Shown: in pieces, positions 1-55,825 of the stretch
How positions within the stretch are numbered: the stretch's first letter is position 1
How the letters are laid out: every line of letters begins with the position of its first letter
Assembly: GCA_001778985.1 (NCBI GenBank)
Contig: MFIU01000002.1
Coordinates: 1-55,825 of the forward strand
Source: Candidatus Giovannonibacteria bacterium RIFOXYD1_FULL_48_21
GTDB taxonomy: Bacteria; Patescibacteriota; Minisyncoccia; JACPKW01; UBA11713
Reading direction: 5' to 3'
DNA: 55,825 nucleotides
Position numbers and translations under genes: made by a program
Notes under the pieces: generated by a model
The model's input: only the letters and a program-made list of their open reading frames with translations
What the model was told of the DNA's origin: nothing
The model's database searches: none

Positions 1-155
1 CTTCGACAAGCTCAGGATATTCCTACCGGAATACCGCTGACCATATTCATCACAAAAAAGAAGAACCCTGCCCCAATGAATTCGAAACTACTTACGCGCC
101 AGAGAGGCCGGAGATTGTTTACTGCGAGGCTTGCTATCTACGGGAGGTTGTGTAA
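1..155 (+). CDS. 3' end of a CDS running off the left window edge; Cys-rich C-terminus (...CPNEFETTYAPERPEIVYCEACYLREVV*), product unknown
   Basis: Frame 3 is open from the window edge to TAA 153-155. It is absent from the ORF track because it has no start in the window. Bases 1-16 carry a variant of the TTCGACA(A/G)GCTCAGG element, read as STSSG. Confidence 0.4.
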   Translation, partial: STSSGYSYRNTADHIHHKKEEPCPNEFETTYAPERPEIVYCEACYLREVV

Positions 156-176
156 TAATGGAAAAACTGACTTTTA

Positions 177-395
177 ATGCCTGAAAATAAAGGGAAGATA
201 ATCGTGGAGGGGCGGGTCGAAGAGGCCTTGCCCAACGCAACTTTTAGGGTTATTCTGGAGGATGGCAGAGCAATCCTCGCGCATCTCGCAGGCAAGATGC
301 GTCTTTTTTACATCAGGGTCCTGGTGGGGGACCGGGTTAGAATTGAAATTTCTCCCTACGACGCGACCAAGGGCCGCATTATTAAAAGACTATGA
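177..395 (+). CDS. infA: translation initiation factor IF-1
   Basis: The 72-aa S1-like OB protein has the motifs [15 protein letters not shown]...[24 protein letters not shown]...GRI. Its position ahead of rpmJ-rpsM fits the conserved cluster. Confidence 0.95.
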
Positions 396-505
396 AGGTT
401 AGAGCTTCCGTTAAAAAGATTTGCAATTCCTGCAAAGTTGTGCGCCGGCGCGGACGGCTCTGGGTGATTTGCTCTAATCCTAAACATAAGCAAAGACAAG
501 GATGA
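392..505 (+). CDS. rpmJ: 50S ribosomal protein L36
   Basis: Hand translation gives [37 protein letters not shown]. It is too short for the ORF track. Its ATG overlaps the infA stop (ATGA) and the order infA-rpmJ-rpsM is conserved. Confidence 0.9.
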
Positions 506-512
506 CCCTTAT

Positions 513-896
513 ATGAGAATCGCGGGTACAAATATTCCGGACCAAAAGCGCTTGGAGATCGCGCTTACTTATATTTACGGCATCGGCCGCTGGGCGGCGC
601 TGGATATTCTGTCCCGTGCCCAAGTTCCTCCGTCCAAACTTCCAAAAGAACTGAAAAGCGAAGAAATCGGAAGAATTCGCGAAGAGCTTGAAAAAAAATA
701 CAAAGTTGAGGGTGAGCTGCGGCGGGAAACCTTGTTTAACATTAAGCGCTTGAAGGACATTGGCTCTTACCGCGGGACTCGTCACCTGCGGGGCCTGCCA
801 GTCCGCGGGCAGAGAACCAAAACAAATTCTCGGACCCGGCGCGGCAACGTCCGTAAGACCATGGGTTCGGGCAAGCGCAAGCTGGAAAAGAAATAA
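513..896 (+). CDS. rpsM: 30S ribosomal protein S13
   Basis: MRIAGTNIP..K....ALTYIYGIG...A..I; YRG.RH..GLPVRGQRTKTN.RTRRG. Confidence 0.95.
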   Translation: MRIAGTNIPDQKRLEIALTYIYGIGRWAALDILSRAQVPPSKLPKELKSEEIGRIREELEKKYKVEGELRRETLFNIKRLKDIGSYRGTRHLRGLPVRGQRTKTNSRTRRGNVRKTMGSGKRKLEKK

Positions 897-897
897 A

Positions 898-1329
898 ATG
901 GGCAAGAAGCGCATTATTCAAAAAGCTGGAGGAAGCGTTGAGGCTTCAAAAGCCCGCGCCTTGGTCCGGCTCCCCAAAAAAAAGCTGGAGTCCGGGATTT
1001 TAAACATTCTCTCCACCTATAACAACACGATTATTTCCTTGAGCGACCCGGAAGGGCGGGTGGTGCTGTCTTCTTCCTCCGGGGCCATGGGATTTAAAGG
1101 AGCGAGAAAAGGAACTCCTTACGCCGCTTCTAAAGTGGCGGATTTCATGGCGGAACGGGCCAAACTTATCGGCTTGAAAGAGGTCGGCATAAAGGTCAAA
1201 GGCATCGGCGCCGGCCGGGAATCAGCCATCCGCACTTTCGCCGCCCGCGGTTTCGATATTCAATCTATCAGAGACCTGACGCCGACTCCGCATAACGGTC
1301 CTAAACCCCCTAAGCCCCGCCGGGTCTAA
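898..1329 (+). CDS. rpsK: 30S ribosomal protein S11
   Basis: The start is taken at the internal ATG 898, directly after the rpsM stop; the ORF-track start at 760 lies inside rpsM. Motifs include NNTIISLSD..G.....SSG..GFKGARKGTPYAA and a C-terminal DLTPTPHNG. Confidence 0.93.
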   Translation: MGKKRIIQKAGGSVEASKARALVRLPKKKLESGILNILSTYNNTIISLSDPEGRVVLSSSSGAMGFKGARKGTPYAASKVADFMAERAKLIGLKEVGIKVKGIGAGRESAIRTFAARGFDIQSIRDLTPTPHNGPKPPKPRRV

Positions 1330-1331
1330 CC

Positions 1332-1946
1332 ATGAGGGTCACTTGCAAAATTTGCCGGCGGCTGGGCCTGTCGGTCTGCGGCAGAGAGAAATGTGCTTTT
1401 AGACGCAAGCCCTATCCGCCGGGCGAGCACGGCCGTAGCGCTAAGTTCGCGAAAAGGCCCTCCGAGTACGGCCAGCAGCTTCGGGAGAAGCAGAAGCTGA
1501 AGTTTCTTTATAATCTTCGGGAAGTCCAGTTCCGAAATTACGTCGAGGAGGCGGAGCGCCGGAGCGGGGAGAGCGCGGAGAATCTGATTTCGCTTTTGGA
1601 AGCGCGCCTCGACAACGCGGTTTTTCGGCTGGGATTTTTCCCCTCCCGCGCCCAGGCGCGCCAAGCCGTTTCGCACGGACATTTTTTGGTGAATGGCCGG
1701 AAGGTGACGATTCCCTCTCTTCGGATACGCCGGGGCGATAAAATTTCCATCCGGCCGCAAAGCCTCGGCAAAGGGATTTTCCGGGACCTCGATATCTATC
1801 TCAAAAAATACAACCCGCCCGCCTGGCTTTCCTTGGATAAAGATAAGAAAGAAGGCGAAGTTCTCGGCGCCCCGAGTCTCGCCGCGGACCCCGCTCTCGC
1901 CAGCAATATAAATTTAAAAGCCATCGTCGAATTTTATTCGCGTTAA
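1332..1946 (+). CDS. rpsD: 30S ribosomal protein S4
   Basis: It has a Zn-finger-type N-terminus (CKICRRLG), YGQQLREKQKLKF.Y, and an S4 RNA-binding domain (RLDN.VFRLGF..SR.QARQ.V.HGH..VNG). Confidence 0.95.
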   Translation: MRVTCKICRRLGLSVCGREKCAFRRKPYPPGEHGRSAKFAKRPSEYGQQLREKQKLKFLYNLREVQFRNYVEEAERRSGESAENLISLLEARLDNAVFRLGFFPSRAQARQAVSHGHFLVNGRKVTIPSLRIRRGDKISIRPQSLGKGIFRDLDIYLKKYNPPAWLSLDKDKKEGEVLGAPSLAADPALASNINLKAIVEFYSR

Positions 1947-1963
1947 GTAAAAATGATTGAGTT

Positions 1964-2950
1964 ATGATTTACACCATTTCTCTTCCTTCTCGGATTCGCG
2001 CCGTTCTGGAAGAGGGCGATAAAGGAGTTTACGAAGTGGATGCCCTGCATCCCGGCTACGGCCACACTCTCGGCAACAGCCTCCGGCGGGTTTTGCTTTC
2101 GTCTTTGCCCGGCACGGCGATTACCAGAGTTAAAATTCAAGGCGTTTCGCATGAATTCTCGACCATCCCGGACGTTAAGGAAGACGTTATTTCGATTCTT
2201 CTGAATCTCAAGCGCCTGCGGCTTTTGATGCACACCGACGAGCCGCAGGTCATAAAACTTTCAGCGCACGGCGTCAAAAAAGTTAAGGCGGAGGATTTTG
2301 AAGTGCCGACGCAGGTGGAAGTCATCAGCAAGGATTTGCCCGTGGCCACCCTGACTTCCAAAGAAGCCAAATTGGAGCTGGAAGCGACCGTGGAAAGAGG
2401 TTTGGGCTACGTGCCGCGCGAAGTTTTAGAACAAGAAAAGGTTGAGGTCGGCACCCTGACGCTGGACGCGATTTTCACGCCCATCCGCAAGGTGAATTAC
2501 GAGGTGGAGAATATGCGGGTGGGCGACCGCACGGACTACAACCGCCTGCGTTTTTCCATTGAGACCGACGGCACGATAACGCCGCGCCAAGCCCTGGAGG
2601 AGAGCCTCTCGATTTTAATGAAACAGCTTCAGGCTTTGAGTTTTTCCGAGCCGGAAGTTTTTCCTAAAGTTGAAGCCGGCGCCGGAGCTTTGGCGCCGGA
2701 ACGAGTTTCAGAGGAACTCCCGATTGAAGCCGAGGGCGAAGACGCCGAAACGCCTTTGAAAATCAGGGTGGAGGATTTGGAACTTTCGGCCCGGACCCAG
2801 AATGCTCTCACTACCGCCGGAATCAGAACCGTGGGCGGACTCGTCAAAAAATCGAAGGGGGATTTGCTGGAACTCTCCGGAGTAGGGGCCAAGGCGGTCG
2901 CGGAGATTGAAAAGGCCCTCGCGGATTTAAATCTTTCGCTGAAAGAATAA
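1964..2950 (+). CDS. rpoA: DNA-directed RNA polymerase alpha subunit
   Basis: N-terminal motifs are GYGHTLGNSLRRVLLSSLPG.AIT and V.YEVEN.RVG.RTDYN.L. The C-terminal CTD has the helix-hairpin-helix motif (LELS.RT.NAL...GI.TVG.L). Cluster position fits. Confidence 0.95.
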   Translation: MIYTISLPSRIRAVLEEGDKGVYEVDALHPGYGHTLGNSLRRVLLSSLPGTAITRVKIQGVSHEFSTIPDVKEDVISILLNLKRLRLLMHTDEPQVIKLSAHGVKKVKAEDFEVPTQVEVISKDLPVATLTSKEAKLELEATVERGLGYVPREVLEQEKVEVGTLTLDAIFTPIRKVNYEVENMRVGDRTDYNRLRFSIETDGTITPRQALEESLSILMKQLQALSFSEPEVFPKVEAGAGALAPERVSEELPIEAEGEDAETPLKIRVEDLELSARTQNALTTAGIRTVGGLVKKSKGDLLELSGVGAKAVAEIEKALADLNLSLKE

Positions 2951-2952
2951 CG

Positions 2953-3303
2953 ATGCGGCACCGTAAGCGCGGCCGAAAATTCGGTAGAGTCAGAAAAGTC
3001 AGGCGGGCTTTGATTCATTCGCTGATTCATTCGCTGGTTTTGAAGGAAAAAATTCGAACGACCACAGCCAAGGCGAAAGAAATCCGGCCGGAAGCGGAAC
3101 GTTTGGTCACCCAAGCCAAGAGAAATACCGCCTCCTCCCGGCGCGAAGTTTTGAAGAAAGTTTCCGATAAATCTCTGGCCAAAAAACTTTTTTCGGTTTT
3201 GGGGCCCCGTTATCTTGACCGCCCCGGCGGTTATACTAGAATAATCAAACTCGGGCGGCGGAAATCCGATAACGCCCCCATGGCCATAATAGAATTTGTT
3301 TGA
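2953..3303 (+). CDS. rplQ: 50S ribosomal protein L17
   Basis: MRHRKRGRKFGR....R.AL...L...L...E.I.TT..KAKE.R; GGYTRI.KLG.R.GDNA.MA.IE. Confidence 0.95.
   Translation: MRHRKRGRKFGRVRKVRRALIHSLIHSLVLKEKIRTTTAKAKEIRPEAERLVTQAKRNTASSRREVLKKVSDKSLAKKLFSVLGPRYLDRPGGYTRIIKLGRRKSDNAPMAIIEFV
3011..3034 (+). repeat. perfect 12-bp tandem duplication (TGATTCATTCGC x2) inside rplQ, giving LIHS-LIHS
   Basis: Read directly from the sequence: 3011-3022 is identical to 3023-3034, and the duplication is in frame. Confidence 0.9.
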
Positions 3304-3305
3304 GC

Positions 3306-3650
3306 ATGAGCGAGAAGATTATTCTAGACGTCAAAGGAAAATCGCTGGGACGCGCCGCTTCCCAGGCGGTTTTACTTTTGCGCGGGAAAAACCGGCCGGA
3401 TTTCGAGCCGAGAATTCGTCCCAGCCACGAAGTCGCGATTAAAAATGTGCTTGAGCTTGGAATTCATCCCGCGAAAATGAGAACCAAAGTTTACACTCGT
3501 TATTCCGGCTACCCAGGAGGGCTTAAAGAAATCACGCTTGAAAAATTATGGGCCAAAAATCCGAAAGAAGTTTTCCGCAAGGCGGTTTGGGGCATGCTTC
3601 CCAAAAACCGCTCGAGAAAGCATATTATAAAAAATTTAAAATTTGAATGA
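3306..3650 (+). CDS. rplM: 50S ribosomal protein L13
   Basis: Motifs are GK.LGR.AS.....LRGK.RP.F.P and YTRYSGYPGG.KE. The start is either ATG 3306 or TTG 3300 (the ORF track uses 3300). Confidence 0.92.
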   Translation: MSEKIILDVKGKSLGRAASQAVLLLRGKNRPDFEPRIRPSHEVAIKNVLELGIHPAKMRTKVYTRYSGYPGGLKEITLEKLWAKNPKEVFRKAVWGMLPKNRSRKHIIKNLKFE

Positions 3651-4165
3651 AGAAGAAAGCCCCAACCAAGAAGATTATAAAGAAGGCTCGCCCCGTTAGA
3701 AGTAAGCCCCGACCTGATGTCGGGGCTGCCGCCCCGCTGGTGGCGGAGCGGACTTCTAACGGGGTGAAGAAGTCAGAGAGGTATCTGGAAGCCGTGGGCC
3801 GCAGAAAAACATCGGTGGCCAGGGTGCGCCTTTACGAGGGCGAGAAATTTTCCATTTTCATAAATCAAAAGCCGTTTGAAAATTATTTCCCAACCTACGA
3901 ACTTCGGCATATTGTCGAAGAGCCGCTCTCGAAAACGAACTTGACTCGAGATTTTTCAATCAGCGTGAAAGTCAACGGGGGAGGGATTCACTCCCAGGCT
4001 GAGGCGGTTCGGCACGGGATTTCCCGGATGCTCGAAAAACGCGAGCCCGGGCTCCGAAAAATTTTAAAGCCTCTGGGTTTTCTGAAACGCGACCCTCGGA
4101 TGAAAGAACGCCGCAAATTCGGCTTGAAAAAGGCAAGAAAAGCCCCGCAATGGGCAAAGAGGTAA
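3647..4165 (+). CDS. rpsI: 30S ribosomal protein S9 with an extended N-terminus
   Basis: The core is AVGRRKTSVARVRL..G.G...IN and the C-terminus is GGG...QA.A.RHGISR.L......R..LK..GFL.RD.R.KERRK.GLKKARKAPQ..KR. An N-terminal extension of about 45 aa includes the palindromic element at 3691-3764. Confidence 0.93.
   Translation: MKKKAPTKKIIKKARPVRSKPRPDVGAAAPLVAERTSNGVKKSERYLEAVGRRKTSVARVRLYEGEKFSIFINQKPFENYFPTYELRHIVEEPLSKTNLTRDFSISVKVNGGGIHSQAEAVRHGISRMLEKREPGLRKILKPLGFLKRDPRMKERRKFGLKKARKAPQWAKR
3691..3764 (+). repeat. palindromic element (class A) embedded in-frame in rpsI
   Basis: The 13-bp terminal inverted repeats are CCCCGTTAGAAGT (3691-3703) and ACTTCTAACGGGG (3752-3764). An inner 9-bp hairpin AGCCCCGAC/GTCGGGGCT lies at 3705-3727. 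The same termini recur at 34789-34838, and the left end recurs at 44078-44090. Confidence 0.8.
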
Positions 4166-4176
4166 GATTTTATTGA

Positions 4177-4203
4177 TTAGCACTCTTGACTGGAGAGTGC
4201 TAG
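4177..4203 (+). promoter_or_regulatory. CIRCE operator (HrcA binding site)
   Basis: The sequence TTAGCACTC-N9-GAGTGCTAG differs from the consensus TTAGCACTC-N9-GAGTGCTAA at one base. It lies directly upstream of hrcA. Confidence 0.9.
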
Positions 4204-4213
4204 TTGATATAAT
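4186..4213 (+). promoter_or_regulatory. sigma-70-type promoter overlapping CIRCE
   Basis: The -35 is TTGACT (4186-4191), the spacer is 16 bp, and the -10 is TATAAT (4208-4213). The -10 ends 6 nt before the hrcA ATG, which suggests a leaderless transcript. Confidence 0.7.
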
Positions 4214-4219
4214 GGTTTT

Positions 4220-4948
4220 ATGCCAAGGTTAGCCGAGCGGGAGGAAAATATCCTAGATTTTATTATTCGGGATTATGTTGAGAGCGCCGTTCCGGTTTCT
4301 TCCGGACGGGTTTTTGACGCCGGGCTTTTTAAGGCCTCTCCAGCCACGATTAGGAACGCCATGCTGGAATTGGACGACGAGGGATTTTTGGAACAGCCGC
4401 ATACTTCGGCCGGCCGGGTCCCCACGGACAAGGCTTACCGGTATTTCGTGGATAATTTGATGGCATATCACGAACCGGCCAGGCACGAGCGGGAAATTTT
4501 TGACGAGCTCGCCCGCCGGATAACGAAACGCCATGAGCTTTTGTTCGAGAACTTCGGGAAGATGATGGCGGAGGAGCTGGGCCTTTTTGCTTCCGTGGCT
4601 AATTTCGGCGCCAAAAAAAGAGTTCGCGGTTTTGGGTTTGAAGAGCTTTTGAGAGAACCGGAGTTTGAAAACCATGACCTGTCCGTGGAATTCGCGAGAG
4701 TCGTGGACCATCTGGACGAGGCCGCCCGGCAGTACCTCGAGAGCTCTTCGGAAGAAAAGCCGGAGGTGTTCATCGGCGAGGAAAACCCGCTTAAGGCGGC
4801 GCGCTCTTTCAGCACCGTGGCTTTTCGTTTTTCTGACGGCAAGATTGGAAAGTGCGTGGTCTTCGCGATGGGCCCCAAGCGCATGGACTATGAACGGATT
4901 TCTTCCGTTTTGGATTTCGCGACCCGGGATATAATGGAACGGATATAA
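4220..4948 (+). CDS. hrcA: heat-inducible transcription repressor HrcA (short form, 242 aa)
   Basis: Motifs are PVSSGRV.......SPATIRN.M.ELD.EGFLEQPHTSAGRVPTDKAYRYFVD.L and a C-terminal GPKRMDYER. It is preceded by CIRCE and followed by grpE-dnaK-dnaJ. Confidence 0.9.
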   Translation: MPRLAEREENILDFIIRDYVESAVPVSSGRVFDAGLFKASPATIRNAMLELDDEGFLEQPHTSAGRVPTDKAYRYFVDNLMAYHEPARHEREIFDELARRITKRHELLFENFGKMMAEELGLFASVANFGAKKRVRGFGFEELLREPEFENHDLSVEFARVVDHLDEAARQYLESSSEEKPEVFIGEENPLKAARSFSTVAFRFSDGKIGKCVVFAMGPKRMDYERISSVLDFATRDIMERI

Positions 4949-4950
4949 TT

Positions 4951-5460
4951 ATGGAAGAAGAGATTGAAGAGATTATTGAAGAAGAAGGAGAAGGGGACTT
5001 TCGCGAAAAGATAAAAAAGATTCGCGAAGAACTGAAGGTCTGCCGGAAAGAAAAAGAAGAATATCTGGCGGGGTGGCAGAGGGCCAAGGCGGATTTTATC
5101 AACGCCCGGAAAGATGAAGAGAAATTGCGGGAAAATTTTCTGAAGTTCGCCGAGGAAAATTTACTGCGGGAGTTTCTGGCGATTGCGGATTCGCTGGAAC
5201 TCGCTATTAAATTGAGGCCTTCTGAAGGGGTGGAGCAAATCTACTCGCAGTTGAGAGGGCTTTTGAAAAAATACGGGGTTAGTCCGATCGAGAGTTTGGG
5301 AAAAAAGTTTGATCCTTTGGAACATGAAGCCATTGAAAAAGTCGAAGTTTCGGAGGCGGAGAGGGAAGATGTGGTTTTAGAAGAGTTGCAAAGGGGCTGG
5401 CGGCTTCATGAGAAAGTTCTAAGGCCAGCAAAGGTCAAAGTAGGAGTTCTTAAAAAATGA
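4951..5460 (+). CDS. grpE: nucleotide exchange factor GrpE
   Basis: It has an acidic coiled-coil N-terminus, YLAGWQRAKADF.N.RK, a C-terminal G..FDP..HEA, and GY.L...VLRPA.V.V. Operon context fits. Confidence 0.9.
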   Translation: MEEEIEEIIEEEGEGDFREKIKKIREELKVCRKEKEEYLAGWQRAKADFINARKDEEKLRENFLKFAEENLLREFLAIADSLELAIKLRPSEGVEQIYSQLRGLLKKYGVSPIESLGKKFDPLEHEAIEKVEVSEAEREDVVLEELQRGWRLHEKVLRPAKVKVGVLKK

Positions 5461-5489
5461 GCCCGAAGCGCGCCTAGCGCGCCCCGGGC
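5461..5489 (+). repeat. GC-rich imperfect palindrome immediately after the grpE stop
   Basis: In GCCCGAAGCGCGC-cta-GCGCGCCCCGGGC the arms are complementary apart from AA/GG. No T-tract follows. It marks the left edge of the AT-rich insert. Confidence 0.6.
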
Positions 5490-5666
5490 GAAACTTCGAA
5501 TATAGAAAGAGAAGGCAGCCAGGTGTGGCTAACGGAGTTTATAAAAATGCGCAATTTATTTATAGACTTTCTGAAGAAGAAAAAAATTATTCATTTCAGT
5601 ACGAAGAAAGAGCCAAAGAAAAATTTAGAAAAAAAATTTTTAACATGGCGAAAGAAATAAAATAAT

Positions 5667-6368
5667 ATGGAAAATTCGAAAATCATAGAAAAAAATAAAA
5701 ATTCGATAATTTTAATTGAGGTGTTCATTCCCGAAGTTCCAGAGAGTGAAAAAGGTAAATTAAGTGTGCGCGGGACAGGATTTATAATTTCTCCAGATGG
5801 TCAGTTCATTACTTGTGCCCATGTATATAATCAGCTTAGTGAAAATGAAAAAAAACATCTCAGAGTAAATGTTCCTCATGAAATGGATTCAAAAGGCATT
5901 ACTCACTATAAGAGATACGGCGTCGAGTTGTTGAAACTTGATAATGAAAATGACGTTGCATTAATGAAGATTGTAGATAAGAATTCAGGTACCTTTTCTG
6001 TCATAAGTAAATTAGGTAATTCCGAAAGCGTTTCGGAAGGAGATGAAGTTATATTTCTTGGTTACCCGTTGGCTACCGAATTGCTTGCGTTAGGTTTTGG
6101 TATAACTATGACAACAAATAGTTGTATTATAAGTTCTGTTAAGAGACGTGGGATAGATGGATCGTTGCACTTCTTTCTGATTGATACACATACTAATAAC
6201 GGTTCTAGTGGTTCACCAGTATTTCTAAAATCTACAGGGGAGATTATCGGTATTGTTAGTGGTAGAATCTCTCAGAAGGTTGATTTACCAGACAGAAAAT
6301 TGGCAGATATACCAGCGAATCTCGGAATATGCAGACCAATAAATTATATTAAGGGGCTAATCAAATAA
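5667..6368 (+). CDS. trypsin-like (S1/S1C fold) serine peptidase with no signal peptide
   Basis: The catalytic-triad context is [18 protein letters not shown] (His), NDVALMKI (Asp) and [11 protein letters not shown] (Ser). The gene is visibly much more AT-rich than its neighbours. Confidence 0.75.
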
Positions 6369-6373
6369 AAATT

Positions 6374-8221
6374 ATGCCAAAAATTTTGGGAATTGATTTG
6401 GGAACGACTAACTCCGCCATGGCCATCGTGGAAGGCGGCGAGCCTCGCATTTTGGAAAATGAGGAAGGGGCTAGGACCACGCCTTCCATGGTCGCTATTT
6501 CCAAGGCCGGAGAGCGGGTGGTGGGGCTTTTGGCAAAGCGCCAGGCCGTTACCAACCCCGAGAATACTATTTTTTCGGTGAAACGGCTTATCGGACGCAA
6601 GTTTACGGACCAGGAAGTCGGGCGCGACCTTAAATGGCTGCCTTATAAAATCCAAGAGTCGCAAAACAAGGGGGTGGAGATGAAAATGGGTGACCCGCCA
6701 ACCGATGGCTGGTACCGGCCGGAAGAGCTCTCCGCCATGGTGCTCGGAAAGTTGAAGCGCGACGCCGAAGCCAAGCTCGGCGAGAAAATCACCGAGGCGG
6801 TGATAACTGTTCCAGCTTATTTTGACGATGCCCAGAGGGCCGCCACCAAAGCCGCGGGCGAAATCGCCGGCTTTAACGTGAAAAGAATCTTGCCGGAGCC
6901 GACCGCGGCCGCCTTGGCTTACGGGATTGGAAGGCCCGCCAAAGGAGGGTCTGCCCCTGGCAGAAAAGATGAGAAAATCGCGGTCTACGATTTCGGGGGC
7001 GGCACTTTCGACGTTTCGGTCCTGGAGGTAAGCGCGGACACCGTGGAAGTCAGGGCGATTGGCGGCGATACGCATTTGGGCGGCGATGATTTCGACCAAA
7101 TACTTATAAACCATCTGGCGGCCGAATTTAAAAAATCCCAAGGAATTGATTTGTCCAAAGACCCGTTGGCGCTCCAGCGTCTGAAAGAAGCCGCCGAGAA
7201 AGCCAAACACGAACTTTCGACCACGATGGAAACGGAGATTAATATTCCTTTCATTACCGCCGACGCCTCCGGACCTAAACATTTCTTGATGAAATTGGCG
7301 CGGGCCAAACTTGAAGATTTGGTGCGGGATTTGGTGGAGCGTTCCATTGTCCTTACCAGAGAAGCAGTCACGGCCGCTTCTCCCAAGGGCGCCGGATTTA
7401 ATCTCAACGAGATTGATGAAGTGATTTTGGTCGGGGGCCAGACCAGAATGCCCTTGATTCAGGAAGAAGTTAAAAAACTTTTCGGCAAAGAACCCAACCG
7501 CTCCATCAATCCGGACGAAGTGGTGGCAATCGGCGCTGCGGTTCAAGCCGGAATTCTGCAGGGCGACGTTAAAGACGTTTTGCTTTTGGACGTAACTCCG
7601 CTTTCTTTCGGAATCGAAACTCTGGGAGGAATTTTCACTAAAATTATTGAGAGGAACACCACGATTCCGGTTTCCAAGGCCCAAATTTTTTCCACCGCGG
7701 CCGACAATCAAACTTCGGTGGAAGTTCATATTTTACAGGGGGAGCGGGAGATGGCAGGCGACAATAAAACTCTCGGCCGCTTTATCTTGGACGGCATTCC
7801 GCCCGCGCCTCGCGGCCTGCCGCAGGTTGAGGTTTCATTTGATATCGACGCCAACGGCCTTCTCAACGTAAAGGCGCGGGAAAAAACCACCGGCAAAGAG
7901 CAGTCGGTTCGGATTGAGGCCTCCACCGGTCTTTCCAAAGAAGAAATCGCGAAGATGAAACTCGAGGCCGAGGCGCACGCCGCCGAAGACCATAAGAAAA
8001 GAGAGCTGGTTGAACTTAAGAATCAAGCCGACCAGCTGGTTTACGCCGCCGAGAAGTCTTTGCGGGAAGGCGGAGAAAAAGTTTCCGAAGAGATTAAAAA
8101 AGACATTGAAGCCAAAATTGACGAGTTGAAAAAAATAAAAGATACTGCCCAAGAGGCCGGAGAGATTAAAAAGCGCATTGAAGATTTAGCGCAGAGTCTC
8201 TCCAAGGTCTCTCAAAAATAA
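6374..8221 (+). CDS. dnaK: molecular chaperone DnaK (Hsp70)
   Basis: [49 protein letters not shown]. Confidence 0.97.
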
Positions 8222-8222
8222 T

Positions 8223-9290
8223 ATGTCCAAAGATTACTACCAGATTTTGGGAGTATCAAGAAACGCCTCCAAAGACGATATTAAAAAAGCGTTTCGTCAC
8301 CTCGCTCACAAACATCATCCGGATAAAGGCGGCGAGGAAGCGAAATTTAAGGAGCTTAACGAAGCCTATCAGGTTTTGTCTGACGAGCGAAAACGGGCCG
8401 AGTACGACCGCTACGGCCGGGTTTTTTCTGAAGGCGGCGCCGGCCCGGCTTGGGATTTTTCCGGCTTTGATTTGGGCGACATATTTGAAGATATTTTTTC
8501 CGCCCAAGGCAGTACAGCCCCGGGCTGGGAAGATCTTTTCGGCTTTCGGGAAAGGGGACGGCGCGTCAGGCGCGGCCGAGACATTTCCATTGACCTTGAA
8601 ATAAGTTTTGAAGAGGCGGTTTTCGGAACGGAGCGAAAAGTACTCCTGACCAAAGCCTCGTTCTGCGAGAATTGTCAGGGTTCCGGAGCCGCTCCCGGTT
8701 CCAAAACTAAAACCTGTCCAAGTTGCGCGGGAGCAGGCACGGTTCGCGAATCCCGGCGCTCTTTTCTAGGTTCCATCACTCGCGCGGTTGAATGCAAAAA
8801 CTGCTCGGGCCAGGGAACCTTGCCCGAGAAACATTGCGAACTTTGTTCGGGCAAAGGGGTTCGTTCCAGGAGAGAGGAGGTGGTGATTTCGATTCCGCCC
8901 GGGATACGAGCCGGTGAGATGATTAAATTATCTTCCAAGGGCGAGGCGGCGGCCTTCGGCGTGGCCGGGGACCTCTATGTGAAAATAAATGTGGCTCGCC
9001 ACCCAGTTTTTACCCGAGGGGGTGATGATTTGCTGATGGACTTGGCGATTCCGCTCTCGGAGGCGATTTTGGGTTCGGAACGGACCATAGGCGCGCTTGA
9101 CGGCAATATTAAAGTAAAGATTCCGGCCGGAGTTGATTCCGGAGAATTTTTGAAAATTCGCGGCCGCGGCGTGGTGACCGAGGACGGCCGGCGCGGCGAT
9201 TTGGTTGTCAGAATTTTGGTTAAAACTCCCAAGCGCCTTTCCAAAAAAGCCCGGGAACTAATTGAAGAATTGAAAAAAGAGGGGATTTGA
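8223..9290 (+). CDS. dnaJ: molecular chaperone DnaJ
   Basis: It has a J domain ([26 protein letters not shown]), a G/F region and four CxxCxGxG zinc motifs. Confidence 0.95.
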
Positions 9291-9307
9291 ATTAAAATAT
9301 ACGCGTT

Positions 9308-9380
9308 CCGCCCATAGCTCAATTGGCAGAGCAGCTCCCTTTTAAGGAGAAGGTTCCAGGTTCGATTCCTGGTGGGCGGA
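9308..9380 (+). tRNA. tRNA-Lys (anticodon UUU)
   Basis: Hand-folded cloverleaf: acceptor CCGCCCA/TGGGCGG, D stem GCTC/GAGC, anticodon loop CTTTTAA, T arm CCAGG-TTCGATT-CCTGG, discriminator A. CCA is not encoded. Confidence 0.85.
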
Positions 9381-9388
9381 CAATAGAA

Positions 9389-9418
9389 AAAGGGCTGACC
9401 TGAAGGTCTAAGCCCTTT
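9389..9418. terminator. hairpin between the convergent tRNA-Lys and traT-like gene (possible bidirectional terminator)
   Basis: The stem is AAAGGGCT(GACC-tgaa-GGTC)taAGCCCTTT. It is flanked by A-rich sequence on the left and TTTCT on the right. Confidence 0.6.
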
Positions 9419-9442
9419 CTCGCTCTGCTTGCCGTTATGAAG

Positions 9443-10186
9443 TTAAAGTATTCCGGCAAGACTTTTTGTTATTTTGTCGACCAAGGCTGGCTTCGCCGTT
9501 TCCAGGTCTAAGTTAACCTGGATAGCAGTGGCGTAGAGCCGGTTCCGATACAAGATGCGGTCGGCTTGATAACTTCCCGTATCCTGTTGGACTCGGCTTG
9601 CCGTGCCCTGCGCGACGCTCACGGTTTGTCTTTCTGTTATCGGTCGGTCTGACCTCTCGGAGAGTTGCGCGTCAACTATGACCGCGAACTCAACCTTTTT
9701 CACCAGCTCCCCGGCGATAAATTCAGCGGCTTGACCCAAGATTCCGCCTACTAATGCTCCGGCCGCCGTGCCATATCTCTGGTTCGACGCCATTCCTCCG
9801 ATGACCGCTCCCCCTACTCCTCCGATGATACCTCCGCCGTAGCCCGCGTGCATTGCTTCCTGAATGGCTGGCGTATTCGCCTCTCCCAAGTAGCGGACGT
9901 TGACCTGATACCAGTAATAAGCCGCTTGGGGGTCAGAGATGACGCGGTATCCCTTGGAGCTCAAAAGCCCATGCAAGGACGAGAGATTAATATTCTCTCC
10001 GGAAGTATCTTTTACCTCTACCCACACGGTTTTTTGTGCCTGCGGGACTGGCCTTAAAAAGATGGTTTCATCCGGCTTACTCTGGACCTTGAGGTCCTTG
10101 TACCGGATGGCCGTCATTGCGGCGGCGCAACCGCTCAGGGAAAACCCTGCCACCAAAATCAAACACCAAAAACCGATTTTTCTCAT
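9443..10186 (-). CDS. traT: TraT-like lipoprotein (complement-resistance / surface-exclusion protein family)
   Basis: It has a lipobox (LILVAGFSLSGC), AAYYWYQVNV, a Gly-rich core (GYGGGIIGGVGGAVIGG) and the C-terminus ...VNLDLETAKPALVDKITKSLAGIL. From my recollection of F-plasmid TraT (...KAYYWIQANV..., ...AKPVLEDQLAKSIANIL) it is collinear and of the same length (about 245 aa). Confidence 0.75.
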   Translation of the reverse strand: MRKIGFWCLILVAGFSLSGCAAAMTAIRYKDLKVQSKPDETIFLRPVPQAQKTVWVEVKDTSGENINLSSLHGLLSSKGYRVISDPQAAYYWYQVNVRYLGEANTPAIQEAMHAGYGGGIIGGVGGAVIGGMASNQRYGTAAGALVGGILGQAAEFIAGELVKKVEFAVIVDAQLSERSDRPITERQTVSVAQGTASRVQQDTGSYQADRILYRNRLYATAIQVNLDLETAKPALVDKITKSLAGIL

Positions 10187-10285
10187 CTGAAATCCCTCCC
10201 TCCGAGTTAAATAGCTTTGTTTTTAGTATAGGCAAATTTTCACAGAATTGTCAAATTTTTTCTGGTATGCTGAAAAGGTAATCAA

Positions 10286-10897
10286 ATGAGGTATTTTTAC
10301 TGGTTTGTTCAGGCCTTGATGTGGCCTCTCGCCTGGGTTTTAATCCGGATTTTTTACCGTATGGAAATTAAGGGGCGCGAGAATTTAAAAAACATTTCCG
10401 GCCCGCTCATCATAGCCTCTAACCACAAAACTCTTTTTGACGGCTGGCTTATAGGCATCGCTTTGCCGTTCGCCTCGCGTTTTTTCCCGCTTCGGTTTAT
10501 GACCGAGGAACTCCATTTTCGCGGTGCGGCGCTGGAATTTTTAAGGAAGGCGAAACTTCTGAAATTTTTCTATTTTTTAACCGGCGGCTTTCCTTCTTAT
10601 CGCGGAGAAGGAGTTGAAAAAGCGATTGAATATCCCGCGAAGCTTCTGGAGAAGGGAGGCACAGTTTTAATGTTTCCGGAAGGGAGGTTGGCCCGGGGAG
10701 ACGGCCTCGGGGCTTTTTATCACGGGACCTCTGCTCTCGCCATAAAATCCGGCGCCTTGATTCTTCCGGCCTCGATTAGATTATCATCGCCGAAAATTTT
10801 TGTTTCCTTCGGCCCGTCTTTTAAATTAAATCCCCACACCGTCCCGGAAAGCACGGAATATCTGCGTTCAAAACTTTCAGAGCTTTATTACGCTTGA
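10286..10897 (+). CDS. plsC: 1-acyl-sn-glycerol-3-phosphate (lysophospholipid) acyltransferase
   Basis: It has the HX4D motif (ASNHKTLFDGW), the FPEGR motif (MFPEGRLARG) and an N-terminal membrane helix. Confidence 0.8.
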   Translation: MRYFYWFVQALMWPLAWVLIRIFYRMEIKGRENLKNISGPLIIASNHKTLFDGWLIGIALPFASRFFPLRFMTEELHFRGAALEFLRKAKLLKFFYFLTGGFPSYRGEGVEKAIEYPAKLLEKGGTVLMFPEGRLARGDGLGAFYHGTSALAIKSGALILPASIRLSSPKIFVSFGPSFKLNPHTVPESTEYLRSKLSELYYA

Positions 10898-10961
10898 CAG
10901 GCAAAACTATTTTTAATAAGCTACATCATCTATGTCAGAATAGTTCTTTATTGGAGGAAAC

Positions 10962-11141
10962 ATGCCGAATCAGATTGATGCCAATGAAAAGAAATGTCTG
11001 GAGTGCGGAACAAAACTCGAACAGCTCCCGGTTACGGGAGGGTGGTGCTCTGAACAAAAGATAGAGCTGGTATGTCCCAACAGATGTTCCCAGGCCAAAT
11101 CAGCTCCTCTCAGGCCTTTGGGAAACAAAGGCTGGCAATAG
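10962..11141 (+). CDS. small (59 aa) Cys-rich, zinc-ribbon-like protein
   Basis: Hand translation gives MPNQIDANEKKCLECGTKLEQLPVTGGWCSEQKIELVCPNRCSQAKSAPLRPLGNKGWQ*. A GGAGG lies 5 nt upstream of the ATG, and there are CxxC ... CxxxC pairs. It is below the ORF-track size cutoff and is preferred over the antisense ORF 10970-11164. Confidence 0.5.
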   Translation: MPNQIDANEKKCLECGTKLEQLPVTGGWCSEQKIELVCPNRCSQAKSAPLRPLGNKGWQ

Positions 11142-11222
11142 CGAAAAAATAAAGGGGGCGACATAAAATTAGGGTTGGCTCAACAGAAGAGTTCGGCCTT
11201 ATTTTTTTATCACTTTTTCCGC

Positions 11223-11228
11223 TATAAT
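11223..11228 (+). promoter_or_regulatory. candidate -10 box (TATAAT) 6 nt upstream of the ATG at 11235
   Basis: It is an exact TATAAT with the same -10-to-ATG geometry as hrcA, rseP and murG. No convincing -35 was found. Confidence 0.35.
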
Positions 11229-11234
11229 TAAAGG

Positions 11235-12347
11235 ATGGTAAAACTTTTTTCGGATGCCATTCGGGATTTGTTGTCCCTTATATTGCCCGCGCGTCTGTTT
11301 GCGCATTTTTTCTTAAAACCCGTTTTTGTTTTCTTGGTACACCCGCGCGATATGCAGGATGTTTACAATAAGTATCCCTTTTTCAGCGTTCTCTCGCCAT
11401 ATGTTTTGAAGCTTTTTTTAAAGTGGTTTTGGCCGGTTGCGCTTTCCGAGATAACAGGCGTCAAACTTATTGAGAACGGGAATGCTCTTCCTGGCCACGT
11501 TTTTACTATTTCCCTTACCCCCGAACAAATGCTGGAAGATAAGGAACTTGCGCGGCGAAAAATTAAGCTCGCGGTGAGACTTGCAGAAAAGTATGGTGCT
11601 GACGTTATGGGTCTCGGAGGCTATACCTCTTCCGTCATCGGTAATGCAGCGGAGCTCGGAACGGGCCGCGATATAATAGTGACAAGCGGCAATACCCTAA
11701 CCGCGGTTTCAAGCATTGAGAACATAAAGGACATTTTTTCTCGCTTCGGCTTGAAGCCAGCCAGCGCGAAGGTCGCCATTTTGGGAGCGACGGGGTCAGT
11801 AGGGAAAATGGTTGCTCGGCTTCTTTCTGAATGGGGTATTAAGAATTTAATTCTAGTAAGTAAAACATCGGAACGCCTAAAAATTTTTTCTGACGATCTT
11901 GAATCAAAAAATACGGTATTGCGCATTGAATACTCTATTGATATTTCATCGCTCGTAAAGTCAGACTTGATCGTCGCCGCGACCAACGCCCCCTCCTCCC
12001 TTATTCGTTCCGAGCACCTGAAAAAGGGAGCGATAGTTTACGATATTTCCCAGCCTAAAAACGTTTCGCGCGAAGTGATACTTTCCCGCCCCGACTGCGC
12101 TTTCTTTGAGGGCGGGCTTGTGCACTCTCCGGAGAATATTGTTTATAATTTTAATTTCAGGCTCCCTCCCCATGTTATTTTTTCCTGCCTCGCGGAAACG
12201 ACAGTCATTGCGGCTGCAGGTTTTGAAAAAGAAGACGTGGTGGAAGGTCATCCGGATTATATTAATTTGCTAAGAATTACGGCTCCGGCGCTTGGATTCA
12301 AGCCGCATTATTACAAAATTGACTTTCCTTCTGAAGATGGAAATTAA
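11235..12347 (+). CDS. NAD(P)-binding oxidoreductase, acyl-ACP-reductase-like
   Basis: By my recollection the motifs GLGGYTSSV, TSGNTLTA and the Rossmann motif AILGATGSVGKMVARLL are collinear with cyanobacterial acyl-ACP reductase (LGGFTSII / TTGNTHTA / VVGATGDIGSAV). The specific function is not established. Confidence 0.5.
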   Translation: MVKLFSDAIRDLLSLILPARLFAHFFLKPVFVFLVHPRDMQDVYNKYPFFSVLSPYVLKLFLKWFWPVALSEITGVKLIENGNALPGHVFTISLTPEQMLEDKELARRKIKLAVRLAEKYGADVMGLGGYTSSVIGNAAELGTGRDIIVTSGNTLTAVSSIENIKDIFSRFGLKPASAKVAILGATGSVGKMVARLLSEWGIKNLILVSKTSERLKIFSDDLESKNTVLRIEYSIDISSLVKSDLIVAATNAPSSLIRSEHLKKGAIVYDISQPKNVSREVILSRPDCAFFEGGLVHSPENIVYNFNFRLPPHVIFSCLAETTVIAAAGFEKEDVVEGHPDYINLLRITAPALGFKPHYYKIDFPSEDGN

Positions 12348-13986
12348 AATCGCAGCTCTTTTGTTTCTCGCGGCCGTTGACTTATTTTTTGGACTTTTTG
12401 TTTATTTGAGCAACAAGAGAAGTCCAATTAATATCTTTTACGGCCTCGCTGTTCTTTCCGTAGGGCTCTGGAGTCTGGGAGTCTTTATGTTTTTCTTTAG
12501 CGAAGCTTCAACGTTGCGCTTTTGGAGCAATTTTACTTACCTGGCTGGGAGTCTGATCGTGGGCAATTTTTTCGCATTTTCACTTATTTTCCCGAAAGAA
12601 GAGTGGGGGCGCGGTTTTTGGCGCACCGCTTTTTTGTATCTGCCAAACATATTTTTTGTCACAGCGCTATTTTTCTCCAACCTAATTATAAAAGAGGTTC
12701 TAATATTTCCGAACGGCACTCGCGCCATCCTTTTCGGAAGTTTATATTTTTTGTATTGGCTTTATTTTCTTGTGTTTCTTTCAAGTGCCTTTATTATTCT
12801 CGCGCGAAGGTATTTTCGCGCTGGCGGAGTAGAACGTTTGCAAATAGGCTATGTCCTGGTTGGTTCTTTCATTCTTGCCGCGTTCGGAACCCTTATGAAT
12901 CTCTGGCTGCCGACAGTGGGCATTTTTGACCTTTTTTGGCTAGGCCCTTATTTTTCCATGTTTCTCGTGACCTTGTTGGCAACAGCCATATTTAAATATC
13001 GCCTTTTTAATATTCGGCTCATTTCGGCCGAGATTTTCGTTGCCCTTCTTATTATAGTTTTGTTTGTCAATTTCTTCGTTTCAGCCGGCATAACTGCCTA
13101 TCTTTTTAATGGGATAATTCTTTTGGGAGGTGTTGTTTTCGGTTATTTTCTGATTCGGGGGGTGATAAACGAAATTCAAGCGCGCGAAGAGATTTCGCGC
13201 CTAGCGGAGGGGTTGAATAAAGCGAATCAGGAATTGAAAAAACTCGACCAGTTGAAATCCGAATTTTTGTCGCTGGCGTCGCACCAGCTTCGCGCGCCGT
13301 TGACGGTGGTCAAAGGATATATCTCCATGATTCAGGAGGGGAATTACGGAGAGATTCCGGAAAAACTTCGCGAAGCCCTGCGCCGAGTTTATTTTTCAAA
13401 CGAGCGCCTGATAAATCTGGTGGGAGATTTTCTGAATATTTCCAGAATCGAATCCGGGCGCCTGCATTATGTTTTTGAACCCAGCATTATCGCGGACTTA
13501 ATCCGGAGCGTGGTTGGGGAGTTCAAAGATTTTGCCAAAGACAAAGGAATCGAGCTTTCATGCCAAGAGCCGAAAGAAACTTTGCCCCTGGCCAGAATCG
13601 ACCGCGATAAATTCCGGCAGGTAATTGTCAATCTTATTGATAATGCCATCAAGTACACTCGGCGGGGTTCAATCAAAATTGAAATAAGCTCTGACAAAGA
13701 TTCAATTTTAATTTCCACCCAGGACACCGGCATTGGCATGGCGCCTGAAGAACTCGACCTAATTTTCAAGCGCTTTTCAAGAGGGGAGGGAGCGACTAAA
13801 GTATATACAGAGGGGATGGGTTTGGGCCTGTATCTGGCGAAGCGCATTGTTCAAGACCACGGCGGCGAGATTTGGGCCGAATCCAAAGGCCGCGGCCGAG
13901 GTTCTACTTTTTATATCAAAATTCCGGCGCTAACCGCCGAAGTCAAGCGCGCCGAGCAGTTTAAGGAATTTGTGGAGAAAATATAA
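12337..13986 (+). CDS. sensor histidine kinase with a multi-pass (about 7-8 TM) N-terminal domain; no adjacent response regulator
   Basis: It has a HisKA H-box (FLSLASHQLRAPLT) and the HATPase_c N, G1 and G2 boxes (NLIDNAIKYT, DTGIGM, GMGLGLYLAK). The start is taken at ATG 12337; the ORF-track start at 12292 lies inside the previous gene. Confidence 0.85.
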   Translation: MEIKIAALLFLAAVDLFFGLFVYLSNKRSPINIFYGLAVLSVGLWSLGVFMFFFSEASTLRFWSNFTYLAGSLIVGNFFAFSLIFPKEEWGRGFWRTAFLYLPNIFFVTALFFSNLIIKEVLIFPNGTRAILFGSLYFLYWLYFLVFLSSAFIILARRYFRAGGVERLQIGYVLVGSFILAAFGTLMNLWLPTVGIFDLFWLGPYFSMFLVTLLATAIFKYRLFNIRLISAEIFVALLIIVLFVNFFVSAGITAYLFNGIILLGGVVFGYFLIRGVINEIQAREEISRLAEGLNKANQELKKLDQLKSEFLSLASHQLRAPLTVVKGYISMIQEGNYGEIPEKLREALRRVYFSNERLINLVGDFLNISRIESGRLHYVFEPSIIADLIRSVVGEFKDFAKDKGIELSCQEPKETLPLARIDRDKFRQVIVNLIDNAIKYTRRGSIKIEISSDKDSILISTQDTGIGMAPEELDLIFKRFSRGEGATKVYTEGMGLGLYLAKRIVQDHGGEIWAESKGRGRGSTFYIKIPALTAEVKRAEQFKEFVEKI

Positions 13987-13989
13987 ATT

Positions 13990-15387
13990 ATGAAAATTGA
14001 TATTGCCGATATCCCAAAACATCTGGGAAAAGAACTTGAACTTTTCGGATGGATTGACGTGAGGCGAGACCACGGCAAGCTTATTTTTTTTGACCTCCGG
14101 GACAGGAGCGGCAAAGTCCAGCTTGTGATTGCTCCGGAGCCGAAAGAAATTCACTCTCTCGCCGAAACGTTGCGTCCGGAATGGGTGATTCGCGTGAAAG
14201 GGCTGGTCGCCAAGCGGCCGGAGGCCATGAAAAACCCCAAAGAGCCGACCGGGGAAGTTGAGGTCAAAGTTTCAGAGCTCGAAATTTTAGCCAAATCAAA
14301 AACGCCTCCGTTCGACATTTCTGGAGACGGTTACGAGATAGATGAGGAGATTCGAATGAAGCATCGTTATTTAGATTTGCGCCGCCCCAGACTTCTTAAA
14401 AATTTGCTCCGGCGCGACAAGGTCATTATTTTCATTCGCGATTATCTTCACAAAAAGGATTTTATTGAAATAGAAACGCCGCTTCTCACAAAGTCAACTC
14501 CGGAAGGGGCAAGAGATTATATTGTTCCGTCCCGTCTCCAGCCAGGAAATTTTTACGCCCTTCCGCAATCTCCCCAGCAGTACAAACAGCTTTTGATGGT
14601 GGCCGGGGTGGAGAAATATTTCCAGATTGCCAGAGCTTTGCGGGACGAAGACACCCGCGGCGACCGCCAGCCGGAGCACACTCAGCTGGATATAGAAATG
14701 TCGTTTGTAAAGCCGAGCGAGGTTATGACTCTGGTTGAGGATATGATTATCGCTATGATGCGAGGACTCTATCCGGATAAAAAAATGAAAGTGCCGTGGC
14801 CGAGGATTCCCTATGCGGAGGCGATGACGAAGTATGGCAGCGACAAACCCGACACCAGAGATAATAAAAATGATCCAGATGAAATCGCTTTTGCTTGGAT
14901 TGTCGATTTCCCAAGTTTTGAGACCGATGTCAATACAAAAAAAATACAGCCGGTGCATCATATGTTCGTGCAGCCGAGAGAGGAGAGCATCGCCCTTATT
15001 GATTCTGACCCATCGAAAATGGTCAGCACGCAGTATGATTGGGTCTGCAATGGCTATGAGCTGGCAAGCGGCAGCATCAGAATTACGGATCCGAAACTGC
15101 AGATGAAAGTTTTCAAGCTTTTGGGGATGAGTGAAGAAAAAGCTCAAAAAGATTTCGGGCATTTGTTGGAGGCGTTCACGTACGGAGTCCCTCCCCACGG
15201 AGGCATCGCTCCCGGATTAGACAGGCTGGTTATGATTCTTCAGGGCGAGCCGAATATCCGCGAGGTAATCGCTTTTCCAAAAACCGGGGACGGCCGAGAT
15301 TTGATGATGGGCGCTCCGGCCGAAGTCGAAAAATCGCAGTTGGATGAACTCGGAATACAGATTAAAAAATCGAAAAATAAGAAATGA
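13990..15387 (+). CDS. aspS: aspartyl-tRNA synthetase, bacterial-type core lacking the GAD insertion domain
   Basis: Motifs are FYALPQSPQQYKQLLMV, FQIARALRDED.RGDRQPEHTQLD.EMSF, YGSDKPD.R and GGIA.GLDRL. It is 465 aa against about 590 aa for typical bacterial AspRS. Confidence 0.9.
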   Translation: MKIDIADIPKHLGKELELFGWIDVRRDHGKLIFFDLRDRSGKVQLVIAPEPKEIHSLAETLRPEWVIRVKGLVAKRPEAMKNPKEPTGEVEVKVSELEILAKSKTPPFDISGDGYEIDEEIRMKHRYLDLRRPRLLKNLLRRDKVIIFIRDYLHKKDFIEIETPLLTKSTPEGARDYIVPSRLQPGNFYALPQSPQQYKQLLMVAGVEKYFQIARALRDEDTRGDRQPEHTQLDIEMSFVKPSEVMTLVEDMIIAMMRGLYPDKKMKVPWPRIPYAEAMTKYGSDKPDTRDNKNDPDEIAFAWIVDFPSFETDVNTKKIQPVHHMFVQPREESIALIDSDPSKMVSTQYDWVCNGYELASGSIRITDPKLQMKVFKLLGMSEEKAQKDFGHLLEAFTYGVPPHGGIAPGLDRLVMILQGEPNIREVIAFPKTGDGRDLMMGAPAEVEKSQLDELGIQIKKSKNKK

Positions 15388-16079
15388 CTTACAAGGTGAA
15401 GCTCGAACAATTCGAAGGGCCGCTGGATTTACTGCTGGATTTGATTGAGGCGCGAAAACTTTCCATCTCGACCGTTTCACTCGCTAAAATCACGGGCGAA
15501 TACGCCAAGCATATCAAAGATCTTGAAGATTTGCCGTTGGAAGAAGTTTCCGATTTTCTAGTGGTGGCTGCCACGCTGATGCTGATAAAATCGCGCTCCC
15601 TCCTGCCCGGACTTGAACTTTTAGAGGAAGAAGAGAAGGATATTCAGGATTTGGAGCGGAGGCTTAAAATTCTGGCCCGGATTCGAGAATTTTCCAAAAA
15701 TATAAAAACCGGATGGCTCGCCCGTCCAGCTTTTTCGCGCGAAGCTCTTCAGGGTTTTGAGTTCGGCTTCATCGAGCCGAAAAGCGTCAGCATTAATTCT
15801 TTGGCAAAGGCCCTGGAAGCCCTGGTCCAGACTTTCCCGAAAATATCAGAACTGCCCTCCAAGACTTTGGAGAAAGTCATTTCGATTGAAGAGAAAATGC
15901 TGGAATTAGTCCAACGCATCTCCACCAAGCTTAAAGCGAGCTTTCACGAATTAGTCGGCTCTAAGAATAAGCTGGAGGTGATCGTGGGATTTTTGGCCAT
16001 ATTGGAACTCGTGAAGCAAGGCGCTTTATTGGTTAAGCAGGAGGAGCGTTTCGGACGGATTGAACTTGAGAAAAAATGA
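15384..16079 (+). CDS. scpA: segregation and condensation protein A
   Basis: The N-terminus is FEGPLDLLLDLI....L.I..V.LA.IT..Y. It is followed by scpB with overlapping stop and start. Confidence 0.85.
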   Translation: MTYKVKLEQFEGPLDLLLDLIEARKLSISTVSLAKITGEYAKHIKDLEDLPLEEVSDFLVVAATLMLIKSRSLLPGLELLEEEEKDIQDLERRLKILARIREFSKNIKTGWLARPAFSREALQGFEFGFIEPKSVSINSLAKALEALVQTFPKISELPSKTLEKVISIEEKMLELVQRISTKLKASFHELVGSKNKLEVIVGFLAILELVKQGALLVKQEERFGRIELEKK

Positions 16080-16624
16080 GCGAGCTTTCAAAAAAACTGG
16101 AGGCTATTTTGTTTATCGCCGGAGAACCATTGAGCCTGGAGCGTCTTTCTAAAATTCTGAAAAAAGATAAAGCTACTCTCGGCGAGGCGCTCTCGGAACT
16201 GGCGAAAACGCTTTCCGAGCGGGGACTGCGTCTTTCGGAAAAAGACGACGAATACCTTCTGGTCACGGCGCCGGAGCTTGGAAAATTCGTGGAAGATTTT
16301 ATGAAAGAAGAGCTCGGCGAGGAGCTGTCGCGCGCCACCCTTGAAACTTTGGCGGTCATTGTTTATAAAGGACCGCTCTCGCGTTCCGAGATTGATTATA
16401 TCCGGGGGGTCAATTCCAGCTTCACGGTGAGAAATTTGATGATTCGGGGTTTGATTGAGCGCAAGGCTCATCCCCACGACTCCAGAATCTGGCTTTACCG
16501 CCCGAGTTTTGATTTTTTGAAATTTATGGGCATTACGAAATTAGGCGAGCTTGCGGGGTATAATGAATTCATGAAAGAGATGGAAGAGTTATTAAAGCGA
16601 GAATCAGAACCAGCACAAGCATGA
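16076..16624 (+). CDS. scpB: segregation and condensation protein B
   Basis: LEAILF.AGEPLS...L; S.A.LETLA.I.YKGP..R.EI..IRGV.S...V..L..RGLI. Confidence 0.85.
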   Translation: MSELSKKLEAILFIAGEPLSLERLSKILKKDKATLGEALSELAKTLSERGLRLSEKDDEYLLVTAPELGKFVEDFMKEELGEELSRATLETLAVIVYKGPLSRSEIDYIRGVNSSFTVRNLMIRGLIERKAHPHDSRIWLYRPSFDFLKFMGITKLGELAGYNEFMKEMEELLKRESEPAQA

Positions 16625-17562
16625 TTGCTCAAATCGCGCTAAGCGTCATATTTTTTGTCTCCCTTCTGATTTTTCGTTTTCCTGGGCCAGCCCCATCTCT
16701 GCCTCCGGCGGCCGCTCTTTCTTTTAGGTCTCTCGGCGCCGCAGAGCAAAAGATTCCGAGCGAAACTGGACTGGGCGATCTCGGACTCGAGGCCGAAAGC
16801 GTCTATATTCTAGACCTTACGGAGAATAAAACCCTTTACGAGAAAAATGCCTTGGAAGTTCGTCCTTTGGCAAGCCTCACTAAACTCATGACCGCGCTTC
16901 TTTTGGAAGAAAAGGTGCCGGCCGGATTTTTTATACCCGTGTCCAGGGAAGCGATTCGCCAGGAGGGGGACGATGGTTTTCGGGCCGGAGAAAAATTTCG
17001 AAAAGAAGATTTGATAGATATAATTTTGGTGGCTTCTTCCAACGACGCCGCGTACGCGGCCGCTGAATTTGTCGGCGCGGGGCTCGAAGGGGGCGAGGAG
17101 GCGAGCGTTTCGCGTTTCGTGGCTTTGATGAACGAGCGGGCTCGCGAACTCGGGCTTTTGAAAACTTCTTTTCTAAACGCCAACGGGCTCGATACCGAGA
17201 TTAATTTTAAAAAAATTCCCGGAGCGAACGGAACCGCTTTTGAAATCGCGCGTCTTTTGGAATTTATTTTCAAAAATCAACCCGAACTTATCGAGCGGGC
17301 CCGCAGCGAAGAGTTTGAAATTGTCTCCGACCAAGGCCGGCGGCTCAAAGCCAAAAACACCAACCAGGCCTTGGCCGACATCCCTCAACTGATCGCGGCC
17401 AAAACCGGCTTTACGGATTTGGCGGGCGGCAATTTGGTTTTTATTTTCGACGCCGGCTTTTCGCGCCCGGTTTTGGTTTCGATTCTTGGTTCCTCCGAAG
17501 AAGGCCGCTTCTTAGACGCCAAAAAAATAGTCAATGCGGTATTGGCATATTATGCGCTGTAG
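16621..17562 (+). CDS. D-alanyl-D-alanine carboxypeptidase (S11 family low-MW PBP)
   Basis: It has SxxK (ASLTKLMT), SxN (SSND) and KTG (KTGFT) motifs and an N-terminal membrane anchor. Confidence 0.85.
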   Translation: MIAQIALSVIFFVSLLIFRFPGPAPSLPPAAALSFRSLGAAEQKIPSETGLGDLGLEAESVYILDLTENKTLYEKNALEVRPLASLTKLMTALLLEEKVPAGFFIPVSREAIRQEGDDGFRAGEKFRKEDLIDIILVASSNDAAYAAAEFVGAGLEGGEEASVSRFVALMNERARELGLLKTSFLNANGLDTEINFKKIPGANGTAFEIARLLEFIFKNQPELIERARSEEFEIVSDQGRRLKAKNTNQALADIPQLIAAKTGFTDLAGGNLVFIFDAGFSRPVLVSILGSSEEGRFLDAKKIVNAVLAYYAL

Positions 17563-17570
17563 CTAATATT

Positions 17571-18623
17571 ATGGTTTTGAACGTTCTAAAAGTTTTCGGG
17601 CTCTCGGCGCTCGCTTTCGGAGTGGGTGTTTTGCTTACGCCCGTCCTCACGCACTATCTTTACAAATATAAACTTTGGAGAAAAGAAGTACGGACCCAAG
17701 CGCCGGACGGGGCGGGCACTCCGATTTTTTCAGAGCTGCACCGGGAGCGGGAAACGAAAGTTCCGCGCCTGGGCGGAATTTTAATCTGGCTGGTGCCGCT
17801 TTTGATAATCTTTCTTTTCTGGTTTTTGTCTTTCACCGGCAAGCCGCTTTTTCAAAAATTGAATTTTTTCTCGAGGAGCCAGAGCTGGCTTCCGCTTTTT
17901 ACTTTGGTGGCCGCTTCTTTATTGGGTTTGGCGGATGATTTATGGCAGGTTTTGGGAAAGGGGAATTATATCGCGGGAGGGATGCGTTTTTCCTGGAGAC
18001 TTTCTTTGATAATTTTGATAGCGGCGGTCGGCGCCTGGTGGTTTTATATCCCGCTTGAGACCCAGGCGATTTACGTCCCGTTTTTCGGCGAGTTCGAGCT
18101 GGGCCGGCTTTTTCCGATTTTCTTCGTTTTGGTGATGCTTGCCACTTTTTCCGGAAGCGTGATTGACGGGCTCGACGGGCTCGCCGGCGGAGTGATGGCG
18201 ACGGCATTCGCGGCTTATGCCGGAATCGCCTTTTTTCAAAACCAGATTGACTTGGCGGCCTTCTCGGCCGTTATCGCGGGCGCCATCGCGGCTTTTTTGT
18301 GGTTTAACATTCCGCCGGCCAGATTCTATATGGGCGAAACCGGAATTCTGGGGCTGACCACGACGCTTACGGTCGTGGCCTTTCTGACGGACGCGGTTTT
18401 GGTCTTGCCGCTTATCGCCCTGCCCCTGGTTTTGGATTCAGCCTCGGTGATAATCCAGCTTTTCTCAAAAAAATTTTTCGGCCGGAAAGTTTTTCTGGTC
18501 GCCCCCCTGCATCACCACTTTGAGGCCATCGGCTGGCCGTCTTACAAAGTCACCATGCGCGCCTGGGTTCTCTCGGCGGTTTCGGCCATCGTCGGAATGG
18601 TCATCGCGCTTTTGGGAAGATAG
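17571..18623 (+). CDS. mraY: phospho-N-acetylmuramoyl-pentapeptide transferase
   Basis: It is polytopic, with the motifs K...PR.GG, GL.DD, IDGLDGLA and APLHHHFE. Confidence 0.9.
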   Translation: MVLNVLKVFGLSALAFGVGVLLTPVLTHYLYKYKLWRKEVRTQAPDGAGTPIFSELHRERETKVPRLGGILIWLVPLLIIFLFWFLSFTGKPLFQKLNFFSRSQSWLPLFTLVAASLLGLADDLWQVLGKGNYIAGGMRFSWRLSLIILIAAVGAWWFYIPLETQAIYVPFFGEFELGRLFPIFFVLVMLATFSGSVIDGLDGLAGGVMATAFAAYAGIAFFQNQIDLAAFSAVIAGAIAAFLWFNIPPARFYMGETGILGLTTTLTVVAFLTDAVLVLPLIALPLVLDSASVIIQLFSKKFFGRKVFLVAPLHHHFEAIGWPSYKVTMRAWVLSAVSAIVGMVIALLGR

Positions 18624-18632
18624 AATAATCTT

Positions 18633-20207
18633 ATGGCGAGTTATTCTATTTTAATCAAAGGCGGGGAGGTTTTGCGGGGGAGAAAATTCGAAAGGCTGGA
18701 TGTCGGGATTAAGGACGATAAAATTCAAGAGGTTGGGGACTTGTCCGGAGCGAAGGCGGAGCTCTTGATTGACGCTTCCGGAAAATACGTCGCGCCTGGT
18801 TTCATTGACCTCACCAGTCATTCCGACACCCATTGGACTTTGTTCGCTTTTCCCGGACAGGAAAGTCTTCTGGCTCAAGGCATTACCACCATTCTCGGCG
18901 GAAATTGCGGCGCCTCGCTTGCTCCTTTGGTCAAAGCCGAAGATATCGGGGGTATTTCTAAATGGGCGGACGTTCGTGAAATTAATATAAATTGGCAAAG
19001 TACTGCGGAATTTTTGCGGGAGCTTGAAAAACACTCCCTGGGAGTTAATTTTGCCGCCTTGGTCGGGCACGGCACTTTGCGCCGCGGGGTTTTAGGCCAT
19101 GAAAGCCGTAAGGCGAGCCGAGAAGAGATTTCCAAGCTCACTTTCCTTCTTGAAAAATCTTTGGAGGAAGGCGCTTTCGGGCTTTCGACTTCGCTGGCCG
19201 CGGCTCACGCCCGGAATACCACTGCCGAGGAACTTTTGTCATTGTTTCGGGAAGTCGGCCGCGCGGGCGGGCTCACCAAGCACCACCTGCGCGATGAAGG
19301 AAAAAATATTCTGCCAGCCATCGTGGAGTTAATCTCCCTCGGCCGGCAGAGCCAGGCCAAAATTCACTTCTCGCATTTCAAACTTTTGGGCCGCCAGGCC
19401 TGGGAACTTTTTCCAGAAACTTTAGCTCTGATTGAATCTGCCCGCGAGGAGGAACTTCATTTGACTCTGGACGTTTTCCCTTACGCCCGGACCGGCTCGC
19501 TTTTGTATCTGCTTCTTCCGCCCTGGGTTTTGGAAGGCGGCCTGGATAAAATTCTCCAAAGCCTCCGGGAGCCGTCTCGCCGTCAAGCTATTCTGGAATA
19601 TTTGAAATCTCTTACGCTCCACTACGACCAGATGACAATCGCTTCTTCCCTGCGGGATAAAAACATTTTGGGAAAGACGATTGAAGCCGCGGCCCAGAAC
19701 TCCGGTTTGGAACCGGAAGAATTAATCTTGAAGCTTCTGGAGGTAAACGAGCTTAAAGTTTCCATCTTCAACGAGGTTATTTCCCTGCCGCATCTGGAAA
19801 AACTTATCGCCAAAGAATACGCTGGCTTGGCTTCGGACGGCGTTGGCTACAATTTAAAGGAAAAGCCGGCTTTCGACCTGCCGCATCCGCGCTCCTTCGG
19901 CGCTTTTCCGCGAGCCCTTGAAATTTTCTGCCGTCAGAAAGAAATCCTTCCCTGGCCGGAGCTTTTGTATAAAATGAGCACTTTTCCGGCCGAGCTTTTG
20001 GGGCTTAAAGACCGCGGCCGCGTTGAGAAAGGAGCTTATGCCGACCTCGTGGTTTTGGACCCGAGCGCGATTGAGAGCCCGCCGGATTACAGCGGAGTTA
20101 TGCCAAAAACCAAAGGCATTGAGTGGGTGCTGGTCAACGGCGGCGTGGCTGTCAAAGAAGGTTTTTTGAGCCCGGAGCTTAGCGGGCGGGTTTTGCGGCG
20201 AAAATAA
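18633..20207 (+). CDS. N-acyl-D-amino-acid deacylase family amidohydrolase
   Basis: Motifs are IDASGKYVAPGFIDLTSHSD and GGNCGASLAP, with a C-terminal G.ADLVV.DP. Thr replaces the first His of the usual HxH. Confidence 0.7.
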   Translation: MASYSILIKGGEVLRGRKFERLDVGIKDDKIQEVGDLSGAKAELLIDASGKYVAPGFIDLTSHSDTHWTLFAFPGQESLLAQGITTILGGNCGASLAPLVKAEDIGGISKWADVREININWQSTAEFLRELEKHSLGVNFAALVGHGTLRRGVLGHESRKASREEISKLTFLLEKSLEEGAFGLSTSLAAAHARNTTAEELLSLFREVGRAGGLTKHHLRDEGKNILPAIVELISLGRQSQAKIHFSHFKLLGRQAWELFPETLALIESAREEELHLTLDVFPYARTGSLLYLLLPPWVLEGGLDKILQSLREPSRRQAILEYLKSLTLHYDQMTIASSLRDKNILGKTIEAAAQNSGLEPEELILKLLEVNELKVSIFNEVISLPHLEKLIAKEYAGLASDGVGYNLKEKPAFDLPHPRSFGAFPRALEIFCRQKEILPWPELLYKMSTFPAELLGLKDRGRVEKGAYADLVVLDPSAIESPPDYSGVMPKTKGIEWVLVNGGVAVKEGFLSPELSGRVLRRK

Positions 20208-20212
20208 CTCTG

Positions 20213-21397
20213 ATGAAAAAGAGAGTCGCGATTTTGGGGTTTGGGCTGGAGGGGCGGGCCCTCCTTTCTTATTTAAAAAAAGATAAGCGCTTGGAGATTT
20301 CGATTCTCGACCAAAAAAAGGACAAGAATTATTTAAAAAATCTTTCGCGCTACGATTTGATTTTTCGCAGTCCCGGCGTTCCTTATAATCTGCCGGAATT
20401 AAAACCGGTGAGGCGTAAACTCTCGAGTCTTACCAAGTTATTTTTTGATAAGGCTAGTGGGACAATTGTCGGCATCACGGGTTCTGCCGGAAAAACCACC
20501 GCCGCCACTCTTTTGTATAAGATTTTGAAAAATTCCGGACGTCCGGTTTATCTGGCGGGCAATATCGGCAAAAATCCTCTGGCGATTTTGCCCAAGCTTC
20601 AAAAAAATTCCATCGTGGTCTTCGAACTCTCCAGCTTTCAGCTCCAGGATTTAAAACGTTCTCCCAAAATCGCGATTATCCTCGATATCTACGAGGAGCA
20701 CTTGGATAAACACAAGAGCTTCAAAGAATACCTGGAGGCGAAACGCAATATAACTCGCTTCCAAAAGAAATCCGATGCCGTGATTTACGCCGAGGATAAC
20801 AAATTTTCAAATAGACTCGCCAAGCTCTCGCCAGGTAAGAAAATACCTTTTTCCCTTCCGGCCGGCGAAAAAGTTCAATATAAAAATATAATGGCCGCGG
20901 CTCTGGCCGCGCGGCTTTTCGGCGTCAGGGAAAATATCATTCAAAAAACAATCGATAGTTTTCGGGGCCTGCCGCATCGCTTGGAGTTCGTGAGAGAGTT
21001 TGCAGGAGTCAAATTCTATAATAATTCCAAGGCAACCAATGTGGGTTCGGCCATGGCTGGAATCGAGGCTTTGGATGGCAAGAAAGTGGTTCTGGCCGGC
21101 GGGTATAATAAGAATTTAAATTTAAGACCGCTCGTCAGGCGCTTGGCAAAGCCGGATGTTCGCCGCGCGATTTTCTTCGGCGCAGCGAGAAAAGAGCTTC
21201 GGAAGATTGCGGAAAGTCTAGGCTTTTCCAGATTTTCGTTAGCTCCCAAGCTTTCTCGCGCCGTAGAGCTTGCGGCAAGGTATGCCAGATGGGGAGAGGC
21301 GGTTATTCTTTCTCCGGCGGCCGCGAGTTTCGACGAATTTAAAAATTACGAAGAGCGCGGCCGAAGATTTAAGGAGCTGGTGCGGAGGTTAAAATGA
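20213..21397 (+). CDS. murD: UDP-N-acetylmuramoyl-L-alanine--D-glutamate ligase
   Basis: It has the P-loop GITGSAGKTT, NIG.P, LPHR.E and NDSKATN-like NNSKATN. Its position is mraY-murD-ftsW-murG. Confidence 0.9.
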   Translation: MKKRVAILGFGLEGRALLSYLKKDKRLEISILDQKKDKNYLKNLSRYDLIFRSPGVPYNLPELKPVRRKLSSLTKLFFDKASGTIVGITGSAGKTTAATLLYKILKNSGRPVYLAGNIGKNPLAILPKLQKNSIVVFELSSFQLQDLKRSPKIAIILDIYEEHLDKHKSFKEYLEAKRNITRFQKKSDAVIYAEDNKFSNRLAKLSPGKKIPFSLPAGEKVQYKNIMAAALAARLFGVRENIIQKTIDSFRGLPHRLEFVREFAGVKFYNNSKATNVGSAMAGIEALDGKKVVLAGGYNKNLNLRPLVRRLAKPDVRRAIFFGAARKELRKIAESLGFSRFSLAPKLSRAVELAARYARWGEAVILSPAAASFDEFKNYEERGRRFKELVRRLK

Positions 21398-22476
21398 AGT
21401 CAGACCCGATTCTCAAGGGAATCATAATAATTTTACTGCTCGCGGGATTTTTCATCCTGGCCTCGGCTTCAATCGGCATAACCACCGCCCAGAAGCTTCC
21501 CTCCAATTACTTTCTCCTGCGCCAGCTCGCCACCGGAGGTATTACCGGACTTATTTTATTTTTTATGGCTGGCCGCGTCCCTTACAAACGCTGGCGTTCC
21601 TTCTCGCTTTTTATTTTTATCCTCGGGCTGGGTTTGACGGCCGCGGTTTTTCTGCCGCGAGTCGGCTTGGAAGCCGGCGGAGCCAAGCGCTGGCTCGCGC
21701 TCGGCTCGCTCACTTTCCAGCCAGCCGAATTTTTGAAGTTCGGTTTCATTTTGTACTTGGCCGCTTACTTCAGCTCTTCCGGCCGCAAAGTAAGCTCTCT
21801 CTCCCAAGGCCTCGCGCCCTTTCTGGTCGCAGTCGGCCTGGCCGGAATTTTATTAATTTTTCAGAAGGACCTCGGGACTTTGGTCGTCATGGCCCTCTCC
21901 GGTCTTTTTCTTTTTTGGGTAGCCGGAGGGAAACTTCGGCATATTTTGATTTTAGTTTTATTGGGAGGGGTTCTTTTCGCGGCTCTGGTTTACTTCGAGC
22001 CTTATCGGCTTTCAAGAATTCGGGTTTTTGTGGATCCCGGTTATGAGCCACAGGGGGCAGGCTACCAGATAAAACAATCTTTAATCGCCATCGGCTCCGG
22101 AGGGGTGTTCGGGCGGGGCTTCGGGATGTCGAGACAAAAATTTCAGTATTTGCCTGAACCGATGGGGGATTCGATTTTTGCCGTGGCCGCGGAGGAGTTC
22201 GGTTTTGTCGGCAGTCTGATTTTGATTTTTCTGTTTCTGGCTTTTGCTTGGCGGGGTTTTTATGTCTCGCGTCACGCCCCGGACACCTTTGGAAAACTTT
22301 TCTCATCCGGTCTCGTGATTTTAATCGTCCTGCCATCGCTGGTTAACATTGCCGCCCTTTCCGGCCTCCTGCCTTTGGCCGGTATTCCTTTGATTTTCAT
22401 TTCCCAAGGCGGCTCGGCGCTCGCGATGACTCTTTTGGAAGTCGGCATCCTGCTTAACATTTCCAAAACGAGTTAG
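21394..22476 (+). CDS. ftsW: SEDS-family peptidoglycan polymerase FtsW
   Basis: It has about 10 TM segments and the motifs GA.RW...G....QP.EF.K, Q...A.GSGG..G.G and LPE..TDFIF-like LPEPMGDSIF. It lies between murD and murG. Confidence 0.85.
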   Translation: MKSDPILKGIIIILLLAGFFILASASIGITTAQKLPSNYFLLRQLATGGITGLILFFMAGRVPYKRWRSFSLFIFILGLGLTAAVFLPRVGLEAGGAKRWLALGSLTFQPAEFLKFGFILYLAAYFSSSGRKVSSLSQGLAPFLVAVGLAGILLIFQKDLGTLVVMALSGLFLFWVAGGKLRHILILVLLGGVLFAALVYFEPYRLSRIRVFVDPGYEPQGAGYQIKQSLIAIGSGGVFGRGFGMSRQKFQYLPEPMGDSIFAVAAEEFGFVGSLILIFLFLAFAWRGFYVSRHAPDTFGKLFSSGLVILIVLPSLVNIAALSGLLPLAGIPLIFISQGGSALAMTLLEVGILLNISKTS

Positions 22477-22484
22477 AGCTTTTT

Positions 22485-22493
22485 TGTTATAAT
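22485..22493 (+). promoter_or_regulatory. candidate extended -10 promoter (TGtTATAAT) 7 nt upstream of the murG ATG
   Basis: TGTTATAAT lies at 22485-22493 and the ATG is at 22501. Confidence 0.4.
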
Positions 22494-22500
22494 AATCTAT

Positions 22501-23628
22501 ATGAAAATTCTTTTGGCCGGAGGCGGGACGGGAGGACATTTTTATCCATTGATCGCGGTGGCGCGCTCGCTGAAGGATATTGCCGAGCGGGAAAAAATCG
22601 TGAAACTGGAGCTGATTTTCGCCTCGGACGAGCCGTACGACGCCAATCTTCTAAGGGAGGAGGAGATAACTTTTCTTAAAATTCCAGCAGGAAAATTCCG
22701 GCGCTATTTTTCTATTTTGAATTTTATCGACCCCTTTAAGACTTTCTGGGGGATTTTGAAAGCCCTCTTCGCCATTTATCTCAATTTTCCGGACGTTATC
22801 TTCGCCAAGGGCGGCTACGCCAGTTTTCCGGCGCTGGCGGCCGCGAAAATTTTGCGGATTCCGCTTCTGGTCCATGAGACCGATACCGTCCCCGGGAAGG
22901 TCACGCTTTGGGCTTCCGGTTTTGCCAGACGCGTCGCGATTTCTTTTCCCCAGTCGGTGAAGTATTTTCCCGCGGACAAAGTGGCTTTGACCGGAAACCC
23001 CATCCGGCGCGAGGTCTTGGGAGGTACTGCGGAAGAAGCCCGAGAACTTTTTGGACTGGAGCCTGACCTGCCTTTGATTCTGGCACTGGGCGGCTCGCAA
23101 GGCGCCCAAAAACTGAATGACATCGTCCTCGACATTTTGCCGGAACTGGTGAAATTTTCCCAAGTGGCGCACCAGGCTGGTCGAGGCAATTTCGAAGCCG
23201 TCCGGCTGCGGGCCGGGTTGATTTTGGAAAATTCCTCCTTGGCCAAGCGCTACAATCCTTATGGTTTTCTGGACGAAGAAGAATTGCGGAGCGCCTCCAG
23301 GGCCGCCAGCTTGGTGGTAGCCCGGGCCGGGGGTGGGAGTATTTTCGAAATTGCGGCCTGGGGGCTTCCTTCTATTTTAGTTCCTTTGCCGCACGCGGCC
23401 CAAGACCACCAGCGTCAGAATGCTTACGCTTACGCCCGGGAAGGCGCGGCCGAGGTCTTGGAAGAAGAAAACCTGACCCCGCACGTTCTTTTGGACCGGA
23501 TTCAAAAATTATTGGGCGATAAAGCCCGGCGGGAAAAAATGAGCCAGGCCGCCAAAGCCTTCGCCAAACCGGACGCGGCCGAGAAAATCGCCCTGGAGAT
23601 TCTTAAGCTAGCCTTAGAACATTCTTAG
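22501..23628 (+). CDS. murG: UDP-N-acetylglucosamine--N-acetylmuramyl-(pentapeptide) pyrophosphoryl-undecaprenol GlcNAc transferase
   Basis: AGGGTGGH..P, GGY.S.P, GGSQGA, RAG...I.E....G.PSILVP.P.A..DHQ..NA. Confidence 0.92.
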   Translation: MKILLAGGGTGGHFYPLIAVARSLKDIAEREKIVKLELIFASDEPYDANLLREEEITFLKIPAGKFRRYFSILNFIDPFKTFWGILKALFAIYLNFPDVIFAKGGYASFPALAAAKILRIPLLVHETDTVPGKVTLWASGFARRVAISFPQSVKYFPADKVALTGNPIRREVLGGTAEEARELFGLEPDLPLILALGGSQGAQKLNDIVLDILPELVKFSQVAHQAGRGNFEAVRLRAGLILENSSLAKRYNPYGFLDEEELRSASRAASLVVARAGGGSIFEIAAWGLPSILVPLPHAAQDHQRQNAYAYAREGAAEVLEEENLTPHVLLDRIQKLLGDKARREKMSQAAKAFAKPDAAEKIALEILKLALEHS

Positions 23629-23630
23629 CC

Positions 23631-24884
23631 ATGGAAGTTCGGACCCGGATCGCGCCCTCTCCTACTGGTTTCTTGCATTTAGGCACGGCTCGCACCGCGC
23701 TTTTCAACTGGCTTTTTGCCAGACAACATCAAGGAAAATTTATTTTAAGAATCGAGGACACCGATAAAGAACGCTCGCGCCCGGAATTTGAAAAGGACAT
23801 CGTGGAAGGCTTAAGGTGGCTTGGGGCGGATTGGGATGAGTTCCATCGCCAATCGGAGCGAATTGAGATTTATAAAAAATATTTGAAAAAACTCCTTGAT
23901 TCCGGCCAGGCTTATTTTTCGGACGTAGTTCACTTCAAAAACCCGGGCAGAAAGGTTCGTTTTCACGACTCGATTAGGGGGGAGATAGAATTCGACACGA
24001 AAGAACTCGGTGATTTTATCATCGCGAAAAGTGAAGAGGAGGTTTTGTACCATTTTGCCGTTGTCGTTGATGACTTTGAGATGAAAATAAGCCACGTCAT
24101 CAGAGGGGAGGACCATATTTCAAACACTCCGCGGCAGATTTTGATCCAGGAGGCGTTGGGTTTCCCCAGGCCGCAATACGCGCATCTTCCTCTGATTCTC
24201 GGGCCGGACCGAACAAAACTTTCCAAGCGCCACGGAGCCGAATCAGTCCGCGAATATAAGGAGGCGGGATATTTGCCGGAAGCGCTGGTCAATTTTCTTT
24301 CGCTTTTGGGCTGGCATCCTAAAGACGAAAAGGAAATATTTTCCAAAGAAGAATTAATCAAAGAATTTTCGCTCGAGCGAGCACAGAAAGGAGGCGCGGT
24401 CTTTGATATCAAGAAACTGGAATGGCTAAACGGCGAATATATCCGCGAAAAATCTCTGGAAGATCTTTTGGAGCTCAGCCGTCCTTATTTGGGCCAGACT
24501 GATGATGAAAAGCTGAAGAAAATTCTCGCCCTGGAGAAAACGAGATTGAACAAACTTTCTGATTTGAGGGAAGCCGCGCTATATTTTTTCAAAGAGCCTG
24601 AATACTCCAAAGAACTTTTGAGCCCGCCTGCGCGGGCAGGCTGGAAGGGAACTGAAGATTATCAATTGATAAAAAAGCATCTGAAAAAGATAACGGAACT
24701 CCTGCCGGATTCAGATAAAATTATGTCCTACGCCGAGAAAGAGGGCAGGGGAGAGGTTTTATGGCCGCTCCGGGTGGCGCTTTCCGGCCGGAAAAACTCT
24801 CCCGGACCTTTCGAAATTATGGAAGTTTTAGGAAAAGAAGAAAGTATAAAACGTATAAAACATGCGCTCGAGGTTCTGGATTAG
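23631..24884 (+). CDS. gltX: glutamyl-tRNA synthetase (short, 417 aa)
   Basis: It has the HIGH region (RIAPSPTGFLHLGTARTALFNW), RIEDTD and KMSKS (KLSKRHG). The C-terminal anticodon-binding region is shorter than usual. Confidence 0.9.
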   Translation: MEVRTRIAPSPTGFLHLGTARTALFNWLFARQHQGKFILRIEDTDKERSRPEFEKDIVEGLRWLGADWDEFHRQSERIEIYKKYLKKLLDSGQAYFSDVVHFKNPGRKVRFHDSIRGEIEFDTKELGDFIIAKSEEEVLYHFAVVVDDFEMKISHVIRGEDHISNTPRQILIQEALGFPRPQYAHLPLILGPDRTKLSKRHGAESVREYKEAGYLPEALVNFLSLLGWHPKDEKEIFSKEELIKEFSLERAQKGGAVFDIKKLEWLNGEYIREKSLEDLLELSRPYLGQTDDEKLKKILALEKTRLNKLSDLREAALYFFKEPEYSKELLSPPARAGWKGTEDYQLIKKHLKKITELLPDSDKIMSYAEKEGRGEVLWPLRVALSGRKNSPGPFEIMEVLGKEESIKRIKHALEVLD

Positions 24885-26100
24885 TTTGTTTGGCATTTGG
24901 ATTTTGTTATTTGGGATTTCTGGTGCGGCTACCGTTGACGAGCTGAAGGAATCTATCCAGGAGCGGGAGGGTCAAATCAGCGAAATAGAGGCGGAGATTG
25001 AAGAGTATCAGCGTCAGATTGACGTCAAGGTGGCCGAAGTGGGTACGCTTAAGAATGAAATTTTACGCCTGGAAGCGCTTTTAAAAAAATTAAACGCCGA
25101 GATCCGGCTGACCCAAAGCAAAATCCAAGCCTCCCAATTGACTCTGGAGAAGTTGAACATCGAAATCGGCGATAAATCCGAAGAGATTGAAGAGCAAAAG
25201 GAGGCCCTGGGAGAGATTCTGCGCAGTATCTACGAATCCGAGAGCGAATCCTTGGTAGAGATACTTCTGAAGCATCGCGCCCTTTCTGATTTTTTCGGCA
25301 ACCTCCGGCAGATTGAGAATCTGGAAGCGGCCGTGGGAAAAGATTTGGAAGTTTTAAAAACGCTTAAAAAAGAGCTGGAAGAACGCGAGGCCCAGGAGCT
25401 CGCGGCAAAGAAAAAACTGGATGATTTGTCTTTGGAGCTGAAAGACCGCCGCGCCATCGAAGAGGCAGGCCGCCAGAATAAAAACCAGCTTTTGAAAATT
25501 ACAAAAAATAAGGAGGCGGAATATCAAAAACTTTTGCGGGAGCGCGAGAAACAGCGAGCCTCAATCATCGAAGAAATTCGGGAGATTGAAGATGAACTTA
25601 GACTTTTGATTGACCCCTCTTCTTTGCCGGCGCCGCGTCCCGGAGTTCTGGCCTGGCCGCTCGCCGCGCCGAAAATTACCCAGGGCTTCGGGCGCACGGA
25701 TTTCGCGCTCAATACCGATGTCTACGGCGAGAAGAATCATAACGGCATTGACCTTAAAGCTTCCATCGGCACTCCAATTTTGTCGGCCGAAGACGGAGTG
25801 GTGAAGGCCGCGGGAAATTCGGATTTAATCTGCCCGGGCGGCTCTTACGGCAAATGGATTTTAATCGAACACCCTAATCGTCTGGCTACCCTTTACGCTC
25901 ACCTCTCGCATATTCGAATTTTAACGGACAGCAATGTGGCGCGGGGGGATATTATCGGTTACAGCGGCGATACTGGCTATACCACTGGCCCGCATCTTCA
26001 CTTCACGGTTTATGACGCGCGCACAGTCCAGATAAAGCCTTCTAGAGTTTGTGGTTTGTTGCCGTATGGAGGCTATCTTGACCCAATGGTTTATCTATAG
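24862..26100 (+). CDS. M23-family peptidoglycan metalloendopeptidase with an EnvC-like coiled-coil N-terminus
   Basis: It has a signal anchor, a long heptad-rich region, and the M23 motifs HNGIDL and GYSGDTGYTTGPHLHF. Confidence 0.85.
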   Translation: MRSRFWISLFGIWILLFGISGAATVDELKESIQEREGQISEIEAEIEEYQRQIDVKVAEVGTLKNEILRLEALLKKLNAEIRLTQSKIQASQLTLEKLNIEIGDKSEEIEEQKEALGEILRSIYESESESLVEILLKHRALSDFFGNLRQIENLEAAVGKDLEVLKTLKKELEEREAQELAAKKKLDDLSLELKDRRAIEEAGRQNKNQLLKITKNKEAEYQKLLREREKQRASIIEEIREIEDELRLLIDPSSLPAPRPGVLAWPLAAPKITQGFGRTDFALNTDVYGEKNHNGIDLKASIGTPILSAEDGVVKAAGNSDLICPGGSYGKWILIEHPNRLATLYAHLSHIRILTDSNVARGDIIGYSGDTGYTTGPHLHFTVYDARTVQIKPSRVCGLLPYGGYLDPMVYL

Positions 26101-26358
26101 ATATTAATGTTATTAAAGTTTATAAAAGTGAAAGGCCCCGGAATCGGAGCCTCTACTGTGGAAAAGAATCTTTTTGAAAATTTTATCTTGACAAAAGAAC
26201 TGATAAAGAGAAAAAACTGGGTCCAAAGAGCTAAAAGGAGAACTAAGGAGGAACTTTTGTTCTAAGAATAACATTTTTTGACAGCGCGTCAATATAGTTT
26301 TCCACAGCATTTGCTTCAAAAAAGTATACCGGCATACTAGACTTAAGCTAGATATCAG

Positions 26359-26387
26359 GGAAAGAGTCTTCTTTCCTTTTTTATTTT
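26359..26387 (+). terminator. intrinsic-terminator-like hairpin plus T-tract, 26 nt upstream of the giant ORF
   Basis: The stem is GGAAAGA-gtct-TCTTTCC (26359-26376), followed by TTTTTTATTTT. Confidence 0.5.
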
Positions 26388-26412
26388 GGCAAAGGGCTTA
26401 TGAATTACATCT

Positions 26413-29400
26413 TTGGAATCAAGGCAACACAACGTAGCCGACCTAATGAAGCGGCTTGGGCTTTCCAAGACCACGATTTTGCGTTGGGAAAAGGAAGGCA
26501 AGATACCGCCAGGACGCCGCGACGAGCTTGGCTGGCGCTGGTGGACCGAGGAGGAATTTGAGGGAATAGCAAAACTTACTTCTTCGGATTTTTCGAGGGA
26601 ATTTTTACCGAAACTTTCCAAAAAACCTTCAATAAAAGAAACGCCGCGTTTTACCTTTCCTGCCTTGCCGGCCTTGTCGGCAGACAGGCCGGCAGGCAGG
26701 CCTTCTTTTCGTACTTTCTTGGCGCCGGCTCTTTTGGCGGTTTTGGTTTTTAGCGCGGTCGCGGCTGATTTCGTTTCTTATTTCGAGAACGCGAGCTTCG
26801 TCGCCTCCGAGCGCCTTCAATACTCCGCTTTGTATCTGCGAAATCTAGTTCCGGCCAAACCCAGCGTCCAGTTTTCGTTCCGGCTCCCTGACGATTATTT
26901 TCTCGCCATGGGCCAGGACTTGAAGTCCTCGCTTCCGGAAATCGGCGCAGGCCTCCAAGACGGAATTTTTGAATTGCGGCGCTTGGTCGCCAATGTCGAA
27001 CCTCCAAGGTTCGACATTCGAATTTTGCGCCCAAGAAAATTTTCTCTTAGTCCCGGCTATTTTAGTCAAAGCGGCGCGCTTTTGGCAAATTTGACCGGCG
27101 AGGCCGAGAACTTTTTTTACCGCGTCGGCCAAACTTTAAACCGAATTTTTGATGAAAACAAACAATTTGTTTACTCGCTTTTTGCGCCTGCCTCGCCGGA
27201 AGGCGGGCCTCCAAATTTAACATCCGATGTTGGAGGAGAAACACCGGGCGTCGCTCCGGTTCTGTCTTCCGAGACCCAGTTTTTGCGTTTTGAGATTGAC
27301 TCTCTGCGTAAGGAGCTCGAAGCGCTTCGGGCCGCAGGAGTTCGTCTGGAAGGCGAAAAAGTAGTCGAGCGTATTTTTGAGCGGACTTTGGCCGAATTGC
27401 CTTCAGGCGACCTTGACGCGAAACTCGCTTCTTTGAATCAAGCCTTGCGCGAGGAGATTCTGACGGTCAGACGAGCCTTGGACGAAAAAACCCAGGCGAA
27501 CTTCAACGCCCTCGCGCTCACGCAGAGAATAAATACCCTGGGCCCGGTTTCAATTTCTTCTCCAACCATCTCAACTCCCACCATTACCGGTCAGGTGGAT
27601 AGTCTTACGGTGCGAACTCTGACCATTACCGGAAGCTGTTCCGGCTGCGGCGGCGGAAGTTCTAATACCAGCGGCTGGACCGATGACGGAACTATCGTCA
27701 GGCTCACTGATATCGGGGATTTGGTTGGGATCGGAACTTCAAGCCCTTACGCAAAATTGTCAGTGGTGGGAGAAGTCGTGGCAGCTTCCTTCACTGCGAC
27801 TTCCACCACCGCTACCTCAACTTTTTCCTGGGGAATTCAAACCCCGGCTTTAAATGTAACTTCGACAAGCGCGACTTCTACCTTTTCAAACGGCTTAAGA
27901 CTTTCAGGAGGCTGTTTTGAGCTTTCCAATGGCACCTGCGCTGGTTCAGGTGCTTCCATTGGCGGAGCAATTTCCGGAGGAACTTCGGGCTCTGTTCTTT
28001 TCGTGGACGCGAGCGCGAATCTGGCCCAAGACAACGCGAACCTTTTTTGGGATGACACGGGAAATATCCTAAGGGTTCTCAATGCCTCCAGCACCAATGC
28101 TTCGGTGATAGGCACTTTGACTATTGGCGGAACCGCGACCACGACCTTGTCAGGCAACACCGCCACCAGCACTTTCGCAGCCGGACTCGCTCTGACCGGC
28201 ACCTTGGATGTGAATAGCTCGACTGCCACTTCCACCTTTGCCAACGGCTTGAGGGTGGAAGGAGGCTGCGTCACTGTGGCTGGAGCATGCCTGACCAACC
28301 TGGGCCAGTCAATTGACCTGGCTTCTGAAGTCAGCGGCGTCCTGCCGATTGCGAATGGCGGCACCAACAATTCTTCAGCTTACACTTCTGGCTCTGTGAT
28401 TTTCTCAAATGGAACCTCTCTCACCCAGGACAATTCAAATTTCTTCTTTGACGACGCCAACAACCGGCTGGGAATCGGAACCACCTCTCCTTGGGGAATC
28501 CTTTCAGTGGAATCCTCTGCCGCGGCCGGAGCAACAAATCCCATCTTCGTGGTCTCTGACCAAGGGACCAGCACTCCCTTCCTGATCGTGGAAGGAAATC
28601 GAGGTTTTGTCGGGATTGGTACGACCACGCCGCAAGCCCAACTAGGTCTTAGTACTTTCTCCGGCTTCCCAAGCTTTATGGTTGGCTCTTCCACGACCCA
28701 GTTTTTGATTGACAAAAACGGCAACGTAGGCATCGGGACGACGGGGCCAGGGGCGGCACTTGATACAAAAATTACTTCTACTGCTGGACAAGGTACACTG
28801 ATTGCTCAATTTGGTTCTCAAACGTCCGCCAGAATCAGGCTGTACGATGAAACATCCACATTGGGTCCGGCAATAGATTTCAACGCTGGGAATGTTGGAC
28901 GAATCACTGGGGCAGGGAACATTGCAATAATGCCAACCAACAACGGCAACGTCGGCATCGGGACGACGAGTCCGGGGCAATTGCTCTCGGTCGCGGGGGA
29001 TATTTTGGGAAATAATATTATCGGTTCTTACTTTACAGCCACTTCGACGACCGCCACCAGCACTTTCGCAGCCGGACTCGCTCTGACCGGCACACTCGAC
29101 GTAAACAGCACTTCAGCCACGAGCACTTTCGCCAACGGCATCAGAATAGAAGGCGGGGGATTGACTGCTTCCACCCTCACTTCCTGCACAGCTCTGGAAA
29201 CGGATGCAAACGGAAATGTCCTTTGCGGTTCTGATGCCACGGGTTCAGGAGTAGGGATAGGCGACACAGTTACCTCCGGCACTACCGGCTCGATACTATT
29301 TGTCGGCTCCGGCCCCGTGTTAGCCCAGGACAACGCCAACCTTTTTTGGGATGACACCAACAACCGGCTGGGCATCGGAACGACGAGCCCGTGGGCAAAA

Positions 29401-31638
29401 CTTTCTGTAAATAATTACAGCTCCGGAGCTTCATCAGTTCCTCTGTTTACCGTAGCTTCTTCAACCGGAACTGGCGCAACTTCCACCGCGTTTATTATTA
29501 ATTCAGTCGGCAATATCGGCATCGGGACGACGAGTCCAAATGCTCTACTGCATCTTTTTTCAACAGTAGCTTCAAACAATAATCCCCAGTTGATTCTTCA
29601 AAATTATGCTGCCGGAGGTTATTTGCCCAGTATTTTATTTCAAGGCAATGAGGCCGGTTCACCAAATACTTATTCTGTTTCAAGAATAGTCGGCGGTTTT
29701 GAAGGTGGAGCAAATTGGTCAGATGCGGCTCTTGGTTTTGACGTGGGACAAACGTTGTCAAGGGTAATAACCCTTAAAGGTACCGGCAACGTCGGCATCG
29801 CTTCTACGACTCCTTTCTCTACTCTTTCCGTAAACGGTAACGTATGGCTTAACTCGAATATCCTAAACATCGCTTCTTCTTCTGCCTCCACTTTAACTGT
29901 TAATTATTTATCACGCGCGACTACCACAATTCCTTCCAATCAAATCTACGCCTGGTCAATCGCCACCTCCACCACCGCTTCTCCCTTGCTCACTTTCAAC
30001 ACCAATGGGCCCTACGCCACAACCTCAATAAACGGCGGGTTCGTAATCGATTCTGGAGCGGTTAATTATGATTCATCAAGCGGCATAATTTCCGCGGATT
30101 CAATTCAGACCGGGCCTATGGGTTTTGACACCGACGCCGGAATTGTTTCCTGGATTGACATGCCGGTCGCGACCACTTCGACTTCCAGAATTTCCATGAG
30201 CTATTCGGCGCAGATTGATTCAATTCCGATTCTGACGGTCTATGGAGAATCAACTGCGGGCGGAGGCGTTTCCACCACCACCGTGGGTATCGGCACAACT
30301 ACCCCGACCTGGCTTTTGCATCTTGCTTCCACCACGCCCTACCTCGCGCTCTCGGACACTGATGCCGGGCTCGACCAGAAGCACTGGCTCATTTCCAATC
30401 AATCCGGCTCCTTGAGATTCGGGACTTCCTCGGACGCGAATCCCTTTTCCACCAGCACCAATTTTATGCTCCAGAGGGGCGGGAACGCCGCGGTGCCGAA
30501 AGGCGCTTTCTGCGTGGATGACGATAACAGCGAGTGTCCGGTCGGTGCAATCCAGGGACGTTTGTACTCCATCAACGCCACGGTGCTTACGGACGACATC
30601 GCGGAGTTCATGCGCTCGGCAGAAAGCTTGGAGCCGGGGGATATCGTGATTCCTGATTCTGATTTCAAAAACAAGACCGCACGAAGTTACGAGCAGGAGC
30701 GAAGAAGCCGTGATTTGGGAACCACACTCGGCTTGGACGAGATTGGAGTTAAAAAATCTGTCAAACCTTACGAGTCCGCCATCCTTGGAGTTATTTCCAC
30801 CAAGCCGGGAATCTCGCTTGGAGGCTTCGAACCCACTCTGCAGGATTATGAAGTTACGCTCGCCGGACGGGTTCCGGTGAAAGTTTCGCTCGAGGGCGGC
30901 GCGATTAAAATCGGAGACAGGATTACTTCGAGTCCGATACCGGGAGTGGGCATGAAGGCAACAAGTTCCGGAATCACCATCGGAATTGCGCTTGAAGATT
31001 TCAACCCTTCGACAGGCTCAGGGCAAGCGTCCTCCACCGAGAAAATTCTGGTTTTTGTAAATCTCGGCTACTCCAAACTTGACGCCTCCATTCAAGGCGG
31101 CGAGATTGTCGAGCCCTCGGCTGTAGCCCTACGGGCGAAGCTGGACGGCGAAGGAGAATCGGCTTTCTGGGGGATTGACCAAACTTCCGGACGCATTAAA
31201 TTCATCTCGCCCTTGGACCTCAACGATTTTGATATCGTGAACGTCCGAGCGATTCTGGGCTCCGGAGGGAAATGGTCGATTGATTTCTCCGGCCGCCTCA
31301 CAGCCGAGGAAGTGTATACCAAAAAACTTTGTCTGGAAGAAGTCTGCGTGACCAAAGAGGAGCTGAAGAAACTTCTGGACTTAGCCGGTTCGGCGAGCCA
31401 GGCTTCGTCGCCTGAGGAGCAAACCTCCGATGAAGGTTTACCGGAGGAGGGGCCTCCGGAAGAGCCCCAGCCCTCCTCAACCGCACCCGGGAAAACATCC
31501 GATGTTTTAACTTCTTCAACATCGGATGTTGAGGAGGGTGCGGTTTCACCGGGCGAAGAGAGCCCGCCGCCGGAGCCGCCTCCTGAGCCCGAGCCTCCTC
31601 CAGTTTCTGATACCAGTACCACCACTCCGGCAACATGA
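26413..31638 (+). CDS. giant (1,741 aa) membrane-anchored protein: N-terminal MerR-type HTH, one TM helix, coiled coil, tail-fibre-like Thr/Ser/Gly-rich repeats, and a Pro/Glu-rich tail
   Basis: It is a single uninterrupted ORF. The HTH is LGLSKTTILRWEKEGKIPPGRRDELGWRWWTEEEF and the TM segment is FLAPALLAVLVFSAVAADFV. There are nine G(I/V)G(T/S)(T/S)xP..L(S/H)(V/L) motifs and six ATSTF(A/S)xG(L/I) motifs. The start is TTG 26413 or ATG 26446. Confidence 0.8.
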   Translation: MESRQHNVADLMKRLGLSKTTILRWEKEGKIPPGRRDELGWRWWTEEEFEGIAKLTSSDFSREFLPKLSKKPSIKETPRFTFPALPALSADRPAGRPSFRTFLAPALLAVLVFSAVAADFVSYFENASFVASERLQYSALYLRNLVPAKPSVQFSFRLPDDYFLAMGQDLKSSLPEIGAGLQDGIFELRRLVANVEPPRFDIRILRPRKFSLSPGYFSQSGALLANLTGEAENFFYRVGQTLNRIFDENKQFVYSLFAPASPEGGPPNLTSDVGGETPGVAPVLSSETQFLRFEIDSLRKELEALRAAGVRLEGEKVVERIFERTLAELPSGDLDAKLASLNQALREEILTVRRALDEKTQANFNALALTQRINTLGPVSISSPTISTPTITGQVDSLTVRTLTITGSCSGCGGGSSNTSGWTDDGTIVRLTDIGDLVGIGTSSPYAKLSVVGEVVAASFTATSTTATSTFSWGIQTPALNVTSTSATSTFSNGLRLSGGCFELSNGTCAGSGASIGGAISGGTSGSVLFVDASANLAQDNANLFWDDTGNILRVLNASSTNASVIGTLTIGGTATTTLSGNTATSTFAAGLALTGTLDVNSSTATSTFANGLRVEGGCVTVAGACLTNLGQSIDLASEVSGVLPIANGGTNNSSAYTSGSVIFSNGTSLTQDNSNFFFDDANNRLGIGTTSPWGILSVESSAAAGATNPIFVVSDQGTSTPFLIVEGNRGFVGIGTTTPQAQLGLSTFSGFPSFMVGSSTTQFLIDKNGNVGIGTTGPGAALDTKITSTAGQGTLIAQFGSQTSARIRLYDETSTLGPAIDFNAGNVGRITGAGNIAIMPTNNGNVGIGTTSPGQLLSVAGDILGNNIIGSYFTATSTTATSTFAAGLALTGTLDVNSTSATSTFANGIRIEGGGLTASTLTSCTALETDANGNVLCGSDATGSGVGIGDTVTSGTTGSILFVGSGPVLAQDNANLFWDDTNNRLGIGTTSPWAKLSVNNYSSGASSVPLFTVASSTGTGATSTAFIINSVGNIGIGTTSPNALLHLFSTVASNNNPQLILQNYAAGGYLPSILFQGNEAGSPNTYSVSRIVGGFEGGANWSDAALGFDVGQTLSRVITLKGTGNVGIASTTPFSTLSVNGNVWLNSNILNIASSSASTLTVNYLSRATTTIPSNQIYAWSIATSTTASPLLTFNTNGPYATTSINGGFVIDSGAVNYDSSSGIISADSIQTGPMGFDTDAGIVSWIDMPVATTSTSRISMSYSAQIDSIPILTVYGESTAGGGVSTTTVGIGTTTPTWLLHLASTTPYLALSDTDAGLDQKHWLISNQSGSLRFGTSSDANPFSTSTNFMLQRGGNAAVPKGAFCVDDDNSECPVGAIQGRLYSINATVLTDDIAEFMRSAESLEPGDIVIPDSDFKNKTARSYEQERRSRDLGTTLGLDEIGVKKSVKPYESAILGVISTKPGISLGGFEPTLQDYEVTLAGRVPVKVSLEGGAIKIGDRITSSPIPGVGMKATSSGITIGIALEDFNPSTGSGQASSTEKILVFVNLGYSKLDASIQGGEIVEPSAVALRAKLDGEGESAFWGIDQTSGRIKFISPLDLNDFDIVNVRAILGSGGKWSIDFSGRLTAEEVYTKKLCLEEVCVTKEELKKLLDLAGSASQASSPEEQTSDEGLPEEGPPEEPQPSSTAPGKTSDVLTSSTSDVEEGAVSPGEESPPPEPPPEPEPPPVSDTSTTTPAT
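26659..26700 (+). repeat. GC-rich palindromic element (class B) in-frame in the giant ORF
   Basis: The arms CCTGCCTTGCCGGCC (26659-26673) and GGCCGGCAGGCAGG (26687-26700) are inverted repeats with one indel. The loop contains TGTC..GACA. The element encodes PALPALSADRPAGR, between the HTH and the TM helix. Confidence 0.7.
28159..28202 (+). repeat. 44-bp exact intragenic direct repeat (second copy at 29050-29093)
   Basis: ACCGCCACCAGCACTTTCGCAGCCGGACTCGCTCTGACCGGCAC is identical at both positions. It encodes TATSTFAAGLALTGT. Confidence 0.9.
31005..31029 (+). repeat. 25-bp interspersed element CCCTTCGACAGGCTCAGGGCAAGCG (copy 1, in the giant ORF, read as PSTGSGQA)
   Basis: It is identical to 31961-31985 and sits in the same reading frame in both genes. 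Variants occur at 1-16 and 47449-47465. Confidence 0.9.
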
Positions 31639-32153
31639 GCGTAAAAATCAAAATAATAATTTTAGTTTCAATCCTCATCGCGGCTGGCGCCACGGCTTTT
31701 TGGCTCTGGCCGGAGAAAACGGCGCCGGAGGCAGGAGGAGCGGATAAAAATGAATATAAATCCGAATTGTTCAATTTTTCTTTTACGCCTCCCAACTCTA
31801 ATCTCCAGGAATTTGACGACGAAAACGGGCACGTGATTTTGGGAAGTTCTTTTCAGATTTTCATAACTCCGTTTGACGAAACAGGGCCGATTACTCCGGA
31901 ACGGATTAAAAAAGATCTGCCGAACGCGGTTGTTGAAAATCCAACTCCGACAAAAGTAGGCCCTTCGACAGGCTCAGGGCAAGCGGACGCCTTGAGCTTT
32001 ATCGGGCAGGGAGACGGATTTAAAACCGCCGAAGTCTGGTTTGTCTGGCCGCCCGAACCCTACCCGAATGGGAATTACCTGTATCAGATAACGGCGAAGG
32101 TGGAAGACGCAAAATTGCTGGAAGGGATTATTTCAACATGGAGCTTCCAATAA
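31635..32153 (+). CDS. small membrane-anchored hypothetical protein (172 aa)
   Basis: Its ATG overlaps the giant ORF's stop (ATGA), which suggests translational coupling. The N-terminal TM segment is IIILVSILIAAGATAFWLW. No recognisable domain was found. Confidence 0.7.
   Translation: MSVKIKIIILVSILIAAGATAFWLWPEKTAPEAGGADKNEYKSELFNFSFTPPNSNLQEFDDENGHVILGSSFQIFITPFDETGPITPERIKKDLPNAVVENPTPTKVGPSTGSGQADALSFIGQGDGFKTAEVWFVWPPEPYPNGNYLYQITAKVEDAKLLEGIISTWSFQ
31961..31985 (+). repeat. 25-bp interspersed element, copy 2 (read as PSTGSGQA in the 172-aa ORF)
   Basis: It matches 31005-31029 exactly, while the flanks are unrelated. Confidence 0.9.
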
Positions 32154-32154
32154 A

Positions 32155-32183
32155 TTTTCAATTTTGCAATTTATAATTTTCAA
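32155..32183. repeat. left AT-rich inverted repeat flanking the four-helix-bundle gene
   Basis: TTTTCAATTTTGCAATTTATAATTTTCAA matches the reverse complement of 32586-32613 (TTATCAATTTACAATTTACAATTTTCAG) at about 24 of 28 positions by hand alignment. Confidence 0.55.
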
Positions 32184-32193
32184 TCAATTTTTA

Positions 32194-32562
32194 ATGAACC
32201 AATTTTCAAATCAGAAATACGATTTAGAAGAAAGAACAGCGCAATTCGGTGAAGCTATAATTAAGCTTTGTCGAAGCGTCAATCAAGATGTTATTGCGAA
32301 ACCGATTGTTTCCCAATTGATTCGTTCGGCTACCAGTATCGGCGCGAACTACATGGAAGCAAATGGCGCAAGTTCCAAAAAGGACTTTATCAATAAAATA
32401 TTTATTTGCAAAAAAGAAGCGCAAGAGACAAAGCACTGGCTACGCATGTTGGTCGTTTGTGCGCCTGATAAAAACTTAGAGGCAAGAAAGCTGTGGCAAG
32501 AATGCCAAGAGCTGACTTTGATATTCCAAAAAATCGCTTCGTCAGCGCGAAATAAAGTTTGA
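32194..32562 (+). CDS. four-helix-bundle protein (23S rRNA intervening-sequence protein / DGR Avd-like family)
   Basis: YDLEERT..F...I......V........SQLIRSATSIGANYMEANGA.SKKDF..K...C.KEA.ET.HWL is typical of the TIGR02436/PF05635 family. The start is taken at ATG 32194; the ORF track uses TTG 32164. Confidence 0.8.
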   Translation: MNQFSNQKYDLEERTAQFGEAIIKLCRSVNQDVIAKPIVSQLIRSATSIGANYMEANGASSKKDFINKIFICKKEAQETKHWLRMLVVCAPDKNLEARKLWQECQELTLIFQKIASSARNKV

Positions 32563-34766
32563 AAATTATTATGTTTGAGAATTCACTGAAAATTGTAAAT
32601 TGTAAATTGATAATTCCGCTTTTGGTTGTTTTGGTTTTTGTATTGTCGCCAAAAGCGGTTGATGCCGCCTTACTCATAAACCGCCCTCTTTACATCGGTC
32701 TAACCTCCGGCCTCGTCGGCTACTGGTCTTTTGACGGGCCGGATGTTGCCGGGATTCCCAGCACAGCAACCACACCTGGGACAGTTTACGATCGCTCTGG
32801 CAACGGAAATAACGGGCTATACTGGAATGCCACTGGCACGCCTCCCGCCATCGGCCGCATCGGCCAGGCGCTGGAATTCAAAGGAGCGCCCACTCGTACG
32901 TACGTAAAAGTTTCCAATTTCTGTTCACAGATTTCTAATAATGCGGGCGCTATCTCGGTTTGGATAAAAGCTGCAGTAATTACAACTGTTGTGAATGACA
33001 ACCATTATATTTTCAATTGCGGTTCGGGCCACAGCCCCTCCTTAGTGATTATAGGCGGGAGCACCCCAGCGCTTAGGTTTATAAAAAGTACTAGCAATAG
33101 TAACGTAATGTCGTCACCCGCCGCTAATCGTTGGTATTATATAGTTGCTACATGGGATACAAACGTACAACGCGTTTATGTTGATTCGGTTCAAACAGAT
33201 TCTGATGCTATAGCTTCAATATCTCCTTCTGGAGATGCAGCGATAGGCACTTTTGCTACCATTCCTCAAAATAACAATTATTTCAACGGCATCATTGACG
33301 ACTTCCGCGTCTACAACCGCGCGCTAACGGCCGACGAAATCAAGCGGCTATACAAAATCGGGGCGACGCTGAAAGTCAATAAACCCAGCTATACCGGTCT
33401 TGATTCCGGCCTCGTCGGATACTGGTCTTTTGACGGGCCGGATATGTACAACAACACTGCGCTTGACCGCTCCGGGCAGGGCAACAACGGCACCCTCACC
33501 AACGGCCCCAAACGCGCTATCGGCAAAATCGGCCAGGCGCTGGAGTTTGACGCCTTTTCTGGGACGCATTCTCATGTACAAGTAGGAGATAAAGCGAGTT
33601 TAGACTTTGGAACAAGCGACTTTACGCTTTCTGCGTGGATAAAAGCCAAAGCCACTCAGGATTCATTTCCATCAATAATACATAAAGGGGCGACCGCAGG
33701 AAGTGGTTCTCCAGGTTATTGGTGGATCCTCTCTTCTGGCATATCAAAATTTTTTATGAGCAACAGTACGAATAGAGTAGAAAGTATAGCGATTACAAAT
33801 CTTAGAGACAATAGCTGGCATCATGTTTCTGTAGTGGTTGACCGCGACGGCATGACAACTCATTACATCGATGGAATAGTTGATGACGCAGATAATTTAA
33901 GCTCTTACAGTGCCAGCGATATAAATGCAACAGAAGAGTTTAGTATAGGTGGAAGAGATACCGGAGGCTCGTTGGAATTTACCGGCCTCATTGATGACGT
34001 CCGCATCTACAACCGCGAGCTTTCTCCGGACGAAATCAAGCGGCTCTACCGCATCGGGGCGACGCTGAAGGTTAATAAACCCCTTGCCACCGGCTCTCTG
34101 ACCTCCGGCCTCGTCGGCTATTGGTCTTTTGACGGGCCGGATATGGCGGGAAACACGGCTTTTGACCGAAGCGGGCAGGGCAACAACGGTACGCTCACCA
34201 ACGGCCCTGTTCGCACTCTCGGCAAAATCGGCCAGGCGCTGGATTTTGATGGGAGTAATGATTATGTGGGTATGGGCGATCCTACAAGCGGCATTTTGGA
34301 TTTTTCTGATACTCAAAGCTTTACAATTTCTGTGTGGTCATATCGTACCGGTCCAAATACTATTGCTCAGCGATTAGTTGCTAAAAATCAAACTGGAGCA
34401 GCACAAAACGGTTATCGTTTGATTTATGAGACAGATGATAAGTACACGATGCGTGTTGATGACTCCGTTAATGGGGTTCAGGTTACCTCATCAGCTATGA
34501 ACACATTAAATATCTGGCACCATGTCGTTGGCGTCATTGATAGAGCAAATCAAATTTTGCGGCTATATGTTGACGGTGTGGAAAATGGAACCCCTCTTGA
34601 TATTTCAGCCGTAGGAAGCCTAGCAAATGCACTAAACTTCGATATAGGAGTTGCTAGCAACTTAACGGCTGGTAGTTTTGTGGTTGGTAAAATTGACGAT
34701 GTCCGCGTCTATAACAGGGTATTAACTAGCGATGAAATAAAACGTTTATATAATCTTGGCCGATGA
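32559..34766 (+). CDS. secreted or anchored protein with three tandem LamG (concanavalin-A-like lectin) modules
   Basis: It has an N-terminal hydrophobic anchor. The junction LVGYWSFDGPD...DRSG.GNNG......IGKIGQAL.FDG occurs three times and IDD.R.YNR.L...EIKRLY occurs three times. The start is TTG 32559 or ATG 32571. Confidence 0.8.
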   Translation: MKIIMFENSLKIVNCKLIIPLLVVLVFVLSPKAVDAALLINRPLYIGLTSGLVGYWSFDGPDVAGIPSTATTPGTVYDRSGNGNNGLYWNATGTPPAIGRIGQALEFKGAPTRTYVKVSNFCSQISNNAGAISVWIKAAVITTVVNDNHYIFNCGSGHSPSLVIIGGSTPALRFIKSTSNSNVMSSPAANRWYYIVATWDTNVQRVYVDSVQTDSDAIASISPSGDAAIGTFATIPQNNNYFNGIIDDFRVYNRALTADEIKRLYKIGATLKVNKPSYTGLDSGLVGYWSFDGPDMYNNTALDRSGQGNNGTLTNGPKRAIGKIGQALEFDAFSGTHSHVQVGDKASLDFGTSDFTLSAWIKAKATQDSFPSIIHKGATAGSGSPGYWWILSSGISKFFMSNSTNRVESIAITNLRDNSWHHVSVVVDRDGMTTHYIDGIVDDADNLSSYSASDINATEEFSIGGRDTGGSLEFTGLIDDVRIYNRELSPDEIKRLYRIGATLKVNKPLATGSLTSGLVGYWSFDGPDMAGNTAFDRSGQGNNGTLTNGPVRTLGKIGQALDFDGSNDYVGMGDPTSGILDFSDTQSFTISVWSYRTGPNTIAQRLVAKNQTGAAQNGYRLIYETDDKYTMRVDDSVNGVQVTSSAMNTLNIWHHVVGVIDRANQILRLYVDGVENGTPLDISAVGSLANALNFDIGVASNLTAGSFVVGKIDDVRVYNRVLTSDEIKRLYNLGR
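32586..32613. repeat. right AT-rich inverted repeat flanking the four-helix-bundle gene
   Basis: CTGAAAATTGTAAATTGTAAATTGATAA lies within the 5' end of the LamG ORF. See 32155-32183. Confidence 0.55.
32706..34142 (+). repeat. LamG module junction blocks recurring with a 699-bp period
   Basis: TCCGGCCTCGTCGG(C/A)TA(C/T)TGGTCTTTTGACGGGCCGGAT occurs at 32706, 33405 and 34104, a spacing of 699 and 699 bp. ATCGGCCAGGCGCTGGA is also present three times. Confidence 0.9.
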
Positions 34767-34773
34767 GCAAATT

Positions 34774-34894
34774 GTTCGCATCTATTTACCCCGTTAGAAA
34801 TAGGACGCGCACGCAAGCGTCCGCGACTTCTAACGGGGCAAGCCGCGCGCTTTCGGCGGATGAAATCAAGCGGCTATACAACCTTGGGAGATAG
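34774..34894 (+). pseudogene. relic 3' end of a LamG module (VRIY / SRALSADEIKRLYNLGR*) interrupted by a palindromic element
   Basis: GTTCGCATCTAT (VRIY) lies at 34774-34785 and AGC CGC GCG CTT TCG GCG GAT GAA ATC AAG CGG CTA TAC AAC CTT GGG AGA TAG at 34841-34894. It is GC-rich and shares 20 nt exactly with module 1 (GAAATCAAGCGGCTATACAA). The two parts are separated by a 55-nt insert. Confidence 0.7.
34789..34838 (+). repeat. palindromic element (class A), copy 2
   Basis: The termini are CCCCGTTAGAAAT ... ACTTCTAACGGGG, with an inner hairpin GGACGC-N8-GCGTCC. The termini match the rpsI copy (3691-3764). Confidence 0.8.
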
Positions 34895-34926
34895 TAATAA
34901 GGACTAAAATATGCTATGATTAAAAA

Positions 34927-35175
34927 ATGGGAGCTCATAAAACCAAAGAAGCAATCCCATTTCGCCCAAGCCTTTTTTGGGACGCGGATCCGGCCACAAT
35001 AGACCCGGATAAAAATGCCAAGTATATTATTGAGCGGATAATGGATTTTGGTAATGATCAGGAAGCCCGCTGGATATATAGGCGATATCCTCGCCCGTTT
35101 CTTCGTGATGTTGTAAAAAAATCGCGGAGTCTTCATCCGCAATCCAGAGTATTGTGGGAAGCTCTGACGAAGTAA
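34927..35175 (+). CDS. small protein partnered with an AbiEii-type nucleotidyltransferase (putative antitoxin)
   Basis: The 82-aa product has the motif LFWDADPATIDPDKNAKYIIERIMDFG. It overlaps the downstream toxin-like gene by 22 nt. By my recollection this family commonly precedes AbiEii/DUF1814 genes. Confidence 0.6.
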   Translation: MGAHKTKEAIPFRPSLFWDADPATIDPDKNAKYIIERIMDFGNDQEARWIYRRYPRPFLRDVVKKSRSLHPQSRVLWEALTK

Positions 35176-35831
35176 CAAAAGAGTGGCATACGGATGCCCT
35201 TCCGGCGGAAACAAAACGCGCGCTGGATTTTTTGTCTCGTGCGGAATGGTTGCGCCAATCTTCGTGGTATCTTGCCGGCGGCACTGCTTTAGCATTGCAT
35301 GTTGGCCATCGGGAATCGCTTGATCTTGATTTTTTTACACAAGATAAGTCTGTAGAAGTTTCTCTTATTTCTGGTCATTTTTCAAACGATGTATGGCAAA
35401 CGGAGATTCTTCGTGAGGGAACGTTGTACGGGAAGTTCCTCGGCGCAAAAATAAGCTTTATTTTGTATCCATTTTTTCACCGAAGATCAGCGCCCCGTGA
35501 ATATGGAGCAATTCGGGTGCTCGCGCCTTCTGATGTGGCAGTTATGAAAATAATAGCCATTAGCCAGCGCGGCAAGAAACGCGATTTTGTAGATCTCTAC
35601 TGGTATGCGCTTCATCAAGAGCCAATACTAGATGTGATTCGCCGTTTGCCGGACCAATATCCAACTGTTGCTCATGATTTCCACCATATTCTAAAAAGCA
35701 TGATGTATTTTGCAGATGCGGAAGCCGATCCTATGCCTACCTTATTTTTCAAGGCAGATTGGAAAACGATTAAAGCATATTTTCAAAAAGTGGTTCCTGA
35801 AATTACAAAAGAATTGCTCCGGTTAAAATAA
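35154..35831 (+). CDS. nucleotidyltransferase AbiEii/AbiGii toxin family protein
   Basis: WYLAGGTALALHVGHRESLDLDFF is the NTase signature of the family. The start is GTG 35154. Confidence 0.75.
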   Translation: MGSSDEVTKEWHTDALPAETKRALDFLSRAEWLRQSSWYLAGGTALALHVGHRESLDLDFFTQDKSVEVSLISGHFSNDVWQTEILREGTLYGKFLGAKISFILYPFFHRRSAPREYGAIRVLAPSDVAVMKIIAISQRGKKRDFVDLYWYALHQEPILDVIRRLPDQYPTVAHDFHHILKSMMYFADAEADPMPTLFFKADWKTIKAYFQKVVPEITKELLRLK

Positions 35832-35845
35832 TTGCGCACCGACTT

Positions 35846-36625
35846 TTACGATAATACTGCTCCGATAATTTCAGAGTGGCCGTTGAGAAAACTTTCGGGG
35901 GTGGTTTCTTTTTTGCCCTCGAGTTTTATTTTTAGTGGAATGAGGAAACCGTCCTCGGTCGCAATTTTAAAATCTTTCGCGACCTCTCCGAATTTAAAAT
36001 TGTGTTTTATCGTTTCAATTTTTGCCTCAAGAATCAAAAGTCTTTTATCATTCCAGAAGGCAAATGTTCCCGGCTCGGGATTTAAAGCTCGAATCTTTCT
36101 CGAAATTTCCTCGCCTGATTTTGACCAATCAATATGGCCGTCTTCGGTTTTAATGAAACGGGAATACGTGGCTTCGCTTTCATTTTGTTCCCTGAGAGTG
36201 ATTTCTCCCTTGAGCCATTTTGGGATAGTCTCGATTAAGAGCGGAACACCTATGGCAATGAGTTTTTCTTCGAGCGAAAGATAGGTGTCGTCCGGTTCAA
36301 TTCGCAATTCTTTTTGCGCGAGAATCGGACCGGCGTCCACTTTTGGGGCGGCAAGATGGATGGTAACGCCGGTCATGGCGTCGCCGGCTAGAATCGCCGC
36401 CTGCACTGGCGCGGGCCCGCGCCAGTGCGGCAAGAGCGAGTGGTGCACGTTTAAGATTCCATTTTTGGGGGCGGCGAGGACTTCTTTGGGAATAATCTTC
36501 CCATAATAGGCGATAATCCCCAGGTCTGGTTCGGAAGAAGAGATTTCAAATCCGGCAGATATCAGCGCTTGCCGGTAGCGCTGAGAAAACTTCGCGGTTC
36601 CAAAAAAAATTATTTTAATTTTCAT
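35846..36625 (-). CDS. fmt: methionyl-tRNA formyltransferase (short form)
   Basis: Motifs are MKIKIIFFGT, NVHHSLLPHWRGPAPVQAAILAGD..TGVTI and VDAGPILAQ. The start is taken at the MKIKIIFFGT Met; the ORF track extends to 36652. Confidence 0.88.
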   Translation of the reverse strand: MKIKIIFFGTAKFSQRYRQALISAGFEISSSEPDLGIIAYYGKIIPKEVLAAPKNGILNVHHSLLPHWRGPAPVQAAILAGDAMTGVTIHLAAPKVDAGPILAQKELRIEPDDTYLSLEEKLIAIGVPLLIETIPKWLKGEITLREQNESEATYSRFIKTEDGHIDWSKSGEEISRKIRALNPEPGTFAFWNDKRLLILEAKIETIKHNFKFGEVAKDFKIATEDGFLIPLKIKLEGKKETTPESFLNGHSEIIGAVLS

Positions 36626-37154
36626 CGGCTCCATTTTCCGCTTTCTCGTCAAGGCGTTTTAAATTTTTTGCCTTGTCTATGAAGAGAATTCCGTTAAGAT
36701 GGTCAGTCTCGTGCTGGATTACCTGCGCGAAAAGTCCAGAGGCCGAACGCCGAAATTTTTTGCCCTCTTCGTTATAGGCCTGTACCACCACTCTTTTGGC
36801 GCGCTCAATCCGGCCGTAGAGTTTGTCAGCGGAAAGACAACCCTCGGACAAAAGTTCTTTCTCTCTGGAGCGGCGGGTTATTTCAGGATTTATAAAAACA
36901 AGATGCTTCCAGTTTTTTTGGGTTTGCCTTTTATCTCGTTTCGCCGCCAAAGCCTCCTCTGACACTAAAAAAATTCTTAGCGGTTTCCCGACCTGCGGGG
37001 CGGCAAGACCAACGCCGATGTCGATTGCCGCCAGAGTCTGAGACATATCTTTGAGCAAGTCTTGCAGGCCTTTTGATTTTATCTCCTCCGGCTTGATTTC
37101 TTGGGCGGTCTCGCGGAGAATTTTATGCGGTTCCTGGAGAATTTTGAGTATCAT
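36615..37154 (-). CDS. def: peptide deformylase
   Basis: GVGLAAPQVG, EGCLS, HETDHLNG. Confidence 0.93.
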   Translation of the reverse strand: MILKILQEPHKILRETAQEIKPEEIKSKGLQDLLKDMSQTLAAIDIGVGLAAPQVGKPLRIFLVSEEALAAKRDKRQTQKNWKHLVFINPEITRRSREKELLSEGCLSADKLYGRIERAKRVVVQAYNEEGKKFRRSASGLFAQVIQHETDHLNGILFIDKAKNLKRLDEKAENGADEN

Positions 37155-37164
37155 CTTTTTCAGT

Positions 37165-38970
37165 TTAGATTATTGATTCCGGGTCGACAACAATTTCCCA
37201 TCCGGTTGAGGCGAGATTTTTGAGCAAACTCTCGAGCTTTTCCTCCGGCGGCCAGCTCCCCGGAGGTATTTTTAAAACAATATTCCAGCGGTAGCGGTTT
37301 TTTATTCGCTCGAGAAAAGCCGGGAAGGAGAGTGGTTTGTACTCTTTAAGCAGCCTTAAAGCTTCTTCTTGATTTTTCTCTAAGGCGGCGTAGTTTTTGT
37401 CTTCTTTGGTCAGCTTTACCAGCTTCACGAACGGCGGATAGCGAAAATTCTCCCGCCCCTTGATTTCCTCTTGATAGAAACCGGAAATGCTCCCGGCCAG
37501 AGCGTCTTGAAAAAGTTTATTTTCGGAAATTCTGGTCTGGAGAATCAATTTTCGCCTGGTGCGGGCTTTCAGCTCGCTGATTAGCCGGAAGATTCTTTCG
37601 TTGATTCGAAAATCCGGAATTGAAAAAAGATGGTCCAGAGAGACGATGGCGGTAAGGTCGAAAGTAAACTCCGGATGATAGAGGATAGACTCGGTCGCGA
37701 AGAGGGCGTTTTCGCTTTTGGGGAAAAGTTTCTGGAATTCTTCCTGAATTTTTTCAACGCCAAGCCCGAACTCTTTTAATTTCCAGGAAAGGCAGTGCGG
37801 GCAGCGTTCCGGCACGGCGAGGCTCTGAAGACAATGATGGCAAAAGAATTTTCGCTCCTCACGTTTCAGGCCGTGGAGGACCAAGGGAACGGAACAGGCC
37901 GGACACAAGAGGGCGCGATTGCAGTCTTGGCAGACGGTAAATGAGCCGTAGCCTTTGCGGTTTGCAAAAAGAAGTATTTTCTCATTTTTGAAAATACTTT
38001 CTTCCAGTTCACTCCGCAGTTCTTTGCTGAGCCAGGAAAAGCCGTCCTGGGCCGGGCCGATTTCCAGCAGTTTGGTTTCGACCGGGCTCTGAATTCTGGT
38101 TAGGAGGGGGTTTAGAGCTTCCAGAAGTCCAGCTTCGGACTGCCAGAAAGTCTCAAGCCGCAGAATTTCGTCCGCGAAAATCAATTTTAGTCCTTTTACC
38201 TCGGCGATAATCCGGGCGGCCTCGCGTAAGTCAAAAGGCGTTCCTTCCCATTCTCGCCAGGGCCGGGAGCCCTCTTCGTCAATGATTAGGGTTTCCAAAT
38301 CCGGCCGGTCCAAAGAGAGAACTTGGCCGGTGCCTAGAATCAGAACGGGGTGGGGGATGGTGAGCGCCCGATTCCAGCTCTCCAAATATTTTCCGGCCGG
38401 GATTTCGGAGTGGAAAATAAAACTATAATGCTCGATGCCGCGGCCGAGCTCGGCTCCCAGGCGTTTCAGAGTTTCTATTCCCGGAAATAACAGCATCAGA
38501 CTTTTTTGTCGGGCCAGGTGTTCGCGGATTAGGCCGCGGTAATGCCCCAGCCGTTCTTCGGCCGAACCCCGAAAGGCCGATTTTTGGTGCGTTCTTTTCG
38601 GATTTTTTTGAGAAGGGACTGGAATTTTAAGTTTTTTTGAGAAAATTGGCTTCGGCAAAAGCCGCGAGAGAATCAAGCCCTCCGGCAGAAGAAGTTCCCG
38701 GGAGAGCCGGCGAAGGATTTCAAAAAAATCTTCCGGCAGAAAATCCGCCCGCCAGAGAGATTTCAAGGGCTTCAGTTTGAAAACTCCCTTTTTTAATTCC
38801 GCCTTCCGGCCGGAAAGTTCGCTCGCGGTTTTTATTACGGCGAAAATTTCCCGGCCGCGAAAGTTTGCCTTAACCAGGTCGCCCCGCGCGAATTTTTTCG
38901 TGCTAAAATATGAAAGGGTTTCCGGCGCGGCTCTCGTCCGCGCGACCGGAATCACTTCATAAACTTCCAT
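37165..38970 (-). CDS. priA: primosomal protein N' (PriA)-like, with degenerate helicase motifs
   Basis: It has PriA architecture and a Cys-rich zinc region (CQDCNRALLCPACSVPLVLH...FFCHHC...CPHC). No GxxxxGK[ST] Walker A is present in any position. The DExH box reads IIDEEG. Confidence 0.75.
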   Translation of the reverse strand: MEVYEVIPVARTRAAPETLSYFSTKKFARGDLVKANFRGREIFAVIKTASELSGRKAELKKGVFKLKPLKSLWRADFLPEDFFEILRRLSRELLLPEGLILSRLLPKPIFSKKLKIPVPSQKNPKRTHQKSAFRGSAEERLGHYRGLIREHLARQKSLMLLFPGIETLKRLGAELGRGIEHYSFIFHSEIPAGKYLESWNRALTIPHPVLILGTGQVLSLDRPDLETLIIDEEGSRPWREWEGTPFDLREAARIIAEVKGLKLIFADEILRLETFWQSEAGLLEALNPLLTRIQSPVETKLLEIGPAQDGFSWLSKELRSELEESIFKNEKILLFANRKGYGSFTVCQDCNRALLCPACSVPLVLHGLKREERKFFCHHCLQSLAVPERCPHCLSWKLKEFGLGVEKIQEEFQKLFPKSENALFATESILYHPEFTFDLTAIVSLDHLFSIPDFRINERIFRLISELKARTRRKLILQTRISENKLFQDALAGSISGFYQEEIKGRENFRYPPFVKLVKLTKEDKNYAALEKNQEEALRLLKEYKPLSFPAFLERIKNRYRWNIVLKIPPGSWPPEEKLESLLKNLASTGWEIVVDPESII

Positions 38971-38986
38971 ATAGAATTAAGTATAG

Positions 38987-40222
38987 ATGAATTGGCGCGG
39001 TAAAAAAATATATTTTATCGGCATTAAGGGCACGGGGATTTCGGGCCTCGCGATTTTGCTTAAAAAAGAAGGGGCTTTTGTCTCCGGCTCGGATACGGCG
39101 GAGGAGTTTCCGTCAGAGCTCGCTCTCGCGCGGGAGAATATTGAGATAAGGAATTTTGATGAAAATAATATTACTCCGGAACTGGACTTAATTATTTACT
39201 CTTCGGCCTACGATGAAAATCATCCGGAAAGGAAAAGGGCGCGCCAGCTGGAGGTGGCGGAGTTAAGCTACGCCGAGGCGCTTGCCAGATACGCCGAAAA
39301 TATAAAAGTTATCGTGGTCACCGGAACCCACGGCAAAACCACGACCACTGCTCTTTTGGGGACTATTTTCGAAACCGCCGGGCTCGACCCGAAAGTTTTG
39401 GCCGGGGACATCGTCAGAAGCTGGGGAAGTTCGGCGCGCTGGGGAAGGGGAGAATATTTTATTGTCGAAGGCGACGAATATCAGGAAAAATTCCGGCTTT
39501 TCAGACCGGTCGGAATTTTAATCCCTTCTCTGGATTATGACCATCCTGATTATTTCAAAACCCGCGAAGATTATTTAAATTCTTTCGAGTCCTGGCTTCG
39601 GGAAAATAAGGACGCGAAAGTGGTCAGAGATTTTGAAAAAGCTGATGAAAAAATTTTTGAAAAAGCTAATTTCATACTGCCGGGGAAGCATTATCGCCGA
39701 AATTGCCTTTTGGCCATCCGTCTTTCACGGCTCTTCGGAATCCCGGACGACATGATAATTCGCGGCATAAATAATTTTCAGGGGGTCGCGCGGCGGCTGG
39801 AGTATTACGCCGACCGGATTGTTTATGACTACGCGCATCATCCGGAAGAAATTAAAGCTACCCTCGCCGCGCTTAAAGAGCGCCATCCTGATAAAACTTT
39901 GGTTGCCGTTTTTCAGCCTCATACTTTCAGCCGCACCGAGGCCTTTCTGGAAGATTTCGCGAAATCTTTTGCCCTGGCTGAAGCGGTATTTTTTGAAGAG
40001 ATTTATACTTCGGCTCGCGAAAAAAAGGGCAGAGTTTCGCTGGAAGACCTTATGCGGGAAACAAAAAAATATCATCCTAACGTCCATCATATTCGCGAAT
40101 TGAAAATTGAAAATTCTAAATTGAAAATTCTATATGTTTTCATGGGCGCGGGCGACATCTGGCAGAAAGCCCGTTCCCTCGCAGAGTCTATTTCTAACCC
40201 TGGGAGAAAAGGGAAGCCTTGA
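38987..40222 (+). CDS. murC: UDP-N-acetylmuramate--L-alanine ligase (MurC/Mpl-type Mur ligase)
   Basis: Motifs are GIKGTGISGLA, VTGTHGKTTTT, EGDEY and DYAHHP. It is 411 aa long. Confidence 0.85.
   Translation: MNWRGKKIYFIGIKGTGISGLAILLKKEGAFVSGSDTAEEFPSELALARENIEIRNFDENNITPELDLIIYSSAYDENHPERKRARQLEVAELSYAEALARYAENIKVIVVTGTHGKTTTTALLGTIFETAGLDPKVLAGDIVRSWGSSARWGRGEYFIVEGDEYQEKFRLFRPVGILIPSLDYDHPDYFKTREDYLNSFESWLRENKDAKVVRDFEKADEKIFEKANFILPGKHYRRNCLLAIRLSRLFGIPDDMIIRGINNFQGVARRLEYYADRIVYDYAHHPEEIKATLAALKERHPDKTLVAVFQPHTFSRTEAFLEDFAKSFALAEAVFFEEIYTSAREKKGRVSLEDLMRETKKYHPNVHHIRELKIENSKLKILYVFMGAGDIWQKARSLAESISNPGRKGKP
40097..40130 (+). repeat. AT-rich TTGAAAATT-type repeat tract inside the murC 3' region
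   Basis: GAATTGAAAATTGAAAATTCTAAATTGAAAATTC encodes ELKIENSKLKI. The motif family is the same as in the repeats flanking the four-helix-bundle gene. Confidence 0.6.
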
Positions 40223-41084
40223 TTAAAATTCCGTCGTCGAGGATATAGAGCTGGTTCTCTCCCGGGAAAAGGACAAAATCCGGAGATTTACCTTTGTAAA
40301 TTGGCTGGATTATTCTTCCGCCGCGGGAATCAAATTCAACCGTCCAAATTCCGTTGTCAAAAGCAGCGATGGCGACATCCCGCCTTTTGGGGAAATATTC
40401 AAAGTTTCTGACCTCCTTGCCGGCGAGGAGTGTTTCTTCCGGAGCGGGAAAGTAGTAGGGGAATGGAGTTTCTTTAAGCCAGGAGGCCTTGAGAGTCTTG
40501 GCCGCGCCGTCCCAGACAATTTTACTTGATTCCCGGCTGTCCAGACGTTCGCGGAGAATCTCCTCCTCGGTTTCTTGTTTCAGCTCGGACTTAAGGATTT
40601 TTTCTTCCAACGGCGAATAGGAATGGACAAACGTTCTTTTTTCGCGCACTTCGGTCAAAAGAATAAGTCCTTCGCCGAAAGAAGCTTTAATTTCTTTAAA
40701 AGGCCCCTTAAGAACGACTTTGCCGTTGGTGCTTCTCGGCACCAAGAGAGCCCTCGCTTCGCTGACGAGTTGTGAAAAAACTTTGAGCTCTTTGGTCCAG
40801 GGGAGATAATTTTCGTGAAGGACCGCGACCCGATATTTTCCGGGCGCTAAATTGTCCACGAAAGTGCCTGATTGGAGAAGATTGGTCCGCTTTTGAAGCT
40901 CGCCGTCCATGAAGATTTCTGTTCCGGAAATATCGGCGGCGACATAGAGTCCCCCGGTGCGTTTCAAGTTCCAGGCGTCATCCAGCCGCCAGCCCAAGGA
41001 GTAGAGGATGGTCACCGGCACTAAGGCCAAAAAAATCAGCACTGAAAGCCAAAATAGAATTTTTCTTTTCAGGGGGTTAAGCAT
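40194..41084 (-). CDS. membrane-anchored PEGA-domain protein
   Basis: The N-terminal TM segment is ILFWLSVLIFLALVPVTILY. The PEGA-like segment is GTEIFMDGELQ........NLAPGKYRVAV. Its 3' end overlaps the murC 3' end by 29 nt (convergent). Confidence 0.6.
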   Translation of the reverse strand: MLNPLKRKILFWLSVLIFLALVPVTILYSLGWRLDDAWNLKRTGGLYVAADISGTEIFMDGELQKRTNLLQSGTFVDNLAPGKYRVAVLHENYLPWTKELKVFSQLVSEARALLVPRSTNGKVVLKGPFKEIKASFGEGLILLTEVREKRTFVHSYSPLEEKILKSELKQETEEEILRERLDSRESSKIVWDGAAKTLKASWLKETPFPYYFPAPEETLLAGKEVRNFEYFPKRRDVAIAAFDNGIWTVEFDSRGGRIIQPIYKGKSPDFVLFPGENQLYILDDGILIKASLFSQG

Positions 41085-41130
41085 TATACTTAAGATTTAC
41101 TAATGATACCAGTTGCGCTAAATTAATTAA

Positions 41131-42390
41131 ATGGCAGAGTTGGTAATCCGGGGCGGGAAAAAACTCAAGGGCGCGATCGAGGTGGGCGGCGGCAAAAACT
41201 CCGTCTTGAAAGGCATTGCCGCGAGCCTCTTGTTTGCCGGCCCGATCAGGATTTCGAACATTCCCCTCATTGAGGATGTCCGTCGGATGACCGAACTTCT
41301 GGAAGGCCTGGGAGCCGGAGTTACGGAAAACAGCCGGATTTTAAAAATTGACCCCGGCGCCCTTAAAGGCCACAAGCTGGATAACAACATTGCGAAAAGC
41401 ATCCGGGCTTCAATTGTGCTGGCCGGGCCGCTTTTGGCCAGGGAAAGGAGGGCCGTTTTTCCGCATCCCGGCGGAGACGTAATCGGTAAAAGGCCGATTG
41501 ACCTTTTTCTGGAAGGCCTTGAGGCCATGGGCGCTAAAATTCGCGCGAACAAAAACGGATATGAGGCCCGAGCCGAAAGGTTGAAAGGGGCGGATTTCAC
41601 TTTTCGAACCATCAGCGTTACCGGAACTGAAACTTTAATGATGAGCGCGGTTTTGGCCAAAGGCCGGACTATTTTAAGAAACGCAGCCATGGAGCCGGAA
41701 GTGGAGCATCTGGCGAGCTTTCTCAATAAATGCGGCGCCAGGATTAAAGGAGCAGGCACCTCCACCATTGAGATTGCTGGCAGGGCCGGCAGATTACTCA
41801 ACAAAAGAGGTACTTTCGTAACTCTTCCGGACCGAATTGATGCCGGCGGCTTCTTGATTTTAGGCGCGGCTTTAGGAAGAAATATTAAGGTTAATAAATG
41901 TGTTCCTGGCCATATGCACGCGTTATTGCAGCTTTTCAAGGCCGCGAGTATTCCATATAAAATAGGCCAAGATTGGATTTCTGTTTCCAGGCCCAGAACA
42001 ATTTATGCCACGGACGTTAAAACTCAAGAATATCCCGGCTTCGCGACCGACCTGCAGCCTCTTTTCGCGGTTTTAATGACCCAAGCCAAGGGGCAAAGTC
42101 TGATTTTCGAGACGGTCCATGACGGCCGCTTGAACTATATTGAAGAGCTTAATCGGATGGGTGCTAAAATTTTCCCGGCAGACCCCCATCGAATTTTAGT
42201 GAGCGGACCGACTTTTTTGCACGGCCGGGAGATTCAAAGTCCGGATATCCGGGCGGGGATGGCTTTTATTATCGCGGCCCTTGTCGCCAAAGGCGAGAGC
42301 CGCATCAAGAATATTTATCAGATCGACCGCGGTTATGAAAAGATAGAGGAGCGGCTCACAAAATTAGGAGCGGATATCAGAAGAATTTAA
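41131..42390 (+). CDS. murA: UDP-N-acetylglucosamine 1-carboxyvinyltransferase
   Basis: Motifs are GGKNS.L, PGGD.IG.RPID.. (Asp replaces the usual catalytic Cys), YPGF.TD.Q and RGYE....L..LGA.I. Confidence 0.92.
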   Translation: MAELVIRGGKKLKGAIEVGGGKNSVLKGIAASLLFAGPIRISNIPLIEDVRRMTELLEGLGAGVTENSRILKIDPGALKGHKLDNNIAKSIRASIVLAGPLLARERRAVFPHPGGDVIGKRPIDLFLEGLEAMGAKIRANKNGYEARAERLKGADFTFRTISVTGTETLMMSAVLAKGRTILRNAAMEPEVEHLASFLNKCGARIKGAGTSTIEIAGRAGRLLNKRGTFVTLPDRIDAGGFLILGAALGRNIKVNKCVPGHMHALLQLFKAASIPYKIGQDWISVSRPRTIYATDVKTQEYPGFATDLQPLFAVLMTQAKGQSLIFETVHDGRLNYIEELNRMGAKIFPADPHRILVSGPTFLHGREIQSPDIRAGMAFIIAALVAKGESRIKNIYQIDRGYEKIEERLTKLGADIRRI

Positions 42391-42391
42391 G

Positions 42392-43405
42392 ATGGCTTTA
42401 TTCATAAAAAAACTTGGAATTGATTTGGGCACCGCGAACACGCTGGTGTTTGTTCCCAATGAAGGCGTGGTTTTGAATGAACCTTCGGTGGTGGCGGTTT
42501 CAGTGCCGGACAATAAAATTTTGGCGGTGGGGGTTGAGGCTAAAGTTATGGTCGGCAAAACTCCGGATACCATCGTGGCTTATCGTCCCATGAAGGACGG
42601 AGTAATCGCCGACTATCGCGTGACCGAAGCGATGCTGCGCTACTATATTAATAAAGCGCTCGGCCGCTGGAATCTTTTCAAACCGGAAGTGATGGTTTCG
42701 GTTCCGGCCGGAGTCACTTCCACCGAGCGGCGTTCCGTGGTGGAGGCGGCCATCAAAGCCGGAGCCAGAGCCGCCTATGTGATGAAAGAGCCGATTCTGG
42801 CCGCCATCGGAGCCGGCATTCCTATTTATGAACCCACGGGACACATGGTGGTGGATATCGGCGGCGGCACCACTGATTCGGCGGTAATATCGCTTGGCGG
42901 CATCGTGGCTTCCGCTTCCCTGAAAGTCGCCGGCAATCGCATTGACCAGGCGATCGCCGACTACATCAAAAAGACTTTCAACCTCGCCATCGGAGAACGG
43001 AGCGCCGAGGAGATTAAAATCGCTATCGGCTCCGCCATTCCGGTGGAAAAGGAAGACAGCTGGGAGGTTAAAGGGCGGGACTTCTTGACCGGCCTGCCGC
43101 GAGCAACCAAGGTGAGTTCCAATGAAATTGTGAAAGCCATTGACGGCGAATTGAAAGAAATAATGAAAACGATTAAGGGAGTTCTGCAGGAAACTCCGCC
43201 GGAGCTCGCGTCGGACATTATTGACCAGGGAATCGTCATGACCGGCGGCACCTCCCTTCTAAGAAATATCGACGAGCTGGTTTATCGTTCTACCGGGGTT
43301 AAGGCGCGAATCGCGGAAGAACCTCTTTTGTGCGTGGCCAAAGGAACCGGGATTGCGCTCGAGCATCTGGAGGTTTATAAAAAGAGTATTCTCGCCAAGC
43401 GATGA
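42392..43405 (+). CDS. mreB: rod-shape-determining protein MreB (paralog 1)
   Basis: GIDLGTANTLV, RPMKDGVIAD, VDIGGGTTD.AVISLGGIV, G.V.TGGTSLL. Confidence 0.92.
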   Translation: MALFIKKLGIDLGTANTLVFVPNEGVVLNEPSVVAVSVPDNKILAVGVEAKVMVGKTPDTIVAYRPMKDGVIADYRVTEAMLRYYINKALGRWNLFKPEVMVSVPAGVTSTERRSVVEAAIKAGARAAYVMKEPILAAIGAGIPIYEPTGHMVVDIGGGTTDSAVISLGGIVASASLKVAGNRIDQAIADYIKKTFNLAIGERSAEEIKIAIGSAIPVEKEDSWEVKGRDFLTGLPRATKVSSNEIVKAIDGELKEIMKTIKGVLQETPPELASDIIDQGIVMTGGTSLLRNIDELVYRSTGVKARIAEEPLLCVAKGTGIALEHLEVYKKSILAKR

Positions 43406-44076
43406 TTTTAGGGAAAAATCCGGAAAAATTTCTAAAAAAGTTTTTCTCCGCCGCCTCGGCCCAGGCCTTTCTTTTGGTCGGCGGCGACGAAGGCCTGGAG
43501 AATCTTTTGATTCGGTTCTTGAGCCGCGGAGCCCAGACTGAATTTGACCTTCGGGTTTACGGAGGAGATTCGCTCAAGATTGACGAAGCCCGCGAAATCC
43601 ATCGGGCCGCGGGCCAAAGCGCTCTGGCCGGAGCGAAAATATTTCTGCTTAAAAATAATTTTATCGCGCCGGAAGCCGAGGCCACGCTTTTGAAGACTTT
43701 GGAGGAACCCTACCCTGATACCTATTTCATCATCTCGCTCGCTTCCGAGGCCGCGCTCTCGCCCCCGCTTCTCTCCCGGCTTACCGTTTTTAAAACCTCT
43801 CCGCCCGAGCTTGAAAAAAACAAAAAAGCTTGGAAGCCTGGTTTGGGCGAAGCCGCCTCGCTCGCCAAGGACCGAAGGGAAACCGAGGATTTTTTCAGGC
43901 GGCTCGAATGGTGGCTCGAGGAAAAACTTCAGGCCGCACCGCGGGAAAAGTTTCGGCTCTTGAGAAATTTTTTGGAAGACCTGCTCCAGACCAAAAAACT
44001 TTTTCTTGAAAAAACTTATTCCAGCCGCATGCTCTTGGAGCATCTGATTATCTCTAAATTCTACCTGGAGCCATGA
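43402..44076 (+). CDS. holB: DNA polymerase III delta'-like subunit (no Walker A)
   Basis: Motifs are AFLLVGGDE, K.D..REI and A.A.LLKTLEEPYPDTYFI....... ..LLSRLTVF. Confidence 0.6.
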   Translation: MILGKNPEKFLKKFFSAASAQAFLLVGGDEGLENLLIRFLSRGAQTEFDLRVYGGDSLKIDEAREIHRAAGQSALAGAKIFLLKNNFIAPEAEATLLKTLEEPYPDTYFIISLASEAALSPPLLSRLTVFKTSPPELEKNKKAWKPGLGEAASLAKDRRETEDFFRRLEWWLEEKLQAAPREKFRLLRNFLEDLLQTKKLFLEKTYSSRMLLEHLIISKFYLEP

Positions 44077-45155
44077 GCCCCGTTAGAAATAAATCCCGCG
44101 GGGCGATAACGCTGGGAATGGTGATCGCGGTCGTGATTATCGCCGTGATTCTGATAGTGACTTTGATTGTCTTGTGGCCGGTTTTTAAAGGAGAGAAAGG
44201 GGTGAGCCCCAGCCAGAGCGTCTTATTCCGGAGCGAAGACGGCGCGAACACCTGGAAACCCTTGGAGAAGTTCCCGGGCGGAGAAATTTTGACTTTAGAT
44301 TTTGACGCCCGCGACCCGTCTACTCTTTTGGTCGGGACGAGGCGCCGAGGCCTGTGGCAGGGTAAAACCTCCGGCGAAGAGTGGCGGCAATTTCCCGGAG
44401 GGCTCGGCGAGAACTCCCAAATTTTCGACTTACTGGATTTGCCCACCGCCGAAAAGCTCATCGCTTTGGTTTTATTTTCAAATCGCGGCCGGGTCATCAA
44501 GCTTGAGGAAGATACCAGGACCGAGCTCTTGTTCACGCCGCTTGAGCGCTTTGCTTATTTCCAGGGAGACCTGACGCCGGACGGAAAATTGAGGGTGATT
44601 GGTTCGGACGGCGGTTTTTATGAATCGCGAAATCAAGGCGCCACTTGGCGCTCCCTGGCTCGTTTTCAAGAAGGTTTGGCGCTGATGGCGGTAAACTCCG
44701 CCAATGCTGGCGAAATTTGGGTGTTGGATTCCAGGGGTTCACTCTTTTACAGCCAGAGTGGGGGAATTTCCTGGAAAGATTTGACCGACGGCTTAAAAAA
44801 TTTTCAGGGCGCCATGGAGGCAGAAGTTATTTTATTCGAACCGAGAGCCGGCCTTCTTTATCACGGCTCCAGGCACGGACTTTTGAAGTCGTCTGACCGC
44901 GGCCGGAGCTGGGAGAGGGTTAATCTTACTTTGGCTCCGGAGGTGCTTCCGGTTTCGGCTTTGGCGGCGGATCCTTCCGACCCGAATAAGCTCATCGTCG
45001 GCGCTCAAGGCCAGCTTTATATTTCTCAAGACGGCGGGATAAGCTGGCGAGGGATTCAGCTGGCTTCAAGCGGCAGTATCGCCGCGATTTTATTCGACCC
45101 TAAAAATTCGAACAATGTTTTCATCGGCCTTAAGACCGGCCAGCGCTTGAGATGA
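44073..45155 (+). CDS. membrane-anchored BNR/Asp-box repeat beta-propeller protein
   Basis: It has an N-terminal TM segment and five SxDxGxxW boxes (SEDGANTW, SRNQGATW, SQSGGISW, SSDRGRSW, SQDGGISW). Codons 2-6 are encoded by a partial class A element (44078-44090). Confidence 0.7.
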   Translation: MSPVRNKSRGAITLGMVIAVVIIAVILIVTLIVLWPVFKGEKGVSPSQSVLFRSEDGANTWKPLEKFPGGEILTLDFDARDPSTLLVGTRRRGLWQGKTSGEEWRQFPGGLGENSQIFDLLDLPTAEKLIALVLFSNRGRVIKLEEDTRTELLFTPLERFAYFQGDLTPDGKLRVIGSDGGFYESRNQGATWRSLARFQEGLALMAVNSANAGEIWVLDSRGSLFYSQSGGISWKDLTDGLKNFQGAMEAEVILFEPRAGLLYHGSRHGLLKSSDRGRSWERVNLTLAPEVLPVSALAADPSDPNKLIVGAQGQLYISQDGGISWRGIQLASSGSIAAILFDPKNSNNVFIGLKTGQRLR

Positions 45156-45703
45156 CTTACGATTTCAAAAAACTCGAAGAACGTTTCTTAAATCTCGCCA
45201 AGCATTTTGAGTCGGAGATCGCTTCTTTGAGAACCGGACGAGCGAGTTCGGCCTTGTTGGAGAACATTAAAGTCGAAGCGTACGGAGTTTCTAATCTGTT
45301 GAAGAACGTCGCCTCGATTATCGCGGAGGACCCCAAAACGCTTTTGGTTGAGCCTTGGGATAAATCCCTTCTGGAAGTAATCGGAAAAGCGCTGGAGGCC
45401 TCGAATCTGGGCGCGAAGCCCATCGCGGTAAAAGATTCCATCCGAATCGCTCTGCCGTCCCTTACCGAAGAGCGGCGCGGAGCCCTTCTCAAAATATTGA
45501 AAGAAAAATTGGAAGAAACCAGAATTTCTCTCCGCAAAGCCCGGGACGAAGTCTGGAAAGAAATTCAGGATAAAGAGCGCAAAAAAGAAATAAGCGAAGA
45601 CGAAAAATTCCGTCTGAAAGGACAAATGGAAGAGAGGGTCAAGAAAGGCGGCGAGAAGCTCGAGGAGCTTTCCAGGAAAAAAGAACGCGAAATAATGGAA
45701 TGA
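45152..45703 (+). CDS. frr: ribosome recycling factor
   Basis: L.TGRAS..LLE.I.VE.YG; P.LTEERR..L.K..K...E..R...R..R. Confidence 0.92.
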   Translation: MTYDFKKLEERFLNLAKHFESEIASLRTGRASSALLENIKVEAYGVSNLLKNVASIIAEDPKTLLVEPWDKSLLEVIGKALEASNLGAKPIAVKDSIRIALPSLTEERRGALLKILKEKLEETRISLRKARDEVWKEIQDKERKKEISEDEKFRLKGQMEERVKKGGEKLEELSRKKEREIME

Positions 45704-45726
45704 GTAGTTAAATGGTAGTTTTTTCA

Positions 45727-45757
45727 AAATTCCTATACTATAGCGATCGCAAAAGTA
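45727..45757 (+). repeat. 31-bp direct repeat, copy 1 (AAATTCCTATACTATAGCGATCGCAAAAGTA), abutting the ATG of the PaaX-like gene
   Basis: It matches 46314-46344 at 30 of 31 positions and contains the palindrome GCGATCGC and a TATACT box. Confidence 0.9.
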
Positions 45758-46315
45758 ATGGCAAAATATTACTATAGCCCGGCTAAGCAAAAAGCGTTAC
45801 TGCTGCTCGCCAGCGGAATTATTTTAGGATTGTCTCGTTCTCCCAAGGTACATTGGCGTATATTGAAGAATATTCCGAAAGCATGGAGGGAAATTGACCG
45901 CAAGACGCTGCGCCGGATTGTCCAGGAATTGAAGTATGACCGTCTGGTAGATTTTAAGGAAGAACCCGACGGAACAATTTCTGTAGTGCTCAATGAGAAG
46001 GGGAAAAAGATACGACTAAATTATGATTTAGAGAATATGACAATCAAACAGCCCAGCCGCTGGGATAGAAAGTGGCGGATAGTTGTTTTCGATATTCCAG
46101 AGAAGAAAAAAGCCGCGCGCGAAGCATTGCGAAAAAAACTTCTCGATCTAGAATTTTATCAGCTGCAGCGCAGTGTTTTGGTGCATCCATATGAATGCAA
46201 AAGTGAAATCGCCTTTATCTCCGAGTTTTTTGAAATACGGAGTAACCTCCGATATATAGCCGCCGAGCATATAGATAACGAGGCGGAATTGAAATTGCAT
46301 TTTGGTTTGAACTAA
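45758..46315 (+). CDS. winged-helix / PaaX-C-terminal-like (Cas2-fold-like) putative transcription regulator
   Basis: WDRKWRIVVFDIPEKKKAAREALRKKLLDLEFYQLQRSVLVHP resembles the PaaX C-terminal pattern W.G.W..V.FDIPE..R..R..LR..L...GF..L..SVW..P. The family assignment comes from recollection of the motif only. Confidence 0.45.
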   Translation: MAKYYYSPAKQKALLLLASGIILGLSRSPKVHWRILKNIPKAWREIDRKTLRRIVQELKYDRLVDFKEEPDGTISVVLNEKGKKIRLNYDLENMTIKQPSRWDRKWRIVVFDIPEKKKAAREALRKKLLDLEFYQLQRSVLVHPYECKSEIAFISEFFEIRSNLRYIAAEHIDNEAELKLHFGLN

Positions 46316-46344
46316 ATTCTTATACTATAGCGATCGCAAAAGTA
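46314..46344 (+). repeat. 31-bp direct repeat, copy 2, immediately after the stop of the PaaX-like gene
   Basis: AAATTCTTATACTATAGCGATCGCAAAAGTA lies 587 bp downstream of copy 1. Confidence 0.9.
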
Positions 46345-46357
46345 CGGGAATAAAGAC

Positions 46358-46386
46358 TTTGCAAAACGAATAATGTAGGCTAGAAT
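46358..46386 (+). promoter_or_regulatory. candidate promoter of rseP (leaderless geometry)
   Basis: The -35 is TTTGCA (46358-46363), the spacer is 17 bp, and the -10 is TAGAAT (46381-46386). The ATG follows 6 nt downstream. Confidence 0.5.
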
Positions 46387-46392
46387 TTACTC

Positions 46393-47445
46393 ATGTTTCT
46401 TACGATTTTGACTTTTTTAGTTATCCTGCTGGTTTTGGTGCTGGCGCATGAATTCGGGCATTTTATATTTGCGAAATTCTACGGCGTAAAAGTGGAGGAA
46501 TTCGCGTTTGGATTTCCTCCGAGAATCGCGAGTTTTCAAAAAGGAGAAACAAAATATTCGCTGAATCTCCTGCCTTTAGGCGGGTTCGTGAAGATTAAGG
46601 GAGAGGAGGGAGAAGAGGATTTTGACCCGAGAAGTTTTTCTTCGCAAAGATTTCTTACCAAAATTTTAATCGTGGCGGCTGGGGTGGTTTTTAATCTGCT
46701 CCTGGCTTATTTTCTTTTCGCCGGAGGTTTTATTTTAGGAACGCCAGTGCCGCTCGAGGATAATGACCAAAATCCGACAGCCGAGATTAGAATCAGCGAG
46801 GTGCAAAAAGATTCGCCCGCCCAGGAGGCGGGGCTTTTGCCCGGAGATGAAATTTTATCCTTCTCCAAGATCGCGGACGTTCAGAATTTTATCCAGGCCC
46901 ATCGGGGCGAGAAAGTCACGGTTCGGATTGGGCGTGGCAAGGAAATTTTGGAGCGAGAAATTCTTCTTCGAAAGGAGGTTCGGCCCGGGGAAGGCGCTTT
47001 GGGCATCGCCATGGTCAGAATTGGGGTCGAGAGATTAGGAATTTTTCAGGCGCTGGGAAAAGGTTTTTACACCACTGCGAGTCTGACCCGGCTTACCGCC
47101 CAAGCGCTTTTTGGTTTTTTCGGTGAAATTTTTACCGGCCGGGCTTCGTTCGAAGGGGTTTCGGGTCCGGTTGGGATTGTGAACCTCGTGGGTGATTTCT
47201 CCCGCTTCGGCCTCAATTTTTTAATTCAGCTGACCGCGCTTTTATCCATAAACTTGGCCCTAATTAACCTCATTCCTTTCCCGGGTCTGGACGGCGGAAG
47301 AATTTTATTATTAGCGCTTGAGAAAATGAAAGGCTCGCCTTTTCACTGGAAATTCACCCGCCTCGTCCATGCTGCTGGATTTGTCCTGCTCTTGCTCCTG
47401 ATGATTTTGGTAACCTACCATGATATACTCAAACTTAATTCATGA
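46393..47445 (+). CDS. rseP: RIP (site-2) zinc metalloprotease RseP
   Basis: It has HEFGHF, a central PDZ domain (SPA.EAGL.PGD.I), and a C-terminal NL.P.P.LDGG. Confidence 0.9.
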   Translation: MFLTILTFLVILLVLVLAHEFGHFIFAKFYGVKVEEFAFGFPPRIASFQKGETKYSLNLLPLGGFVKIKGEEGEEDFDPRSFSSQRFLTKILIVAAGVVFNLLLAYFLFAGGFILGTPVPLEDNDQNPTAEIRISEVQKDSPAQEAGLLPGDEILSFSKIADVQNFIQAHRGEKVTVRIGRGKEILEREILLRKEVRPGEGALGIAMVRIGVERLGIFQALGKGFYTTASLTRLTAQALFGFFGEIFTGRASFEGVSGPVGIVNLVGDFSRFGLNFLIQLTALLSINLALINLIPFPGLDGGRILLLALEKMKGSPFHWKFTRLVHAAGFVLLLLLMILVTYHDILKLNS

Positions 47446-47470
47446 CCCGTTCGGCAAGCTCAGGGTCATG
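47441..47470 (+). other. 8-bp-stem hairpin overlapping the rseP stop; the loop resembles the TTCGACAGGCTCAGGG element
   Basis: In CATGACCC-N14-GGGTCATG the loop plus stem read GTTCGGCAAGCTCAGGG. No T-tract follows. Confidence 0.5.
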
Positions 47471-47487
47471 TTGAGTCATATCGAAAC

Positions 47488-48708
47488 ATGAGATTTTCCG
47501 ATTTTTTTGCAAAGACATTGCGAACGCCTCCGAGAGATGAGGAGAGCGTAAATTCGAAACTTTTGATTCAGGCCGGATTTGTAAATAAGCTCGCGGCCGG
47601 CGTCTATACTTTTTTGCCACTGGGTCTTCGAGTTTTGGATAAAATCGAGAATATTGTTCGAGAAGAGATGAATGCCGCGGGCGGAGCTGAGCTTTTAATG
47701 CCGGCTTTGCATCCAGCGGAGAACTGGTCAAAAACCGGACGCTGGCAGTCTTTTGACGCCCTTTTCAAAACAAAAGGAAAGAACGGAAGCGAATACGCCC
47801 TAGGCCCGACCCATGAAGAAGTCATCTATCCGCTACTGAAGCATTTTGTCTCCTCTTACAAAGACCTGCCGCTCGCACTTTATCAGATTCAGACCAAGTT
47901 CAGGGACGAGCCGCGCGCCAAATCAGGGCTTTTGCGCTCTCGGGAGTTTCGGATGAAGGATTTATACAGCTTCCATGCGGACGTCAAAGACCGGGACCGC
48001 TACTACGAGGTGATGCGAAAAGCTTATCTCAAAATTTTTAAGCGCTTGGACCTCGGGGCCGTCCAAACCAAGGCTTCGGGCGGAACTTTTTCAGAGTTTT
48101 CTGCGGAGTTTCAGGTGGTCTCTGAAGCCGGAGAAGATATTATTTATTACTGCCAGTCTTGTCGGAAAGCTGTCAATAAAGAGATTACTTCACAGAAAGC
48201 TCCAAAATGCTATGATTGCGGCGGAGAAACCGAGGAGAAGCGGGCCATTGAAGTTGGGAATATTTTTCCGCTCAAGAAAAAATTCGCGGAGGATTTTAAT
48301 TTGACTTTCAAGGATAAAGAAGGTAGGGATAGATTGGTTGAGGCTGGTTGCTATGGATTGGGAACTTCGCGCGCGATGGGAACGATTGTCGAGACGCATC
48401 ATGACAAGAAGGGAATTGTCTGGCCCGAGAGTGCGGCCCCGTTTCGAGTACATTTGGTCGAAATTCAGGTGAAGGCTGAAAAAGTATATCAAGCGCTTGT
48501 GGAGGAGGGAGTCGAGGTGCTCTACGATGACCGGAAGGAGGCGACGGCAGGAGAGAAATTTGCGGATGCAGATTTGATAGGGATTCCGTGGAGGGCGGTG
48601 ATTTCGGAGAAGACCGGCGATGAGATTGAACTTAAGCGCAGGGATTTGGAAGACACTAAACTAGTTTCAGTTAGGGAACTGATAAAAAAGTTTAAACATG
48701 CTGGATAA
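47488..48708 (+). CDS. proS: prolyl-tRNA synthetase lacking the INS editing domain (406 aa)
   Basis: Motifs are GPTHEEVI, QIQTKFRDEPR.K.GLLR.REF.MKD.YSFH and GCYG.G.SR. A short CxxC-N13-CxxC segment occupies the position where the bacterial INS domain normally sits. Confidence 0.88.
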   Translation: MRFSDFFAKTLRTPPRDEESVNSKLLIQAGFVNKLAAGVYTFLPLGLRVLDKIENIVREEMNAAGGAELLMPALHPAENWSKTGRWQSFDALFKTKGKNGSEYALGPTHEEVIYPLLKHFVSSYKDLPLALYQIQTKFRDEPRAKSGLLRSREFRMKDLYSFHADVKDRDRYYEVMRKAYLKIFKRLDLGAVQTKASGGTFSEFSAEFQVVSEAGEDIIYYCQSCRKAVNKEITSQKAPKCYDCGGETEEKRAIEVGNIFPLKKKFAEDFNLTFKDKEGRDRLVEAGCYGLGTSRAMGTIVETHHDKKGIVWPESAAPFRVHLVEIQVKAEKVYQALVEEGVEVLYDDRKEATAGEKFADADLIGIPWRAVISEKTGDEIELKRRDLEDTKLVSVRELIKKFKHAG

Positions 48709-49750
48709 AATTTTTGGATATTTTTCGCACGACATCGGCATTGACCTGGGTACGGCCAATACCCTCGTGTATCTGCGGGGCCGGGGGATTATTATCAATG
48801 AACCTTCCGTGGTCGCGGTGAATCAAAAAACCGGGCAGGTGGTGGCCATCGGCGAGGAGGCGCGGCGCATGGTGGGCCGAACCCCGGGCCATATTGTTGC
48901 GATTAGACCGCTGGTGGAGGGGGTAATTTCGGATTTTGAGATTACGGAAGAAATGCTCTCTTATTTCATCAAGAAGGCTCATCCGGACAAGCCGCAGTTT
49001 TTTTCCCGGCCCCGAATAGTAATCGGGATTCCTTCCGGAATTACCGAAGTGGAGCGCCGGGCGGTGCACGACGCCGCCAAGAATGCCGGAGCTCGGGAAG
49101 TTTATCTGGTGGAAGAGCCGATGGCCGCGGCGATCGGCGTGAAACTGCTCATTCAAGAGCCGGTCGGGAACATGGTGATTGATATCGGCGGCGGCACCAC
49201 CGACATCGCGGTAATATCGCTCGGCGGCATCGTTTCTTCCAAAAATTTGAGAGTGGCCGGCGACCGCTTCAACCAGGACATCATTAATTACGTGCGGGAT
49301 GAATTTAAACTGCTCTTGGGCGAGCGGACGGCAGAGGATGTGAAAATCGCCATCGGTTCGGCCTGGAAGAATCCCCAGACTTTGGAGTCCACGGTGCGGG
49401 GCCGGGATCTCGTCACCGGACTTCCGCGCGAAGTTATCGTCACCGACGCCGACATCCGGGAGGCGCTTTCCAAATCAATCCGCACCATAGTCGAAGCCAG
49501 CAAAGAAGTAATTGAGAAGACTCCGCCGGAGTTGGTCTCTGACATCATGCATCGCGGAATTCTCTTGGTGGGAGGAGGTTCGTATCTGAAGGGGATCGAG
49601 AAGCTTTTGGAAGTGGAGACCAAGATTCCAGTTCGCGTGGCCGAGGACCCCATGACGGCGGTGGTGCGGGGTTGCGGCATAATCCTGGAAGAGCTTGAGC
49701 TTCTTCGGGAATCCTTGGTGCAACATGAAGAAGAACTTCCGCCTACTTAG
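48698..49750 (+). CDS. mreB: rod-shape-determining protein MreB (paralog 2, linked to mreCD-PBP2)
   Basis: GIDLGTANTLVY, RPL..GVISDF, IDIGGGTTDIAVISLGGIV, GILLVGGGS.L.G. Confidence 0.92.
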   Translation: MLDKIFGYFSHDIGIDLGTANTLVYLRGRGIIINEPSVVAVNQKTGQVVAIGEEARRMVGRTPGHIVAIRPLVEGVISDFEITEEMLSYFIKKAHPDKPQFFSRPRIVIGIPSGITEVERRAVHDAAKNAGAREVYLVEEPMAAAIGVKLLIQEPVGNMVIDIGGGTTDIAVISLGGIVSSKNLRVAGDRFNQDIINYVRDEFKLLLGERTAEDVKIAIGSAWKNPQTLESTVRGRDLVTGLPREVIVTDADIREALSKSIRTIVEASKEVIEKTPPELVSDIMHRGILLVGGGSYLKGIEKLLEVETKIPVRVAEDPMTAVVRGCGIILEELELLRESLVQHEEELPPT

Positions 49751-50447
49751 AATTATTTTAGTCGGGATTTTTCTCTTGGCTTTAGCGTGGCTGGTTCGAG
49801 AGAATTGGAAGAGCGAGAGCCGCGAAGCCGGAGCGCCTTTCTTTAGGATGGCCGGAAGTTTTAGAAATTTTTTCGGGTTAAACGAACGGAGCGCCGAGCT
49901 TGAAGCCCAGAAGGAAGAACTCCGGATAAAACTTGAGAGCCTGGAGGCCCGGGAAAGCGAGTTTAAGGACTTGGAGAAATTTTTAGTCGCCGAACGTCCT
50001 TCTGGAAAAATCGCGCTCATTTTAAGCCAAGCGCCGAGTTCGCCTTACGACACGCTTTTGCTCTCGGCCGGCCGGGAAGACGGAGTTACGGCCGGATTTA
50101 AAGCTTTAGCCTATGGCGGGATATTTTTGGGGAAAGTGGAAGAGAGCGGCGAGAGGACCTCGCTCGTAAAATTGATTTCTTTCCCGGGGCTTCAGAGCGA
50201 AGCCTGGCTGGAACGCCTGGCTCTTAACGTAACCCTGGAGGGGCAAGGCGGCTACAATCTTCGTTTTTTCCTGCCCAAGAGCGCGGTCGTTCAAATAGGC
50301 GAGCGCGTTCTTTCCAACACCCGGCCGAGTTTCATAATCGGACAGGTGGAGAGGATAAATGAAAAAACATCCGAGCCTCTCGCGGAGATTATTCTTCGTC
50401 TCCCTCTGAATATCAGAAACTTGCGCTATGTGGAACTTCTTCCTTAG
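49725..50447 (+). CDS. mreC: rod-shape-determining protein MreC
   Basis: It has an N-terminal TM segment, a coiled coil (ELEAQKEELRIKLESLEARESE) and a beta-rich C-terminus. It lies between mreB and mreD. The start is taken at ATG 49725. Confidence 0.75.
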   Translation: MKKNFRLLRIILVGIFLLALAWLVRENWKSESREAGAPFFRMAGSFRNFFGLNERSAELEAQKEELRIKLESLEARESEFKDLEKFLVAERPSGKIALILSQAPSSPYDTLLLSAGREDGVTAGFKALAYGGIFLGKVEESGERTSLVKLISFPGLQSEAWLERLALNVTLEGQGGYNLRFFLPKSAVVQIGERVLSNTRPSFIIGQVERINEKTSEPLAEIILRLPLNIRNLRYVELLP

Positions 50448-50889
50448 AAGTTTAATTTTTTTCCTTCTTTTTTTTCTGGGACTCGCCTGGGGCTGGGAGT
50501 TTATGTTCGCGGGTTTGATTTTCGCGTTAATGCTGGCTCCGCCGCGCCCCGAATATTTATTTTTAGGCCTAGGTTATGACCTTTTGTTTTCTTTTCCAAC
50601 CGGTTTCTTTACCGTCATCCTTCTTTCGGTCGTACTCGTTGCTCTGACGCTCGCGCGGTTTTTTAAAGAAGACAGCTTCTCGAGCCTTTTGGTGGGGCTC
50701 ACCGCGGCCGCTTTTACGGCGAGCCTAGCCGCTTTCCTTTTCTTTCTTAAAAGTTTTTGGCCCGGCTTCCCGACGGCTCTGAAATTTGCGGGCCTTTCTT
50801 TCGTCAAGATTTTCTTGCCGCTTCTCGTTTTGGCGGTTTTATTTAAAGTTATAGAATTAAGCCGTGGCCAGAAAATTTTTTCAAAATAA
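50428..50889 (+). CDS. mreD: MreD-like integral membrane protein
   Basis: The 153-aa product has about 5 TM segments. The call rests on position and topology (mreC-[this]-PBP2) only. Confidence 0.55.
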   Translation: MWNFFLRSLIFFLLFFLGLAWGWEFMFAGLIFALMLAPPRPEYLFLGLGYDLLFSFPTGFFTVILLSVVLVALTLARFFKEDSFSSLLVGLTAAAFTASLAAFLFFLKSFWPGFPTALKFAGLSFVKIFLPLLVLAVLFKVIELSRGQKIFSK

Positions 50890-52684
50890 GGAACTGGAGC
50901 CGGATGAGATTTTTCTCGATTCCAAAAATCTTCCCGGCTTTGAACAGGAACGCTTCGAGGGGCGGCTGGAGTTTCCAATTTCGGTTCGGACTTTCTGGTA
51001 TTTGGGACTGGTCCTGGCAATGGTTTTCGGTCTTTTTTTCTACCGCCTCTTTGATTTACAGGTCAGCCGCGCCCCTGTTCTTAAAGCCCGGGCAGAGGCC
51101 AATCATCTTAAGATTTTGCCGCTTTGGCCGAAGCGGGGCAGAATTTTGGACCGGAGAGGAGTAGTGCTGGCGGACAATGATTCGGCTTTTCGGCTGGTTA
51201 GAGATAACGGAGAGGTGTTGGAGGATTTTTCTGATTGGCAGACTCTGGAGGAGTCGCGTAAAAAATATCAGGAGCCCTTGTTGAGAGTCGAAGCCTATTC
51301 TTCCCGGCGCTATCCTGAAGGGGAAAGCTTTGCTCACGTCCTTGGCTATTTGGGCTACCTTTCTCCGGAAGAGGTCGGACAGGTGGCGAGTTTTGAGGTC
51401 AGTAAACTTGTCGGCCGCAGCGGCTTGGAGGAGGTCTATGAAAAATACCTGACCGGAAGGGTCGGTTCGAAGCTGACGGAAGTAAATTCCGAGGGCGAGA
51501 TTTTTTCTGAAGCGGTCGAGCGCCTGCCCGAAGCCGGGGATGACATCTATCTTTCGGTTGACGCCCGTCTGCAGAAAAGGGTTTTGGAAGAGGTGAAAGA
51601 TTTGGTCGAGAGCCGCGGTTTCAAGGGCGGGGCAGCGGTTTTGCTGGACGTGCAAACCGGCGAGATTTTAAGTTTGGTTAGTTATCCCAGCTTTAATCCG
51701 AATATCCTGACCCGAGGCGGCCCAGAAAAGGAAGTTGAAGAATTGCTAACTTCTCCCAAAAAGCCGCTTTTCAACCGCGCCGTCTCCGGTCTTTACTCTT
51801 CCGGTTCGGTCATTAAACCGCTCTTGGCGCTCGCGGCTTTGGAGGAAAGGGTGATAGTTCCGGAAAAGGAAATTTTATCTACCGGCAGTCTGACTCTTCC
51901 TAATCCCTTTCAACCCGACCAGCCGAGTGTCTTTTACGATTGGAAAGCGCACGGCTGGGTGGATATGAGGCATGCCATCGCTGTTTCCTCCAACGTTTAT
52001 TTTTTCACCATCGGCGGAGGCTTTGGCGATGTTTCCGGACTCGGCGTCAGAAAGATTCAAAACTGGCTTGAGAAATTCGGCTTCGGCCAGATAACCGGAA
52101 TCGATCTTGGCAGCGAGAAAGCGGGGTTTATTCCCTCGCCGGAATGGAAAGCCCAGACCCAAAAGGACGACCCTATCTGGCGGATTGGCGATACCTACAA
52201 CCTTTCCATCGGGCAAGGCAATTTTCAGGTAACGCCTCTGCAGATGGCGGTGTTTGTCGCGAGTTTGGCCAATGGCGGGAAAATTCTGGAACCACATGTC
52301 TTAAAACAGGTAAAATCAGAAGCAAGGTTGGTTGATGAGGTTAAACCAGTGATAAAAAAGACTCTCGAGTTTAAAGAGGAAAATCTCAAAGTGGTCCAAG
52401 AGGGGATGCGCCTCGCGGCCGAGGTAGGGACGGCCCAGGCTTTATCCGGTCTTAAGGTAAAAGTCGCGGCTAAAACCGGCACGGCGGAAATAGGCTCCGG
52501 AAAAAGCGTCAATTCCTGGTTCATCGGCTACTTTCCTTACGAAACCCCCAGGTTGTCGCTGGCGGTGGTGCTGGAGGGAGGTAACGCCTCCAACCTGGTG
52601 GGAGCCACCGCGGCCAGCCGCCAAATTATTGAGTGGATTTCGATTTATCGGCCGGAACTTTTAGAAACTTTGCAGAGTTATTAA
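50864..52684 (+). CDS. mrdA: penicillin-binding protein 2 (class B transpeptidase)
   Basis: It has an N-terminal TM segment, a dimerisation domain (R.Y.....A.H.LGY), SxxK (SGSVIKP), SxN (SSN) and KTG (KTGTAE). Confidence 0.88.
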   Translation: MARKFFQNKELEPDEIFLDSKNLPGFEQERFEGRLEFPISVRTFWYLGLVLAMVFGLFFYRLFDLQVSRAPVLKARAEANHLKILPLWPKRGRILDRRGVVLADNDSAFRLVRDNGEVLEDFSDWQTLEESRKKYQEPLLRVEAYSSRRYPEGESFAHVLGYLGYLSPEEVGQVASFEVSKLVGRSGLEEVYEKYLTGRVGSKLTEVNSEGEIFSEAVERLPEAGDDIYLSVDARLQKRVLEEVKDLVESRGFKGGAAVLLDVQTGEILSLVSYPSFNPNILTRGGPEKEVEELLTSPKKPLFNRAVSGLYSSGSVIKPLLALAALEERVIVPEKEILSTGSLTLPNPFQPDQPSVFYDWKAHGWVDMRHAIAVSSNVYFFTIGGGFGDVSGLGVRKIQNWLEKFGFGQITGIDLGSEKAGFIPSPEWKAQTQKDDPIWRIGDTYNLSIGQGNFQVTPLQMAVFVASLANGGKILEPHVLKQVKSEARLVDEVKPVIKKTLEFKEENLKVVQEGMRLAAEVGTAQALSGLKVKVAAKTGTAEIGSGKSVNSWFIGYFPYETPRLSLAVVLEGGNASNLVGATAASRQIIEWISIYRPELLETLQSY

Positions 52685-52706
52685 AATAGTTTATAGTTTA
52701 GCCCAT

Positions 52707-53186
52707 ATGGAAAATCGTCCCGAGAACGCGGAATATTTGAGCGAGGAGGGTTTTTCGCGTTTGAAAGAAGAATTGGCGCACCTGAAAGAAAAACGGCGCA
52801 AAGAAATAGCCGAACGGCTTGAATACGCAAAAAGCCTTGGCGACCTCAGCGAGAACGCCGAGTATCAGGAGGCCAAGGAAGAACAGCAGGTTCTGGAAGC
52901 TCGGATTGCCGACCTCGAAGACATTTTGGGGCGCGCGGTTTTAATTTCACATCAGACCCCGGCCTCCTTCGTCGACGTCGGCTCCGTCGTTATCGCCCAA
53001 AAAGAAGGCAATCTCAAAGAAGATTGTTATTTCATCGTGGGCCGGGAAGAGGCAGACCCTGACCAAAACCGGATTTCCAACGAATCTCCGCTTGGCCGGG
53101 CTCTTTTGGGAAAAAAGAAATGGGAGATAGCGGTAGTGCTTACTCCCAAAGGAGAGGTTCGTTATCAGATTTTAGAGATTAAATAG
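52707..53186 (+). CDS. greA: transcription elongation factor GreA
   Basis: LS.EG...L..EL..L....R.EI.....A...GDLSENAEY..AKE.Q; C-terminal SPLG.AL.GKK. Confidence 0.92.
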   Translation: MENRPENAEYLSEEGFSRLKEELAHLKEKRRKEIAERLEYAKSLGDLSENAEYQEAKEEQQVLEARIADLEDILGRAVLISHQTPASFVDVGSVVIAQKEGNLKEDCYFIVGREEADPDQNRISNESPLGRALLGKKKWEIAVVLTPKGEVRYQILEIK

Positions 53187-54656
53187 ATGGCTTTCGAGGA
53201 GCTTAGGAAAGTTAGACTGGAAAAGCTGGAACGCCTGAAGAAGGCCGGCTTGAATGTTTTTCCGGAGAAGGCCGCCTTCCCGCTGTCTGAAATCGCGGGG
53301 ATAAAAAAAGATTTTAGGCGCTATGCCCGAAGCAAGAAATCTCCGGGGGCGGGAGGCAGGATTTTGGCGAAGCGCGAACACGGCGGCTCGATTTTCGCCG
53401 ATTTATTCGATGGCTCTGGGAAAATCCAGATTTTTTTCGCCAAAGATAAAGTAGGCGGCGAGTCTTTCCAGCTGTTTTCCGAGAATATCGATATCGGAGA
53501 TTTTATTTCGGTTTCGGGCCGAGCTTTTTATACCAAGAAAAAAGAGCCGACGCTCGAAGTTTCCCGCTGGCAGATTTTGGCTAAGGCCCTCCGGCCGCTT
53601 CCGGAAAAATGGCACGGCCTCTCGGATGTGGAAGAGCGCTTCCGAAAACGCTATTTGGATTTGTTGATGAATGAGAAAGTGCGGGCTAAATTTGTCTTGC
53701 GCTCAAAAATCATTCAAGAGACGCGGATTATCTTGGATAAAGAGGGTTATATCGAGGTGGAGACTCCAATTCTCCAGCCGCTCTACGGCGGCGCCTTGGC
53801 CGAACCCTTTAAAACTCATCACCGCAGACTGGACAGCGATATGTATTTGCGTATTGCCCCAGAACTTTATCTAAAGCGCCTGCTCGTCGGCGGCTTCCCT
53901 AAGGTTTACGAATTGGGCAAGAGTTTTCGAAATGAAGGGATTGACCTGACCCATAATCCGGAATTTACAACAATTGAACTTTACGAAGCATATCGCGATG
54001 CGGAATATCTGAAGGATTTTATCGGCAGAGTGCTCTACGCATTGATTAAGAAAGTAATTAAAAAGGACTCATTTGAATTCAATGGTCATAAAATAAAGTT
54101 TCTAAAAAAAATCCCGAGCATAACATTCTGGCAGGTCTTAGAACGCCATGCCCTGATTACGCATCCTGAAAAATTATCACAGGATGATTTTCGCCTTCGG
54201 GCGAAACAGTTTGGACTTAATCCAGATTCCCAAGACAACAAAGCGAAAATCGCCAATGAGATTTTCAGTAAAATTTGCCGACCAAAACTGATTCAGCCTG
54301 TTTTCGTCGTGAATCATCCGATTGAGATTTCGCCTCTCGCCAAAAATCTTTCAGAGAATCAGAAATTGGTGGACCGCTTCCAGTTGATTATCGGCGGGAT
54401 AGAATTGGTGAATGGTTTCTCTGAATTAAATGACCCGCAGGAGCAACGCGTCCGCTTTGAGATGCAGGAAGATTTAAGAAAGAAAGAAGACAGAGAGGCC
54501 CATCCCATGGATGAAGAATTTATTGAAGCGCTTGAGTACGGCATGCCTCCGGCCGCAGGTCTTGCGGTTAGTATTGACCGTCTCTCCATGCTTTTGACTG
54601 ACACGTCCAATATCAAAGAAGTGATTCTGTTTCCGATTCTGAAGCCGAAAGAATAG
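53187..54656 (+). CDS. lysS: lysyl-tRNA synthetase, class II
   Basis: It has an OB anticodon-binding N-terminus, RYLDL, FRNEG.D..HNPEFT..E.Y.AY, and motif 3 (G.PP..G...SIDRL.MLL). Confidence 0.93.
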   Translation: MAFEELRKVRLEKLERLKKAGLNVFPEKAAFPLSEIAGIKKDFRRYARSKKSPGAGGRILAKREHGGSIFADLFDGSGKIQIFFAKDKVGGESFQLFSENIDIGDFISVSGRAFYTKKKEPTLEVSRWQILAKALRPLPEKWHGLSDVEERFRKRYLDLLMNEKVRAKFVLRSKIIQETRIILDKEGYIEVETPILQPLYGGALAEPFKTHHRRLDSDMYLRIAPELYLKRLLVGGFPKVYELGKSFRNEGIDLTHNPEFTTIELYEAYRDAEYLKDFIGRVLYALIKKVIKKDSFEFNGHKIKFLKKIPSITFWQVLERHALITHPEKLSQDDFRLRAKQFGLNPDSQDNKAKIANEIFSKICRPKLIQPVFVVNHPIEISPLAKNLSENQKLVDRFQLIIGGIELVNGFSELNDPQEQRVRFEMQEDLRKKEDREAHPMDEEFIEALEYGMPPAAGLAVSIDRLSMLLTDTSNIKEVILFPILKPKE

Positions 54657-54679
54657 GGCAAAAAACTGATTTATTTTTT

Positions 54680-54706
54680 CCGCAGTTGTCCACAACTGCG
54701 GTTTTT
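54680..54706 (+). terminator. rho-independent terminator downstream of lysS
   Basis: The perfect 10-bp stem CCGCAGTTGT-cc-ACAACTGCGG is followed by TTTTT and preceded by TTTTTT. Confidence 0.85.
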
Positions 54707-54720
54707 GCTAATGTTAATAA

Positions 54721-54777
54721 GTGGGCTATTATGTGAACAAAGTGGGGAATTGTGGATAATTCTGTGGATAGTGTGAA
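54721..54777 (+). promoter_or_regulatory. array of GTG(G/A)-type direct repeats upstream of mraZ (candidate MraZ operator)
   Basis: GTGGG occurs at 54721, GTGAA at 54733, GTGGG at 54742, GTGGA at 54752, GTGGA at 54764 and GTGAA at 54773. The spacings of 9-12 bp are about one helical turn. Confidence 0.55.
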
Positions 54778-54803
54778 TTACTCAATTTTCCTTGAAAAAT
54801 AAG

Positions 54804-55238
54804 ATGTTTATAGGTGAATATATCCATAATCTTGATCCGAAGCGGCGTTTATCCATACCGGCCAAGTTTCGAAAGGAATTAGGAAGGCGGGCAGTTGTAA
54901 CTCGAGGCCTTGATAACTGTCTCTTTCTTTATCCGATGGACGAGTGGAAAAAGTTTGCGGCTAAACTGGCCGAACTTCCTACCGGCCCAAAAGACACCAG
55001 AAGCCTTGTGAGACTTTTTTTGTCCGGCGCGGCCGAGGTGGAACTGGATAGTCTGGGGCGAATACTTCTTCCCGATTTCCTCGGGCACTACTCCGGAATA
55101 ATAGGGGAGGCGGCAATCATAGGAGTTTTCAAGCGGATTGAGATTTGGAACAAAGACCGCTGGGAGAGCTACAAGCGAGAGGCAGAACGTTCCACGGACC
55201 AAATCGCGGAAAAATTGGGAGAGATAGGAACGTATTAA
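54804..55238 (+). CDS. mraZ: transcriptional regulator MraZ
   Basis: It has MFIGEY...D.K.R...PAKFR and a second SpoVT/AbrB-like half (LD..GRI.LP..L). The start is taken at ATG 54804. Confidence 0.9.
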   Translation: MFIGEYIHNLDPKRRLSIPAKFRKELGRRAVVTRGLDNCLFLYPMDEWKKFAAKLAELPTGPKDTRSLVRLFLSGAAEVELDSLGRILLPDFLGHYSGIIGEAAIIGVFKRIEIWNKDRWESYKREAERSTDQIAEKLGEIGTY

Positions 55239-55242
55239 AGAG

Positions 55243-55825
55243 ATGGTGAATCACATCCCGGCGCTTTTAGGGGAAACACTTCGCGGCTTGAATTTTAAAA
55301 AAAATTCTCTGGTGATTGACGCCACGGCGGACGGCGGCGGACACGCCAGAGCGATTTTAGATAATCTCGGCCCAGCCGGAAGGCTGATAGGAACCGATTG
55401 GGATTTGGGAATGATAGAAAGGCTTCAAGAAGAGCTGAAAGGGGAGAAGCGCTTAAAACTTTTTCACTTGAACTTCTCTGAAATAGAGAAGGTTGCGGGA
55501 TCCCGGAGGCCGGATGCGATTTTATTTGACCTTGGGCTAAGTTCTTTACAACTTTCAGCATCCGGTCGGGGATTCTCGTTTAGAGCCTCGGAGCCGCTCG
55601 AGATGACTTTTAATGCCGAGACTCACCCCAACGTCCGGGAGCTCCTGCGGAAAATTTCCGAACGGGAACTCGAGGAGATTATCCGGACTTACGGCGAAGA
55701 GCCCTTTGCCAAAAGAATCAGCCGGGCGATTGTCGCGGCTCGAAGGCAAAAAGAGATTGGGACCGCGAAGGAATTGGCGGAAATTATTGCCAAAGTCAGG
55801 CCGCGGCTGGGCCGAATTCACCCGG
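55243..55825 (+). CDS. rsmH: 16S rRNA (cytosine1402-N4)-methyltransferase RsmH, 3'-truncated by the window edge
   Basis: Hand translation gives MVNHIPALLGETL..L......VIDAT.DGGGHA..IL, FDLG.SS.QL....RGFSF and YGEE.FAKRI. The frame is open to the window end. It is not in the ORF track because it has no stop. Confidence 0.88.
   Translation, partial: MVNHIPALLGETLRGLNFKKNSLVIDATADGGGHARAILDNLGPAGRLIGTDWDLGMIERLQEELKGEKRLKLFHLNFSEIEKVAGSRRPDAILFDLGLSSLQLSASGRGFSFRASEPLEMTFNAETHPNVRELLRKISERELEEIIRTYGEEPFAKRISRAIVAARRQKEIGTAKELAEIIAKVRPRLGRIHP

Follow-up and report, generated by a model that had tools for sequence, protein, structure and literature searches.

A comparison of the three-module LamG gene in the window (the whole 55,825-nucleotide stretch of DNA analyzed) with its relatives makes it probable that this gene family diversifies by homologous recombination inside conserved frames, with whole cores replaced, and that the gene product, a putative lectin with three concanavalin-A-like modules, is a surface protein that is either secreted or anchored in the membrane. 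The source is a groundwater member of the Parcubacteria, probably close to Ca. Giovannonibacteria. Attachment to other microbes is the presumed lifestyle of CPR (Candidate Phyla Radiation)/Patescibacteria. Their LamG/concanavalin-type surface proteins have repeatedly been named as candidate attachment factors (PMC11310336), and the protein described here may serve as a lectin or adhesin in attachment. The literature open to search yielded no description of how LamG surface proteins evolve in CPR bacteria. Across species-level genomes, the frames are constant and the lectin cores change places as units, which offers a concrete way to alter binding specificity quickly with no retroelement involved. 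Core boundaries are predictable from the GC3 profile, single cores offer ready-made domain swaps with which specificity for ligand or host can be mapped, and the family-wide periodicity in codon composition lends itself to testing for biased gene conversion within individual bacterial genes.

Gene product, modules, and junction repeats

The gene product has 735 amino acids (731 counted from the ATG) and consists of an N-terminal hydrophobic leader followed by three Laminin_G_3 modules (Table 1). The PF13385 profile HMM matches three stretches of the protein with a score of 244.8 bits against a cutoff of 27.6, and all Pfam families that match the product are of the LamG type. The AF2 model (mean pLDDT 84.8) has a helix at 11–25, three β-sandwiches, and a disordered module 2 linker (residues 500–507), and its best Foldseek matches are neurexin LNS1–6, laminin LG, the trans-sialidase lectin domain, and BoNT Hc-N. 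The model and these matches identify an LG/LNS-like jelly-roll β-sandwich fold. Each module consists of a conserved frame (β-strands 1–4, the last strand, the C-terminal helix, and the flexible linker) and a hypervariable core of ~140 amino acids.

Table 1. Positions of the LamG gene, its modules, and the adjoining features in the window.
Feature	Position	Strand	Description
PF05635 (Avd-like four-helix-bundle) gene	32164–32562		Directly upstream of the LamG gene; Pfam
Three-module LamG gene	32559–34766 (start ATG 32571)	+	ORF; stop TGA 34764–34766
Module 1 N-junction	32706–32879	+	SGLVGYWSFDGPD to GQALEF; 39-mer copy 1; GC3 0.64
Module 1 core	32880–33290	+	AT-rich, GC3 0.35
Module 1 C-junction IIDDFRVYNRALTADEIKRLY and linker KIGATLKVNKP...	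33291–33404	+	Repeat families D1, D4; GC3 0.69
Module 2 N-junction	33405–33548	+	39-mer copy 2; GC3 0.79
Module 2 core	33549–33986	+	AT-rich, GC3 0.34
Module 2 C-junction and linker	33987–34103	+	Repeat families D1, D4; GC3 0.75
Module 3 N-junction	34104–34247	+	39-mer copy 3; GC3 0.67
Module 3 core	34248–34691	+	AT-rich, GC3 0.31
Module 3 C-junction, AT-codon 'terminal' type IDDVRVYNRVLTSDEIKRLYNLGR, and TGA stop	34692–34766	+	GC3 0.33
Relic 5' piece ATTGTTCGCATCTAT	34771–34785	+	ATT GTT CGC ATC TAT (IVRIY); out of frame with the gene
Nested hairpin, 55–56 nt	34786–34841	.	Splits the relic; inverted repeat I3; fold z-score −3.0
Relic 3' piece, GC-type SRALSADEIKRLYNLGR and TAG	34841–34894	+	AGC CGC GCG ... 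TAG; tblastn match 34841–34891

An earlier note on this DNA had described a junction block recurring at intervals of 699 bp. The 39-nt block is present on the + strand at 32706, 33405, and 34104 with 0, 1, and 1 mismatches, respectively, where shuffled sequence gives an expectation of zero, and the 699-bp spacing is exact and in frame. The first N-junction is GC-rich and has a lineage-specific 8-amino acid insertion. The 17-mer ATCGGCCAGGCGCTGGA and the module ends are also repeated (families D1, D4, and D5), but their description as almost identical was overstated for the module ends, which are 83% identical over 105 nt between modules 1 and 2; the N-junctions of modules 2 and 3 are 84% identical over 146 nt. 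The cores, which had been described as lacking obvious nucleotide similarity, are indeed related to one another at the family level only, with 36–41% nucleotide and 21–28% amino acid identity. Identity of junction DNA beyond what the protein requires holds only for the N-terminal block and the module 1/module 2 boundary, and synonymous differences are common in the junctions. The fraction of identical codons is 0.88 versus 0.48 expected in the N-terminal 12-codon block, 0.5–0.75 across whole junctions, and 0.48 versus 0.45 expected in the C block within the window gene. The N-terminal block may be kept uniform in the clade by short-tract gene conversion. Runs of exact identity between modules inside the gene reach only 17–25 nt, a length that is marginal for RecA-dependent exchange. 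The 39-mer has an inverted repeat of 7 nt at its two ends (TCCGGCC...GGCCGGA), which was treated as incidental because the L010 copies introduced below do not keep it.

Probable exchange of cores and a displaced 3' end

The sister genome L010 has a syntenic gene with three modules, the same frames, and three cores unrelated to those of the window gene. The N1 junction blocks of the two genes are 87–97% identical in nucleotides, and the cores are 18–30% identical in amino acids. The module 1 core of the window gene has no nucleotide alignment to the cores of L010 or a second relative, L011, where the flanks are 75–88% identical. The module 1 C-junction has an exact run of 34 nt in common with L010, and the module 3 N-junction has one of 44 nt in common with L010 module 2. 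The nearest match to the module 2 N-junction is the N-junction of L010 module 3. The opening 25 nt of the module 3 core (FDGSNDYV) are an exact run with L010 module 3, and the remainder is unrelated.

The same mosaic pattern occurs between other family genes. From the module 1 C-junction on, L027 and L028 have 99.3% identity across 1494 nt; their cores 1 are unalignable, and their N-junctions are identical in amino acids but only 86% identical in nucleotides. L031 and L033 represent the same locus, with 95% identity over the 3' 1621 nt and unalignable cores 1 and 2. Junctions are 90–100% and cores 15–25% identical in seven further protein pairs; some mosaic pairs come from short metagenomic contigs in which strain-level chimerism is possible. 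The sole variant of the exact window gene is P0002, a protein-level read assembly (source SRC), which matches the window protein at 100% of residues up to the end of the module 3 N-junction, modules 1 and 2 included, has an unrelated core 3, and ends in the same 17 amino acids. P0002 could be chimeric because it was assembled at the protein level, no DNA sequence accompanies it, and searches did not recover its alternative core in any other sequence. Exact-protein look-up of P0002 gave no contig, and the relatives of the alternative core that one metagenome scan returned did not exceed 34% identity. When this core was used in a word-index protein search, 18 candidates came back; the result is uninformative because P0002 itself was not among them. 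The earlier note had proposed cassette exchange of lectin cores through the junctions. The comparison of relatives supports the replacement of each core as a whole, and the breakpoints fall within the junction blocks or at their margins.

No donor was found for any of the three window cores, whose nearest relatives are 38–47% identical in amino acids. The nearest relative of the module 2 core among the best 120 homologues by score is 39% identical, and a HMMER search of 1.84 billion representatives with core 3, ranked by summed multi-domain score, returned a single match above ~40% identity, which is a fragment of the window gene itself.

The second, GC-rich copy of the C terminus that had been noticed 3' of the stop is a 124-bp relic (34771–34894). 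Its 5' piece matches GTC CGC ATC TAC at the end of the L010 gene, and 34843–34929 aligns to L010 4542–4628, the downstream 'aaatatgctat' included. These alignments establish the orthology of the relic with the live 3' end of the syntenic L010 gene and the DNA that follows it, and support its identification as the displaced original 3' end. Among eight family genes checked, the window gene alone has a relic.

The hairpin that splits the relic is missing from the earlier note. It has arms TTACCCCGTTAGAA and TTCTAACGGGGCAA and an inner stem GGACGC...GCGTCC, is absent from L010, and recurs in every contig of the window's population. Its assignment as a known RNA or a terminator was rejected based on the lack of an Rfam match and of a T-run on the + strand. 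The cores of attC hairpins are RYYYAAC ... GTTRRRY. The hairpin reads GTTAGAA ... TTCTAAC, which reverses the attC core order, and an attC assignment was rejected; no IntI integrase was found among the Pfam hits for 22571–44766 and 30 further ORFs, and the locus does not have these features of an integron gene cassette.

At least two replacements at this locus would separate the window gene from its relatives, with the incoming cores derived from other family members in other strains, other species, or paralogues. The first concerns module 1, whose core in the window gene is wholly unlike the one common to L010 and L011. In the second, module 3 would have gained an AT-type core together with its own C terminus and stop. 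The left crossover would lie just 3' of FDGSNDYV, and the right join would be non-homologous, which would have stranded the previous GC-type 3' end as the 124-bp relic; the 55-nt hairpin would have split the relic later. RecA-type recombination on exact runs of 17–44 nt would mediate the exchange, and the donors may have been reached through DNA uptake or as paralogues.

Tandem triplication followed by purely vertical divergence, with fast point-mutation turnover and diversifying selection in the cores, purifying selection on the frames, and no exchange, is unlikely. It would accommodate C-junction synonymous codons that are as different as chance (0.48 versus 0.45), junction peptides conserved across unrelated genomes with free synonymous variation, and the L027/L028 N-junction with its identical peptide and 86% nucleotide identity. 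The module 1 cores of L010 and L011 are 98.2% identical in nucleotides, whereas the N-junction is 84% identical, the leader is divergent, and the flanks are 76–80% identical; a core can be this stable, yet the window core at the same position is unrelated, with flanks that are 83–88% identical. This comparison points toward incongruent histories of core and frame. Vertical divergence also does not explain the abrupt change from 99–100% identity to unalignable sequence inside single genes, and point mutation cannot make a relic of a displaced 3' end.

Oscillation of third-position GC content

The contrast in GC content between junctions and cores that the earlier note had pointed out holds quantitatively. 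GC3 is 0.64–0.79 in the N-junctions, 0.69–0.75 in the internal C-junctions, and 0.31–0.35 in the cores, compared with 0.50–0.66 in the other window genes, and GC12 differs little between junctions and cores. The AT-type codons of the module 3 end are likewise confirmed (Table 1), and three other family genes have its AGG / AGA TTA TAT codon style in their own terminal modules. The contrast does not mark one event but is a positional feature of the family found in 9/9 family genes examined from other genomes. Along a module, GC3 is 0.6–0.9 from the linker to 'GQAL', 0.2–0.4 through the core, and rises again at 'FxGxIDDVR'. The fall is sharp and occurs at one fixed column, although that column is conserved. 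Core third positions are rich in T (0.41–0.44), and conserved residues within the cores have AT-ending codons. Viral LamG modules show a contrast in the same direction that is weaker, with a mean GC3 difference of 0.14 versus 0.26 in CPR genes (~2-fold), in a comparison anchored on the C-motif; strict motif segmentation of the viral loci had caught nine modules.

Codon bias linked to conservation was rejected as the cause of this pattern since ordinary orthologues of the same genomes have no GC3 excess at conserved residues, and the AT-ending codons at conserved core residues also count against it. AT-rich foreign donor genomes are not favored because the internal pattern is the same in every family gene examined, in genomes of 42–56% GC. 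The periodic oscillation may, with rather low probability, be a footprint of recombination in which frames pair with homologues and cores never do. The frames would be the sole parts of the gene that still pair with homologues and would be held at C-ending codons by GC-biased gene conversion or by selection for recombination-proficient GC-rich arms, while the unpaired cores would decay to an AT-rich mutational equilibrium. If this doubtful reading is correct, lectin cassettes are naturally exchanged within a very large family of CPR and phage proteins (60,180 representative clusters), and their homology arms could be read straight from codon composition.

Stability of the locus and comparison with known systems

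The window is ordinary chromosome (dnaK, mur, mreB, and tRNA synthetases) and not phage, and DUF6922 and AbiEii genes lie downstream of the LamG gene. The gene is stable in the population. The exact window protein is found on at least 24 contigs from different assemblers, and the DNA from 32100 to 35200 is 99.96–100% identical in the nine independent contigs compared. Structural variants and silent LamG-core cassettes, both anticipated by the earlier note, were not found: the gene is invariant in the sampled contigs, and the 55 kb holds neither a cassette with the same junction blocks nor other LamG sequence. The invariance of the gene in the sampled population places core exchange on an evolutionary timescale and gives no sign of an active switch.

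A programmed system of the pilE/pilS or vlsE type, in which silent LamG core cassettes are copied in via the junction blocks to give antigenic or phase variation at high frequency, is very unlikely given this invariance and the lack of any other LamG sequence or junction block in the 55 kb. A scan of species-representative genomes found the junction block in only two other genomes, once in each, and no recombinase is present nearby among the Pfam hits for 22571–44766 and 30 further ORFs. Variable segments flanked by conserved blocks, the single-core variant P0002, and several population contigs that end in or beside the gene are the observations that such a system would account for.

Targeted hypermutation of the cores, by a DGR-like or another AT-biased mutator, could produce both the core divergence and the low GC3, and the T-rich third positions, the sharp GC3 drop at a fixed conserved column, and the Avd-like PF05635 gene directly upstream are consistent with it. 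The PF05635 family occurs outside DGRs too, and in L010 an unrelated small gene replaces this four-helix-bundle gene. The earlier view that the locus is distinct from DGR mutagenesis stands: blastn at word size 7, with the gene as query and the entire window as target, found no copy of any core outside the gene that could be a template repeat, and no RVT family is present among the Pfam hits for 22571–44766 or in 30 further ORFs. The cores differ by indels and down to 20% amino acid identity, not at adenines, and the L010/L011 core is 98% identical across species, which makes hypermutation highly improbable. An assembly artifact, with contigs hopping between LamG genes at the junction repeats, is highly unlikely: the repeats exist and related contigs do end in junctions (L011 at IDEFRFYN, P0122 at IDDVRIYN), but the identical 3.1-kb sequence was obtained from many samples in SPAdes, MEGAHIT, IDBA-type, and JGI assemblies, and exact repeats within the gene are ≤25 nt, far under the k-mer sizes that the contig names give (k127 and k141).

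The exchange of cores inside conserved frames resembles several known systems in part. The DGRs of CPR bacteria, the group to which the window's organism belongs, likewise act on a surface protein that binds a ligand. A gene of the Avd family (PF05635), which also occurs outside DGRs, adjoins the LamG gene, but the LamG locus lacks the reverse transcriptase, template repeat, and adenine-specific pattern, and its target fold is LamG instead of C-type lectin. Neisseria pilE/pilS, Borrelia vlsE, and Anaplasma msp2 undergo non-reciprocal exchange of variable segments between short conserved blocks. Conserved blocks bound the variable segments of the LamG gene in the same manner. The differences are that the 55-kb window holds no silent cassette archive and that the LamG gene does not vary within the population among the contigs compared, its exchange belonging to an evolutionary timescale; its cores seem to come from other genomes or from paralogues that are expressed. 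The LamG β-sandwiches are arranged like beads on a string, as in the tandem arrays of neurexin and laminin LG domains and in mosaic phage tail-fiber and receptor-binding genes. Viral contigs commonly carry LamG_3 modules with the same motifs, GLVGxWSFD and DDVRIYNR; the window gene differs from phage genes in being chromosomal and in the roughly doubled GC3 contrast of its CPR family.

The displaced 3' end recalls the Rhs genes of Enterobacteria, in which the conserved, GC-richer part of the gene is the recombination substrate (Jackson et al. 2009, PMC2935791). The variable Rhs ends are non-homologous and acquired laterally, and an incoming end with its own stop shunts the old end downstream as a silent fragment that retains a piece of conserved sequence, seen as a GC peak (PMC2935791). 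The LamG gene likewise has a displaced old 3' end that keeps conserved sequence. Unlike Rhs and CdiA, the locus has no YD repeats, filamentous haemagglutinin core, toxin tip, or immunity gene, and its variable unit is an internal lectin core replaceable at three positions and not the C terminus alone. The LamG relic is only ~22 codons long with no orphan core, and therefore most of the old module was deleted instead of shunted. The locus is a variant of mosaic surface-protein evolution with C-terminal displacement.

Layout and codon composition of the LamG gene

In the window LamG protein, three Laminin_G_3 domains (PF13385, 244.8 bits over three stretches) come after a hydrophobic N-terminal leader. 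In the AF2 model (mean pLDDT 84.8), a helix spans residues 11-25, and the three beta-sandwiches are connected by linkers that are disordered at residues 267-275 and 500-507. The conserved frame of each module (N-junction plus C-junction) forms the first four strands, the last strand and the C-terminal helix, and the variable core forms the other approximately ten strands. Structurally, the model comes closest to neurexin LNS arrays, laminin LG domains, the trans-sialidase lectin domain and clostridial neurotoxin Hc-N. The 39-nt block TCCGGCCTCGTCGG(C/A)TA(C/T)TGGTCTTTTGACGGGCCGGAT recurs at 32706, 33405 and 34104 with an in-frame period of 699 bp and 0-1 mismatches, as the earlier note had described; no such recurrence is expected by chance. 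Repetition extends to the 17-mer ATCGGCCAGGCGCTGGA and to the module ends, and the longest exact repeats in the gene are ≤25 nt. The cores share 36-41% nucleotide and 21-28% amino acid identity with each other.

The contrast between GC-rich junctions and AT-rich cores is real and lies nearly all at third codon positions: N-junctions have a GC3 of 0.64-0.79, internal C-junctions 0.69-0.75 and cores 0.31-0.35. The approximately 45 other window genes mostly have a GC3 of 0.50-0.66. The AT-rich recoding of the third module end was likewise confirmed (table). GC3 oscillates in 9/9 other family genes examined (genomes of 42-56% GC). A column profile over 25 modules runs at 0.6-0.9 from the linker through GQAL, drops sharply at FDGxNDYV despite the conserved residues there, stays at 0.2-0.4 in the core, including the conserved H, YxDG and IG, and climbs back at FxGxIDDVR. 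The shift is mainly from C to T (C3 0.45 in junctions, T3 0.41-0.44 in cores). Residue conservation and GC3 are not linked in ordinary genes of the same genomes, and LamG_3 modules on viral contigs show a weaker contrast in the same direction (mean difference 0.14 versus 0.26, p ~1e-11). Candidate causes are GC-biased gene conversion limited to the only segments still able to pair, decay toward an AT-rich mutational equilibrium in cores that turn over fast and never recombine, and selection on the arms themselves. This family-wide periodicity is the most unusual element of the system.

Probable core exchange at the junctions

A scan of species-representative genomes with 21 nt of the junction block matched two genomes, both with a window-like neighbourhood. 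In L010 (Ca. Giovannonibacteria RIFCSPLOWO2_02_FULL_45_28), the end of a giant surface protein is followed by a small conserved gene, a single variable small gene, the LamG gene with three modules and then AbiEii-like genes. The L010 LamG protein (727 aa) agrees with the window protein in leader end, junction peptides and linkers, and all three cores are unrelated (18-30% amino acid identity). L011 (Parcubacteria GW2011_GWC1_45_13) includes the four-helix-bundle gene, and its contig stops inside module 1. The module 1 cores of L011 and L010 are 98.2% identical in nucleotides, rising to 100% at the start of the C-junction. In contrast, their identity is 84% in the N-junction and 76-80% in the flanking genes, and the leaders differ. 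Thus a core can be highly stable and can also be embedded in a foreign context. Flanks of the window and L011 are 83-88% identical, yet the window core 1 is unrelated to the core 1 of L010 and L011, so it was exchanged relative to both.

The LamG family is very large (2500 matches in 8000 candidates scored; 60,180 representative proteins pass E ≤ 0.001, and module numbers run from 3 to 26). In the protein pairs P0075/P0086, P0084/P0090, P0032/P0084, P0072/P0077, P0082/P0116, P0009/P0025, P0014/P0030 and P0007/P0098, identities of 90-100% in frames or whole modules alternate with 15-25% in single cores. At the DNA level, contigs L027 and L028 are 99.3% identical over 1494 nt starting at the module 1 C-junction, core 1 is unalignable and the N-junction is identical in amino acids and 86% in nucleotides. 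L031 and L033 represent one locus; they are 95% identical across the 3' 1621 nt, the 5' flank and the frames reach 78-85%, and cores 1-2 are unalignable. Alternation of conserved frames with variable cores is general in the family. The central idea of cassette exchange at conserved junctions is thus supported by the core shared between L010 and L011 and by the mosaic pairs. P0002 (724 aa) comes from a protein-level read assembly (SRC, SRR3989344) with no contig on record. It matches the window protein at 100% across module 1, module 2 and the module 3 N-junction, departs directly after NGPVR into an unrelated core and matches again from NRVLTSDEIKRLYNLGR. This core had no match elsewhere in protein searches and a metagenome scan, the nearest being 48% among the 120 best-scoring homologues, and P0002 is only suggestive of a single-core variant.

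The proposal that junction identity exceeds purifying selection held in part. Codon identity was measured as the fraction of identical codons at same-amino-acid positions, and expected values for the junction blocks were derived from codon usage in the family's junctions. The fraction is ~0.4 in cores, 0.5-0.75 in whole junctions and 0.39-0.60 in neighbouring orthologous genes of the window and L010. The N-terminal 12-codon block, for which 0.48 is expected, reaches 0.88 among the window gene copies, 0.82 among the L010 copies and 0.84 from one gene to the other, and 12/15 C-block codons are identical between modules 1 and 2. Hence the N-terminal block and the internal module 1/2 boundary were homogenised or recently shared in this clade. 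The 20-codon C block of the window gene as a whole is at 0.48 versus 0.45 expected, and within-gene junction copies in most other genomes are at the random level of codon identity. Outside the N-terminal block and module 1/2 boundary, protein-level selection suffices.

Relic, population and genomic setting

The relic begins 4-7 nt beyond the LamG stop. The relic and the adjoining 'aaatatgctat' align to the live 3' end and downstream DNA of the L010 LamG gene, which ends in GC-type codons and has no relic; this alignment identifies the relic as the ancestral, displaced 3' end, as had been supposed. The 15-nt string CCCCGTTAGAAATA of the hairpin (34789-34803) recurs at 44078-44092, at the start of a BNR/Sortilin-like gene at 44073, and there too is followed by the complementary CGGGG; for an 11-mer match alone, ~0.03 is expected in the window.

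Features of the LamG locus and other window genes (window coordinates unless stated)
Feature	Coordinates	Detail
LamG ORF	32559-34766	TTG start; ATG 32571 preferred by most gene callers, giving 731 aa
Final C-junction	34692-34766	AT-type codons, GC3 0.33
Relic 5' piece	34771-34785	IVRIY
Nested hairpin inside relic	34786-34841	55-56 nt
Relic 3' piece	34841-34894	SRALSADEIKRLYNLGR then stop; GC-type codons
DUF6922 and AbiEii nucleotidyltransferase genes	34927-35831	Directly 3' of relic; type IV toxin-antitoxin-like pair; both AT-rich, GC3 0.38-0.40
Variable slot directly upstream of LamG gene	32164-32562; L010 2031-2435; L011 684-1055	Window and L011: AT-rich four-helix-bundle gene (PF05635, 23S_rRNA_IVP/Avd family, GC3 0.39); L010: unrelated 134-aa gene
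Small conserved gene	31635-32153	172-209 aa; between giant protein and LamG genes in window, L010, L011
Giant surface-type protein gene	26413-31638	1741 aa; weak N-terminal MerR/HTH match only
TraT-family gene	9443-10186 (-)	Full-length match to enterobacterial complement-resistance lipoprotein family (PF05818, 187.9 bits); adjoins tRNA gene
Trypsin-like peptidase gene	5667-6368	GC3 0.28; between grpE and dnaK

The identical 731-aa protein occurs on at least 24 contigs (ENA, JGI and NCBI assemblies; different assemblers). Over 32100-35200, the nine loci compared are 99.96-100% identical, and over the longer stretches in common with the window the figure is 99.7-100%. The three-module arrangement is not an artefact and does not vary in the sampled population. 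Several independent contigs break at or beside the gene (L009 at window 34765, in the stop codon ahead of the relic; L006 and L008 begin at 32338 and 32421) or at junction blocks (P0122 at IDDVRIYN of module 2, L011 at IDEFRFYN of module 1), which could reflect unassembled strain variants or merely low coverage.

The window is ordinary chromosome (hrcA-grpE-dnaK-dnaJ, mur genes, mreBCD, PBP2, tRNA synthetases, priA, fmt, def). The TraT-family gene is unexpected for a Parcubacteria chromosome, and the peptidase gene looks like an insertion in a chaperone operon otherwise at GC3 0.5-0.65. Four genomes (window, L010, L011, L027) have the giant protein gene ahead of the LamG gene, AbiEii genes also follow the LamG genes of L010 and L029, and the L010 134-aa protein presumably resembles the GxxExxY / PD-(D/E)XK small proteins, a type that rRNA intervening sequences carry as well. 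The small conserved gene is mosaic too among the window, L010 and L011. The 24-nt CCTTCGACAGGCTCAGGGCAAGCG (PSTGSGQA) is in frame in two different genes (31009 and 31965), and the near-palindromic AACATCCGATGTT (TSDV on either strand) occurs at 27220, 31495 and 31519; both resemble short repeat elements that have inserted into coding sequence. The small conserved genes of L010 and L011 have extra copies, GKTSDVESPKTSDVEE.

Proposed mechanism and known systems

No reverse transcriptase, integrase or recombinase was found in the window ORFs scanned, and the DGR and integron cassette readings were rejected. Elsewhere in the 55 kb there is neither LamG sequence nor a further junction block, and with the near-identity of the nine loci this leaves the suggested active, locus-encoded diversification device without support; a pilS-type switch was rejected on the same grounds. 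Replacement of cores through recombination in the frames is the favoured reading. The left crossover in module 3 would lie immediately past the 25 nt that it still has in common with L010 module 3. Incoming DNA would have brought the AT-type terminal C-junction and stop, a codon style that three further genes of the family show in their terminal modules. The right join would be non-homologous, the last ~22 codons of the old gene would have stayed behind, and the hairpin would have been inserted into the relic afterwards. The window LamG gene lacks the YD repeats and toxin/immunity pair of the rhs family and is therefore not a member. C-terminal displacement is published for rhs genes (PMC2935791), and the replacement of window module 3 would work alike.
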